Program-made: the position numbers and the translations under genes
Notes under the pieces: generated by a model
Databases searched by the model: none
What the model saw: the letters and a program-made list of their open reading frames with translations, nothing else
Told to the model about the DNA's origin: nothing
Origin: a virus
Taxonomy: Duplodnaviria > Caudoviricetes
IMG/VR virus record: IMGVR_UViG_3300011437_000007
Location: 1-43,407 of that record
Reading direction: 5' to 3' (one strand)
DNA length: 43,407 nucleotides
Part shown: one piece after another, positions 1 to 43,407 of the stretch
Numbering within the stretch: the first letter of the stretch is position 1
Layout of the letters: the number at the start of each line of letters is the position of its first letter

Positions 1-123
1 ATCATTGGACCTGCGGCCCCGCGCCCGGCCGATTCCCCGTTTGTTCACTGTCCTGCTTACTCAACGGGCCCTGCTTGTCCGCCAATCCGCCGTGTCCGGC
101 GGGTTTCTTCGCGGCGGCTTTCG
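1..123. repeat. Terminal direct repeat (circular assembly overlap), identical to 43285-43407
   Basis: Exact 123-nt match. Joining the ends puts the portal stop (TGA) in an ATGA overlap with the start of the 42897-43289 gene. Confidence 0.97.
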
Positions 124-2059
124 CGGTGGCGTTCACCGCCGCGAGTTGCTCCATCAAGACCTGATTCTGGGCGCCGTCTTTGGCTTCCTGAATCGTCTGC
201 GCGTCAATCGCGACGCCGCACTGCGCGAGAATCTGCAACACGATCGGAAACTGCGGGGAGAGCGGATTCAAATCCTCCCCCTTGAAGCTGTAGCCGAGAC
301 TTGGCTCCGGCGTCTGCTCCGGCGGGGCCTGTGCCACATACGCGGCGGGATCTTCGCCGTAGAGTTGCACGATCTTGGTCAGCAGCGCGCCGCGATTCAT
401 CAGCGGATCTTTCGCCGCAAAGTTATAGAACTGCAGCCACGTCTTGCGTTCCGCCGCCGCATCCAGCTTGATCTGGCTATCGGCTTTCGCGGTGAACTTC
501 GGCCGCACATCGCCCTGCGCGACCATCGTCTGTCGCCACGTGAGATACGCCTGCGCCTGGGCGGGGCCGATCCATTCCGCCACCCGCTGGGGATCGGTGC
601 AGAACCGCAGCACGAGGGCGGCGACTTTATCGACCCCTTTCAGGTACCAGCGGAGCACGCGCTTCCGTTTCGCGTCCAGGCGTACGTTCCGCGATCGCGC
701 CACCTCGGCGGTCTTCGTCGCGGTTTCGTCCGCGTCCTCCGTCACCCCTTGGCCGGCCCCGTCGATCCCGTGGGTCTTTTCAATATCGCGCGTGATGTAG
801 TCGTTCGCGAGATACGTTTGCCGCGGGCTCGAGCCCTGCGTGAGCAACTGGAAATTATTTTGGAGGCCGCCCGCAAACGCCGCCGCCGGCAGGGGCACCA
901 GACTCCCGGTCATCGCCTGCGTGATCTTGTCCACCGCGTCGGGGGGGATGACCTCGGCGTTGTAGCCGAATTTCGGCGTGTTAATGTCGCGCTCGCGCAC
1001 CATCTGCGAGCGGAACAGACACAACTCCTGCACGAGCGGCCGGGTCATCTGCGCGTCCGCGGGCGGAAACGACGAATCCGGCAGGTCTTGTAAGACGATC
1101 GGGTGAATCGGATTCCCGATGAGCGAGTCGCCACTCAGCCGGCCATTCGGGAGCAGGGTTTGATACGGCGATTGCCACATCGGGTCGGGGGTGCCGTCCG
1201 GGCCGACCTGGTCGGCGAACGTCTCGAGCCCGTCAATGAGAATATGCCGCCGATAGATCAGCGGGTGGATCACGTCGTCATCGAAGAGCGCCGCCTGATA
1301 CCAGATGAGCACGAGATCGACGGAGGCCAGGCTGCTGTCGTCCGCCTGGGCGTCGGGATTGAGCACGGCCTCATCCCGCGTGCGCGTGCCTTCGAAGTCC
1401 GGCGGCAACGGACAGATCCGGCGCGCCGCCCGGAGCGGCAGGCGGGCTTTCATCGCCAGCCACGGGGCCGTGTCGAACGCGGTGTCATGGAAGTCGGCCG
1501 GGCGCAGGAACTTCTTATTCGAGAGGGTGTCCCAGAACCACTGCTCGTACACGGGCACCGGCGTCGGCTGCGACAGCCCCAGCACGGCCCCCGGCTGCGA
1601 CACCCCGCCCGGTGGGATCTGCTGAATCGTCGGCTGATAGCCGATGACCGTCGGCCCGACCCCCGACACGGCGACGCAGCTTTTAATGGCTTTCAGCGTG
1701 GTGGTCAGCGCGTCGATGTGGTCGGCCCCGAGGATCGCATTCAACAGATTCTTGAAGGCCACGACACCGGGCGCGGTCGGCTCGAACCCCGCGCCGGGGA
1801 CCACCTGTAGTTCCGGCGTGTCAAAGAACAACTGCGAGACGATCACTTCGGTCTGCGCGTAATCCACGTTCACGTTCACGTAATCCGTGGTCGGCGCGCT
1901 CGTCAACGGGGTGCCGGCGTAGTAATCCAGGTTCGTCTGCCAGGCGGCGGCGTGCTCGTCGTTGATCCGCACGGCGCGGTCCACTTCGTCCCACCAGAAC
2001 TGGAGGCCATGCGGCGCATTAGCGGGCATGGCAAGCCTTTGGAGTAAAATAGACGGCAT
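2..2059 (-). CDS. Portal protein (start may be 2029)
   Basis: 685-aa ORF downstream of TerL and upstream of scaffold/capsid on the circle. Has a 'TATxxAxxxxxxNVRLD' segment and a Q/A-rich C-terminal tail typical of P22-like portals. Confidence 0.85.
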
Positions 2060-2618
2060 GCGTGAGCGTATTCAGGTCGGTCGGCTGTTCGGTCGATGGA
2101 CGGTTGTTGCAAAACTCCCGTCGCGGAGCTGGCCGAGCGGAAGCACCTACCCCGTCTGGCTCTGTCGCTGCTCGTGTGGGACGGAACGCAGCGTCAGCGC
2201 GCCACATCTCGCCACGGGGCACAGCCAGTCGTGCGGGTGTTATTACGCAGAACATATTCGCACTGGCGCAAACCTGCGCCACGGGCACGGGCGTCATGGA
2301 AGGCAATCGCCGGAATATCGCGCCTGGTGTGGAGCACTGTCCCGCTGTCACACCGCCACGACGAGCAGCTATCCGCACTACGGCGGGCGTGGTATCGGCG
2401 TGTGCGATCGCTGGCGACGCAGTTTTGACGCCTTCCTTGCCGACATGGGGCCGAAGCCGTCTGTTGGCCACTCGTTGGACCGCATCGACAATGACGGCCA
2501 CTACGAACCGGCGAATTGCCGCTGGGCGACAAAGAGTCAGCAGGCGCGCAATCGTCGGCGTCCTACGCATTCCGCCTCACACTCTCAGCGCCAAGTCGCG
2601 ACGCTGACGTTCGACTAA
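2058..2618 (+). CDS. HNH homing endonuclease, antisense, between terL and portal
   Basis: [54 protein letters not shown] motifs. Confidence 0.9.
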
Positions 2619-4137
2619 CACTCTGACGCAGCGCACCCATCGTGCCTGGGGCGAACGTGTGTGGTGCCTTCGCAGACACAGCCGGACTCGGCCGGCTCAT
2701 AAACTGATACCGCGTCTCGTCGATCGCGTGATCGTCGCCATTGGTATCCACATCGTCTGGATTCTTCTTGTCGCTCCGCGCGTTCGGAATCGAGCGAACC
2801 GTGTACTTCGCGTCCGGGTGACACATAAACCACGGTCGGCCGTCCGGAGCGTCCCGTAAGAAGGCTTGGAACCGCTGCCAGCCGTTAAACCGGTCGTTGT
2901 CGGCTTTGATGCACGGGACACCGTAGTGCCTGAGGGTTTCCATGATCGACTGACCGAGAAACTGGCCGTCGCGATGCGTCGAGCCAGTCTTGTTATCAAT
3001 AGCCGGGTCTGCCGCGGTATAGGCCACCGTCGTAATGCCTAGTTCGGCGTCGATCTTCAAGATACCCTTCGCCACGTCAGGCTCATCGAGGCCGCGGAAC
3101 TTCCAGTCGAACCGCTTATAGACGCGCCCGTCTCCGAGGGTGGCATACCAGCCCACGCACCCCGGTTGATTCCGGCCCCAGTCGAGGCTGCGTGTCCACC
3201 GGACCGTCGCTGGATCGAAGTCCAAGACGGCGACGTGGTGGGACTCCTGCCACTGCGAGAAAAATTGACCGGAGAAAATTCTCCAATCGCCATGACGCAG
3301 CTGCTCATACCGCCACTTGGGTAACAGCGCCAGCGTCGTGAGGTAGTCCGGGTCAATGTACGGGTTGTCGTCCAGCGTCGCCGGGATGTACGTAAAGTTC
3401 GCCGGGTCATACACCGCCTGCAACGCCGGATACCGCTCGAAATCCGGCGCATGATCCACAAACACCTGCAACAGCGCCTGACTCGTCGGACCGCCCGGAT
3501 TGGAGGGAATCACAAATTTCGCCCCGCCGGCCGCCCGCACCAATGGCTTATTCGACCGCGCGCGCGTGGACAGTTCCAGCAACGGCACCTCGCCCAGCTC
3601 GCCGATGGGATACTGCGACCCCTCATCCGCCGCAATCGCGTCATACTCCGTCGACAGGTAGTTCTGCACCGCGTCTGCATCCTCCATGTGCCCGCACTGA
3701 ATCAACGACCCGTTCGGAAACCGCAACACCCCCTCCGACTTCACCAGCGTCGCCCCCAGCAGCCGCGCCTCCGTCTCCATCCGCCGAATGTGCGTCTGCA
3801 ATAACTGCTTGTAGTTCTCCCTCAGCAACAACGCCTCAAACCCCGGAATCGTCAAACACTGCCGATACAACCACCACCGCACCCCCGTACTCTTCCCAGG
3901 CCCCGCCGCCCCCCCCCACAAAATGTTCCGCGCCGGGCACTCCCACATCACCACCTGCTTCGGCACCGGCACAAATAAACACTGCGCCTCTTTCCCCTTC
4001 CGCGTCACCGTCAACGCCTGCGCCACCTGCCGACTCCAGCACGCCCCCGTCGGACACAGCCAACACGTCAGCCCCCCCACCTCCGACTCCACTAGCCCCG
4101 CCTGACACCAGCAACACCGCGCCGTCGCATGCGTCAC
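2563..4137 (-). CDS. terL: Terminase large subunit
   Basis: Walker [10 protein letters not shown], Walker B AIAADE, coupling motif SNPGG, RNase H-like nuclease LDWG and [10 protein letters not shown]. Confidence 0.95.
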
Positions 4138-4904
4138 CCCGGCACTCCCTGACCAGACGCCGCACGCGCACGCCCCCTTTTTTTCTTGCGGGGCCCGGCC
4201 ACAGACCCGCCTTTTACACCAGCGGCACTGTCCTGACCACCAGCGGGGGGGGCGGTGGGGTGGGGCCCCCTTGGGGATTCGACCGCAGGAATCGGCCGAT
4301 CCAGATCAGCGCCAGGCTCGAGCTGGCACGGTGCCCCGTTAGTTAACGGAACGTCGCTTATAAGACTCGAAGGTAGCGCGAATGTCTCTGTTTCCAACGA
4401 CTTAGCTGTGTCTATATTGACGACGGGCGGGGCGAAAGTCGGGGGCGAAAGTACGCCCACTTTCACGTCGCCATGCGCCACCCCGATCTGGACGACCACT
4501 TGGGGGACGCTGACATCCTCTTTCCGTAGTGCAAATTGCTCAGGATCGGTGCGCTCGAGAATCCACGCATTACTTGCCCAGTAGCGCGGGTCATCTGCTG
4601 CACGCTCAATACGTTGCAGCCGTCGCAGTTTGCCTTCTGACCGGGCACGTTTTAGGGCGTTCACAAAGACTGCGTGCACGGAGTCGGGGTGCTGTGTAGC
4701 CTGTTCAATCCATCGTCCGAGGGTAATGGGGTTGAGTCCAGCGGCGAGGCAGCTATCGGTATTGTTGAGTCCTTTGCCCACGGCTTCGAGGAGGATCGCG
4801 ATGGTGTCGGGGTCGGCGAGATGGCTGTTGAGGGCGTGTGTGGTGGGGACTTCGCGGTGGTAGCGATCGGCGATGGCTTGGGCTTGTTGAGCGAGGCTGG
4901 GCAT
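4134..4904 (-). CDS. terS: Terminase small subunit with a long disordered C-terminal extension
   Basis: HTH-like 'SCLAAGLNPITLGRW' and 'WASNAWILER' segment; overlaps the terL start. ATG at 4904 preferred over the 5036 start. Confidence 0.75.
   Translation of the reverse strand: MPSLAQQAQAIADRYHREVPTTHALNSHLADPDTIAILLEAVGKGLNNTDSCLAAGLNPITLGRWIEQATQHPDSVHAVFVNALKRARSEGKLRRLQRIERAADDPRYWASNAWILERTDPEQFALRKEDVSVPQVVVQIGVAHGDVKVGVLSPPTFAPPVVNIDTAKSLETETFALPSSLISDVPLTNGAPCQLEPGADLDRPIPAVESPRGPHPTAPPAGGQDSAAGVKGGSVAGPRKKKRGRARAASGQGVPG
4341..4368 (-). promoter_or_regulatory. dif-like (XerC/XerD) recombination site candidate inside terS
   Basis: Minus strand GAGTCTTATAA-GCGACG-TTCCGTTAACT has the 11-6-11 layout. 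Identity to the E. coli dif arms (GGTGCGCATAA / TTATGTTAAAT) is 6/11 and 8/11. Confidence 0.45.
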
Positions 4905-5139
4905 CGTCTGGTGTGGGGGGGGCGATGGCGTGGCCGTGCTGCGCCCGGTCCACGGTCTGAATCGCCTAAGGAGTACTGTGGGCGGGAATGGTCGGAAACG
5001 CGAGGGAAACGTGAAAAAAGGGGCACAGAAGTCCACAGGAGTCCACGTGGGGGGATTGACACGGGATCTGTCCGATAATGGGATTGCTGTATTAATTCGT
5101 TAAGACTTCGGGCACTGTCTCAGTTTGCCCGACGGCGTT

Positions 5140-5331
5140 TCAATGCTTCACTTTGAAGATGTCCGGTCCCAGTCCGAGATTTGTGCAGACTGAGCGAATG
5201 ACATCAAGCGGCACCCAGTCATGCGGCGCTGAGCCGGGCATGAAGATCACAGCCACGATCGGTTCGGAGCCGTCAGACCCACGCACGATCGCGTAAGTGG
5301 TGCCTTCGAACTCTGTCGTGAGCACGGACAT
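5140..5331 (-). CDS. HicA-like small protein (putative toxin); true start may lie upstream
   Basis: C-terminus 'VPLDVIRSVCTNLGL' resembles the HicA C-terminal helix. The in-frame upstream stretch 'KLTFSQFQEILTN' resembles the HicA N-terminal helix. Adjacent to a HicB-like gene. Confidence 0.4.
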   Translation of the reverse strand: MSVLTTEFEGTTYAIVRGSDGSEPIVAVIFMPGSAPHDWVPLDVIRSVCTNLGLGPDIFKVKH

Positions 5332-5338
5332 CCGACAT

Positions 5339-5785
5339 TCACAGTTTGTGAGGATTTCTTGAAACTGACTGAACGTCAGTTTGGAGCGCCAGTCCGGACC
5401 ACGAGTGGGCGGTCTGTACCGGGTCGTTGGTCACCGCCGAGATCATGTGCCCCGTATTCGACAACATAGGCTCTGCGGTCATCGTTTGGCTGACGGCTAT
5501 CTTTTGCCACACTTCCCAGAAGGCATCCGGCGCTGGTTGGAGGGATGCAAACGGTTCTTGTTGATACCGTCCGGCTATTTCTATGTAGCCTACAACCGTT
5601 CGTTCGAATGCAAGCTTGGCTTGATCGATGTTCCGGCCGTGCGCAGCTATGTCATGTTCCAACGCTTGAGCGACCCAAGTGTCCGGGTCGTCTAGTTCAC
5701 GGAAGAAAAGAACACGCAGCAGGATCGGTTTAGCAGACAATGCAATCAGGTTATTGCCCAACGCGGCTGAATGGTGCAAGGTCAA
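5339..5785 (-). CDS. HicB-like antitoxin-fold protein
   Basis: 'WVAQALEHDIAAHGRNIDQAKLAF' matches the HicB partial RNase H fold pattern. Confidence 0.6.
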   Translation of the reverse strand: MTLHHSAALGNNLIALSAKPILLRVLFFRELDDPDTWVAQALEHDIAAHGRNIDQAKLAFERTVVGYIEIAGRYQQEPFASLQPAPDAFWEVWQKIAVSQTMTAEPMLSNTGHMISAVTNDPVQTAHSWSGLALQTDVQSVSRNPHKL

Positions 5786-5822
5786 TCTTTTATGGGGACG
5801 ATTCCTGTGCCACAGGGGTCAC

Positions 5823-6101
5823 TTAGCGGTTCCACGGCGCTTGCCTCGGAAAGAAATCAGAGATTTAGCAGCCGAGCGCATTCGCCAGCAGGACAAGGGT
5901 GCCGAGCGTGACGTTTCCGCCGCGCTCGATCTTGTTTATTCCCTGCTGACTCATATGGGCACGCTCGGCGAGTTGCCGTCTTGTCATGCCCGCATGCCGC
6001 TCGTCGTGAAATCCGGCGCAGGCCGTGCCGAGGTCAACCAGCAGTGTTGTGACGGTGTTGATCGAGGTGCCCGTCATGCGCGTAATCGCGCGCAGGCGGT
6101 T
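5823..6101 (-). pseudogene. Chimera of an IS1-like transposase N-terminal fragment and an XRE HTH with a premature TAA
   Basis: 'LRAITRMTGTSINTVTTLLVDLGTACAGFHDE' resembles the HTH region of IS1-like DDE transposases. It runs into 'MTRRQLAERAHMSQQGINKIERG..LANALGC*ISDFF'. Confidence 0.65.
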
Positions 6102-6417
6102 AGGTGAGTCGCGGGTCAGGCTGGCAAATCTTCTGAGGGACCGCCAGCCCTTCCCCCTGTGCGAGGAAAGGAGCCGAGTGTGATCAAATTAGGCCAAGGC
6201 GCGTAGGGCGCGCGTGACCCAAGGGGAGGGATGGTATATGCCCTCCCCAGCCCTTTTCCTGTTAATGATAGTACCACTAGTAGTTATCCACTTCAATAGT
6301 GGATTTCTTTTAGAAAGACGCCCATGAACGAACACTACATCGCGGTCCTTGCAGACCTTTGATTTTATCGAAGTCGAGGCCGTACGTCAAAATCAAAGGT
6401 CCTATGGCAGCGACATC

Positions 6418-6445
6418 ATCGGTTCGAATCCGATCCCGGTCTCCA
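6418..6445 (+). other. Isolated tRNA 3' end (T-arm, acceptor 3' strand, CCA)
   Basis: ATCGG-TTCGAAT-CCGAT is a perfect T-arm, followed by CCCGGTC-T-CCA. No pairing 5' half is found upstream. Confidence 0.6.
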
Positions 6446-6446
6446 G

Positions 6447-6683
6447 CTACTGTTCCCGCTTCTTCCAGCGGGCGCGAGCAGCGCGCGAGGCACTTGCTTG
6501 TCGTTCTGCGTCACTAAGTTTATCGGCGCGCGCCCGTCCCCCCTTCAACCCGCCCTTGCGCCCACGCTCCATGGCACTCTGATCCTTGTTTGAATCAGGA
6601 TCTGAATCGACTGCTTCTCCAACCGACAAGCCAACAATCAGCTTTGCGAGCTGATTCGGATCGCGCGGGCGCTTTCGTTTCAT
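6447..6683 (-). CDS. Small basic KGG-motif protein of the type found beside IS1-like transposases
   Basis: MKRKRPRDPNQLAKLIV...GRKGGLKGGRARADKLS..R..A..AARARW. Candidate promoter TTGACG-N18-CATACT with its -35 at the inner edge of the right TIR. Confidence 0.8.
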   Translation of the reverse strand: MKRKRPRDPNQLAKLIVGLSVGEAVDSDPDSNKDQSAMERGRKGGLKGGRARADKLSDAERQASASRAARARWKKREQ

Positions 6684-6715
6684 AACCGCAGTATGCGGCG
6701 ACGCCAATCCGCCCG

Positions 6716-6949
6716 TCAAACTGAGACAGTGCCAGACTTCGGGGATGGGGCGAGGGCGGTGAGCCAATGGTGGATGGCGATGCGGCGGTTGATGCGGATG
6801 AGGCGGCCATCGCGGGCGACGCCGTGGAGGCGGCCGGCGGCGATGCGACGGCGGACGGTTTTAGGGTGGACGTGGAGGAGGAGGGCGAGTTGCGCGACGG
6901 TCAGGAAGTCTTGGGCGCGGGCGACGGTGAGGGCATCCGGGATGGGCAT
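6716..6949 (-). CDS. Excisionase-like (HTH_17/MerR-type) DNA-binding protein
   Basis: [35 protein letters not shown]. The last 5 residues are encoded by the IS TIR. Confidence 0.8.
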
Positions 6950-6954
6950 CGGGG

Positions 6955-7221
6955 TTAGCTCAGCTGGGTGGCGTAGGCGGTGTTGAGGTCGTCTGGGCTG
7001 GTCTCGAGCGCGCGCACGGTGACCACATCGCGCGTCAGGAGCGTATTGAGATCATCGGTCGGCGTCGTCACGGACAGGGCGTCCAGATGGCGGACGAAGA
7101 GGGTCGTGAGATCGAGCCCGCCCGCTGGGACGCCAGCCCCCGCAGCGGCCCACGTGCCGACCGCCCAGACGTCGTCCGCCCAGGAGGTGCCGGCGGCCCA
7201 ACTACTGCCAATCGCCGCCAT
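6955..7221 (-). CDS. Hypothetical protein, probably virion-associated
   Basis: 88-aa ORF with a GGAGG RBS, at the end of the tailspike cluster. Confidence 0.55.
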
Positions 7222-7264
7222 GGTTACGTCATCCCTCCGAAGACCTCACGCACGCCGGTGTGCA

Positions 7265-7969
7265 TCAGGGGCCCCACGGCGTGGCGGCGCCGTCGCCGAC
7301 AATCGCCACGTCATTGACCCGTTGAATGTTGGCGTCCACCACGTTGGCGACCGTGAACGTGAGACTGTCCGTCTTGGCCTTGATGGCCGCGACTTCCGTG
7401 TCGAGGAAATTGTCGATCGTGTCGGCCTTGCCATCGATCGTGGTGGCGAGCGTGCCCAGCGCGTCGATCTTCGCGTCCAGCGTGGTGCCGGTATCCGTCA
7501 GGATGGCGTTGATCTGCGTCGTCAACTGCGTGTCGAGATCCAGCCCGCCGGCATCCGAGATCGGGAGGCCACCTGGGGCATCGGCCGCCGCATTCGGCAG
7601 AGCCGTGCCCGCCAACCCGCGAATCGCGTCGAGGAGACGCACCCGTAAGGACTCGGTAAAGGCCGTCGCCACTTTCACCGTGAGGATGACTTCATCCACG
7701 CCGGTGGCAAAGGCCGCATCGGGCCAGTCCACGCGATACAGGCCCGGCTGATCGGTCGCGTCGATCTCGATCGCCGTGTTATCGCTATGCGCCGAGTCCG
7801 TCGCGGCCAGCGCCGTGGCATCGACTTTCGCCACCGGGGCCACGCCCGATCGCACGTACTGCAGATCGATGCCGGTAATGGTCAACCCCGTCGCGTCCGT
7901 CCCATCCGCCGCCAGTCGGAGATGGAAATAGGTGGTGACGTTCGTGGCGCCCTTCGTGACCAGCATCAT
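7265..7969 (-). CDS. Tail fibre/spike adaptor-like structural protein
   Basis: Ala/Thr/Asp-rich with an Ig-like N-terminus ('PGLYRVDWPDAAF'). Start overlaps the upstream stop (TAATG). Confidence 0.6.
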   Translation of the reverse strand: MMLVTKGATNVTTYFHLRLAADGTDATGLTITGIDLQYVRSGVAPVAKVDATALAATDSAHSDNTAIEIDATDQPGLYRVDWPDAAFATGVDEVILTVKVATAFTESLRVRLLDAIRGLAGTALPNAAADAPGGLPISDAGGLDLDTQLTTQINAILTDTGTTLDAKIDALGTLATTIDGKADTIDNFLDTEVAAIKAKTDSLTFTVANVVDANIQRVNDVAIVGDGAATPWGP

Positions 7970-9378
7970 TAGAAAATCCCCCCACTCATCCCCGCACTCC
8001 GTGGTGCGCCGCCGCCACCAACCGGATCGGCATGTTGCGCCGCGCCGATGTCGAGATAGGTCGCGGTCAGTCCGTCCAGAAAGGTCGCGGGATAGGACAC
8101 CGCACGGACCGCCGCGCCAGCACCAGCCGTATTGTTCAGCGAAAAGTCTGCCGCTCCGGCATTCGTAAACGGAGAGCCCGTGAGGGTCAGAAAGCCCACG
8201 AGTAAACTTGCCGGGTAGGCGGTGGTGTTGACATTGCCGGAGGTATTGTTGTAACCGGCACAATTCACGAGCACCGGATTGAACCCCGCCGCTGAATCGC
8301 TCCCGAATCCGTATCCGCCATTGCCTTCAGCAAGACCATTCAACCAATAGGACGCCGCACCAGTTCCGCTCCGTAATCCGTCTCGACCATTCCCATAACT
8401 GGTACAATTAATAAATATCCCCCTCACGCTGATATAGAAACCGTCCGACGATGCCCCTGAATTGTTGTACGCCAGACACCGAATGGCTAACATATTCGAG
8501 CCACCAAATCCGGTGACGCTATTGGCGTCGGCTTGGCATGCATAGAGAACCACGTTCGAATCAATCTTCCATGCTGGCTGCGTGACGCATCCAGTGACGC
8601 GGGTTCTTGTCACTCCTATCATTCCCGAGCTCGCTATAGCTATGCCACTGTTCGTGCAGTTACGAGCGAGGCACGTATCTATCTGCCCGTATACGGCTCC
8701 GGATATATCCATACCACGCGAACTCGTCTCGCCGTGTCCGTCCACTTCAATATTCACAAGACGCACATACGTGCCGACGCTGAGATCGATGATTTTCGCT
8801 GTGGAGACACCGGTATTCAGTTGCAACACCGGAGCGGTACCCATATCACCGCGCGTGGTCTGATACCCCTCCACGCGCACAAATATTCCGTTGTCGCCAC
8901 ACGTGGGCTTGAAACACCCCGCCGCAATATTCGGCGTGGCCGATGTCATCACGTGGGTGCCGGCTTTAATGTAATAGGTGCTCCCTGCAACACCGATCGC
9001 GCCTGCAGCTCCTGGACTTGCTAGTGCTCCACCAATATTCATGGTGATCCCGGTGCCCGCTGCCACGGTGCGATCCACGGTGATGCTGGACGTGCTGGCG
9101 CGGGCCGTACACTGATACCAGTCCGCCGCTAACGTTCCTGTGCCGCCCGCCATGTAAAAGATGTTGCCGGGCATCGTCGTCCCGAAGTTGGCCGTGGCCG
9201 AGGTAATCGTGGTGGAGCCATCCGCGACGGCATCGGTCGTGGAAATGTCCGCGCCGGCGGTGTTCTTGGCGTCCTGCTGGGAGTAGTCCGTACCAGCAGC
9301 GCCGGTAACGAACCCGCCGCCATTGGTGTCGTTGCCCGCTGTTCGTATTTCAAAGACGCTATTAGCTGATAGAGCCAT
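7969..9378 (-). CDS. Tailspike, right-handed parallel beta-helix
   Basis: Repeating 'NC..Y.N...G' beta-helix rungs; Gly/Thr-rich. Confidence 0.75.
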   Translation of the reverse strand: MALSANSVFEIRTAGNDTNGGGFVTGAAGTDYSQQDAKNTAGADISTTDAVADGSTTITSATANFGTTMPGNIFYMAGGTGTLAADWYQCTARASTSSITVDRTVAAGTGITMNIGGALASPGAAGAIGVAGSTYYIKAGTHVMTSATPNIAAGCFKPTCGDNGIFVRVEGYQTTRGDMGTAPVLQLNTGVSTAKIIDLSVGTYVRLVNIEVDGHGETSSRGMDISGAVYGQIDTCLARNCTNSGIAIASSGMIGVTRTRVTGCVTQPAWKIDSNVVLYACQADANSVTGFGGSNMLAIRCLAYNNSGASSDGFYISVRGIFINCTSYGNGRDGLRSGTGAASYWLNGLAEGNGGYGFGSDSAAGFNPVLVNCAGYNNTSGNVNTTAYPASLLVGFLTLTGSPFTNAGAADFSLNNTAGAGAAVRAVSYPATFLDGLTATYLDIGAAQHADPVGGGGAPRSAGMSGGIF

Positions 9379-9381
9379 GTG

Positions 9382-11169
9382 CTATGGCACCTCCGGAAGG
9401 TACGTTGTCTCAATCTCGACCACCGCATTCGGCGCGCCACCATTGCTATTCATCCAAAAATAGAACCCCTTCGTGAGATAGGCCGTCAGGGCTGCGGCGC
9501 CGGCGCCGATGCTGAACCATTTGTTTGTCGGCACAGTAATCCACGCCGTTCCTGTGGCCGGAACCCAGTAGTTGTGGCCGAAGGTGTCCGAGATATTCCG
9601 CAAGTCGCCATCAGTCGTCACGCGGATGCGTGCGGCGGTGTAGAGGCCAGCCGGAACGGTCACGAGTTCCACCGACGGCCCGCTCGTGATCGTTTCCGTC
9701 CAGTTATTCACCGTCGCCGGGCCATAGGTCACACCATCCAAGGTCACGGTGCCTAACAAACCGTGCTCCATGTTGGAGCCCCAGTTGAACCAGTCAGTCA
9801 GCCCTCCGGGGAACGCCAACGTCCCGTCAAAGTCTCCGTAATACGTGATGTAGATGGGCAGTGATCCCCCAATCGGCGTGACTTGGAGACTCGCGTTTGT
9901 AATCAGGGGCACGTCAGCGCCAACCGAAAAGAACCCTAGGACGGTGGGAGAACTCACATAGGTGCGGGCTGCAGTAAAGGCCACGTTATAGTCCAGCCCA
10001 TCAACCCAGATATTTGTTGACCGGACTTCTGTGTTGAACGCTGCGATGTCCGTTCCGGTGATCGACACATCCCGAAAGGTCAGACCATCGCCTCCCCACG
10101 CGGTGAACGCACACGCTTCGGCGGTTGAACTGTTCCAAATTTTGCTCGATCCCGCGCCTGTGAACGTCGCACCATCCACCAGTACATTGAGCGAACGCCA
10201 GATATGAATCGTGTTGCCGTGAGGGTTGGCGATGGACACGTTGTTGATGGTGATATCCGTCGCCGCAACCACTGACACGTCCCACATGCCATTTGGCATC
10301 AGCAAGCCATCGCTGATTGGCTCCAGCTCCAGTGTGAGGTCGTTGAGTATGACATCATGAACCATCCCGCCGACAAACCGTTCCAGCCCGTGATCAAGTC
10401 CGTAGCCCTTGGAATAATTCGCGTAACTCGGCCATGTCCCCCACTCACCGATCTTCCACTGCAAGCCGGACTCGACTTCAGCCGTTAAGGCGGCTAATGA
10501 CCCGTAGTTCGTGATGTCCTGCCCTAAGCCAGCCGTAAATGTAATCACGCCCGTGCCGATATCTATAGATTGCACAGTCGCCGGGATGAAGGCTTCGGGT
10601 TCGACCGGATCGCTGGGCGTCACTCCGGCCCAGATCAGTACCACTTCCCCCGCCTGCATGGTGACGATTTCATCGGGGTCCATCGTCAGCGTGGTCGTCC
10701 CCGACGCAATCGTTCCGGTCACATGCGAGATGGACCGAGACGCCACGCCATCTGGTGTCGAGGCGGGAAGAAAGACCGGTGAGGTGACAGGGACGCTGGC
10801 GATCTGAACAGGGTAAAAGCCCGAATTGGCGCCTTCAGCGGGATCGACGAGTAGCGTGCAGCCCGCGAAATTGATGGTCACATTGGACCGATTCAAGACC
10901 AGCGTTCGTGAGCTGTTTGCAACGTTGGTTTTCTGCAACCGATAGTCGCCGGCAGGCATCGTAATCGTGCCAACGGCTGGGTTCGCCCAATCGTCATACA
11001 CCGAATTGGGTAAGGGTGTCCCAGCGGCCTGGTCGGCCGCCCAGGCTTGGAATTGCACGAGGGCCGCTCGCTGCGCCGCGACGCGCGCTTCCCACTGCGC
11101 AAACGGCTCAATGATCGGCTCGAGCGCGGGATACGCCGCGATGAACGCTGTTTTTAAGTAATCGTCCAC
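9382..11169 (-). CDS. Tailspike/depolymerase, pectin-lyase-like beta-helix
   Basis: 'GTITMPAGDYRL..LNRSNVTINF' entry motif and 'DITINNVSI..NVLVDGATF..TFRDVSI' rungs. Confidence 0.7.
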   Translation of the reverse strand: MDDYLKTAFIAAYPALEPIIEPFAQWEARVAAQRAALVQFQAWAADQAAGTPLPNSVYDDWANPAVGTITMPAGDYRLQKTNVANSSRTLVLNRSNVTINFAGCTLLVDPAEGANSGFYPVQIASVPVTSPVFLPASTPDGVASRSISHVTGTIASGTTTLTMDPDEIVTMQAGEVVLIWAGVTPSDPVEPEAFIPATVQSIDIGTGVITFTAGLGQDITNYGSLAALTAEVESGLQWKIGEWGTWPSYANYSKGYGLDHGLERFVGGMVHDVILNDLTLELEPISDGLLMPNGMWDVSVVAATDITINNVSIANPHGNTIHIWRSLNVLVDGATFTGAGSSKIWNSSTAEACAFTAWGGDGLTFRDVSITGTDIAAFNTEVRSTNIWVDGLDYNVAFTAARTYVSSPTVLGFFSVGADVPLITNASLQVTPIGGSLPIYITYYGDFDGTLAFPGGLTDWFNWGSNMEHGLLGTVTLDGVTYGPATVNNWTETITSGPSVELVTVPAGLYTAARIRVTTDGDLRNISDTFGHNYWVPATGTAWITVPTNKWFSIGAGAAALTAYLTKGFYFWMNSNGGAPNAVVEIETTYLPEVP

Positions 11170-11527
11170 GGTGCGCCCCCCTCCGCGGTGTGCGCGCGTG
11201 GCCTGTCAATGGTCACGAGGGCCCTGCGCCTCCTGGACGCGTCGGTGGGGGGGCGGAAATCGAGGCGAGAATCGCGCCGTCGGTGGTACAGCGGAGATCG
11301 AGCGTGCCGACGGCGCCGTGCGGTAACGTCACCCCGAGCGCGTAGATGATCGTGTCCCCATCGGAGCGCACGGCCGTGCGCTTCCCGCGCGAGTGGTCCT
11401 GCTGATGAGACGTCGGCTCCCCCCATCACGTGTGCATCGGCGCTGACGTGATCATCACGATGGTCCGTCACGGCGCACAACACGGGTACATGGCAGTGTC
11501 CCCCCACAACGGTTCCATAGGTAGCCC

Positions 11528-11737
11528 CTATATCTTGGCGGTATCGATCAAAAGGTGCCCAAGCCGCCGCGCTTGCCGGATCAGCTTCATCAACTGGTTG
11601 GGGGCTAAGCTGTGCTCGAAGGTGGTAAACCGGGCATGGCACTCGAGGCACTCCCGCCGACGCCGTATCGTCCCGCCGGCCGTCCCTCTCGAATCGATCA
11701 CCTTCGAGGAGCGCATCAGGCACTTGGGACAGTTCAC
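11528..11737 (-). CDS. NrdR-like N-terminal Zn-ribbon protein lacking the ATP cone
   Basis: CPKC..SKVIDSR....[18 protein letters not shown]; probable GTG start at 11737. Confidence 0.8.
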
Positions 11738-11760
11738 GTCGCCGAAGTACTCCGTGCTCA

Positions 11761-12093
11761 CTACGGGGCTCCCGTGAGGGCCTTGTTGGCCAGTTCGCTC
11801 GGCACTGAATAGCCCTGAAACGCAATCGTCTTCAGCGCACACGTTAGCCGCTCATTCGTCTCCTGTAACGCCTGCTGCGCTAGCTTTGCCTCGACCACGC
11901 GCTGACTCCACGCATCCACTTCGTTCTCTGGCAGCCTAAATGCCGCGACACCTCGGCCCGCTGAACGAAGTCGATGAAATCTCACCGCCATTTGCCAGCG
12001 ACGCCGAATATCACTGGGCCGATCTCGCAAGAACCGCCACAGCGCAAATGCTTCCCAATAAAGCGTCACGCGTAATGCATAGAATTGGCTCAT
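11761..12093 (-). CDS. Hypothetical protein
   Basis: 110-aa ORF translationally coupled to the upstream gene. Confidence 0.5.
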
Positions 12094-12584
12094 TATCTAG
12101 GCTCCGCGAGAGCCTTCTGGGCTTCTGTCATGCGTTCCCGTTGCATCTTCCGCACGGAGTCTCGCAATTCATCGAGCGGCATCCGCTTAAAGTCGGTCAG
12201 GTGCTTGCCGCACTGCATTTCACCATCGTCGCCATAGAGTGCTGCGACGCAGCCGTGCCCCATCCACCATATTTCCCGCAGTTCGCGTTCTAACGCCTGC
12301 TGCGCCCGCTCGGCCTCGGCTAACTTGATTGTCAAGTCGTGACACTCCAGCACGCGGTCCGTGTGGTTGTCTCGCAGGGTTTCCAGTTCCCGCCCGGCCT
12401 CGGTGAGTTGGGCCTGCAAGACTTCGGCGCGGTCGAATTGCTCACGACCGGCGCGATTCAACAGCCCATCAGCATGCTTTAACTCGTCGCGTTCCTGCTC
12501 AGCGGCCTCGGCTCGGGCTTCGGCGTCTTTCAGTTGTGCCTGCCCTATCACCTGTGGCGGCATGTGGTTCTGCCAGATGCTCAC
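12093..12584 (-). CDS. Coiled-coil hypothetical protein
   Basis: Heptad-rich; C-terminal 'LYGDDGEMQC..DFKR' segment. Confidence 0.6.
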   Translation of the reverse strand: MSIWQNHMPPQVIGQAQLKDAEARAEAAEQERDELKHADGLLNRAGREQFDRAEVLQAQLTEAGRELETLRDNHTDRVLECHDLTIKLAEAERAQQALERELREIWWMGHGCVAALYGDDGEMQCGKHLTDFKRMPLDELRDSVRKMQRERMTEAQKALAEPR

Positions 12585-12711
12585 TTCTCGCCTCCCTTTC
12601 TACCTCGACGCCACAGCCAATTCAGCCACGGCAGAGCACACACTCCACCCTCGATACTGGGGCAGGTCGCTAATTGCCCAAATTTCTTTGTCGGTCACGA
12701 CAGGAGGCCCT

Positions 12712-12918
12712 CTATTTTTCGTGTGGGTTATACGCCATCACCGCTACGTCGGTAATATCCACCACAAAGTCACATCGCTGACAAAACGGAACTAGCCGAA
12801 CGCTTTCAGAATCCTCGTCACCCACCAGCCGCTCAACGGCGAATAGCGGTGCGTCACACAAGACTTCACGTTTGAGACCACGCCAGTTGTGAATCATCCG
12901 CAGCTTCTGCTTGCTCAC
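12712..12918 (-). CDS. Hypothetical protein
   Basis: 68-aa ORF with a GGAGG RBS. Confidence 0.5.
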   Translation of the reverse strand: MSKQKLRMIHNWRGLKREVLCDAPLFAVERLVGDEDSESVRLVPFCQRCDFVVDITDVAVMAYNPHEK

Positions 12919-13166
12919 TTCTCGCCTCCCTCAAGGATGCGCTTCCGCTTTGCCTCTTGCCATAGCCGATAGACACGAATGCGATTACACGCTCGACAGT
13001 CTCGGCCGTTTGGGCGGTGCTTGGGAATGCGCTGTCGGTGGGCAGCACCGGGGACAGGCGATCGGCGCCACCTGATCCCGCGCCCCACTCTGGCCAGTGG
13101 GCGGACAATAGAGGCCCGTCCCGAAACAGCGCGGGCAGTCGATCTGGGCCCACTCACATGGCTGCG

Positions 13167-13394
13167 TCATTTCACCCTCCACGGCCGATACACTCCGCCT
13201 TCACGCGCACGCCCACCACGACACGGCGTGTCGGTGTCACCGCACGGCCGCAAGTCTCTGAGATAGCAGCCGCATTCCATCGACGGATCGGGATGATACA
13301 GGCCATGAAAGCCGCGCGACTGCAACCAGTTCGCCTCGTCATCGCCGCCCGTTTTCGGCCTGCGCGTTTTCGGCTCAGAGGGCTGTGGACGCAC
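13167..13394 (-). CDS. Cys-rich hypothetical protein
   Basis: 'WL..GFHGLY..ECGC..DLRPC' pattern; GTG start after a GAGGAGG RBS. Confidence 0.45.
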   Translation of the reverse strand: MRPQPSEPKTRRPKTGGDDEANWLQSRGFHGLYHPDPSMECGCYLRDLRPCGDTDTPCRGGRAREGGVYRPWRVK

Positions 13395-13557
13395 CGATCG
13401 CTCCCTCCTCTGGAAACGTCTCCACAATCTCCGAATCCACATGTTCGATCTCTGCCTTCTTCGCGTGCTCGAGCGCATGCCGCACGTAGCTGTACGCGTC
13501 ACTCGGCGTCTCGGCATAGACCCGCACGGTGGTCAGAATTTCATAGAGTGGACTCAC
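13375..13557 (-). CDS. Hypothetical protein
   Basis: 60-aa ORF coupled to the resolvase stop. Confidence 0.5.
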   Translation of the reverse strand: MSPLYEILTTVRVYAETPSDAYSYVRHALEHAKKAEIEHVDSEIVETFPEEGAIGASTAL

Positions 13558-14030
13558 CGATCGCTCCCTTCCTGATCGCCCCGTGTGATCTGAATTTCGG
13601 TCCAGTACTGCCCGTCGTTAGAAATCGTTTGCACTGGCGTCGACAACTCGATCCACTTCCGCGAGTCGTTCTTGATGTAGCCCAACCGCTTCAACGCATC
13701 GAGCAACGGCTTGACGCAGAATCGCAAGTTGTCATCGTCGCGGATGAAATTACGCCCGGAAGGGACTTCGCGGGTCACCGCCACCCGCACCCGCCCCGCC
13801 TCGTAGCCGGTCATGCGCTTCGGGCCGCAGGCCGCGCCGAGTGCTGCTGCCCAGTTCAGAGTTTCGCCAGACCGGCAGTAGACATCCAGCGTGGCCGCGC
13901 CGATCTCTTTCTCCCAGTCCTGCGAGATCCGATGCTTGATCCTCCAATGCCTACCCTGCCAACGATTAGGGCTGACTAGTTCGCGCTGGACACGCAGCGT
14001 CACGTTCGCGGGATCAATCACGCCGCCCAT
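13554..14030 (-). CDS. RusA-like Holliday junction resolvase
   Basis: SPN N-terminal motif and RDDDNL..KPLLDAL..IKND catalytic pattern. Confidence 0.8.
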   Translation of the reverse strand: MGGVIDPANVTLRVQRELVSPNRWQGRHWRIKHRISQDWEKEIGAATLDVYCRSGETLNWAAALGAACGPKRMTGYEAGRVRVAVTREVPSGRNFIRDDDNLRFCVKPLLDALKRLGYIKNDSRKWIELSTPVQTISNDGQYWTEIQITRGDQEGSDR

Positions 14031-14031
14031 C

Positions 14032-14247
14032 TCACGCGCCCCGCCGCCCGGTGTCCGCCCCTAAATGGCTGACGATCCTCGCCAGAACATCCGCCAACGC
14101 AGCGATGGCCGCTCCTTGGTTGCCCAAGTATTCAGCCACCGTACGGCCGTTGAATGGCTTGCCGTCGAACTCGCGCGCATCGTTCGCCATGTCCGCGCTG
14201 ATGGTGCTGAGAATCTCACCAGCGCGTGTGATTTCCTGTTCTGTCAT
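14032..14247 (-). CDS. Hypothetical protein
   Basis: 71-aa coupled ORF in the early operon. Confidence 0.55.
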   Translation of the reverse strand: MTEQEITRAGEILSTISADMANDAREFDGKPFNGRTVAEYLGNQGAAIAALADVLARIVSHLGADTGRRGA

Positions 14248-14447
14248 CCCTGCCCTCGCGCGGGGGGTGCCCCGCCTTCAGCTTTGGTGAGTTTAGCGAC
14301 GGCTTCGTGCAGGTTCCGCATCGCGCCCCACTTGATCATTTTCCGCACGGTATACGGTGACGTCGGCTGCGGCACAGGATGAAAGCACCCATATTTCATC
14401 GCATACAACACCGCATCAATCACGTCCTGCTGTGGTGTCTGGCTCAT
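14244..14447 (-). CDS. Hypothetical protein
   Basis: 67-aa ORF with a GGAGGT RBS. Confidence 0.55.
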   Translation of the reverse strand: MSQTPQQDVIDAVLYAMKYGCFHPVPQPTSPYTVRKMIKWGAMRNLHEAVAKLTKAEGGAPPARGQG

Positions 14448-14460
14448 CTTGCACCTCCCC

Positions 14461-14724
14461 CTACTTCCAAATCACGCCAGCGCCTTCACAACTACGGCAC
14501 CGTTCTGGCGTGAACAGATTCCCTGCCGTGGTGAAATAAATCTCACTGTAGAAGCCGTGAGGCACCTTCCCGCGCCCGCTACATACCGGGCAGGTATACG
14601 GTTGTGGTTCCGGCCCAACCGTCACTGTGAACGACGAATGTCGAGCACACCCGCCCGTTAATTTCTGACACTCAGGACAACCATCACTTAACATCTCGCG
14701 CCTCCCGTCCCCCCCCCTACTCAC
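14461..14724 (-). CDS. DnaJ-type CxxCxGxG zinc-finger small protein
   Basis: CPVCSGRG and CRSCEGAG motifs. Confidence 0.55.
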   Translation of the reverse strand: MSRGGDGRREMLSDGCPECQKLTGGCARHSSFTVTVGPEPQPYTCPVCSGRGKVPHGFYSEIYFTTAGNLFTPERCRSCEGAGVIWK

Positions 14725-15382
14725 CAGTGCAGGTAATCATGCGATCAAGTAAGTCGAAGGCTGACGCTTGCAGGCTGACAACAGTGGGTTGGACTTTCTG
14801 ATTCGCAGCGGCCCACGCAGCGTCCCTCGCAGCGGCCCACGCAGCGGCCCACGCAGCGGCCCACGCAGCGGCCCACGCAGCGGCCCCCGCAGCGGCCCAC
14901 GCAGCGGCCCACGCAGCGTCCCTCGCAGCGGCCCACGCAGCGGCCCACGCAGCGTCCGCGTCTTTCCGTGCGCCTTCTAGTGAGGGTTGTGACGCCTGCG
15001 CCACGGCCGTCGAGAGAATCGGTGGCAACGCGCGTAACGTCGTGGCCTGCACGGTGAGTCCGGCCAGATCAAGCCATGCAGGCGTATACACGCGCACCAG
15101 CCAGTCCGTCACCAACCACGCGCGCTGTTCGTCGGCCTTCGCATTCCCTGCCGTGTCCAGGACGCGCGGCAGATACGGCTTGAGTTTCTGCCGACCCGCA
15201 TCGTCTAGGTCGTCTTGCCATCGACGTAAAAAGGCCGACAGCACTGGTGACACACACGCCGGGGTGTCGCTCCACGGCTCTCCAGCCATAAAGCTGGCCC
15301 ATTCCATAATGCAACCACCGTGTTCCGGCCCACTATGAGAGCCGCGCTGAAGAACCAACGCGTCTAAATCAAGCGTTCTCAT
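14717..15382 (-). CDS. Phage protein with (WAAA/RDAA)n tetrapeptide repeats
   Basis: N-terminal 'GSH..GCIME..AGEPWSD.P.CVSPVL' domain followed by 12 tetrapeptide repeats. Confidence 0.75.
   Translation of the reverse strand: MRTLDLDALVLQRGSHSGPEHGGCIMEWASFMAGEPWSDTPACVSPVLSAFLRRWQDDLDDAGRQKLKPYLPRVLDTAGNAKADEQRAWLVTDWLVRVYTPAWLDLAGLTVQATTLRALPPILSTAVAQASQPSLEGARKDADAAWAAAWAAARDAAWAAAWAAAGAAAWAAAWAAAWAAAWAAARDAAWAAANQKVQPTVVSLQASAFDLLDRMITCTGE
14804..14947. repeat. 12 x 12-bp tandem repeat (CGCAGCGGCCCA and variants)
   Basis: Directly visible; encodes the WAAA repeats. Confidence 0.95.
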
Positions 15383-15398
15383 GGCACGCCTTCGCTTT

Positions 15399-15920
15399 CT
15401 AGCTGCGATATAGCCGCCGCATGCGTTCCCGCTGACAGGCACGACAGACGCGCGCACCGCTACGCTTTACGTGTAGGTTGGTTCCAGAATAGTCGTGGCC
15501 GGATGGGCACTGTGTGATCGCGCGATGGTAGTCATCAATCCGAAGCGTGTGCAGACTACGCGCGACATTTTCCCCGCGCGTGACTGCTTCAAGATGTGAT
15601 GGGTTGACGCACGAACGATGCGCGCAGGCTGATCCGCCGCCGCACTCAGCGTCTCCGTTGTGACATGTATGATCCAAAACCATGCCAGATGGCACGCGGC
15701 CTCGAAAGAGTTCGTAGGCCACGATATGGGCGGCCATGCTCCGCCGTGATGCCCGGAACGAACCGTAACCTTGTGTTCGTCCACCTGTCCAGCGCCAGCA
15801 CGCATCTAGGGCACCGTCCTCAATCTTCACCAAGAACCGCTCGATGTCGCCGCGAGTCAGCGTGACGCCACACCACAGCGTTACGCTGTCTAACTTCGCT
15901 AACCGTTCCGCCATCACCAT
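15399..15920 (-). CDS. HNH endonuclease
   Basis: CWRWTG..GYG..AHIVAYE..LDHTC..CVNPSHLEAVT..EN; C-terminal CPSGH..CRAC Zn module. Confidence 0.9.
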   Translation of the reverse strand: MVMAERLAKLDSVTLWCGVTLTRGDIERFLVKIEDGALDACWRWTGGRTQGYGSFRASRRSMAAHIVAYELFRGRVPSGMVLDHTCHNGDAECGGGSACAHRSCVNPSHLEAVTRGENVARSLHTLRIDDYHRAITQCPSGHDYSGTNLHVKRSGARVCRACQRERMRRLYRS

Positions 15921-15985
15921 TCACGCCTCCCTACCTGCTTGGCTCGCGCCTCCCGATCCCCCCACGCGCCCACCCTGTGCCCTAA

Positions 15986-16258
15986 TCACCGCTGGACTTG
16001 TTCTCGTCCATTCACCACGGCATGCGTGCGCTCCACGGGACGTAACTGCTTCAGCTCGGCGGCCGTGAAAAACTCCTCGAGCCGCCCCACCCAGACCGGC
16101 GCCGGGTCCATGTGTGCCGTCGTCGCGCGGAGTTGCCACTTCGTGCGGTACCGCTGCCCCGCTGGACACCGGCAGGCCAGCACCACATAGGGATCGCCCG
16201 GTTCGTCCAAGCCGACGAAATAAAGCCCCGTCTGCCGACAGATCTCACAGCGGTTCAT
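15986..16258 (-). CDS. Stand-alone Zn finger resembling the N-terminal domain of DnaC/IstB-type helicase loaders
   Basis: CEICRQTG......ACRC..G; no AAA+ domain follows. Overlaps the initiator-like gene. Confidence 0.5.
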   Translation of the reverse strand: MNRCEICRQTGLYFVGLDEPGDPYVVLACRCPAGQRYRTKWQLRATTAHMDPAPVWVGRLEEFFTAAELKQLRPVERTHAVVNGREQVQR

Positions 16259-16535
16259 GGCTCGGGACCGTGTTCCGCTGGCCGACTTTCCGCGCCGGCT
16301 CCGGTAACACCTGAATCCACCGTTCTTCTTCCAACCATTTCTTCAGCATGGGAATCAGCGCGACGTTCTGCCACTGCTCACTCCGCTTGTGCTGTTCCAA
16401 GGCGTCCCTGAGCACCGTGAAGCCCGCTTTGTTGAGCGCCCGCAGAAACAGGGCCGTCACAAAGTAGCCCCGTTGACGGCGTGCGGCTGGATAGGCGTCC
16501 ACAAATTGCTCAAAGAGTTCGTCGGTATGTGGCAT
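16245..16535 (-). CDS. Replication initiator/replisome organiser C-terminal domain only
   Basis: FEQFVDAYP..R.G..A..F..KRSEQW....IP...WL...RW pattern. ATG at 16535 follows AAGGA; alternative GTG start at 16598. Confidence 0.7.
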   Translation of the reverse strand: MPHTDELFEQFVDAYPAARRQRGYFVTALFLRALNKAGFTVLRDALEQHKRSEQWQNVALIPMLKKWLEEERWIQVLPEPARKVGQRNTVPSHEPL

Positions 16536-16539
16536 TCCT

Positions 16540-16876
16540 TGCCCCGTGCTTTCAACTGCGTTTTGGCAATAATCGGATTTGTCTTTTCCCCTGATCACTT
16601 ATCGCAGTGAACGAGAAAAACACCGTCCTCAGAGCCTCGCCGTATATTCCGCGCTGGCATCGCACATGACGTGCGCGGTCCGTCAGATCAGGTCGGGGCT
16701 GGAGACAAATCCGTAAAAGAGAACCAGACCCCTTTCGGGGCGACCCCTCTGTGCTTGGCGCGCTTGCTGGTACTAGTGGCGCTCTCTCACATGCGGCGGC
16801 CAGTGATGGAACGTTAGGCCCCGGCTTGGTGCGCTCTTCGCCGCTCGGCTGCGTCGCGCACTCGACGCGAAACTGT
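16540..16876 (-). ncRNA. Candidate structured ncRNA or structured origin
   Basis: Perfect 11-bp long-range helix 16574-16584/16703-16713, extended by 16590-16596/16686-16692. Also a CCCC-GAAA-GGGG hairpin and CGCAC/GTGCG and GCGTCG/CGACGC hairpins. No credible ORF. Confidence 0.55.
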
Positions 16877-16879
16877 TAT

Positions 16880-17062
16880 TTATCGGTACCGGTCGAAATC
16901 GTCTTGTTCTGCACGGTATTGGGCTTCTTCGCGCTCCTGGCGATACGCGTTTCGGAGTTCGCGTTGACACTCTTGTTTCCCGCAGGCGTCAGGCTCTCCG
17001 TGGTTGTCGTAGTCGCCAAGGTCTTCGCCGCAGTAGAAGCAATGCTGTGGTCGGACGGCCAT
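16880..17062 (-). CDS. Small Cys-containing hypothetical protein
   Basis: CFYC..C...C; GGAAGGAG RBS. Confidence 0.6.
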   Translation of the reverse strand: MAVRPQHCFYCGEDLGDYDNHGEPDACGKQECQRELRNAYRQEREEAQYRAEQDDFDRYR

Positions 17063-17114
17063 CGTCGTCTCCTTCCAAAATGCGCGCGGAGGTAGCGCTC
17101 CGAAATACTCATCG

Positions 17115-17342
17115 TCATCGGCGCGGTCTCCATTCGCCGTCTACGCGATCGCGTTCTTCGTCCCAATCCTCACGACTCGAGGGATAGGATTCACCGATGA
17201 CCGACAGGCGGCCACCACACGGACAGCGTTCGCCATTGACGGTTTGATCGTGGTGATACTCCCGCTCTTGTCCACACGTGCCACACCGGGCCACCTGTCG
17301 AATTTGATAGGGCGCTGGACGCCGGTAGTCAGTCATACACAC
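17115..17342 (-). CDS. Small Zn-ribbon hypothetical protein
   Basis: CGTC..CPCGG. Confidence 0.55.
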   Translation of the reverse strand: MCMTDYRRPAPYQIRQVARCGTCGQEREYHHDQTVNGERCPCGGRLSVIGESYPSSREDWDEERDRVDGEWRPRR

Positions 17343-17633
17343 TCGCGGTCTGGAGTTGGATTACACTTGGCAGAAGTCGGTGCCGCACAGCGATCAGGCT
17401 GTGGGGAATCGATTAGGGGCGCGGCGAGACTCCTACTCTCCGCGTTCCGACCTAATCCTACCACTTTCGCCATTCCCGTCATAGTGAACTTTCGCCTACG
17501 CCGCCGAGTCCATCTCGAGTGGCCGATCGTCGCCGTCTGGTCCTGGTGCAGATGTCTTCTCTGGTTCGGGATCGGTCGGGCTGGGACTGTCGAGCTCGAC
17601 GGCGCCCAAATGCTGGTCTGACATGGGTTCCTC

Positions 17634-18224
17634 CTACTTGATGCGTTCGTACGTGTCATCGTGCCGTGGGAGATCGCCCTTCCAGCGATGCCCGTGCACA
17701 ATCGAGAAGATCATGGACGTGCTAACACCAAACTCAGTTGCTAAGTGGTTCTGTTTAGCGCCTTTAGACCAACGTGCACGGATAGTAATCACGTTTTCCG
17801 AGGTGAGCTTCGACAATGGATGTCGTTCACCAGAGATACCGCGCCGCTTAGTAACCATGTCCTGGGTGTTGTCTTTTGGGGTGCCGAGAAACAGATGCTC
17901 CGGATTTACGCACCGCCTGACATCGCATTGGTGACAAATACACATGCCTTTGGGAACTGGGCCATGTTGTGTCTCCCAGATATAGCGATGCGCGCCGATG
18001 CTGTTGCCATTCAACCAGAACGAGCCGTACCCGGCCCTTTGGGTTCCGGTCCACATCCAGCAACTACCAGTCTTTTCCACCTGAGCCCAGAATCTATCCT
18101 GCGCGGTACGCCTTGATGCTTGCCTGCACTCTGGAGAGCAATGCCGCGTCTTACCCTCTCGCACCTTAGAGGGACTGCGCTTAAATGGATTCCCACAGTT
18201 AAGGCAGTGATACATAACTGGCAT
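17634..18224 (-). CDS. HNH endonuclease with N-terminal Zn finger and C-terminal HTH
   Basis: CLNC..CSPEC; RFWAQVEK..CWMW..AHR..CHQCDVRRCVNPEHLFLGTPKDNTQD; SKLT..V..IR. Confidence 0.92.
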   Translation of the reverse strand: MPVMYHCLNCGNPFKRSPSKVREGKTRHCSPECRQASRRTAQDRFWAQVEKTGSCWMWTGTQRAGYGSFWLNGNSIGAHRYIWETQHGPVPKGMCICHQCDVRRCVNPEHLFLGTPKDNTQDMVTKRRGISGERHPLSKLTSENVITIRARWSKGAKQNHLATEFGVSTSMIFSIVHGHRWKGDLPRHDDTYERIK

Positions 18225-18677
18225 TTAACGAACCTTCCGCGCACGCGGGCGCGACTTCGCAAACTTCAACGCGCTGTAGTCGATACTCATGAAGCCATCC
18301 GATGTTGAATGTAGGTCTCAAGGAGCTTCGACCGCCACGGACGCAAGACTGTCAACGCTTCTGTGATGGCCGGCTCCAAAATAATCGCCACGCCTTCAGT
18401 AAACTCTAGTGTGGCGATTAGGATCTCGGCTTCTTCGCGTGTGAGTTCAATCGTCATGACTGAAATGTCCGTACCTCGTGTCCGATAAACCGTTCCAGCG
18501 GCTCCATGTGATGCCCGTCCTCGACCACATACCCCCACACCCCTGGTTGCCGCTTCAGCCCGTGGTACGTGACTGGTGTGCCCCAGCCTTGCCAGCCACA
18601 GGCCGGGTTCGTACAGCGATACACCGTGTCGCCGTAGGCCTTCGCGCGCTGGGCTGCCACGTAGGCGGAGGTGATGA

Positions 18678-18869
18678 TCACGATGCCTCTCGCTTCGTGT
18701 GGATCAACGTGTCCACCATCGGCTCCGGGATCCGGAACACATCCACGAGGACCATCCGGGGCGTGAACTGGTGCCGCTCGATCCAGTACGCCACCGAGCG
18801 TACCGTCGCGGGTTGAATCGGCACACCAGCCCGCTTCAGGAGACTCATGGTTTCGTCGAGTGGCGTCAC
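18678..18869 (-). CDS. Hypothetical protein
   Basis: 63-aa ORF coupled to the exonuclease stop. Confidence 0.5.
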   Translation of the reverse strand: MTPLDETMSLLKRAGVPIQPATVRSVAYWIERHQFTPRMVLVDVFRIPEPMVDTLIHTKREAS

Positions 18870-19546
18870 AGCACCAGCTCCGGCTGTTCGCTGAGAATGC
18901 CCAGCCGCCGCGCCAGCTTGGCCGTGGTGAGGATGTCGGATTCGCAGTGACGTCCCACCGCATCCCAGTTCCCTTCGGCCACCAGCGCGCCCACGTCCTT
19001 GCCTTGGGTCGGATCGTCTACCTCGATCCCGAACCGGCGTGCATAGAACCTCAGCCCGTGTGTCTTGATCGCCCCGTCGAAGTTGAGAATGGTCATGAGG
19101 TCATCCACGTCGGGATGGCGGTACTTGCCCATCTGGATCGGCCTGGTCGGGATGCCCAGATACTGCGAGCGCCGAATGATCACCGGTAAATCAAAAGCGA
19201 TAACGTTGAACCCAATCAGCCGCGGATAGGGATACGGCCCGATCGCGTTCCAGAACGACTCCAGGACCACGCGCTCCTCGGCTTCGGTCTCCGCCAACAT
19301 CACCACCCAGTCGTGATCGTCGGTGTACCGTCCGAGCGCCACGATGCGGCAGAGGTCGGGGTCGAGCGCACACTTGCCGAGCTGCGATTCCGTTTCTTTC
19401 TCGACGTATTTCTTGATCGCATCTTCCTTGACGTAATTGGATGGCGCGGCCACAGGCTCGAGATAGTCCTTCGCCCCGTCAATGGCATAGGTCTCGACGT
19501 CAAAGACCATCGCACGCCGATAACTGTTCTCTCCGTTCAAGCCCAT
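18866..19546 (-). CDS. DnaQ/PolB-like 3'-5' exonuclease
   Basis: ExoI FDVET, ExoII GFNVIAFDLP, ExoIII HCESD. Confidence 0.88.
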   Translation of the reverse strand: MGLNGENSYRRAMVFDVETYAIDGAKDYLEPVAAPSNYVKEDAIKKYVEKETESQLGKCALDPDLCRIVALGRYTDDHDWVVMLAETEAEERVVLESFWNAIGPYPYPRLIGFNVIAFDLPVIIRRSQYLGIPTRPIQMGKYRHPDVDDLMTILNFDGAIKTHGLRFYARRFGIEVDDPTQGKDVGALVAEGNWDAVGRHCESDILTTAKLARRLGILSEQPELVL

Positions 19547-19554
19547 GCGTCACC

Positions 19555-19965
19555 TCAAAACGGAATTTCGTCGTCGCTGAGTTCGGCGTCGTGATCGATA
19601 TCAGCTGGTGGCGGCGGCGGGATGGGCTTAGTCATGCGCGACATGCCAGGCTTCACCGCGGCTTTGACGCGGATGCAATCCACCGTATCGCCGGCAAACT
19701 GTGTCTCGGTCGCGAACAGCCGAATCTTGTGACCGTCCCATTCCTCGGTGATCGCGCTGCCGGTGAGCTCCGTGATCTTGTTCGCGTTCGTCTTGTTGAG
19801 GACGAGCCCCTTCTCTTTGTGGTGGAAGTACAGCACCGCTTTCATTTCCTTCTTCTGGCCGACCGGCTCGAACTCCACACGGCTCATGGTGACGACCGGC
19901 TCCGCCCCTTGGAGGTCGGAGGCTTTCAGGTATTTGCTGGGGAACGCGTCATTGATGTTGGGCAT
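19555..19965 (-). CDS. Single-stranded DNA-binding protein
   Basis: PSKYLKASDL..LVLNKTN family pattern; acidic SSB tail DDEIPF. Confidence 0.8.
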   Translation of the reverse strand: MPNINDAFPSKYLKASDLQGAEPVVTMSRVEFEPVGQKKEMKAVLYFHHKEKGLVLNKTNANKITELTGSAITEEWDGHKIRLFATETQFAGDTVDCIRVKAAVKPGMSRMTKPIPPPPPADIDHDAELSDDEIPF

Positions 19966-20197
19966 AGACGTCTGATCTCTTTTCTTGTTGGGGTTGAAGC
20001 TGCCACTGTGCCGCCTGCTCGAGCGCGATCGCCCCGAAGGTGCCCGCCAGGCGCGCATGCAGGCGAATCTCCTCGAGCGGCGCATTCTCCAACATGCCGT
20101 GAATGGCTCGGCGTCCGAAGATTTCGGCCCAATCGGCGGGCGTGCGGCTGGGATAGGATAGATAGGAGCGTGGGCTGGGTTGGGGTTCGTACCACAT
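19949..20197 (-). CDS. Hypothetical protein
   Basis: ATG after an AGGAGA RBS; overlaps the SSB start. Confidence 0.5.
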   Translation of the reverse strand: MWYEPQPSPRSYLSYPSRTPADWAEIFGRRAIHGMLENAPLEEIRLHARLAGTFGAIALEQAAQWQLQPQQEKRSDVYAQHQ

Positions 20198-20243
20198 GCA
20201 AAAATCTCCTCTTAGGGGCGCCGCGTCAACGGCGCCTTTTCGT

Positions 20244-20531
20244 TTACGCCGATCCTGCTTCTTCTCGACGTTTCGCTCTCGTAATCGCCTGTTCCCATTG
20301 ACGCTGCACCACGTCGCGCGCATCACAGGTGGCTTCGTGTGCCATCAAGTCCATGACGCCAAAAAAGCCGGTCCGGCAAAACACACACTGATAGGTACGG
20401 CGGGCTTCTGCGGCATGTCGCGCGGCGATCGTGCTCGCGGCATGGCCCGTCGCTGTCGTGAAGAACCGCCGATTCGGCACAGCGCCCTTGTTTTGCGGAC
20501 GGTTTCTTTGCGCACTACTACGCGTGCTCAT
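20244..20531 (-). CDS. Zn-finger hypothetical protein
   Basis: YQCVFC...F.....L..HEATC (C2HC-like). Confidence 0.5.
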   Translation of the reverse strand: MSTRSSAQRNRPQNKGAVPNRRFFTTATGHAASTIAARHAAEARRTYQCVFCRTGFFGVMDLMAHEATCDARDVVQRQWEQAITRAKRREEAGSA

Positions 20532-20541
20532 TAGTTCGCCT

Positions 20542-20898
20542 TCAAAACAGCCCAGGTTGATTCGCCGCGCGCCCCGTCTCCCCCTGCTCAGACATGATCT
20601 GAGGGCGCGGAGGGTCTTGGATGATCCAGGTGTAGGCGCGCCGCCCCGTCACGCGGCATGCACGTTTATCACTGGTGGCGACGAGGCCCTTGTCCAACAT
20701 GTTCGTCAAACGAGGACGTACCGCATTCGGATCCATCACGAGATCGTCCGCCTGCAACCATCGCGTCAACTCGTATGCTGTCGGTGCTGGTCCAGTCCAT
20801 GCCTTGAGCGCGTCGTAGACAATCTGTTCACGTCGCTGCAGGGAGGACTGCAGCTCGGCAAACACGGCGCGCGAGGTATCGCGGACCTTCTTCTTCAT
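20542..20898 (-). CDS. Winged-HTH DNA-binding protein
   Basis: TAYEL..NAVRPRLTNMLDKGLV..RAC.VTGR. Confidence 0.7.
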   Translation of the reverse strand: MKKKVRDTSRAVFAELQSSLQRREQIVYDALKAWTGPAPTAYELTRWLQADDLVMDPNAVRPRLTNMLDKGLVATSDKRACRVTGRRAYTWIIQDPPRPQIMSEQGETGRAANQPGLF

Positions 20899-21662
20899 GC
20901 GCCCATCTCCATTGGTAGCGCGCCTTGTGCGAGACGCTTCGCCGCGATCTCGCAGTACTTCTCCTCTAACTCGATGCCAATGGCTTTACGACCTAATCGC
21001 TTGGCTGCTACCAACGTAGTGCCGCTGCCCATAAAGGGATCGAGAATCGTTTCGTCAGGATCGGTGAACAGAGTGACGAGCTCGCACATCAACGGTTCAG
21101 GTTTCGGGCATGGATGATCTGGTCGATCCACCTTGCAAGTTCCATACGTCCAGACAGCCGGACGCCCTCCACCGTTCCACCGCATACGCATAAGCCCGTG
21201 AGCATGACAAATCGTTGCAGGCTCGAAGCCCGTTCCTGGCCTGTCCCCGCTCATCTGCGGCATAGCGTCAGGCTTTACCCATACGCCGGTTCGCACATAC
21301 CTCATTCCGCGCTGCTGGAGTTCAATCCGCCACTCATGACAGGTTTCCACATCTGAAAACACAATCGCCCACCGCTTCGTGATGCGACTGATCGCTTCAG
21401 CCACATAACTGCGCATCCCATCGTCCATAACACCAATCTCTCCGGCCCCCATCTTCCGCAATGATTCGCCTCGCCGCTTCAGTTCTCTCGCTGAGTAGCC
21501 TTTGTCCGTCGCCGTGACGCGGGCCGCGCGCACATATACATCGCGGGAATACGGCGGATCTGTAATCACATGATCGACCGGCTCAGGCAGAGGCAACAGA
21601 TCTCGACAATCCCCGTGGTAGATCGTCACGCCGTCCTGCTCGTAGTAGGGCGTCAGAGCCAT
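20895..21662 (-). CDS. DNA adenine/N4-cytosine methyltransferase, beta class (orphan)
   Basis: ITDPPY catalytic motif precedes the ILDPFMGSGTT SAM-binding motif; HPCPKP. Confidence 0.93.
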   Translation of the reverse strand: MALTPYYEQDGVTIYHGDCRDLLPLPEPVDHVITDPPYSRDVYVRAARVTATDKGYSARELKRRGESLRKMGAGEIGVMDDGMRSYVAEAISRITKRWAIVFSDVETCHEWRIELQQRGMRYVRTGVWVKPDAMPQMSGDRPGTGFEPATICHAHGLMRMRWNGGGRPAVWTYGTCKVDRPDHPCPKPEPLMCELVTLFTDPDETILDPFMGSGTTLVAAKRLGRKAIGIELEEKYCEIAAKRLAQGALPMEMGA

Positions 21663-21804
21663 CGTTTCTCCGTGAGCAACCCGGCCCCATACGCGATCGC
21701 AGCAGCTAGACTCGCGAAGATCACCCGCATGTCTGTCCGCTCCGTCACCGCCACGGTGTACAGGTTCGCCACAATCAGCACGCCTAAGAACAACTGAAAG
21801 GTCA

Positions 21805-22086
21805 TCATGCGGTCCACTTCTTCCGACGCTCGGCCTGCCGCTTTTGAAACTCGAACTGCTGCCTCACCACCAGGGCCACTTGCTGTCGACGTTCAAATGT
21901 GTCCGACGCGGGATAATCGCTCTGGCCTAACACCTTTTCGCACCGAGGACACCGCCACTGGATCGCCGTGTCCGAGACGCGTGCATGCACGGGAATGTCA
22001 TGGAACCCAAACCAACATCGAAGCATCGCTGAACCCCTCATCATGGTGTGTTGGAGAACTGGGGGGAGCTGTGTGCTACGAATCAC
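21805..22086 (-). CDS. Hypothetical protein
   Basis: C..G.H..CPRC; coupled ORF. Confidence 0.55.
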   Translation of the reverse strand: MIRSTQLPPVLQHTMMRGSAMLRCWFGFHDIPVHARVSDTAIQWRCPRCEKVLGQSDYPASDTFERRQQVALVVRQQFEFQKRQAERRKKWTA

Positions 22087-22433
22087 GTACGCCTCTTTTC
22101 CTCAATCGTGACCGACCGCTTGACGTCGAAGTACTCACCGCAGACTTCCAACGCCAACAGGGGCAACAGTTCCCGCCAGACCGCTGGAGGCCAGTCCGCC
22201 ACCATCTCGTGAAACCACAACTTGTGATCGGTGAGGCCGCTGATCTTCTTGGAGGTTTGCGCCTTGTCGTCACCCAAGGCTTTCGACTGAATCCCGCTGC
22301 GGGCAATGGCGAGCTTGACGAGATTCGCGGCTGTGACAATCGCGTGGTCAGTGAGCTTCGCCTTTGCCGGTTGGAGTTTGCCAACCGTGTTGAGACGACT
22401 TAGGGCGGTTGACCGCGCTATAGTGCTGCTCAT
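22083..22433 (-). CDS. CII-position regulatory protein (putative)
   Basis: Follows cro (after the HNH insert); HTH-like 'SKALGDDKAQTSKKISG'. Confidence 0.5.
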   Translation of the reverse strand: MSSTIARSTALSRLNTVGKLQPAKAKLTDHAIVTAANLVKLAIARSGIQSKALGDDKAQTSKKISGLTDHKLWFHEMVADWPPAVWRELLPLLALEVCGEYFDVKRSVTIEEKRRT

Positions 22434-22924
22434 GCCACCCGGTTCCTCGTTCTGGCGTGCCGGCGACGATGCGCAGCAGACAGTGCCGCGCGATGGTCAT
22501 CCGAGAACTTGCGTCCCTTCTGTGTGTGCGCGTGAGGCGAGCGCCGCCCCTTTTTATCCATGTCCCGGATGTTGTCGAGTTGAGTGCCGAGGAAGAGATG
22601 AGCCGGATTTACACAGGGCGGATTGTCGCAACGATGCAGGACCGACAGCCCCTGCGGAATCGGCCCGCGAGCGATCTCCCATGCGCCGCGATGCGCGAGC
22701 TTCGTTTGCTGCGCGGCCGTATCCCAGTAGACGCCGTAGCCGCGATTCTTGGCGAGCGCTCCAGACCACAGCCAACACGACGCAGGCGAAAGCTCGGAAT
22801 TGGTGTTTCGTCGGAAGAACTCGGACGCGGATTCCGTCTGTTCTATGCTAATTTCATACGGCGACCGTGGCTGTAAGTCATTGTTTTGTAAGGAGATATA
22901 ACATTCCTTATTAGACTCAGTCAT
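22430..22924 (-). CDS. HNH endonuclease with NUMOD3-like tail
   Basis: CWLWSG..GYG..AHRGAW..VLHRCDNPPCVNPAHLFLGTQLDNIRD; KGRKFSDDHRAALSAA. Confidence 0.88.
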   Translation of the reverse strand: MTESNKECYISLQNNDLQPRSPYEISIEQTESASEFFRRNTNSELSPASCWLWSGALAKNRGYGVYWDTAAQQTKLAHRGAWEIARGPIPQGLSVLHRCDNPPCVNPAHLFLGTQLDNIRDMDKKGRRSPHAHTQKGRKFSDDHRAALSAAHRRRHARTRNRVA

Positions 22925-23156
22925 GCACATCACCTGCAAGTGGCTGTGCCGGAGAGGCATTGTGGACGAGCGACTCAATCGGGATGTTCGCTAAGTCGGC
23001 GATGCGGAGCGCGAGATCGAGGGGGGGATTCTGTATCCCATTGGCAATGCGGGAGATATAAGACTGAGAGACTCCAATCCGTCGCGCAAAGGCGGTCTGG
23101 CTCTCGCCGCTTTTCTCCAGATACTGTGCCAAATTGGGATATATTCGGCGTTTCAT
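22917..23156 (-). CDS. Cro-like XRE HTH regulator
   Basis: SQTAFARRIGVSQSYISRIANG..PPLDLALRIA; first gene of the early operon, divergent from the repressor. Confidence 0.88.
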   Translation of the reverse strand: MKRRIYPNLAQYLEKSGESQTAFARRIGVSQSYISRIANGIQNPPLDLALRIADLANIPIESLVHNASPAQPLAGDVHD

Positions 23157-23167
23157 AGATACGCGGA

Positions 23168-23196
23168 AGTATGCCTAAAAGGTATCGCTGTGTCAA
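23168..23196 (-). promoter_or_regulatory. Early (PR-like) sigma70 promoter with operator-like palindrome
   Basis: TTGACA-N17-CATACT upstream of cro. Imperfect palindrome ATGCCT-AAA-AGGTAT (23171-23185) overlaps the -10 and spacer. Confidence 0.75.
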
Positions 23197-23280
23197 GTGG
23201 ATCCGCGCCTGGTTATGACTATTTCAGCAACTAATTACTAGGCAACGACTTAGGGCATCCGGCTGACGCCGATTCTTCTC

Positions 23281-23309
23281 TTGCATAGTCGTCTTTCGAT
23301 TTGTAGGTT
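23281..23309 (+). promoter_or_regulatory. PRM-like promoter for the repressor (near-leaderless)
   Basis: TTGCAT-N17-TAGGTT, 10 nt before ATG 23320; no SD. Confidence 0.5.
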
Positions 23310-23319
23310 AGACGCTGAT

Positions 23320-23673
23320 ATGCCGAAGGCGTCTGAGCGCATCGTGGCGCGCGTGCGTCGCTGCATGGATGACCGGCGGATGTCCCAAACCAAGCTCGCG
23401 GGGTTGATGGGCAAGACGCAATCCTGGTTATCGCGGCGACTGAGCGGGGCTCAAAGTTTTCGGCTGCGCGACCTCGATCGACTGGCCGACATTTTCGAAA
23501 TCACGATCCCGGAATTGTTCTTTGATGAGTATGGACAGTGGGATCGAAGATCGAAAACTGATCGGCGAAAGTCCGAACGGCGTCAGTCACAACGCACGAT
23601 TTTCGATGCGAAGGTTGAACTCACCTCCACCATCGCGCGACTGTCCTTTCCTACTACGCGCGAACATGAATAA
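23320..23673 (+). CDS. CI-like repressor: XRE HTH with (D/E)RR-repeat C-terminus
   Basis: MSQTKLAGLMGKTQSWLSRRLSG; divergent from cro; no S24 peptidase domain. Confidence 0.8.
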   Translation: MPKASERIVARVRRCMDDRRMSQTKLAGLMGKTQSWLSRRLSGAQSFRLRDLDRLADIFEITIPELFFDEYGQWDRRSKTDRRKSERRQSQRTIFDAKVELTSTIARLSFPTTREHE

Positions 23674-23682
23674 GTCTCAGTC

Positions 23683-23865
23683 TCACCGCACCTCTAGCAC
23701 GTGCTCCGCGTGGACGGCGCCAGCCGTCGTCACGAGCAGCTTCTTGCCGGTGTCCGTCATCTGCACATACTCCACCTTGCTGTAGATGATGCGCGTGTAG
23801 TCAAAGAACGCGATCCAGTCGCCGACTTTCAGATCCTTGGGTTTCGGGAGGAGTGAGGGGGTCAT
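23683..23865 (-). CDS. Hypothetical protein
   Basis: 60-aa ORF with an AAGGAG RBS. Confidence 0.55.
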   Translation of the reverse strand: MTPSLLPKPKDLKVGDWIAFFDYTRIIYSKVEYVQMTDTGKKLLVTTAGAVHAEHVLEVR

Positions 23866-24020
23866 GAATGGCGCTCCTTGTGGTCGATAGTTACCGCAGC
23901 AGTACGATGGCTCACGTGACGGGGCCGAACGACTCACCAGTGACGCGCTGACGCCCCTGTCGTCTGTCCTCACGCCTACCCCAGAACGTCAGGACGCCCA
24001 GACAGGCCCTCGTCAGCGCG

Positions 24021-24188
24021 TCAACTCTCACCCGTTTCCTCAAACACCCGACGCAGCATGTCGGCTTGCGGATCCACGGGCTTCCATTCGAACGTCTTGC
24101 TACAGCATCGGCAGAAATGCCAGACCGACGAGCCTTCCACCGGCTCCGTATTCGTGCTCGAGCAGAAGGGACATTTTTCGCCGGGCAT
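24021..24188 (-). CDS. Small Zn-ribbon protein (55 aa, below the ORF-track cutoff)
   Basis: MPGEKCPFC...FCRCCSKTF; AAGGAG RBS. Confidence 0.55.
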   Translation of the reverse strand: MPGEKCPFCSSTNTEPVEGSSVWHFCRCCSKTFEWKPVDPQADMLRRVFEETGES

Positions 24189-24311
24189 GGCAGGCGCTCC
24201 TTAGGGCTTCATGTGCAGATCGACCAACTTGCGATCGATCGACTGCACCTGGGCCAGGATGGCGGCGAGTAACCGGGCGACCGCCCGCAGCGTCTCGTCG
24301 TCGGCCACCAT

Positions 24312-24488
24312 TCACCCGTGCGGATCGGTCTCCGCCAGGAACGCGCGCCCCTTGGCGATGATGTGCTCACGCCGCGCCTGAAATTCCGCAATCACCTGGT
24401 CGTCGGTGGCGTCCGGTCGGCGCCGGAGAATTGCGGCTATCTCCGGTATGATCAGATTTACCAGCAGGACTTCAATCAGCCCATTCAC
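24312..24488 (-). CDS. Small protein in the lysis cassette (58 aa)
   Basis: GTGA overlap with the lipoprotein stop; amphipathic N-terminus. Confidence 0.5.
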   Translation of the reverse strand: MNGLIEVLLVNLIIPEIAAILRRRPDATDDQVIAEFQARREHIIAKGRAFLAETDPHG

Positions 24489-24874
24489 TTCACACCTCCC
24501 CCGAGTAGTTCATCGACCACCGCGGCCGCAACAGCCAGTTCCCCGCCGGGCCGCAACACCGCCAGATCATTCTTCGCTTGCGTCCAGGCTTGCCGGGCGA
24601 GCGCTTGCCAGCCCTGCGTGGCCGCGTCCGCAATCTCGGCAATATTCACGGTGGCAAAGACCACGGCGCGCGTCGTATCCAGTGGCAGGGTGCCGTTCTT
24701 ATGCGCCGCCAGCGCCGCATCCTGGAGCCGCTCGACGCGTCGCAACACTTCGTTCGCCGTGTACGCCGCTTGCCCGGCTGGCGTGACGACGGTCACCGGA
24801 GGATTGCACGCGGGCAGGACGGGCACAGACCCCATCAACAGCACGAGCACAAGGAAGATTCTCAAACGTTTCAT
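24485..24874 (-). CDS. Lipoprotein, spanin-like
   Basis: Signal peptide MKRLRIFLVLVLL with lipobox LPAC; in the lysis region; AAGGAG RBS. Confidence 0.65.
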   Translation of the reverse strand: MKRLRIFLVLVLLMGSVPVLPACNPPVTVVTPAGQAAYTANEVLRRVERLQDAALAAHKNGTLPLDTTRAVVFATVNIAEIADAATQGWQALARQAWTQAKNDLAVLRPGGELAVAAAVVDELLGGGVK

Positions 24875-24912
24875 CGGGTTTCTCCTTAGCAGCATGGGGT
24901 AAAATTACCTCC

Positions 24913-25341
24913 ATGTTGCCTGATCGGTTCTGGGCGAAAGTCGAGAAGACTGACACGTGCTGGATCTGGCGTGGAGCAAGGAGCGCACGCGGGTACGGTC
25001 AACTTCGCGTGAATGGCCGAGCGGAGTACTCGCACCGCTTGATCTACGAATCTGAAGTTGGCCCAATCGGTCCAGGTCAATTCGTCCTTCACCATTGCGA
25101 CAACCCGCCGTGTTGTCGTCCAGATCATTTGTTCGCCGGATCGCCAGCAATGAACGTGGCGGACATGGTAAGAAAGAATCGTCATCAGACGTGTTGTCGC
25201 CTGACGCCTGATGACGTTCTCCAGATCCGAGCGATGTACCGCCCCGGCATCATCAAACAGCAAGAGTTGGCCGACCTGTTCGGGGTAGCCCAAACAACCA
25301 TCTGTTACGCGATCCGTTACGGTTGGAAGCATGTCCCTTAG
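24913..25341 (+). CDS. HNH endonuclease, antisense
   Basis: RFWAKVEK..CWIW..GYG..SHR..VLHHCDNPPCCRPDHL..N..D; C-terminal HTH. Confidence 0.9.
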   Translation: MLPDRFWAKVEKTDTCWIWRGARSARGYGQLRVNGRAEYSHRLIYESEVGPIGPGQFVLHHCDNPPCCRPDHLFAGSPAMNVADMVRKNRHQTCCRLTPDDVLQIRAMYRPGIIKQQELADLFGVAQTTICYAIRYGWKHVP

Positions 25342-25871
25342 GTGGACCACGCTTTATCCAGCACAGGCTCTGATGATAGAGACCGACCGCGGCGCACGAC
25401 CATATCGTAAAAACCTTGTTGTGCGGCCCACTGCCACGCCACGTCTTTGAACACCTTCCACGAGATGCCCGTAATCGTCAGGGCCATGCCGGTGTCATCA
25501 AACACGCTCCCGTTGATGGCCACGTTGATCCCGAATGAGGTGAGCACCGCGAGGCCGAAGCCCCAGAATGCTTTCACCTGAGATGTCGTCTTCTCACTGA
25601 GTAATGGGAACCATGCCGTCCGCTTCAGGTGATTCATGAAGTAGCTGGCAATCAGTGCCCACATCACCTGATCCCCGGAATGATCGGGCGCTGCGGGTGA
25701 CGGGACTTCCGTCGTCGGCAGGGCTGGCTGATCAGGGATCACTTCAGAGGGTGGCGTCACCGCCACATCAGGGACGGGTACCGGCTCCTGTGCGCGCACG
25801 AGGAACCCGGCATTCCACGCGATATACATCAAGACCGCGATCAGGAAAAACCGTTGCATGGGATGGCTCAT
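25338..25871 (-). CDS. Multi-TM membrane protein, holin candidate
   Basis: N-terminal signal/TM, Pro-rich linker, two or three further hydrophobic helices; in the lysis region. Confidence 0.55.
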   Translation of the reverse strand: MSHPMQRFFLIAVLMYIAWNAGFLVRAQEPVPVPDVAVTPPSEVIPDQPALPTTEVPSPAAPDHSGDQVMWALIASYFMNHLKRTAWFPLLSEKTTSQVKAFWGFGLAVLTSFGINVAINGSVFDDTGMALTITGISWKVFKDVAWQWAAQQGFYDMVVRRGRSLSSEPVLDKAWST

Positions 25872-25882
25872 CTCACACTCCT

Positions 25883-27046
25883 TCAGCGTTCCAAGTAGAC
25901 GATGTTGTGGCGGTCGCCCGCCGTGGCCACGACCCGCCAACCGAGACGCGGGATGCGATCCTCTGCACGATGCTGTGTCGGCCTGATCACGATGGCTGTG
26001 GCGCGGTGCCCCTGAATCTTCGCGTAGGTTCTGAGAGCCCCGTTCGCCGCTGGTAGGTCGCTGTGCTCGAGTGGACAGTTGCTCGAGCCGCCGCGCGTGT
26101 AGGCACCGAAAGGCGCATCGAGCGGGATTGCCTTCATCCCAGCAACAAACTGCCGATAGCATTCCTGCTGCACCGGACGCGGCACCACGGCATTAATCAG
26201 ATCGTCACCATGGGCTGTTGCTCCGCCGCAAAAGAGCCCCGCCGATGCCGCGTAGTCGAAGAAGTCCGCGGGGACGTTACTGCGGCTGTCGCCCTTGGCT
26301 TCTTCCGCCGCACCGGTGGGCTCATCCTCCACCACCGGCACGCCGACGCCATCAAAGAACACGCGCCGCCCTTTGTGGGGGGCGCTACTCACCACAGCCC
26401 GCCAGCCCTCGTAGAGCTCTTCCGCGCTGTGCGGGGTCCGGGGCCACTCCGCTTTGCGTACACTGTGATTCGTGAAGTAATCGAGGACACCCGCCATGCT
26501 CTGCACGAGTACCCCATCGACCATCGCTTCATCCAGGCGGTAGTTGCCGGAGGCTTGGAAGGCCGACCTGACCCGGCCCATCTTGGCGACGTCCATGCCG
26601 TTCTTGAAGGGTTCGTTGCAGTGCTCGAAGGGATTGACCCCGGCCTGAATGGACTCCAGATAGCGCCGCTGATCGTCGTGGTCGGGCATCAGAAGCTGGA
26701 GATCGCCCAGGGTGAGCTCGACATACAGCCCGCGCCGATTGACGGTCTCTAGGAGCCGCTGGACCTGTTCCGGGGTCAGGATGAACGGCGCCATGTGGCG
26801 TTGCTCCGGGACGATCTTCATCGTCAGGAACACTCGGAGGACGTTGAAGCCAGTGCTCTGCGCCCAGTCCAGAAAGGGTGTCACGTTCTCCCCGAGGGCG
26901 ATCCGCGCGCCGAGCAGGAACGCCGACGCCCCACACCAGCGCCAGGGCTGGCCGCCCGAGTCAATGACGGGGCCGCGTGCCGACAGGGCGGGCAGGACCA
27001 CCGGCCCCGCGGTGTGCGTATCGGTGAGGAGGAGAAAGCTACTCAT
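25883..27046 (-). CDS. Glycoside hydrolase, clan GH-A (GH5-like) TIM barrel
   Basis: GFNVLRVF, RRGLYVELT, acid/base 'CNEP', nucleophile region 'PVVEDEP'. Confidence 0.7.
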   Translation of the reverse strand: MSSFLLLTDTHTAGPVVLPALSARGPVIDSGGQPWRWCGASAFLLGARIALGENVTPFLDWAQSTGFNVLRVFLTMKIVPEQRHMAPFILTPEQVQRLLETVNRRGLYVELTLGDLQLLMPDHDDQRRYLESIQAGVNPFEHCNEPFKNGMDVAKMGRVRSAFQASGNYRLDEAMVDGVLVQSMAGVLDYFTNHSVRKAEWPRTPHSAEELYEGWRAVVSSAPHKGRRVFFDGVGVPVVEDEPTGAAEEAKGDSRSNVPADFFDYAASAGLFCGGATAHGDDLINAVVPRPVQQECYRQFVAGMKAIPLDAPFGAYTRGGSSNCPLEHSDLPAANGALRTYAKIQGHRATAIVIRPTQHRAEDRIPRLGWRVVATAGDRHNIVYLER

Positions 27047-27294
27047 CACCCCACCAGCGGAAAGGCGTACGTCGCGTCGTCCACTTCTTCGAACACCGCC
27101 CGTGTCCCGTCGTCCTTTAGCGTCTCCCACGCGCCCGCGGTACCTGCCGGCCGTGTCTCCACGGTACCGCTCGGTTGTACCGACATGACCGTGTCCGCTC
27201 CTTTCGGGTACCGGCAGGTGAAGTACCCCGCCCGTGACGGGTGCGGAATCAGATCGCGGCGATGGAGGACAAAGGTGGCTTTCTGCTCGCTCAT
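27046..27294 (-). CDS. Small protein with a fascin/beta-trefoil-like repeat
   Basis: 'MSVQPSGTVETRP....GAWET' motif; TGATG-coupled to the GH gene. Confidence 0.5.
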   Translation of the reverse strand: MSEQKATFVLHRRDLIPHPSRAGYFTCRYPKGADTVMSVQPSGTVETRPAGTAGAWETLKDDGTRAVFEEVDDATYAFPLVG

Positions 27295-27773
27295 GTCAGG
27301 AGTCCTTTCAAATGACCCAGGGCCGTCCGTTGCCGGTGCCAGATCGCCTGTTGTGTCAGGCCTTCCTGATCCGCAAGGGTCTGGTGTGGCGTCTCATCCC
27401 AGAAGCGTGCCCGCAGCGTGGCTTGATCCACCGGGCCTAATTGCGCGATCGCCGCGTGCAATTCGCCATACAACACTTGCCGATCCGCTGGCACGTCAGC
27501 GGCGGCGTGGGGCTCCTGGAGCGTCACGTCGAAGTCCATGTCCCGCACCACTATTCCGTTCCGCCGTTGCCGCTTGAACGGGCCGCAGGTGCGGTAGCAG
27601 TCCACCATCGCCCCATGCAACCGGAGCTGCGTGACATCCGGCGTCGAGAGGGCCGCCACCCACGCGGCCTGCTCGAGGTCGCAGAGGTCCACGCCATACC
27701 GCGATCGGCGGTAGCCCATCAGGCGCCGCGCGATCCGGCGAATGTGCGAGCCGATGAGCACGTGATCGGTCAT
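27291..27773 (-). CDS. Sigma70-family sigma factor (region 2 plus region 4)
   Basis: IARR..DLEQAAW..HGAMVD..R; AIAQL..DQATL..RF....T...LA...GLT...I......AL..LK. Confidence 0.75.
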   Translation of the reverse strand: MTDHVLIGSHIRRIARRLMGYRRSRYGVDLCDLEQAAWVAALSTPDVTQLRLHGAMVDCYRTCGPFKRQRRNGIVVRDMDFDVTLQEPHAAADVPADRQVLYGELHAAIAQLGPVDQATLRARFWDETPHQTLADQEGLTQQAIWHRQRTALGHLKGLLT

Positions 27774-28222
27774 CAGGTAATCCGCCGGATGCCGAGAATG
27801 CGCGACTTCGGAAAACTCGCCACGCTCACGGAATCACCTTGATTCCCCCCCAACACCGTGACGGTCGCCGCATCCTGCCCGACATACATCCCGACGTGGC
27901 CCGGAGCTGCGAGCACGGTGGGGCCAGGCTGCACGCCCGTCCCGCGCTTCAAGATCACCACGTCGTGGCCCGGCTGGGCATCCGATAACGGCACGCTCGT
28001 GCCGACGAGCAACCAACTGCGCGCGGCCAGTGATCGACTGCGCGGCAAGCCGAGCAGGAAGAACACAAAATTCGTGAACGCGCTGCACCAACTCGTTTGG
28101 TCATCCTGCACCCATTTCGCATCGAGTTGCAGCATCGCCAGAATGAGCGGATTGCTCGACGTGCCCGCCATCTCCTTGATGCCGATGAACCGCTGCGCGA
28201 TTTGGAGTGGGGTCACTACCAT
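27773..28222 (-). CDS. Endolysin, NlpC/P60/CHAP-like (TIGR02594 type)
   Basis: A.RFIG.KE..G..SNP.I..DDQTSWCSAF..SLAARSW..GHVG..LGGNQGDSV. Confidence 0.88.
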   Translation of the reverse strand: MVVTPLQIAQRFIGIKEMAGTSSNPLILAMLQLDAKWVQDDQTSWCSAFTNFVFFLLGLPRSRSLAARSWLLVGTSVPLSDAQPGHDVVILKRGTGVQPGPTVLAAPGHVGMYVGQDAATVTVLGGNQGDSVSVASFPKSRILGIRRIT

Positions 28223-28479
28223 TTTTTATTTTCGTGATCCTTTCGGCCCTGATCGCGCCACCACTGATCGCTGAACTCCCGCCCTTCGGGTTTCCGCACG
28301 CCGAAGAACCATCTCAACATACGGAGCCACCACGGGCGCCCTTTCGGCTCCCGGCGATGATGCTCTTGCAGCATCTTGCGCTCGCAGTGATCGCAGATGC
28401 CGTGGATCGGTTCGGCTGATTCATCCCCGCGCTCAAGGATCCGCAGGCACCACGCGCACTGGACTGTCGGCTTCGCCAT
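28216..28479 (-). CDS. Small Cys/His protein
   Basis: CAWC...IHGICDHC. Confidence 0.6.
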   Translation of the reverse strand: MAKPTVQCAWCLRILERGDESAEPIHGICDHCERKMLQEHHRREPKGRPWWLRMLRWFFGVRKPEGREFSDQWWRDQGRKDHENKKW

Positions 28480-28667
28480 CCCGGATCGGCCCCCTCATCA
28501 GTGGTGGTGCCGAGTGATGTGCAGCAATACCTGACGGCGCCACCCGCGGTGCGTCAGACTCAGGTACCGCTCGATGCGCGTCAGCCGTGCCGCGAGTTTC
28601 ACATCGCGAGACTTGGACGCCCTGGCGTTGCGACGAGTGATGTCTGTGGCCTCGCGCGTCTTCGCCA

Positions 28668-28859
28668 TCACAATCTCGGGACGGGGACGTCAGACACGCC
28701 GATCGCCCGTGCCACCACCAACACGATCACGAGCAAGACGAGCACCCAGATAATGTTGTCGATGATCGCCGGATGGCCGGGCGCGAGCGTGCCCAGCACC
28801 CACACCGCCAGCCAGCCGATGAGCACGACGACGACGATGTAGATCAAGAGTCCCAGCAT
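28668..28859 (-). CDS. Small two-TM membrane protein, holin candidate
   Basis: Two hydrophobic helices; upstream of the endolysin. Confidence 0.6.
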   Translation of the reverse strand: MLGLLIYIVVVVLIGWLAVWVLGTLAPGHPAIIDNIIWVLVLLVIVLVVARAIGVSDVPVPRL

Positions 28860-28941
28860 GCGACCCATCCCCTTCCGTGCGGGGCTCGGCCCCACACATA
28901 CCGATTACGCCCAGCGATCGCGAGGAGCCCTCACGGCATCG

Positions 28942-29661
28942 TTAGACCCCGAAACTTCGTAACAGCGCGGCCAATCCCACGATCGCGCCGATGAGACCCA
29001 CCAGATAGCCCCACCCCGCAGAGAGGCCGATCCCTTTTCCCTCGATGCGATTGATCCGGTCTTTCACGTCCCCGATCTTGTCGTCGAAGCCTTTCTGTTG
29101 CTGCGAAATGAGCGTCGTCAACTGGTCGATCTGCTTCGTTGTGGAGGCTTCGCTTTTCGCAATCGCCAAGGCGCTGGATTTGTTCTGCTCGCCCACGGCT
29201 TCTTTCGCCGCCTGCAACGCGGCATCCACCGCCACCTTGCTATCCTTGGACGACTGCTCGGTGCGTACGTCGCGCTCTTTGAACTGTGTCTGGATGCTGC
29301 TAAATTTCTCCGCGTGTGAGTCGAGAATCGACGCGAACCTCTGCTCGTGGACATCACGTAACGCGTTGATCTTTTCATCGATGCGCGACGGAAACTTGTC
29401 CGACGTGTCTTGCAACAACTTGATGGCCTTGTCCATGCCATCAAGGCGCGTCTCGAGAATGCCGCGAATTAAACTATTCGCCGCCTGCACGCTCTCAATG
29501 CGCGTCTCCACCAATTCGCGCAAGCCGAAAATCTCACGCTGAAGTTGGCGCGTCGTCAGCAGTGACGGATCGGGCACGGGCACATTCAACCCACCCTCAA
29601 GCGGGATCCCGGCCCGATCGAGCGCGAGTTGTTTGTCGTCTCCTATGGCCATCGTGTTCAT
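28942..29661 (-). CDS. Coiled-coil protein with a C-terminal TM helix
   Basis: 'AVDAALQAAKEAV..KSE..TTKQIDQ' heptads and a C-terminal hydrophobic anchor. Confidence 0.7.
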   Translation of the reverse strand: MNTMAIGDDKQLALDRAGIPLEGGLNVPVPDPSLLTTRQLQREIFGLRELVETRIESVQAANSLIRGILETRLDGMDKAIKLLQDTSDKFPSRIDEKINALRDVHEQRFASILDSHAEKFSSIQTQFKERDVRTEQSSKDSKVAVDAALQAAKEAVGEQNKSSALAIAKSEASTTKQIDQLTTLISQQQKGFDDKIGDVKDRINRIEGKGIGLSAGWGYLVGLIGAIVGLAALLRSFGV

Positions 29662-29810
29662 CCCCTGTGGATATCAAGGAGACGTCGCCCGATCGACCTC
29701 CCCCCACCTGGACACACACACCCAGAGGCGGCTGGGGGGCAGACGCCATCGTGTTCCCCAGGTGCGCAGGGGGCCGGAGGTCTTGGCCTCCGACCCCACT
29801 CACTCCACGA

Positions 29811-30146
29811 CTACGCGACCGGTGTGGGCGGCAGCTCCGGCACTGGCTCCGGCACCGGTTCCGGCACCGGCTCCACCGGGTCCGCCGCGAGGCCGTTCAA
29901 CGACACCGCGAGCGCATCGAGCGCCACGACGCCGTTGTCGATGCGATTCGTTTCCGCATCGAGCGCCGCTCGGACTTCGGCGACTTCCGCATCCGACATG
30001 CGCGTGCTGATCTTCGCCGCGAGCGCAAACACGCGCGTGCTGAGCGCGTCGTACGCTGCGCTGAGCGCGGTGAGACCGGCGCCGACTTTGTTGGTCGCCG
30101 TGTTGAGGGCCGCCACAGCGGCATCGAGTTCGGGATTTCTGGCCAT
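29811..30146 (-). CDS. Ala-rich coiled-coil protein with (PEPV)n tail
   Basis: AAGGAG RBS; 12-bp repeat tail. Confidence 0.65.
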   Translation of the reverse strand: MARNPELDAAVAALNTATNKVGAGLTALSAAYDALSTRVFALAAKISTRMSDAEVAEVRAALDAETNRIDNGVVALDALAVSLNGLAADPVEPVPEPVPEPVPELPPTPVA

Positions 30147-30176
30147 GTTGTCTGTCTCCTTCGTGACGGTTGACGT

Positions 30177-30509
30177 TTACGTGAGGGGGGGTATCGGTGG
30201 ATCACTCGGCGCGGTGGCGTCCAGATCGGCCGCCATCGTCACCAACTGGTCCGCGTACTTCGTGAGATCGACATGCTTCGCGGTGAGCAGCGCCACAAGC
30301 GCCGCGGCATCGAGCGTGTCGGGCGCGGCCGCCGCAATCCACAACTTGAATGCCGCGAGATTCAACTCACCTCCTTCGGAACAAAATTCGTGCGCGCCGA
30401 TCTTCACCCGCACTGACGAACCGCTCGACGCGCGGTGCAGGCCCTCGCGCTCGATCGGGTAGGTCGATGTGGTGGTGCGATCGTGGTAGGCCTGTTTCTC
30501 TTGGTCCAT
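30177..30509 (-). CDS. Hypothetical protein
   Basis: 110-aa ORF with a GAGG RBS. Confidence 0.55.
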   Translation of the reverse strand: MDQEKQAYHDRTTTSTYPIEREGLHRASSGSSVRVKIGAHEFCSEGGELNLAAFKLWIAAAAPDTLDAAALVALLTAKHVDLTKYADQLVTMAADLDATAPSDPPIPPLT

Positions 30510-30521
30510 CCTCTGGCTCCT

Positions 30522-31391
30522 TTAGAATCCCAATTGCGACAGGATCCACGCGCGGACCTGTTGCTGTTGCCGGGCCTGTTCGGCGTGTCGCGCCGCGATC
30601 GCCGCCTTATTGCGGGTGTCGATCTGCGCCGTCTCGTCGGGCGTCGGCGTGGGTTGTGACCGCCCGAGGCCCATCACGCCGATGTCGGTGCGTGTGGGCT
30701 CCACCGTCTGGGCGAAGTCCGTCGCGCCCGTCATGACCGAGAGCGGCGACAGAATGCGGCCAACCGCCCCAGCCGCCTTGCCCGCCGCCGTGCGCGCCAC
30801 GCCCGCTTTTGCGGCGACCTTCGGCGCTTCTGGGCCGATGGCGACTTTGCCGTCAGGCCCGAGGATGCGGACGACTTTCTGCCCCATCGACTCGGCGTAG
30901 TGGTCCAGCGCCTTTGTTGGGGTGCCGGTGCCGATCAGATCCTTCGTGCCCAGCATCAAGCCTGGCGTCTCTTTGGCGTAGTTGATGACGCCGAGCGCGC
31001 GGCCCGCGTTCTTCGCCACCGCGGGGGCTTCCCCCGCCAGGCGGCCGGCCGTCTCGCGGATGACGCTCTGCGCGGGTGTCACACCACGAATGGAGGCGCC
31101 GACCACGGCCCCCGGCACGCCCCCGATCCCCGCGCCGATGCCGCCGGCGACCGTGGAGATCCCGGCCCCGATGGTCTTCTGTGTGCCGGCGGGATGCTTC
31201 GCCGCGAAGCGCGCGAGGCCCCGTCCAGCGGCCGGGACGGCCCGGAGCGCCCCGATCGTCGCGCTGGCGCCCCCGGATCCGTGCGCCTGCGGTGGGGCCT
31301 CTGGTGCGGCCTCTGGTGCCACGAAGGCGGCAAAGGGGTCGTCCTGCACCACAAACGCCGCAAAGGGGTCGTTTTGGGGCTGTGGAGGCAT
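30522..31391 (-). CDS. Putative DNA ejection/internal virion protein
   Basis: Repeated N-terminal 'DPFAAFV'; Gly/Ala-rich; position after the tail genes. Confidence 0.6.
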   Translation of the reverse strand: MPPQPQNDPFAAFVVQDDPFAAFVAPEAAPEAPPQAHGSGGASATIGALRAVPAAGRGLARFAAKHPAGTQKTIGAGISTVAGGIGAGIGGVPGAVVGASIRGVTPAQSVIRETAGRLAGEAPAVAKNAGRALGVINYAKETPGLMLGTKDLIGTGTPTKALDHYAESMGQKVVRILGPDGKVAIGPEAPKVAAKAGVARTAAGKAAGAVGRILSPLSVMTGATDFAQTVEPTRTDIGVMGLGRSQPTPTPDETAQIDTRNKAAIAARHAEQARQQQQVRAWILSQLGF

Positions 31392-32395
31392 TAGCGCCGC
31401 TTGGCTCCCTTCGCTTCCATCTCGGCGACGTTGTCAGCGGGCACCATCAAGGACCGCCCATCAGGGGCCACCATCGGCACGACACCGCCCCGCGGCGCGC
31501 CCGGCTGCTGGGCGGGTGACTGGTTCGGTTCGCCGAAGAACTCCTCGTACGCCTTCCCAGACGCGAATTTCAGGCCATCCAATACGGCTTGCCGTGAGCG
31601 TCGTTTAAGCGCAAGCGTCTCCTGGGAATCGCCGGGTTGCGCGAAATACGTTTTCGCGTCGTTCTCATACTCAGCCGTGGGAATGGCGGCGCCGGATTCC
31701 TTCCGCAGTCTGGCCTCCGTAAAGGCCCGTTGCGACTGCCGATAGGATTGATTTGTGTTGGACTGGGCCCAGTTCGGCGCGTACTGCAACTGCGCCTGAC
31801 CCGCCACACTTTTCTTCGCGATCTCGTCTTCGAGCGGCACGATTTCTTCGCTGGCGGTCTTCGCCCGATTGAAGTACGCGAGCGCGGTCCGTTCCGCGCC
31901 GAGGGACGGACGCGAGCCGCCGTACTTCGCCTTGATCTGTTCCTTCGCTTCAAACTCTTTCAGTTCGTCGGCAGACGAGGGCTGCGTGCTCGTGCGAATC
32001 CCGGCCACACGCGCCTGCTGATTCCCCTGCGCCTGAATCTGGGCGAGTTCGTTCTGATGCCCCCGCTCCTGTAGCAACCCGGCTTGCGCTCTCGCATCAG
32101 CCTCGGTCAGTGGCTTGCGCTCCAGTTCCTGTGTTTGCGTGCGGAGATAGCCCGTCTGGGCCTCGCGCTGTGGCGCGCCGGCCGTGAACTGTTCGCGCTC
32201 CAACCCTAGTTGGTCCGCATCGAGATCGATGCGCGCGTCGCCCTGCGACACCTGCCGCGCCCGCAGGTGGTTCTCGATCGCGATCTGCTGCTGCTTCTGG
32301 GCTTCCATCTGCGCCGCGATCCGTTGCGCCACCATCTCGCGCAACGCCATGTCGGCCCCGGCCGCGCCCCCGTACTGCGTGAACCTCGACGCCAT
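31391..32395 (-). CDS. Putative DNA ejection protein
   Basis: Gln-rich helices and an 'LRKESGAAI...EY...YF.QPGDS' motif. Confidence 0.65.
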   Translation of the reverse strand: MASRFTQYGGAAGADMALREMVAQRIAAQMEAQKQQQIAIENHLRARQVSQGDARIDLDADQLGLEREQFTAGAPQREAQTGYLRTQTQELERKPLTEADARAQAGLLQERGHQNELAQIQAQGNQQARVAGIRTSTQPSSADELKEFEAKEQIKAKYGGSRPSLGAERTALAYFNRAKTASEEIVPLEDEIAKKSVAGQAQLQYAPNWAQSNTNQSYRQSQRAFTEARLRKESGAAIPTAEYENDAKTYFAQPGDSQETLALKRRSRQAVLDGLKFASGKAYEEFFGEPNQSPAQQPGAPRGGVVPMVAPDGRSLMVPADNVAEMEAKGAKRR

Positions 32396-33393
32396 CAGAA
32401 GTACCTGACCTTCCCGTAAATCTCATTCACGCGATCCTGATTCGCCGCGTTCAGCCGGGGGACTTCTTCGTCCGGCGGCGGTCTGTTGAAGAGGCCCGAT
32501 TCCTGCAGCGCCCCGACGGCCGTGCTCCCCATCCGCAGCGCATTCAGGAAGGAGTCCATCCCGCTGCCCTCCGGCATCTGCGGAGTGGCCTCCGTCTGTT
32601 GCATCGTCGGGACGTCGCTGCCGCTCTCGAGCGCTGTCATCGCGCGGTCGCGCATTATGGCAATGGTCTCGGGGCTCATGCGCCCGCCATTATCGAAACG
32701 TGCGCGCGGATCGGTCGGTGTCTTCATGCTGCCGAGCATGTCGGCACTCGCGACTTGCCGCATCCGGTTTTGTTCGGCGCCGGTCTTCGCCGTGGCGTAC
32801 TGCAGCGCTTGGCTGTTCTGCGTCCCGATGCGCTGCTGTTCCATCCCGTGCCGCGTCAGATCGTATTCAGCCTGGGCGCCGCGGTCCTGGGATCGCTGGT
32901 CCGCCGCGCCGCCGGCGAGCTTCCCGGCCGTCGAGAGGCCCAGGCCCAGAAGGGCCGCCTTCGATCCCCCGAGCGCGCCGAGAAAGCTGCCGCCCGTCCC
33001 GGCGGCGGTGCCCGCCGCCCCGGCCGCGCCCGCGCCGGTGGCCGCACTGGTGCCACCCGCAGCGCCACTCGCGGCCCCCGCAGCCCCGCCGAACACGCCC
33101 GCCGCGCCCATCGTCCCCACGGCCGCCGCGCCGATGATGGCGATCTTGACGCCCGTCGGCAGGCCCGCCCATCCGCCCTTCTCGTTCAGGTTCCCCGCCG
33201 GATCGATTTTCATGTCGCCAGGCAGTTGCACGCCGGCCTGCTGCTCCACCAGCGCCTTCAACTCGTTCCGCTGGCGGTCGTTCAGCTTGACCTGATTGGG
33301 ATTCAGCCCGCGCTGTTGAAACCACTCCTGGTACCAGGGCGTTTGCCGAATGTTCAGATTAAAGGCATTGATGTCGGTGTCCGTCATACCCAT
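32395..33393 (-). CDS. Putative DNA ejection/pilot protein
   Basis: Gly/Ala-rich hydrophobic segment typical of pilot proteins. Confidence 0.6.
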   Translation of the reverse strand: MGMTDTDINAFNLNIRQTPWYQEWFQQRGLNPNQVKLNDRQRNELKALVEQQAGVQLPGDMKIDPAGNLNEKGGWAGLPTGVKIAIIGAAAVGTMGAAGVFGGAAGAASGAAGGTSAATGAGAAGAAGTAAGTGGSFLGALGGSKAALLGLGLSTAGKLAGGAADQRSQDRGAQAEYDLTRHGMEQQRIGTQNSQALQYATAKTGAEQNRMRQVASADMLGSMKTPTDPRARFDNGGRMSPETIAIMRDRAMTALESGSDVPTMQQTEATPQMPEGSGMDSFLNALRMGSTAVGALQESGLFNRPPPDEEVPRLNAANQDRVNEIYGKVRYF

Positions 33394-33426
33394 GACGTCA
33401 GATCTCCGTAGTAAAATAGAGAGTGA

Positions 33427-33906
33427 ATGCTCGCCTATTCATCGCCCACTCTCGAAACACGGTTGTGGTCCTACGCCGACAAAACCGATACGTGCTGGCT
33501 CTGGAAGAAAGGCCGTAATCGCGGCGGCTATCCACTCGTACACGCCGGAGGCGTGGGTAGCGAACTCGCGCATCGCATTGCGTGGACGTTGACACACGGC
33601 CCGATTCCAAGCGGCTTGAAGGTCTGTCACACATGCGACGTGCGCCACTGCATCAATCCGGCGCATCTGTTTCTTGGCACACAGCGCGACAACATGCGCG
33701 ACTGCAAGCAGAAAGGTCGCTGGCCGGTTCGCCCACGCGGCGGAGACAATCACAAGGCTAAAGTGTCCGAGGCTGACGTGCGAGCGATCCGATGCGTCTA
33801 TGCTGCGAAACTGAAGACACAGGCTGAGATCGCTGGCGACTACGGCGTCACGCAAGCCGTCGTATCGAAAATTGTTCGGCGCGATACGTGGAAGCATCTC
33901 GTCTAG
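33427..33906 (+). CDS. HNH endonuclease, antisense
   Basis: CWLW..GGY..AHRIAW..VCHTCDVRHCINPAHLFLGTQRDNMRD; C-terminal HTH. Confidence 0.92.
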   Translation: MLAYSSPTLETRLWSYADKTDTCWLWKKGRNRGGYPLVHAGGVGSELAHRIAWTLTHGPIPSGLKVCHTCDVRHCINPAHLFLGTQRDNMRDCKQKGRWPVRPRGGDNHKAKVSEADVRAIRCVYAAKLKTQAEIAGDYGVTQAVVSKIVRRDTWKHLV

Positions 33907-34952
33907 CTCATCCCGTACAGTACGCGCCAACGATAATCGTCTTCCGTGTCCCGATTGAGGTTGCGCCCAAACTGGTCATCGAATGTCCGATTGCGATAGC
34001 CGAGGTCGTTATCGAATTGGCGCTTGCTCTCTGCGAGTTGCTTCAGACGAATCGCCTCATCCATCTTGGCGAGTTGCATCTGTAACATTCGCGCGGACTC
34101 TGCATCGCCCGACTGCAACGCCATGTTCATGAGCGACTGCACTTCCGCGCGCCGCTGCTGCACTTCCGCGCCGAGCAGTTGGGCGTCGTTCCCGGCGATG
34201 TCTTCGCCCTTCGCTTCTTGGATGCCGCGGATCTCGGTGTCAAACGCCCCCGAGGACGCCCCGCCCATCAACTGACCTTGGGCCGCCGCCCGTTCGGCGA
34301 GGGCCGCGCGTTCGTCGGTGGCGCCGCGTTCCCGCGCCACGCGGTACGTGTTGCTCTGCGCCGCCAAGGCGGGATCGCTCATCGAGGGGTCAAAGCTCAT
34401 CTTGCCGAGCCGTTCCATGATCAATTTGCGAATCTCCGTCAGGAAGGTATTCGCCGCCGGGGGCGCGCCGCCCGTGCCGCCGCCGCCCACGACTTTCGGA
34501 TTCCCCGTGTTGCTGCCCGGCACGCTTTGCCCGCCGATGAGCGCGCCGGGAGGGCTGATCCCCGTGGGGGGCTTCGCCGCGGCGCTGCCTTTGAGGAACT
34601 GGAGGGTATTGCGCCCGCCCACATCCCCAATCAGGTCCGCAATCCACTTCCCATTCGGGTCGTAGGCCGCATCGCCGCCCTTGATCGTCACGCCCCACTG
34701 TTTGGCGTAGTTCGCCAAGTCCTCGGCGGAGGTCTTGGTGCCAAAGCCCTTGTCGAGCCACCCCTGCCGAAACTTCTCGTAGTCGTAGGGATTCACCGGA
34801 GGCGCCTGTGGGGCGGCCCCGGAGGGATAGCCGCCGTCTTGCGGCCCGGCGATGCCACCGGACCCGAGATCGGTCGGCCCGCCAACCTCACCCAAGTTCG
34901 CCTGCACCCGCTGGCGGTAGGGATCATCGTCCTCGAACTCGTCATAGGCCAT
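33903..34952 (-). CDS. Putative internal virion/ejection protein
   Basis: 349-aa Gly-rich then helical ORF, following the tail fibre. Confidence 0.55.
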   Translation of the reverse strand: MAYDEFEDDDPYRQRVQANLGEVGGPTDLGSGGIAGPQDGGYPSGAAPQAPPVNPYDYEKFRQGWLDKGFGTKTSAEDLANYAKQWGVTIKGGDAAYDPNGKWIADLIGDVGGRNTLQFLKGSAAAKPPTGISPPGALIGGQSVPGSNTGNPKVVGGGGTGGAPPAANTFLTEIRKLIMERLGKMSFDPSMSDPALAAQSNTYRVARERGATDERAALAERAAAQGQLMGGASSGAFDTEIRGIQEAKGEDIAGNDAQLLGAEVQQRRAEVQSLMNMALQSGDAESARMLQMQLAKMDEAIRLKQLAESKRQFDNDLGYRNRTFDDQFGRNLNRDTEDDYRWRVLYGMS

Positions 34953-34963
34953 AGGTCACCTGT

Positions 34964-35701
34964 TCAGGTCTTCACGATGTAGTTGATCACCACATACGGC
35001 GGATTATTGCTGCCCGACGTGCCCACGGCTAACGTCCCCGCACTGTGACTGTGTGCGCTGCCCGCCGCCGACGTCCCGGCGATCGTGTGCGTGTGCGTGC
35101 CGCTCCCGACGATCCCGTGGACGTGCGCCATGTTCGGCATGGCGGTCCCCCCCGCGGTCATGCCGGTCGAGGTGTCGGGCAGATCCACCGTCCCGCCGTG
35201 GTCGTGGTCGCCACCCGCCGCCGCCGAGAGCGACCCGCCGCCGTGCGTATGGCTCGCCTCCGACGCCGTGGACCCACTCACCGCCCCCCCGGTGTGCGTG
35301 TGGCTGAAACTGCCGCCCGTGCCGCCCACCGTATCGCTGGACGATTTCCCCATCGGGAACCGTCGCTGGAGATCAGGGACGTTGAACGTGGTAGACCCGT
35401 CGCCCACCCCAAACGCCGTGCCGACCAGCGCAAAGAGATTCGCGTACGTCGTGCGGCTCACGGGGGCCCCGTCGCACAACAAATACCCGGTCGGCGCGGT
35501 CGTCCCGGCATACGGGAGAATCGTGCCCAGTTGCACGGTGGGTAAGCTCGCCACGCCCGAGGTCAATTCGTTCAAGCGCTCCGCGGCGTTGACGCCCTCG
35601 ACCGCGCCCGCCCACGTCTGGAGCGCCGCCACGATCTGATCGATGACCATCGCCACTTTGGGATCCACCCCGGACCGGTCGTAAGGAATCGTGAGCGGCA
35701 C
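34964..35701 (-). CDS. Short tail fibre with tail-collar domain
   Basis: GTILPYAG..APTGYLLCDG..VSRTTYANLF..G..FG.GDGSTTFNVPDL; HxH repeats; NNPPY..INYIVK. Confidence 0.92.
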   Translation of the reverse strand: MPLTIPYDRSGVDPKVAMVIDQIVAALQTWAGAVEGVNAAERLNELTSGVASLPTVQLGTILPYAGTTAPTGYLLCDGAPVSRTTYANLFALVGTAFGVGDGSTTFNVPDLQRRFPMGKSSSDTVGGTGGSFSHTHTGGAVSGSTASEASHTHGGGSLSAAAGGDHDHGGTVDLPDTSTGMTAGGTAMPNMAHVHGIVGSGTHTHTIAGTSAAGSAHSHSAGTLAVGTSGSNNPPYVVINYIVKT

Positions 35702-37696
35702 TCAGCGCGGCTCCTGATGCACGATCGGCACGATGAGGGCATCGACAGACCACCGTTCGTCGTTCGCGGCACTGTCCCCCACGCTGATCTGGAGAACGTC
35801 GGCTTCCCCCATTTCCAAGCCTTCGACCTTCCGCACGACGCGGGTTTCACTCGCGGTGGGCGCGAGGCTCACCGCCTGCGATCGCGTTTCCAGCCCGAAG
35901 TCGCGGGTCAACGTCACGGTCACATCACTGCCGGCGAGGGCCGTGGCCAGGAGCGTCGGCTCCCGCATCCCCACCTTGTGCCGGAGGTCTGGTGTCATCA
36001 ACAGCGGGCGCGAGGTGACCAGCCCCTGAAAGTCCGTGCCGAAATCATCGACATCGGTCGTATCGCACTTGCCGATGACCGTGCCCACACTGCGGCCGAG
36101 ATGCGGCTTCAGATCCCGCGACATCGATGCCGCGATCGTGTTCGAGAACAGGCACGAGCACCGGGCGCCGGCCGAGTCGCCGGTATGTTTCGCCCACCCC
36201 CCACGGATCTGGTTGTGCTCGTCTTCGACGCCCAACTGCACATCGAACATCATTTTCACGTCGGGGTCATTGCTCGAGCCGGTCGCGATCCAGAGCCACC
36301 ACTGATGCCGATCGGGGTAGTAGGTCGAGTGGGCCACGACGGTCGTGGCGGCGAGATTCATCGCGCGCCAGGTGACTTCGTTATCCCGGCCCAGATACTC
36401 GATATCGCCGTCCTGCGTGACGCGGTACGGCCCCCGATGGGACAGGAAGTACAGCGCGGCGCGGCCCCACTGGTCGTCGCCAATGGCGATCGTCTTGTGG
36501 TGGATGCAGCCGATGTCGTCGCGCATTTTGCGCGGGATGTAGGGCGCGACCACGTCGCCGGTCGGCTGGAGCTTCCAGACCTGCCGATACTTGAAGGCCC
36601 AGAGCAAGCCGGAGAGCGGCCCGCCCATGCCCGTGATCGCCCCGCCGTCGTTCTCGTTCAGGTCCACCCAGTTTTTCTGCGTGGTCGTGTTGGGTACACG
36701 CTCGTCATCGCCCTTGTCCGCGCTCCCCAAGACAGGCGTGAACCACACGCGCGAGTTCTTGCCGCCACTTGTCGCGCCTGACGCTTCCCACGCCCCGGCC
36801 CCGAGGATCCGGTTTCCGTCGGTGATGAGGCTTTTCACGCTGGGGAAGAGTGTGAATAATCCCAACTGAACAGAGACGGGTCGCGTGGCCACACTTAAAT
36901 GGTTGGGGATCGCGTCATCTCCGGTCGTGGTCGCGATGGCGATACCGGCCGTGTCGGCGCCACCCGCCAGCGTCACGACGTAATACGTGGCATCATCCAG
37001 CGACACCTCGATATGCCAGTGCGTCTCACCCTCGCCCGGCGCCGTGGGTCGCGTGATGGTGACCAGGCCGCCAGATCCAGAGGGCGTGAATTGCACGGAG
37101 GGCGTGGGCTCAGACTTGCGCACCACACTGGACCCGCTGATTTGCAGAAACCGCACGCGGTAGTAGCGCAGCACGGCGGTCGCGTTGGTTCCAGAGCCCT
37201 TATTGGCCGCCGATGGCGCGCTGGAGCCTGGATTAATGCCGACTCGCCGCACGTTCGACGTCGCAGGGTCGTACACATGCAGACGATCCACCGTCGAGTC
37301 GTACGCAAAGAAGCGCTTCCCGTTCAGCGCCACTCCTTGCACATCCTGAGGTCGCGTGCTCACGGCATCAGCCACTGATACGTCGGCCCACGTTGTGCCG
37401 CCGGTTAGTCGTTTCCAAATGGGCGTCGCGGCCCCGTCAATCGCCCAGAGTTCGGCGGCGGTCTCCACCGCGCCTGGCACATGGCGCTCTAGCGTCTGAA
37501 TGCCGATGGTAAACGTCGTGCCGCCGGTTTGGCTGACGGCCGTCGCCCCGCCCCGCTTGCGGGCGAAGATCGTGTCCTTCCAGTCACAGTTTAAAAATTC
37601 CGTCGCCTGAGTCAGCGGCAGGGACATCGGCGCATCGGTATCGTTGCGCCCGCCGCGCAGATCCGAGACCACGATGGGATCGAGACGGGCCGCCAT
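35702..37696 (-). CDS. Tail hub/stabilisation protein (P22 gp10 or T7 gp12-like beta-propeller)
   Basis: N-terminal 'GG.N...P' and 'IGC....TI' repeats; position after the adaptor. Confidence 0.7.
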   Translation of the reverse strand: MAARLDPIVVSDLRGGRNDTDAPMSLPLTQATEFLNCDWKDTIFARKRGGATAVSQTGGTTFTIGIQTLERHVPGAVETAAELWAIDGAATPIWKRLTGGTTWADVSVADAVSTRPQDVQGVALNGKRFFAYDSTVDRLHVYDPATSNVRRVGINPGSSAPSAANKGSGTNATAVLRYYRVRFLQISGSSVVRKSEPTPSVQFTPSGSGGLVTITRPTAPGEGETHWHIEVSLDDATYYVVTLAGGADTAGIAIATTTGDDAIPNHLSVATRPVSVQLGLFTLFPSVKSLITDGNRILGAGAWEASGATSGGKNSRVWFTPVLGSADKGDDERVPNTTTQKNWVDLNENDGGAITGMGGPLSGLLWAFKYRQVWKLQPTGDVVAPYIPRKMRDDIGCIHHKTIAIGDDQWGRAALYFLSHRGPYRVTQDGDIEYLGRDNEVTWRAMNLAATTVVAHSTYYPDRHQWWLWIATGSSNDPDVKMMFDVQLGVEDEHNQIRGGWAKHTGDSAGARCSCLFSNTIAASMSRDLKPHLGRSVGTVIGKCDTTDVDDFGTDFQGLVTSRPLLMTPDLRHKVGMREPTLLATALAGSDVTVTLTRDFGLETRSQAVSLAPTASETRVVRKVEGLEMGEADVLQISVGDSAANDERWSVDALIVPIVHQEPR

Positions 37697-38664
37697 TAAC
37701 TCCCTGCCGGGAACTCTCCGCCCAACTGACTCGGCCGCCCCACGGGACGCCGGCCCATCACCGGCCGCACATCGGCGCCCGCCATCAGGAAGTACTTGAG
37801 GTTCCCCAAGTGCCGCTGGTACTCGCGCACCGCGATCGCATAGCGGTCGCGATCATCTTTTTTCGTCATTTCTCTGACGAGCGCGCCGTCAATCAGCAAC
37901 GGATGGAAGCGCACCGGCAGCACCGGTTCGTCGGTCGCGTTCGCCATGTCCCACACGTCGCGCTCGTAGTCCACCGAATAGGTCACGGCGGCGGACGGCG
38001 TGATCCAGAGCGCGATCTGTCGATAGCGGGCGTGCGCCTGACCGATGGGAATGCGCGCGAGCTCCGTCCCGCCGCTGGCGTCTTCGTGGAGCGTGACCGT
38101 GCCCACCGCTGGCACGCTGAGATAGAACTTCGTGATTTCCACCAGGTCGGTATACGCCGCGCCGAGACTGACGGCCGTCATGCCCGTCATCGTCACCGAC
38201 AGCGACACCCGATATCCACCCGTGCGATAGCCTTCGATGTAGGCGGTGCCGGTATCCCCCGCCGCCGTGGAATCGACGAAGATTTCCGACGCATCCGCGG
38301 GTTGCGTCGCCACCCCGACGAACCCCAGATCGACGTAATGCGTGGGTGTGCCGGTGGGGGTGGTCGGGTCGGCTTGCACTTGACGGTAGACGTCTTGCGA
38401 CAACCCCTGGAGGGCCGTGCGGTTCGTCGCTTCGTAGATCTTCACGATGCGCGCCACACTCGGCGGGAGGCCATACTGCGGCGTGTTCGCGACCGACGCG
38501 AAGGTGGTCGTGCCCGTTAATAGCCGCTCCATGCCCGGTTCGCTCAGCACATCGCGCTGGGACTGATTCAGAAATTGTCCGAGACGTGCAATGACCTCCG
38601 TCGCCGGCGTGCTGGAGTATCCCAAGCGCCGATACAAATCTGCGAGCAGTTCGCTGTAAGTCAT
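37696..38664 (-). CDS. Head-tail adaptor / tail tubular protein A
   Basis: MTYSELL..L...LN..QR..; D.P.LP.RFH.LL..GAL. Confidence 0.75.
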   Translation of the reverse strand: MTYSELLADLYRRLGYSSTPATEVIARLGQFLNQSQRDVLSEPGMERLLTGTTTFASVANTPQYGLPPSVARIVKIYEATNRTALQGLSQDVYRQVQADPTTPTGTPTHYVDLGFVGVATQPADASEIFVDSTAAGDTGTAYIEGYRTGGYRVSLSVTMTGMTAVSLGAAYTDLVEITKFYLSVPAVGTVTLHEDASGGTELARIPIGQAHARYRQIALWITPSAAVTYSVDYERDVWDMANATDEPVLPVRFHPLLIDGALVREMTKKDDRDRYAIAVREYQRHLGNLKYFLMAGADVRPVMGRRPVGRPSQLGGEFPAGS

Positions 38665-38765
38665 CGTCCCCTATGTAACGGACAGCGCGAGCGGGCAGGA
38701 GGCGCGATGGCCGGGTGGGCCGCCATGCCCCTCAACACCGCCGCACACCCGCGCCGTCCGACTGG

Positions 38766-39413
38766 TTACGCGGCCGTGACGCCCACGCGCAGGGCCGCGA
38801 GTTCCGCCTTGAGACGCGCGATTTCGCGGGCCAACTCGTCCGGCGTCGGCTCGGCCGCTCCCAACACCTGCCGGCAGTAGTCCACCAGGCTGCGATGGTT
38901 GTGCTTCTCGATCCCCTTGCAGGGAAACCAGGCGTTCACTTCATCCAACGTGCCGTTGTCGTCCTGCCTGTGACGCACCAGGAATTTGATCCGGCGCCCG
39001 TCCGCCTTCGTCACCGTGAAGTCCCCATGCGGGAGCTGATTCAGTAGGAGGATTTCCTCCGGCGTTTCCACGGCGCCGTCGAGCACGCGGCCCGCCCACA
39101 CGGTCTTCGACCGCAGGACGGGTTTCACGCCTCCGTACGTCGCGTGGTCCTCCCGCGTAAAAAACGCGCTGAGGCCGGTGGACTGCGGATTTTCCGGCAT
39201 CGACTTCACGAGCATCCGCTCTTGCTGGTCGATCAGCTTTTCAATGACCGAGGTCTCGCTCGAACCGCCCGATTTCAGATCGGCCAAGAGGTGCGCAGTC
39301 GTCTGCTGCAACGCGGCGATCTGCGCGAGCACGGCCCCCATCGAGGGGTCGGCGGGGGGCGCCTCAGCGGTCGGCTCCACGGGTCGGACGCGGGTTTTCG
39401 GATCGTCAATCAT
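38766..39413 (-). CDS. Hypothetical protein in the head-tail region
   Basis: 215-aa ORF with a GGAGG RBS. Confidence 0.65.
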   Translation of the reverse strand: MIDDPKTRVRPVEPTAEAPPADPSMGAVLAQIAALQQTTAHLLADLKSGGSSETSVIEKLIDQQERMLVKSMPENPQSTGLSAFFTREDHATYGGVKPVLRSKTVWAGRVLDGAVETPEEILLLNQLPHGDFTVTKADGRRIKFLVRHRQDDNGTLDEVNAWFPCKGIEKHNHRSLVDYCRQVLGAAEPTPDELAREIARLKAELAALRVGVTAA

Positions 39414-39415
39414 GC

Positions 39416-39640
39416 TTACGCGCCTCCGGGGCGTTCGAGATAGGGGTGCGTGTCTTCGCCGACCACGATGTTGTCGGGGTCGCGGGTGTCGTCCCCGACG
39501 GCGAGGTTATCGCCGCCGCCATACGCGGTCGTGATCGCCGGGGGGACCGCCTCGCCGGCGATGGTCCGTTCCCGTCCCATCGCCTCGCCAACCGCGACGT
39601 TGTCGTAGTTCGTGCGCTGCTCGCGCAGTGTCAGAGCCAT
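39416..39640 (-). CDS. Small hypothetical protein
   Basis: ATG after GGAGA; repeated 'DN..VG' motif. Confidence 0.55.
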   Translation of the reverse strand: MALTLREQRTNYDNVAVGEAMGRERTIAGEAVPPAITTAYGGGDNLAVGDDTRDPDNIVVGEDTHPYLERPGGA

Positions 39641-39738
39641 GTTGTCTCCCGTCCTTTCGTCAGGCATCCGTGAGTCCTTTCGGTGTGACGTGACTGACGA
39701 ATCACACCAAGTAACTCACGGATACTAAACAAGTTACC

Positions 39739-40473
39739 TTACGGACTGATGCGCAACATCACCCAGTTGTTTTTCCCGTCCACGCCGACCTGCGCCATGT
39801 TGCCGATGGTCTGGCCGACGATGAGGTTCCCGGCCGCCACGATGACCTGGGCCGCGCCGGCCACCGTGCCCGGCGCCAACACCGCCGCGCCGAGCGCGGG
39901 GGTGCCGGTCGTCAGCACGGAGCAGAGGCCCCAGGTCTGAATCCAGCCGCACTCCCCCGAGGCGATGATGTAGGTCGCCACGCCGACGAGCGATCCGGTT
40001 GCCGTGGTCACGGGGAACTGGATCACGTTCTTGTAGGGATTGGCGATGAGGCCAATCCGCGAATCCGTCGTCAACGCAACCTGAATCGGATCTTTGAGGT
40101 TCAGCGTGAACGCGGTGGAGGCGGTGATCGCGCCGTGCCCGCTGACGCCGTAGGTGTACCCGTTCCCGGGCGTGGTATCGACCTGGAGAAACCCATCGGC
40201 GTACAGATTCGCCGCGCCCGCCGTGTTGCCGGGGGTGTAGGCGAACGACGTCGCGCCAATCGCCACGACAGGCGCGGTATTGGCGAGATGGTTCGGGACG
40301 ATCGCGGAGGACTGCAACACGTTCCCCGCGACGAGGGTCGCGCCCGCCTTGGCGTAGCGGAACACGCGCCCGTCCGCCGAGACGATCCGCGTGCCGAGTC
40401 GGTGTATCTCCGTCGCGGACGAGACGAGGTCATCTTGCCCGAGCACGGTGGGGCCTGTGGTGAATTGCGCCAT
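39739..40473 (-). CDS. Capsid decoration/cement protein
   Basis: Directly after the capsid gene; 'LGT....DGRVFRY.KAG..L..G' and 'GWIQT.G' motifs. Confidence 0.7.
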   Translation of the reverse strand: MAQFTTGPTVLGQDDLVSSATEIHRLGTRIVSADGRVFRYAKAGATLVAGNVLQSSAIVPNHLANTAPVVAIGATSFAYTPGNTAGAANLYADGFLQVDTTPGNGYTYGVSGHGAITASTAFTLNLKDPIQVALTTDSRIGLIANPYKNVIQFPVTTATGSLVGVATYIIASGECGWIQTWGLCSVLTTGTPALGAAVLAPGTVAGAAQVIVAAGNLIVGQTIGNMAQVGVDGKNNWVMLRISP

Positions 40474-40500
40474 GTCTGTGACTCCCTTCGTTAGTGGGGC

Positions 40501-40523
40501 GGGGCGGGGATCGTCCCCGCCCC
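40501..40523. terminator. GC-rich hairpin after the capsid gene (terminator or mRNA stabiliser)
   Basis: GGGGCGGGGA-TCG-TCCCCGCCCC, a perfect 10-bp stem; no U-tract. Confidence 0.55.
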
Positions 40524-40539
40524 GGCTTCCACTCGTGGT

Positions 40540-41508
40540 TTACGTGGTGCCCGACGCCACACCCAGCATGCGGGCGTTGGTCGTCATGAGGTTGCCGATG
40601 GTGTGGAACTTGTAGACCTTCGCGGTCTGGTTCGCCGGTTCCACACCGGGGGATGCCTTGTACCAGTGCCCCTTCAGATACAGGAGCTTCAGGAAATCGG
40701 GATGCCAGAAGTAGGCATTCCCCGCGGCACAGTCATTGTCGTAACTGACCATCGCGCCCTGAAACTTCATGATCTCGTTCTCGAACCCGCCATCCGCGGT
40801 TTCCTTCGACGTGAACCGCTCATTCGCGAGTAAGAGCCCTTGGAACGCCTCAAACACCGTGCGGGTGGTCGTGATGTACTTCGGGTGTTTCCCGCTGTAG
40901 CCTTGGGAACACAGGTTGTAGATCGAGCGCCAGGTGGCGCGCAGGTTGTCGTACGCCGACGTCGTCTTGGCCGCGGACGCCTGCTGATTGCGCCAAAACG
41001 AAAACGTGGCGCGGTTGATGCCGTGGACCGTGCCGGTGGTGGGCACCGTCGCAATGATGTGCTGGAACCCGCCGAACTCTTTCGAGCCCGACCCGGTGCC
41101 GTCACTGTGCACCGCCGCACTGATCAGATCGTCCAGGGACATCTTCGCGTTCGCGAGTTTTTCATCGAGGAGATCGAACTTCTGCGCGCCGCCTTGGTTG
41201 ATGGCGTTTTCGAGTTCGGACTGCGCGACGGTGACCGCGCATTCTTTCCAGGAGACTTCGGCGCGGTCAAACACGTCCTGCCGGGTCGTGTTCAGGGTTT
41301 CCAGATCGGAGTACCACTGCGCGGTCCCATTGGCCGCGTACATGATCGAGGCGGTGGCGAGGTCGCCGCCGTCCACGGCTTTGAACGCACTTGATTTCTT
41401 CATGCGGTTCAACGTCCAAAATTCCGGAAAGTAGTTGTCTTCCGGCTTGGCGTTGACTAACGCATTCCAACTCGCCGCAATCGTTTGTCCGTCATTGGGC
41501 ACTGGCAT
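40540..41508 (-). CDS. Major capsid protein
   Basis: 322 aa, directly after the scaffold; 'DGTG..K..G...I....T.HGINR.T.SFWRN' pattern of HK97-fold podovirus capsids. Confidence 0.88.
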   Translation of the reverse strand: MPVPNDGQTIAASWNALVNAKPEDNYFPEFWTLNRMKKSSAFKAVDGGDLATASIMYAANGTAQWYSDLETLNTTRQDVFDRAEVSWKECAVTVAQSELENAINQGGAQKFDLLDEKLANAKMSLDDLISAAVHSDGTGSGSKEFGGFQHIIATVPTTGTVHGINRATFSFWRNQQASAAKTTSAYDNLRATWRSIYNLCSQGYSGKHPKYITTTRTVFEAFQGLLLANERFTSKETADGGFENEIMKFQGAMVSYDNDCAAGNAYFWHPDFLKLLYLKGHWYKASPGVEPANQTAKVYKFHTIGNLMTTNARMLGVASGTT

Positions 41509-41523
41509 GGAGGTGTTCCTTTG

Positions 41524-42486
41524 TTAGCGATTCGCCCACTGCTCGGCGACCTCAGGGTGCTCGTGCATGTACTGGATCAGGTCTCGCGAACTCTGAAACT
41601 TCGGGAGGCCTGGAGGCCCGCTCGGGGTGCCCGGGGCCACCGTTTGTGCAGCGGCTTTGCGTTGGAGATCGGACAGCACGTTCGCTTCGGCTTTCTGCCC
41701 GAACCCCGGCAAGACTGTGGTGTCCATCACGTAGTCGTACGCTTCGCGGATGGTCATCGACGGATGGGCCTTGAACGCCGCAAGGATGTCCGCCTTGTGC
41801 TCGTTGAAGAGCGGACGCTTCGTGACGTACGCGACATCGGCATCGGCCGTCGCATAGGCCTGCGCTTGGCGTTGTTCGCGCGCCTGCGCCTGCTTGGCGG
41901 TTTCCTGCCGGGTGTCGTAGTCCTGCTGGAGGGGTTGCACCGCTTTCCCGATTTCGTGCGCGAGCATTTGCTTCACGAGGTCCGCGCTATACGTGCGGCT
42001 CACGATCTGCCCCTGCTCGTTCATCACCGGGACATCGGGCTCGAAGGTCGGGTCCGGGGCCGGCGTGGCCGGCGCCCGCAGCGACGCCAGCATCCGACCC
42101 ACGCGCGATTTCACGGTCGCGCCGTGGACGGGATGACTCAGCGCCTCTTGGTACGCGCGCTCGAGAAACTCGCCGGGGTCACCCTGATAGCGGGCATACC
42201 ACGCCGACATCTGCTCGAGTTGCTCGCGCGGGACCGATTCGGCCCAGCGGTACTGCTCGCGGAATTTCTCCGCGGCGGCCATGCGCGTATTGACTTCATC
42301 GAACCGCGCACGCGGGATAAAGCCTTCACGATCGGGGCTGTCGGTGGATCCGGTCTGCTGCGTGCTCTGTGCCGCCGAGCTAGCGTGGTCCGCAGAAGAC
42401 TCGGGCTGTGAGGCGGGCGAGGCCCCACCCGACGCGTCGGTCGTGCTGACCGCGCCGGCGTTACCGCCTGAGAGATCGTCGCTCAT
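41524..42486 (-). CDS. Scaffolding protein
   Basis: Disordered N-terminus, 'IPRARFDEVN' motif, helical; between portal and capsid. Confidence 0.8.
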   Translation of the reverse strand: MSDDLSGGNAGAVSTTDASGGASPASQPESSADHASSAAQSTQQTGSTDSPDREGFIPRARFDEVNTRMAAAEKFREQYRWAESVPREQLEQMSAWYARYQGDPGEFLERAYQEALSHPVHGATVKSRVGRMLASLRAPATPAPDPTFEPDVPVMNEQGQIVSRTYSADLVKQMLAHEIGKAVQPLQQDYDTRQETAKQAQAREQRQAQAYATADADVAYVTKRPLFNEHKADILAAFKAHPSMTIREAYDYVMDTTVLPGFGQKAEANVLSDLQRKAAAQTVAPGTPSGPPGLPKFQSSRDLIQYMHEHPEVAEQWANR

Positions 42487-42635
42487 GTGTTCCCCCTGCC
42501 ACCTCTGCCACGGGTGGCCCGCGATCGACTTACGGTCGAGCCGTCTTCGTGGCCGGCGTCGGCGGCGGCGGTAAGCCACACCGCAGACAGATCTCGGCCC
42601 CACTGGGTCGCGTGATCACCAACGGGACACGACAG

Positions 42636-42896
42636 TCACACGTGTGACGAGGCATCGAACAGATGCGCCGAGCACGCACACTCCACGCGGTACGTCTGCG
42701 CCTGCACGTCGTTGTCGCCGCGCACGCCCGCGAGGTTCAGCGTCCCGAAACGGTCCGCGCAGCGGGCGCAGATGATCTGCCAGCCCATCTGCTGCAGCAG
42801 CGCGTCAAACTCCAGAAACCGGTGCAGCGCCGCGCGCGTCATCACGTGCGTCTGTTGCGCGACGACTGGGCCCCCCGTGAACGGACTGATCAGCAT
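42636..42896 (-). CDS. Small Cys-containing hypothetical protein
   Basis: CARC..ECAC; coupled ORF. Confidence 0.55.
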   Translation of the reverse strand: MLISPFTGGPVVAQQTHVMTRAALHRFLEFDALLQQMGWQIICARCADRFGTLNLAGVRGDNDVQAQTYRVECACSAHLFDASSHV

Positions 42897-43289
42897 TTAC
42901 GACTCCACCGGCGCGCGGACGCCGATCGTCAGTTCACGGACGGATGTTTCGAGCGTCTCACACACCACGCCTGGCGTCGCGGTCCTCCGCGATCTCCGGC
43001 TGAGCAGTTCGGCCGCATCGCGGAGCTGCTTCTCAGTCGCGCCGGCCGCCCAGTTCGTGAGGTGTTGCTCGTGCTCACCGGCGTGCTGCACAAACGGCTG
43101 TAACCCGAGTGCATCGGCGCGCGCGAGCATGGCCTTCTTGGAATAAAAGATCTCGGGTTGGTCGCCAAAATTTCTTTGGACGAAGCCGCCCACGAACTCG
43201 TCCCCGATCGCGACGGACGTCCCGCGCCCGTGGGGGCAGAAGGCCCAATCGCCAATCGCGAGTGTCGCGCCGCACGTGTCGCAGATCAT
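42897..43289 (-). CDS. Small Zn-ribbon protein following the portal
   Basis: CDTC..WAFCPHG; start overlaps the portal stop across the circular junction. Confidence 0.65.
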   Translation of the reverse strand: MICDTCGATLAIGDWAFCPHGRGTSVAIGDEFVGGFVQRNFGDQPEIFYSKKAMLARADALGLQPFVQHAGEHEQHLTNWAAGATEKQLRDAAELLSRRSRRTATPGVVCETLETSVRELTIGVRAPVES

Positions 43290-43407
43290 TGGACCTGCGG
43301 CCCCGCGCCCGGCCGATTCCCCGTTTGTTCACTGTCCTGCTTACTCAACGGGCCCTGCTTGTCCGCCAATCCGCCGTGTCCGGCGGGTTTCTTCGCGGCG
43401 GCTTTCG
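43285..43407. repeat. Terminal direct repeat (copy of 1-123)
   Basis: Exact match. Confidence 0.97.

Follow-up and report, generated by a model that had tools for sequence, protein, structure and literature searches.

Host XerC and XerD are used by a variety of elements that recombine at sequences resembling the chromosomal dif site. In the available text of the papers found, Xer hijacking concerns filamentous, tailless and single-stranded phages, the phage-like LME-1 and islands, and it always serves integration. IMEX elements, among them VGJ-phi, TLC-phi, CTX-phi, GGI, LME-1 and the enterogokushoviruses, are described in the accessible parts of four reports as having no recombinase of their own and a 28/29-bp mimic of dif (PMC4246890, PMC5357621, PMC9765430, PMC7062461). 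The attP of VGJ is given there as 29 bp (PMC4246890, PMC5357621), and enterobacterial gokushoviruses integrate although their spacers and XerD arms vary (PMC7062461). Dif-type double jelly-roll prophages and PM2, according to the portion of the source available, carry a full or a one-armed 17-bp attP beside the repressor (PMC12715192). On plasmids, the cer site has an 8-bp centre and about 180 bp of accessory DNA, as stated in the excerpt available (PMC5357621). The literature covered, with few subscription papers and some articles present in part, contained no report of a dif tied to terS, nor of a tailed-phage IMEX apart from LME-1 (PMC9765430); a preprint match concerned an inovirus.

The locus described here belongs to a 43-kb viral record, which was analysed as a whole (43,407 nucleotides, hereafter the window). 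The record is a complete virus classed as having direct terminal repeats, and its terminal repeat is at least 100 and less than 127 nt long. From its major head protein, SU10 adaptor and tail collar genes, the phage looks podovirus-like. The sequencing run that matches it best carries the label freshwater sediment metagenome. The original prediction had placed a dif-like site within terS and had read it as a possible attP for host XerCD. The features of this region, with some from outside it, are as follows.

2563-4137, minus strand: terminase large subunit (terL); best named matches about 30% identical, in Arthrobacter cluster AR phages
4134-4904, minus strand: terminase small subunit (terS), 256 aa, ATG at 4904, phrog_4102
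4341-4368, minus strand: dif-like core, made of XerC arm GAGTCTTATAA, 6-nt spacer GCGACG and XerD arm TTCCGTTAACT
4392-4404, plus strand: IHF-like box, 36 nt before the core, with 7 of 9 matches to the presumed IHF consensus
4431-4437, minus strand: TTTCGCC repeat, offset -69 from the core
4444-4450, minus strand: TTTCGCC repeat, offset -82 from the core
5111-6733, no strand given: IS1-family remnant; its inverted ends, of 17 bp, are 5111-5127 and 6717-6733, and the target duplication, of 8 bp, is at 5103-5110 and 6734-6741
6716-6949, minus strand: HTH_17 (excisionase-family) DNA-binding gene, directly upstream of terS if the IS is discounted, as in relatives
13554-14030, minus strand: RusA-like Holliday junction resolvase, phrog_34

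The IHF-like boxes of the window (4392-4404, and 22874-22885 discussed below) were called against what we take to be the IHF consensus. The predicted lack of a recombinase and of ParA is borne out. Tyrosine recombinases were sought in the window with Pfam models and a profile of the clade's own divergent integrases, serine recombinases with Pfam models, and neither gave a match; 101 + 82 ORFs had no Pfam recombinase match, ParA was not found in the window, and no recombinase was found in G001 and G003. The gene and Pfam searches of the window ORFs also returned no match to the ERF, RecT and Sak families. Genes for FtsK-gamma and for XafT/DUF3653 (PF12375) were each found in 0 of the 5 records searched, which leaves the activation of XerD unaccounted for. 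The Xis-like gene of the prediction does exist (HTH_17, 6716-6949), and it is weak evidence of excision because such a gene also lies directly before terS in L001, L002, L005 and L006. The IS1-family remnant is inserted at its 3' end, interrupting the last codons; the 17-bp inverted ends are perfect and enclose two cargo ORFs, the gene of a small basic protein, and a fusion of a transposase N-terminus with an HTH_3 domain, which matches IS1 family transposases at 61%. Large tail-spike-like and virion-like genes occupy 6955-11169, between the replication genes and terS and apart from the main tail module. Five HNH endonuclease genes are scattered over the window (15399-15920, 17634-18224, 22430-22978, 24913-25341 and 33427-33906), two of them on the opposite strand.

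The 28-mer reads on the minus strand of 4341-4368 exactly as predicted, in the 11-6-11 layout. It covers codons 180-188 of the 256-aa terS, in a dispensable tail: the conserved core of terS ends before the site, and many homologues stop at 157-190 aa. Scoring used a weight matrix of four published chromosomal dif sites, taken from the supplement of PMC3025954; the matrix ignores the spacer. The terS 28-mer scores 21.7 bits, the best value on both strands of the window, which is attained in none of 300 first-order Markov shuffles, whose maxima average 10.3 (sd 2.4). The second XerC-arm-like 11-mer of the prediction, CTGTCCGATAA, is indeed present at 5068-5078 on the plus strand, and its significance did not survive. 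As a full site it scores only 9.7 bits, one third of shuffles contain such a core, and of 34 clade loci only that of the window's own record has a lone arm upstream of terS. Being unconserved and likely due to chance, it was rejected as a functional site. A CTX-like hairpin around the terS site was rejected as well (z 0.31).

The terS clade was set by the extent of profile match, blind to the dif-like site, and holds 38 dereplicated loci, with three short loci set aside. The site is conserved in terS homologues: scoring at least 15 bits, it lies 350-900 nt from the terS start in 25 of the 38 loci, the window included. Distant terS loci have one in 4 of 78 cases. No scorable site is present in 13 of the 38, among them the near-complete G015 and G335; missing from about one third of the clade, it is dispensable. 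When loci were instead chosen by terL (37 whose terL identity reaches 33% and which extend at least 1 kb upstream), a dif-like site was found upstream of terL in 20, vs none in 37 matched control stretches. Among the 25 loci, the site is within terS in 10, across its stop codon in 3 and past it in 12. The constraint thus acts on the DNA, and the recurring tail peptides of terS are by-products of a DNA element. In a protein-blind pattern scan, the high-GC matches L374, L389 and L403 were seen by eye to have a dif-like site near the terS end, in terS-terL-portal modules. The terminase and portal types of these three differ from those of this phage. An extra XerD-arm-like sequence is found 35-100 nt from the main site in G027 (24902), G024 (4710), L021 (near 880) and G023 (37449), and is inverted in G027, G024 and L021.

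That the match might be accidental was a proviso of the original prediction. The site does lie in a coding tail, and its XerD arm has two mismatches to the closest published dif seen. However, the shuffles and the conservation across the clade, whatever the frame or strand, make a chance match or a by-product of protein coding barely credible.

The dif-like core is the centre of a cassette of about 110 bp, composed of two TTTCGCY repeats, an IHF-like box and the dif-like sequence, which inverts as a whole. Its anatomy was read from a pool of 43 sites, comprising only those of at least 15 bits. The clade consensus of the arms is G.GTCYGATAA on the XerC side and TTATGTTAACC on the XerD side; the ATAA and TT..G bases flanking the spacer are almost invariant, and only two spacings occur. 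The spacers themselves are free, with 41 distinct forms among the 43 sites (31 of 6 nt and 12 of 7 nt) and 27 distinct first triplets. Even close relatives differ, as do L005 (CGGGGG) and L008 (CAGCGG), or L118 (GGCAGG) and L128 (GGCCGG). TTTCGCY is found no more than 110 nt upstream in 26 of the 43 sites (background 3.8%); the offsets of the window, -82 and -69, are frequent among them. An IHF-like box, with at least 7 of 9 matches to the consensus we assume, stands upstream in 10 of 23 sites (background 8%), at -36 in seven of them. In 35 sites the cassette is on the same strand and in 8 of the 43 on the opposite one, and the inverted copies L114 and L189 keep the repeat offsets. One 29-mer is shared by L006 and L007, whose terL genes are 99% identical, and it is oriented oppositely in the two.

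As far as cer (ColE1) and psi (pSC101) are described in the available text, the likeness consists in a dif-like core for host XerC and XerD on the element's own DNA, accessory sequence alongside, and a spacer unlike that of chromosomal dif. Here too, core and conserved accessory sequence are held at fixed spacing. In contrast to cer and psi, the cassette is on a tailed phage, tied to terS and often in coding sequence, and its accessory part, which spans about 80 bp, contains TTTCGCY repeats and an IHF-like box. Phage P1 circularises by Cre-loxP near pac, and its loxP falls in the duplicated end. The terS site resembles lox in lying near the presumed packaging start, as a place where site-specific recombination could close infecting DNA; P1 encodes its recombinase, whereas this phage, in which none was found, would borrow XerC/D. 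On these comparisons, the presumed role of the terS cassette would be most like that of cer/psi or P1 lox, and we do not file it as an IMEX attP.

Several observations favour recombination of the phage with itself: the arms are conserved and the spacer free, the repeats and the IHF-like box keep fixed offsets, both orientations occur, and some genomes with the site also have an integrase. We consider, at slightly better than an even chance, that host XerCD recombines two identical copies of the cassette on phage DNA near the packaging start, and does not insert the phage at host dif. The cassette would bind host XerC/XerD, and XerCD acting on two copies would close the infecting linear genome or resolve multimers. 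Since two copies of one phage share their spacer, XerCD could recombine them whatever the spacer and orientation. Headful packaging may start in or near terS; with a start at or before the repeats, the site would fall in the duplicated end, i.e., the terminal redundancy, and inversion of the whole cassette would keep the order of packaging start and site. A point against this scheme is that only the first particle of a headful series would have the packaging-start region at both ends. Exchange might be completed by FtsK, by replication or by the RusA-like protein, which could finish a single Xer strand exchange. Headful packaging itself is suggested by the terL identity of about 30% to cluster AR phages, one of which, from Arthrobacter, is listed as circularly permuted in the part of the source available (PMC5513430). 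The pac site of SPP1 overlaps its terS gene; this phage packages in the direction of transcription and depends on terminal redundancy to become circular again (PMC6316719). Sf6 and P22 are covered in a separate source (PMC5630979).

The original reading of the terS site as attP, in which host XerCD inserts the phage at chromosomal dif by XerC-first exchange and splits terS from terL, fits poorly and now seems improbable to us. It has points in its favour: no recombinase was found in the window, G001 and G003, the phage has a temperate-type cI/cro pair, and both arms are present with a 6-7-bp centre, as in IMEX elements. In addition, the terS core would survive the cut, the 7-nt spacers recall the VGJ attP, and the gokushoviruses, as described in the text available, integrate with variable spacers, so that a free spacer is compatible with integration. 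However, the site does not stand in place of an integrase. PF00589 is matched in 7 of 32 related records, and the site upstream of terL coexists with a tyrosine integrase in G027 (24.0 bits), G024 (25.4 bits) and G026 (18.8 bits), with weaker sites in the PF00589-matching G020 (14.7 bits) and G029 (12.9 bits). G337 has an integrase and no site, while G015, G335 and G021 have neither; the two thus vary independently. The first three spacer bases, for which homology to host dif would be needed, take 27 forms among the 43 sites. For this genome, the dif table of PMC3025954, in the part available, has no instance of ATAAGCGACG, and 301 Planctomycetota genomes gave 81 dif-like matches in which GCGACG was not seen by eye; the arms are compatible with those of Acidobacteriota, Planctomycetota, Myxococcota and other groups. 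Moreover, terL follows the site in the 14 of the 25 site-bearing terS loci that could be followed, the other 11 giving no terL match in their remaining 181-1113 nt, left unannotated.

The parallel drawn with the TLC attP fails because the degenerate XerD arm is a variant of this genome and is not conserved in the clade, where the consensus is TTATGTTAACC. A TLC-type site would combine a conserved degenerate arm with XafT, and PF12375 is found in 0 of 5 records. Thus the terS site differs from those of IMEX elements in its occurrence with an integrase, in having no conserved spacer or degenerate XerD arm, and in that neither XafT nor an integrated copy was found. A prophage search of 185,579 species genomes with terL patterns gave two loci, of which L025 is a 16-kb contig starting in the terS region, with no junction. 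No host-phage junction or integrated copy at the terS site was found in genomes, metagenome contigs and two runs, material with few long or host contigs. In the contigs of the two runs, one of which may be the source of the record, neither site of the window showed a joint or loose end among the matches listed; contigs drop rare forms.

Other explanations keep the cassette on phage DNA. XerC/D and IHF might bind without recombination, as a terminase aid at the packaging origin, an FtsK stop or a roadblock to transcription between terS and terL. Repeats with an IHF-like box by terS resemble packaging-origin architecture, a free spacer and mixed 6/7-nt spacing fit, and no Xer activator is encoded; but the near-invariant ATAA and TT..G flanks and the restriction to two spacings are what a cleavable site would need, and a roadblock would not need free orientation and a place past the stop codon. 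We regard binding alone as rather unlikely, while deserving attention. A plasmid prophage, in which the terS site is only a cer-like dimer-resolution site of lysogens, would account for the repressor, the lack of an integrase and, from what is available of PMC5357621, accessory sequences beside the core as in cer and psi. However, no ParA was found, integrase-bearing relatives keep the site, and this model gives no tie to terS, making it very unlikely. Self-recombination of the cassette thus stays our preferred reading of the terS site.

A better-placed candidate for attP exists past cro. The cro/cI switch of the prediction is present (minus and plus strand, respectively), and the second site lies at its edge.

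22874-22885, minus strand: IHF-like box just past the second site, called on the presumed consensus; a similar site-plus-box sequence is found in G023
22891-22918, minus strand: second dif-like site and candidate attP, GAGTCTAATAA GGAATG TTATATCTCCT, 15.0 bits, beginning from the cro stop codon
22917-23156, minus strand: cro-like XRE regulator, from the gene search of the window
23320-23673, plus strand: cI-like repressor, from the gene search; no integrase follows cI, unlike in G024, G369 and G370

This second Xer-type site just past cro is new here. It is the next-best dif match in the window, and it is not significant genome-wide (17 of 150 shuffles reach its score). In a 100-nt window of local composition, chosen after the relatives were seen, it is significant (44 of 20,000). 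G001 and G003 have sites of 20.2 and 22.0 bits at the same place. A scan with the cI of G001/G003 gave 20 loci, 19 of them unique, which represent one lineage and not independent events. In all 19, an XerD-arm-like 11-mer opening with TT(A/C)TG lies just past cro and antisense to it; the motif was taken as the best match in 190 nt, and 14 of the 19 fit a strict pattern by eye. Across 14 whole records from this lineage there are 13 strict matches, 10 of which follow cro. The six bases by the XerD arm tend to T(A/G)(T/C)A(T/C)G, as in TGTATG, TACACG and TGGATG, spacer forms that some dif-like matches of Planctomycetota genomes also show. The XerC arm of these post-cro sites is degenerate. A tyrosine integrase was found in 0 of the 18 new records of the lineage and a small resolvase in 1 of 18. 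Conversely, 8 integrase-bearing records had no strict match near their lysogeny genes, and where cro was located, in 3, the motif was in 0 of 3. The post-cro sites L308-L327 lie about 400-450 nt before cI, and an HNH gene or remnant often comes after them. In G367 (L330), within this integrase-less lineage, a small serine recombinase gene lies just beyond the post-cro site, at 30662-31099.

The window differs from this lineage in having another cI and a mirror pattern, with a good XerC arm, a weak XerD arm and sense orientation. When the window's own cI lineage was used for the scan, none of 42 candidates was confirmed; the post-cro site of the window is thus without a direct homologue among the sequences compared. 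The G023 site, which resembles it, was not counted as post-cro, no cro having been found beside it. The cI-like repressors of the window (23320-23673), A4 and A6 end in repeated ERR/DRR motifs and not in a peptidase domain, so that induction may not be of the RecA-type self-cleavage kind. G356 alone among the 12 cI-lineage records examined carries both sites, and most phages of the lineage have unrelated packaging genes, which indicates that the terS and post-cro sites travel with different modules. Within one genome the two sites are unlikely to recombine with each other, since their spacers differ in the window, G001, G003 and G356.

With its dif mimic in the lysogeny module of integrase-less phages and absent from those with an integrase, within one cI lineage, the post-cro site would be most like an IMEX attP, but the integrated form that defines an IMEX is lacking. 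The IMEX idea may therefore still hold for this genome, at a site (22891-22918) that the original prediction did not give. Double jelly-roll prophages and PM2, as described in the available text, similarly pair one good arm and a spacer with the lysogeny module as an alternative to an integrase; those are tailless, of the 10-kb class and with XafT/P15, whereas the phages here are tailed, of 39-49 kb and with cI/cro, and no junction was found. Judged from sequence, the post-cro site is likelier than the terS site to be attP; that the window's own copy acts as one is possible but still somewhat doubtful. A promoter or operator role may also explain it. No integrated copy ending at the post-cro site was found by cI-profile genome searches, the dif pattern scan or the contigs of the two runs; the cI profile had no match in 401 Gemmatimonadota genomes or in 401 from Planctomycetota, searches that had no positive control and whose phyla may not include the host's.

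If the terS reading is true, tailed phages that link a dif cassette to their packaging genes would put XerCD to a second use, in the lytic cycle, and finding a dif-like motif in a phage genome is then not enough to call an attachment site. The site past cro would offer a lysogeny route to repressor-bearing phages without integrase or ParA, and it predicts exact prophage ends. As a tentative scheme, tailed phages may carry two exchangeable XerCD modules: a genome-closing cassette at the packaging origin, and a one-armed post-cro attP replacing the integrase, where integration would separate cro, together with its promoter, from cII and the replication genes and so act as the lysogeny switch.

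Further dif-like sites came to light. The dif pattern scan of viral contigs gave 104 loci (L371-L474), none adjoining cro or cI of this clade. In 64 of the 104 the spacer is TGTATA, most within one identical 28-mer and in records of about 45% GC; these loci represent a large phage group with a chromosome-type dif. Finally, the Planctomycetota chromosome G066:C1 has dif-like sites at 713248 and 773115 (L476 and L479), 60 kb apart, of which the first has a different spacer and adjoins primase-like and methylase-like genes.

Follow-up and report, generated by a model that had tools for sequence, protein, structure and literature searches.

A conserved pseudoknotted element in place of the initiator N-terminus of a tailed phage: a candidate folded replication origin

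How does a tailed phage start replication when only the C-terminal end of an initiator is encoded where the whole protein would be expected? The window, by which we mean the whole 43,407-bp stretch analysed here, is a complete phage record with direct terminal repeats, and its minus strand holds every gene annotated in it. PHROGs, Pfam and NCBIfam name terminase, capsid and tail genes, three HNH nucleases, RusA, a methylase, a 3'-5' exonuclease and a sigma-like protein. A first-pass annotation had stated that no polymerase, primase or helicase is recognisable in this genome, and indeed none was found among 67 ORFs searched against PHROGs and Pfam (out of 334 mechanical ORFs with a minimum length of 50 aa) or among 29 ORFs searched against NCBIfam. 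One further context gene, at 19555..19962, matches PHROG 21613, a group of unknown function, and its product is probably a single-strand-binding protein (SSB).

Two small proteins lie in the initiator and loader positions. The 96-aa protein had been read as an initiator C-terminal domain (CTD) and nothing more, and it matches just the C-terminal part of the PHROG profiles (E 4e-5 and 1e-4). Its family comprises 53 matches within the searched size range of 52-168 aa, namely the protein itself and 52 relatives, mostly of about 100 aa. The CTD is approximately 50% identical to the C-termini of proteins of 200-380 aa, four of which were scanned and are PHROG replication-initiation or primosomal proteins. 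Its structural model (pLDDT 81) bears a weak fold likeness to SPP1 G39P (Z 5.2, rmsd 2.7, 62 aligned) and to DnaD domains (Z 4.1, rmsd 3.1, 63 aligned; Z 3.7, rmsd 2.9, 60 aligned), scores that lie within the range of common helical bundles; Foldseek gave no match, no solved structure was found by sequence, and the Atlas look-alike PF09524 (Phg_2220_C), at 0.93, is a lead only. The 90-aa Zn-finger protein was found to carry no AAA+ domain, as had been claimed, and has no family match in PHROGs or Pfam; it has only two relatives, is 26% identical to the C-terminal portion of a loader-slot protein encoded next after the CTD of locus L129, and gave only leads under 0.9 in the Atlas. Nor could we find what an initiator normally brings to its origin: repeat families in 15900-17200 never exceed two copies, in line with the reported lack of iterons, and the missing DNA-binding N-terminal half is equally real, the gene being 96 aa long and the upstream gap showing no initiator similarity beyond chance.

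The same annotation had described extensive pairing in this gap. All of its arms are present, namely 16574-16584 with 16703-16713, 16590-16596 with 16686-16692, two nested stems and two hairpins. The nested stems (CCGCGC 16649-16654 with GCGCGG 16673-16678; CGCAC 16661-16665 with GTGCG 16671-16675) share 16673-16675, and hence cannot both form in full. The arms are real, but within the window alone their pairing does not exceed chance: taken in full, the 344-nt gap is no more stable than shuffled versions of itself (z -0.2/+0.2), only a hand-picked 148-nt core stands out (z -3.0/-3.5), and about 1.4 inverted repeats of 11 bp with such a span are expected per 43-kb strand (40 shuffles). That a structured feature exists is visible only by comparison with relatives, which does support the pairing. 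The list of arms was correct as far as it went, but it lacked the pseudoknot and the predicted triple helix described below.

Searches with the CTD yielded loci L001-L104, from which full-length initiators and loci with less than 250 nt upstream were set aside; the 71 loci left represent 41 distinct upstream regions, window included. Relatives of the CTD carry an element of 120-170 nt, here called type A, in the position of the gap. Homologues of the protein at 16245-16535 had been named as the place to look for covariation, and it was found there. In an alignment of 34 elements, built from sequence alone and with the window left out, a 40-pair structure is paired in 86.4% of 1318 cells, against 41-55% in slid controls, and 34 of the 40 pairs show double-sided change, a number reached by none of 500 shuffles. 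Along the strand the order is P1 5', a pyrimidine linker, P2 5', P1 3', the P3 hairpin, the P4 hairpin and P2 3'; P1 and P2 therefore cross, and two crossing helices with compensatory changes are the arrangement of an H-type pseudoknot. P1 is paired in 88% and 71% of cells, with double-sided change in seven of nine pairs, and P2 in 97.8%, with such change in nine of 11. P3 (92% paired) carries a conserved 8-nt loop and contains 27 G-T cells versus a single A-C cell, while P4 (80% and 77%) mostly ends in an A/T palindrome. It should be noted that the automatic pseudoknot finder gives scores to chance helices in full-length loci as well and served only to generate leads, and that a second helix finder misread L125 and partly L116. 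On this comparative evidence the pseudoknot of the type A element is well supported.

The window itself belongs to this family. Its P2 departs from the consensus at five pairs, each of them compensated, and model R3, built without the window, places its top match in the genome at 16567-16738 on the sense strand (18.9 bits, E 5.5e-4; runner-up 8.9 bits). Model R1 includes the window, and its match there holds by construction. No Rfam family accounts for the region: there was no match in the window, none at E<=5 in 16400-17100 and none in 18 homologous loci. The conserved part extends to 16559-16856, over which contig X6, one of the near relatives from soil runs (X contigs), has 25 other letters and four gaps (approximately 92% identity) with divergence on both flanks; the downstream loose end of X6 is the start of a CTD relative, P0021, that is 64% identical. 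Could the pairing nevertheless be due to chance, or the gap be a decayed or frameshifted initiator N-terminus? The near-zero folding z of the whole gap and the expected 11-bp repeat would be compatible with this, as would a stop-free sense frame of about 108 codons and the failure of a sequence-only profile, built without the window, to find the window's element. Against it stand the covariation, the match of the model that had not seen the window, and the conservation in X6 between diverged flanks. The gap had been said to hold no credible ORF; its open frame is hit by four single-base indels in near relatives, and 110 long relatives of the initiator gave five scattered tblastn matches at E<0.05, the number expected by chance. 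Chance-level matches and indels together argue that the gap is not a broken N-terminus; we consider chance or decay very improbable and, as far as sequence comparison can tell, largely refuted. Judged by its relatives, the block is a conserved, covarying structured element of the sense strand.

Table 1. Features of the element and its surroundings, in window coordinates.
Feature	Position	Strand	Basis or remark
Conserved non-coding block, whole module	16559..16856	-	soil-run contigs; X3-X5, X7-X9 cover parts
Pseudoknot-triplex core element, type A (triplex predicted)	16567..16738	-	model R3 top match
P1 5' strand, pseudoknot helix	16724..16732	-	inner 4 bp 16724-16727, bulge 16728, outer 4 bp 16729-16732
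P1 3' strand	16695..16702	-	partner of P1 5' strand
Pyrimidine linker L1, predicted third strand on P2	16714..16723	-	parallel match to P2 purine strand
P2 5' strand, long closing helix	16703..16713	-	perfect 11-bp complement of 16574-16584
P2 3' purine strand, predicted central triplex strand	16574..16584	-	complement of 16703-16713
Alternative-helix arm	16686..16692	-	pairs with 16590-16596; present in part of family
P3 hairpin domain	16649..16678	-	longer in window than in family
P4 hairpin: T-tract/purine-tract stem	16586..16620	-	apical hairpin 16595-16610
C4-GAAA-G4 hairpin	16729..16740	-	pair-keeping change in X9
16-bp quasi-palindrome, candidate protein-binding site	16762..16777	.	2 mismatches to relatives' motif
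Small hairpin at 5' edge	16851..16868	.	stem 16851-16856/16863-16868; terminator-like on + strand
Standalone initiator C-terminal domain, 96 aa, all-helical	16245..16535	-	ATG 16535; PHROG 9474/270
90-aa CxxC..CxC Zn-finger protein	15986..16258	-	overlaps CTD stop
3'-5' exonuclease	18866..19546	-	PF10108, E 1.7e-12; context gene
Probable single-strand-binding protein, acidic C-terminal tail	19555..19962	-	sequence; context gene

Near relatives inform on the finer parts of the element (Table 1). All listed changes of X5 and X6 fall outside P1, P2 and the 7-bp helix 16686-16692/16590-16596, which has no listed change in X5, X6 or X9 and whose arrangement is repeated in L006, L024, L025 and L034. 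X9 alters both 16731 and 16738 and keeps the pair, and the loop changes of the GAAA hairpin in X8 and X9 keep GNRA, each observation coming from a single low-depth contig; since X9 breaks an outer P1 pair and compensates the hairpin, the outer half of P1 and the GAAA hairpin appear to be alternatives in the window. In 10 of 40 relatives the motif of the quasi-palindrome lies ahead of the CTD start, with 10 occurrences in 13 kb versus six in 168 kb. The sequence of the hairpin at the 5' edge is not kept in near relatives. An intrinsic terminator at P4 was considered and rejected, the T-tract preceding the stem on both strands, and several known RNA classes were dropped on the basis of their general features: HDV-like and hammerhead ribozymes for wrong topology, a retron for lack of a reverse transcriptase, and a frameshift signal for lack of a conserved slippery site or frame.

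The pyrimidine linker appears to do more than connect P1 to P2. It matches the purine strand of P2 in parallel, following the rule T with A, C with G and G with T, in 123 of 135 cells taken from fixed alignment columns. The purine strand leaves the consensus in 15 cells, and in 11 of these the linker changes with it (row-shuffle mean 3.0; 0/5000), a test that is inflated by relatedness, kin sharing variants. The four misses are L025, which is misaligned, L129, L072 and L089, and the linkers of the last two fit if the register is shifted by three. The switch from T.A-T to G.T-A requires three to four changes on a tree built without those columns, with full reversion in L039, and antiparallel pairing fails in the switch rows (1-2 of 4). 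Six of seven linker positions fit in the window; the exception faces a C-G inversion and is the position changed in X5 and X6, and two linker changes in near relatives (16719 and 16715) avoid canonical triads. The key column pair, 27-152, ranks 74 of 8515 by corrected mutual information, and the predicted triplex is short, at about four to eight triads. A parallel match between loop 1 and stem 2 that covaries is what a major-groove triple helix would leave behind, and we regard the predicted triple helix of the linker on P2 as probable.

If the element stands in for the missing half of the initiator, its distribution should reflect that of initiator types. Among the 41 non-redundant regions upstream of a standalone CTD, 28 hold type A, seven a purine mirror repeat, four a larger type C element and two, L007 and L028, non-coding modules of other kinds with an intervening HNH-type gene; the short CTD of L059 has no module within 738 nt upstream. 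Model R1 scores above 60 bits in 40 loci and finds nothing at E<0.01 in 23 full-length-initiator loci, which are stretches of only 1-10 kb. Conversely, iteron-like repeats of three or more copies occur in 11 of 16 full-length loci versus three of 41 standalone loci. A scan blind to proteins, based on a small upstream hairpin common to types A and C, returned 13 loci, two of them by chance. The 11 real matches lie before a standalone CTD (seven), before a 149-aa protein with DnaB (one), in loci without a CTD (two) or at a cut-off end (one), and none is followed by a full-length initiator, a size class (200 aa or longer) to which 110 CTD relatives belong. L107, L121 and L127 were discarded as chance pattern matches. 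Three type A elements found by the scan (62-82 bits) precede CTDs of other subfamilies; the CTDs of L120, L125 and L131 were confirmed by PHROGs, that of L129 by motif and tree only. The module type swaps at least six times on the CTD tree, which has few columns and many open forks. Searches of cultured phages and plasmids gave no useful match, and two GTDB matches are full-length initiators. Taken as a whole, these distributions support the view that the element occupies the place of the initiator N-terminal half and the iterons in several independent phage lineages.

The first-pass annotation had treated element, CTD and Zn finger as one three-part module, and in this respect it is not supported. 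L108, L111, L122 and L128 carry a module without a CTD, type A in the case of L108 and L111; with the Zn finger restricted to two relatives, the three parts are clearly not obligatory. In L116 the element lies beside an unrelated small protein and DnaB. One relative, 18.8 kb long and 96% complete, combines a type C module with the lack of a CTD, and its 16 ORFs of 100 aa or more gave no match to an initiator, primase or helicase. The existence of modules in loci lacking the CTD led us to regard the non-coding module as the constant part and the proteins as optional. It could also be taken to mean that the module is a trans-acting phage ncRNA, or a recombination or packaging signal, with no link to initiation, and that the CTD is a leftover inhibitor of the host helicase, in keeping with the best replication-related fold match of the CTD, SPP1 G39P, being a loader/inhibitor, and with 19-kb relatives encoding an annealing-type protein and a resolvase. 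We find this quite improbable, as each examined record has one module and the types are mutually exclusive (five records were tested and lack type A, and four of them carry type C or its variant), and as the initiator-slot position is fixed in lineages with different CTDs.

The purine mirror repeats found in the same slot may hold a clue to what the module does. Perfect mirror arms of 24-27 nt are present in six of the 41 relatives, and H-DNA is the intramolecular triplex formed by such repeats; the upstream region of the window has no homopurine mirror repeat of 10 nt or more. L134 has the same mirror core before a TA run and four DnaA-box matches, and a mirror repeat is present in L133 too. 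Scanning for the 17-nt mirror core gave 107 distinct loci, 55 of them with arms of 10 nt or more (seed 6), and by eye approximately 11 lie in linkers of initiator genes just before the CTD. Triplex-prone sequence may accordingly be a widespread component of origins, and we infer that in type A a single strand solves the task of the mirror repeats.

We consider it probable that the block 16559-16856 has an origin role of some kind. How it would act is a more tentative matter, and the account we favour, with considerable reserve, is that the folded sense DNA strand, a pseudoknot with a triple helix as its clamp, is itself a replication origin that takes over from the iterons and from the part of the initiator that binds DNA. 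Early transcription through the region would supercoil it or displace the sense DNA strand, the AT-rich P4 hairpin would nucleate the fold-back, P2 would close the element, and P1 and the linker would then lock the sense strand, leaving the partner strand open. On that open strand the CTD, the Zn finger and the SSB-like protein may help load the host helicase; for the CTD and the Zn finger such putative roles are plausible. GC skew does not switch at the element, and the only DnaA box of the window is distant from it, with no enrichment of such boxes near the modules of relatives.

That the folded strand is the sense strand is indicated by the excess of G-T over A-C cells in P3. With RNA parameters this strand is the more stable one in 29 of 35 elements (mean -5.2 kcal/mol), and with DNA parameters in only 23 of 35 (-0.9). 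Whether DNA or RNA is folded bears directly on the main competing account, in which the same origin role is exerted by a transcript whose pseudoknot-triplex protects or positions an RNA 3' end, which would form an R-loop and prime synthesis in the manner of ColE1 RNA II or the T4 origins. All evidence from the slot applies to it equally, and the strong G-T bias of P3, the sense preference under RNA parameters, the maintained GNRA loop and the purine tracts that follow many elements would suit an RNA, as would the resemblance of the multi-helical type C element to ARRPOF (PMC12990946). However, PMC4836648 does not place G.U-A among 11 stable RNA triples and gives C and U, and not G, as stable opposite U-A, so that repeated G.T-A triads would be disfavoured in RNA. 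G.T-A is described as typically among the most stable non-canonical DNA triads, and in the assay of that study itself it was unremarkable (PMC6698731). Furthermore, the mirror-repeat substitute needs duplex DNA, mirror repeats on an all-purine sense strand allow no Watson-Crick folding as RNA, the P4 apex is mostly an A/T palindrome and not an RNA tetraloop, and no sigma-70 promoter match is present in 15800-17400. Collectively, we lean slightly to DNA and regard the RNA primer as somewhat unlikely. The initial proposal, that a structured RNA or single-stranded DNA origin replaces the origin-binding domain, thus gains a covarying structure in the initiator slot, with RNA as one candidate for the folded molecule and some evidence pointing to a folded DNA strand.

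The position of the element would also fit a cis-regulatory RNA of the early operon, acting as antiterminator, processing signal or translational control, with the origin located elsewhere. The put sites of HK022 are antiterminators and the IncI rep pseudoknots exert translational control. The element is always sense-oriented within its operon, often directly after a stop codon, its alternative helices suggest two states, and its conserved 8-nt loop could bind a protein. On the other hand, P2 lies anywhere between 19 and 159 nt from the CTD start and leaves the ribosome site uncovered, the downstream genes differ among loci, and nothing would lead such a regulator to shun full-length initiators or to be exchanged for mirror repeats. 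We therefore judge cis-regulation unlikely, and return to the folded DNA strand as our working model. Extending it to the family, we propose, with a little more hesitation still, that these tailed phages have dispensed with protein recognition of the origin, and that interchangeable self-folding modules (the ssDNA pseudoknot-triplex, the H-DNA mirror repeat and the 260-nt multi-helix element) melt the origin, the initiator being reduced to its helicase-handling end or lost altogether.

How does this arrangement relate to known systems? The ColE1 RNA II primer and the T4 R-loop origins are transcription-dependent, have no origin-binding initiator and rely on folded or hybridised nucleic acid; unlike these, the phage retains an initiator fragment, shows no antisense partner and has no Rfam match, and RNA is only a candidate identity for its element. 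The phiX174 primosome assembly site, the G4 origin and plasmid single-strand origins are simple hairpins on ssDNA intermediates, and like them a folded single strand would here recruit replication proteins, although with a predicted tertiary fold, in a dsDNA phage and in the slot of the primary initiator. ARRPOF, GEBRO and PAGEV are Rfam families. These plasmid motifs are described as structured, 223-349 nt long, tied to replication regions and possibly acting as ssDNA (PMC5737381), and for ARRPOF four pseudoknots and a region that replicates without a rep gene have been reported (PMC12990946). In contrast, our element is found in tailed phages beside a truncated initiator and is a compact pseudoknot with a predicted triple helix; neither Rfam, including these three families and RNA I/RNA II, nor plasmids gave a match to it. 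With the lambdoid O/P and SPP1 G38P/G39P modules it shares the gene slot, and the CTD is homologous to the C-termini of PHROG initiation and primosomal proteins. O engages the host helicase together with a loader (PMC11087808). Unlike either module, the window has no N-terminal DNA-binding half, iterons, AAA+ or full P-like loader, and a folded non-coding module is present instead. Pseudoknot triple helices have been described in telomerase and SAM-II (PMC4836648), and as in those and in H-DNA the predicted pyrimidine third strand runs parallel to a purine strand; what sets the element apart from both is that a single strand supplies all three predicted strands, with a pseudoknot as the clamp. 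A literature search that mostly did not extend to subscription papers found no description of the element or of triplex origins in phages, and the motif was not matched in six supplement files of PMC10690425, a collection of ten thousand candidate viral structured RNAs. Since no family membership holds and no counterpart was found, we count the architecture as new.

An origin of roughly 300 bp that needs little or no phage protein could, given a known host, yield a small replicon. Should the fold be DNA, it would be a rare natural ssDNA with RNA-like tertiary structure; should it be RNA, it would represent a new triple-helix RNA class tied to replication, and as a primer it would be a variant of the ColE1/T4 kind. 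Apart from this, the element bears on the long-open question of a selected function for triplex DNA in prokaryotes, for which natural three-way compensatory variants offer controls. If our reading is true, these phages would have a third way of starting replication in tailed dsDNA phages, beside iteron-binding initiators and plain R-loop origins.

The non-coding slot before the gene for the standalone initiator C-terminal domain (CTD), where the initiator N-terminal half and iterons are missing, is also occupied by a second covarying element of about 260 nt, type C, in which 25 of the 58 predicted pairs change on both sides across eight sequences. Additional long-range complementarities were recognized in it by eye, and comparison of type C with Rfam gave no match. 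Two more non-coding modules take up the same place, one in locus L007 and one in L026/L028, with an HNH-type gene between module and CTD. The L007 module starts with the small upstream hairpin shared by type C and the type A element (the pseudoknot with predicted triple helix carried by the window), and its stem is altered yet still paired. At L116:3141-5053, a type A element precedes genes for a 149-aa protein of no assigned class and for DnaB, with a helicase gene upstream; the 149-aa product is possibly a further initiator C-terminal domain.

Some standalone CTDs are instead preceded by perfect purine mirror repeats with a short spacer at the centre. Their core is widespread in phages, often with adjoining TA runs, and in one case adjoins four DnaA-box matches; inspection by eye placed it within initiator-gene linkers as well.

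Around the type A element of the window, positions 16735-16830, upstream of the pseudoknot, are among the best-kept parts across near relatives, yet this stretch folds no better than its shuffles. A 16-bp quasi-palindrome, a candidate protein-binding site, recurs in 10 of 40 relatives at a distance of 29-70 nt from the start of the CTD gene, on its upstream side; it occurs in both orientations, alongside type A as well as mirror modules.

Locations of the elements and of other genes and repeats in the window (L, loci compared with the window)
Feature	Location	Remark
Type C element	L130:2997-3287; also L132, L122, L128, L131, L029, L031, L032, L037, L123	
Non-coding module	L007, about 640-440 nt before CTD	
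Non-coding module	L026/L028, about 600-320 nt before CTD	
Purine mirror repeat or its core	L011, L019, L055, L077, L082, L093, L137; L134; L138-L258	
Quasi-palindrome, 16 bp	window 16762-16777	candidate protein-binding site
12-bp tandem repeat	window 14808-14935	inside 246-aa ORF 14717-15457
Three HNH endonuclease genes	window 15399-15920, 17634-18224, 22430-22978	related to each other
Sigma-70 region 4/ECF-like protein	window 27291-27773	

Two of the three HNH endonuclease genes flank the replication slot, and the 12-bp tandem repeat codes for the AAWAAA-type repeats of its ORF. Among the loci compared, L259 (handle G005), L260 (G001) and many 19-kb contigs represent tailed phages with very small genomes, about 19 kb long, which carry a fused protease-capsid gene and hardly any replication genes.
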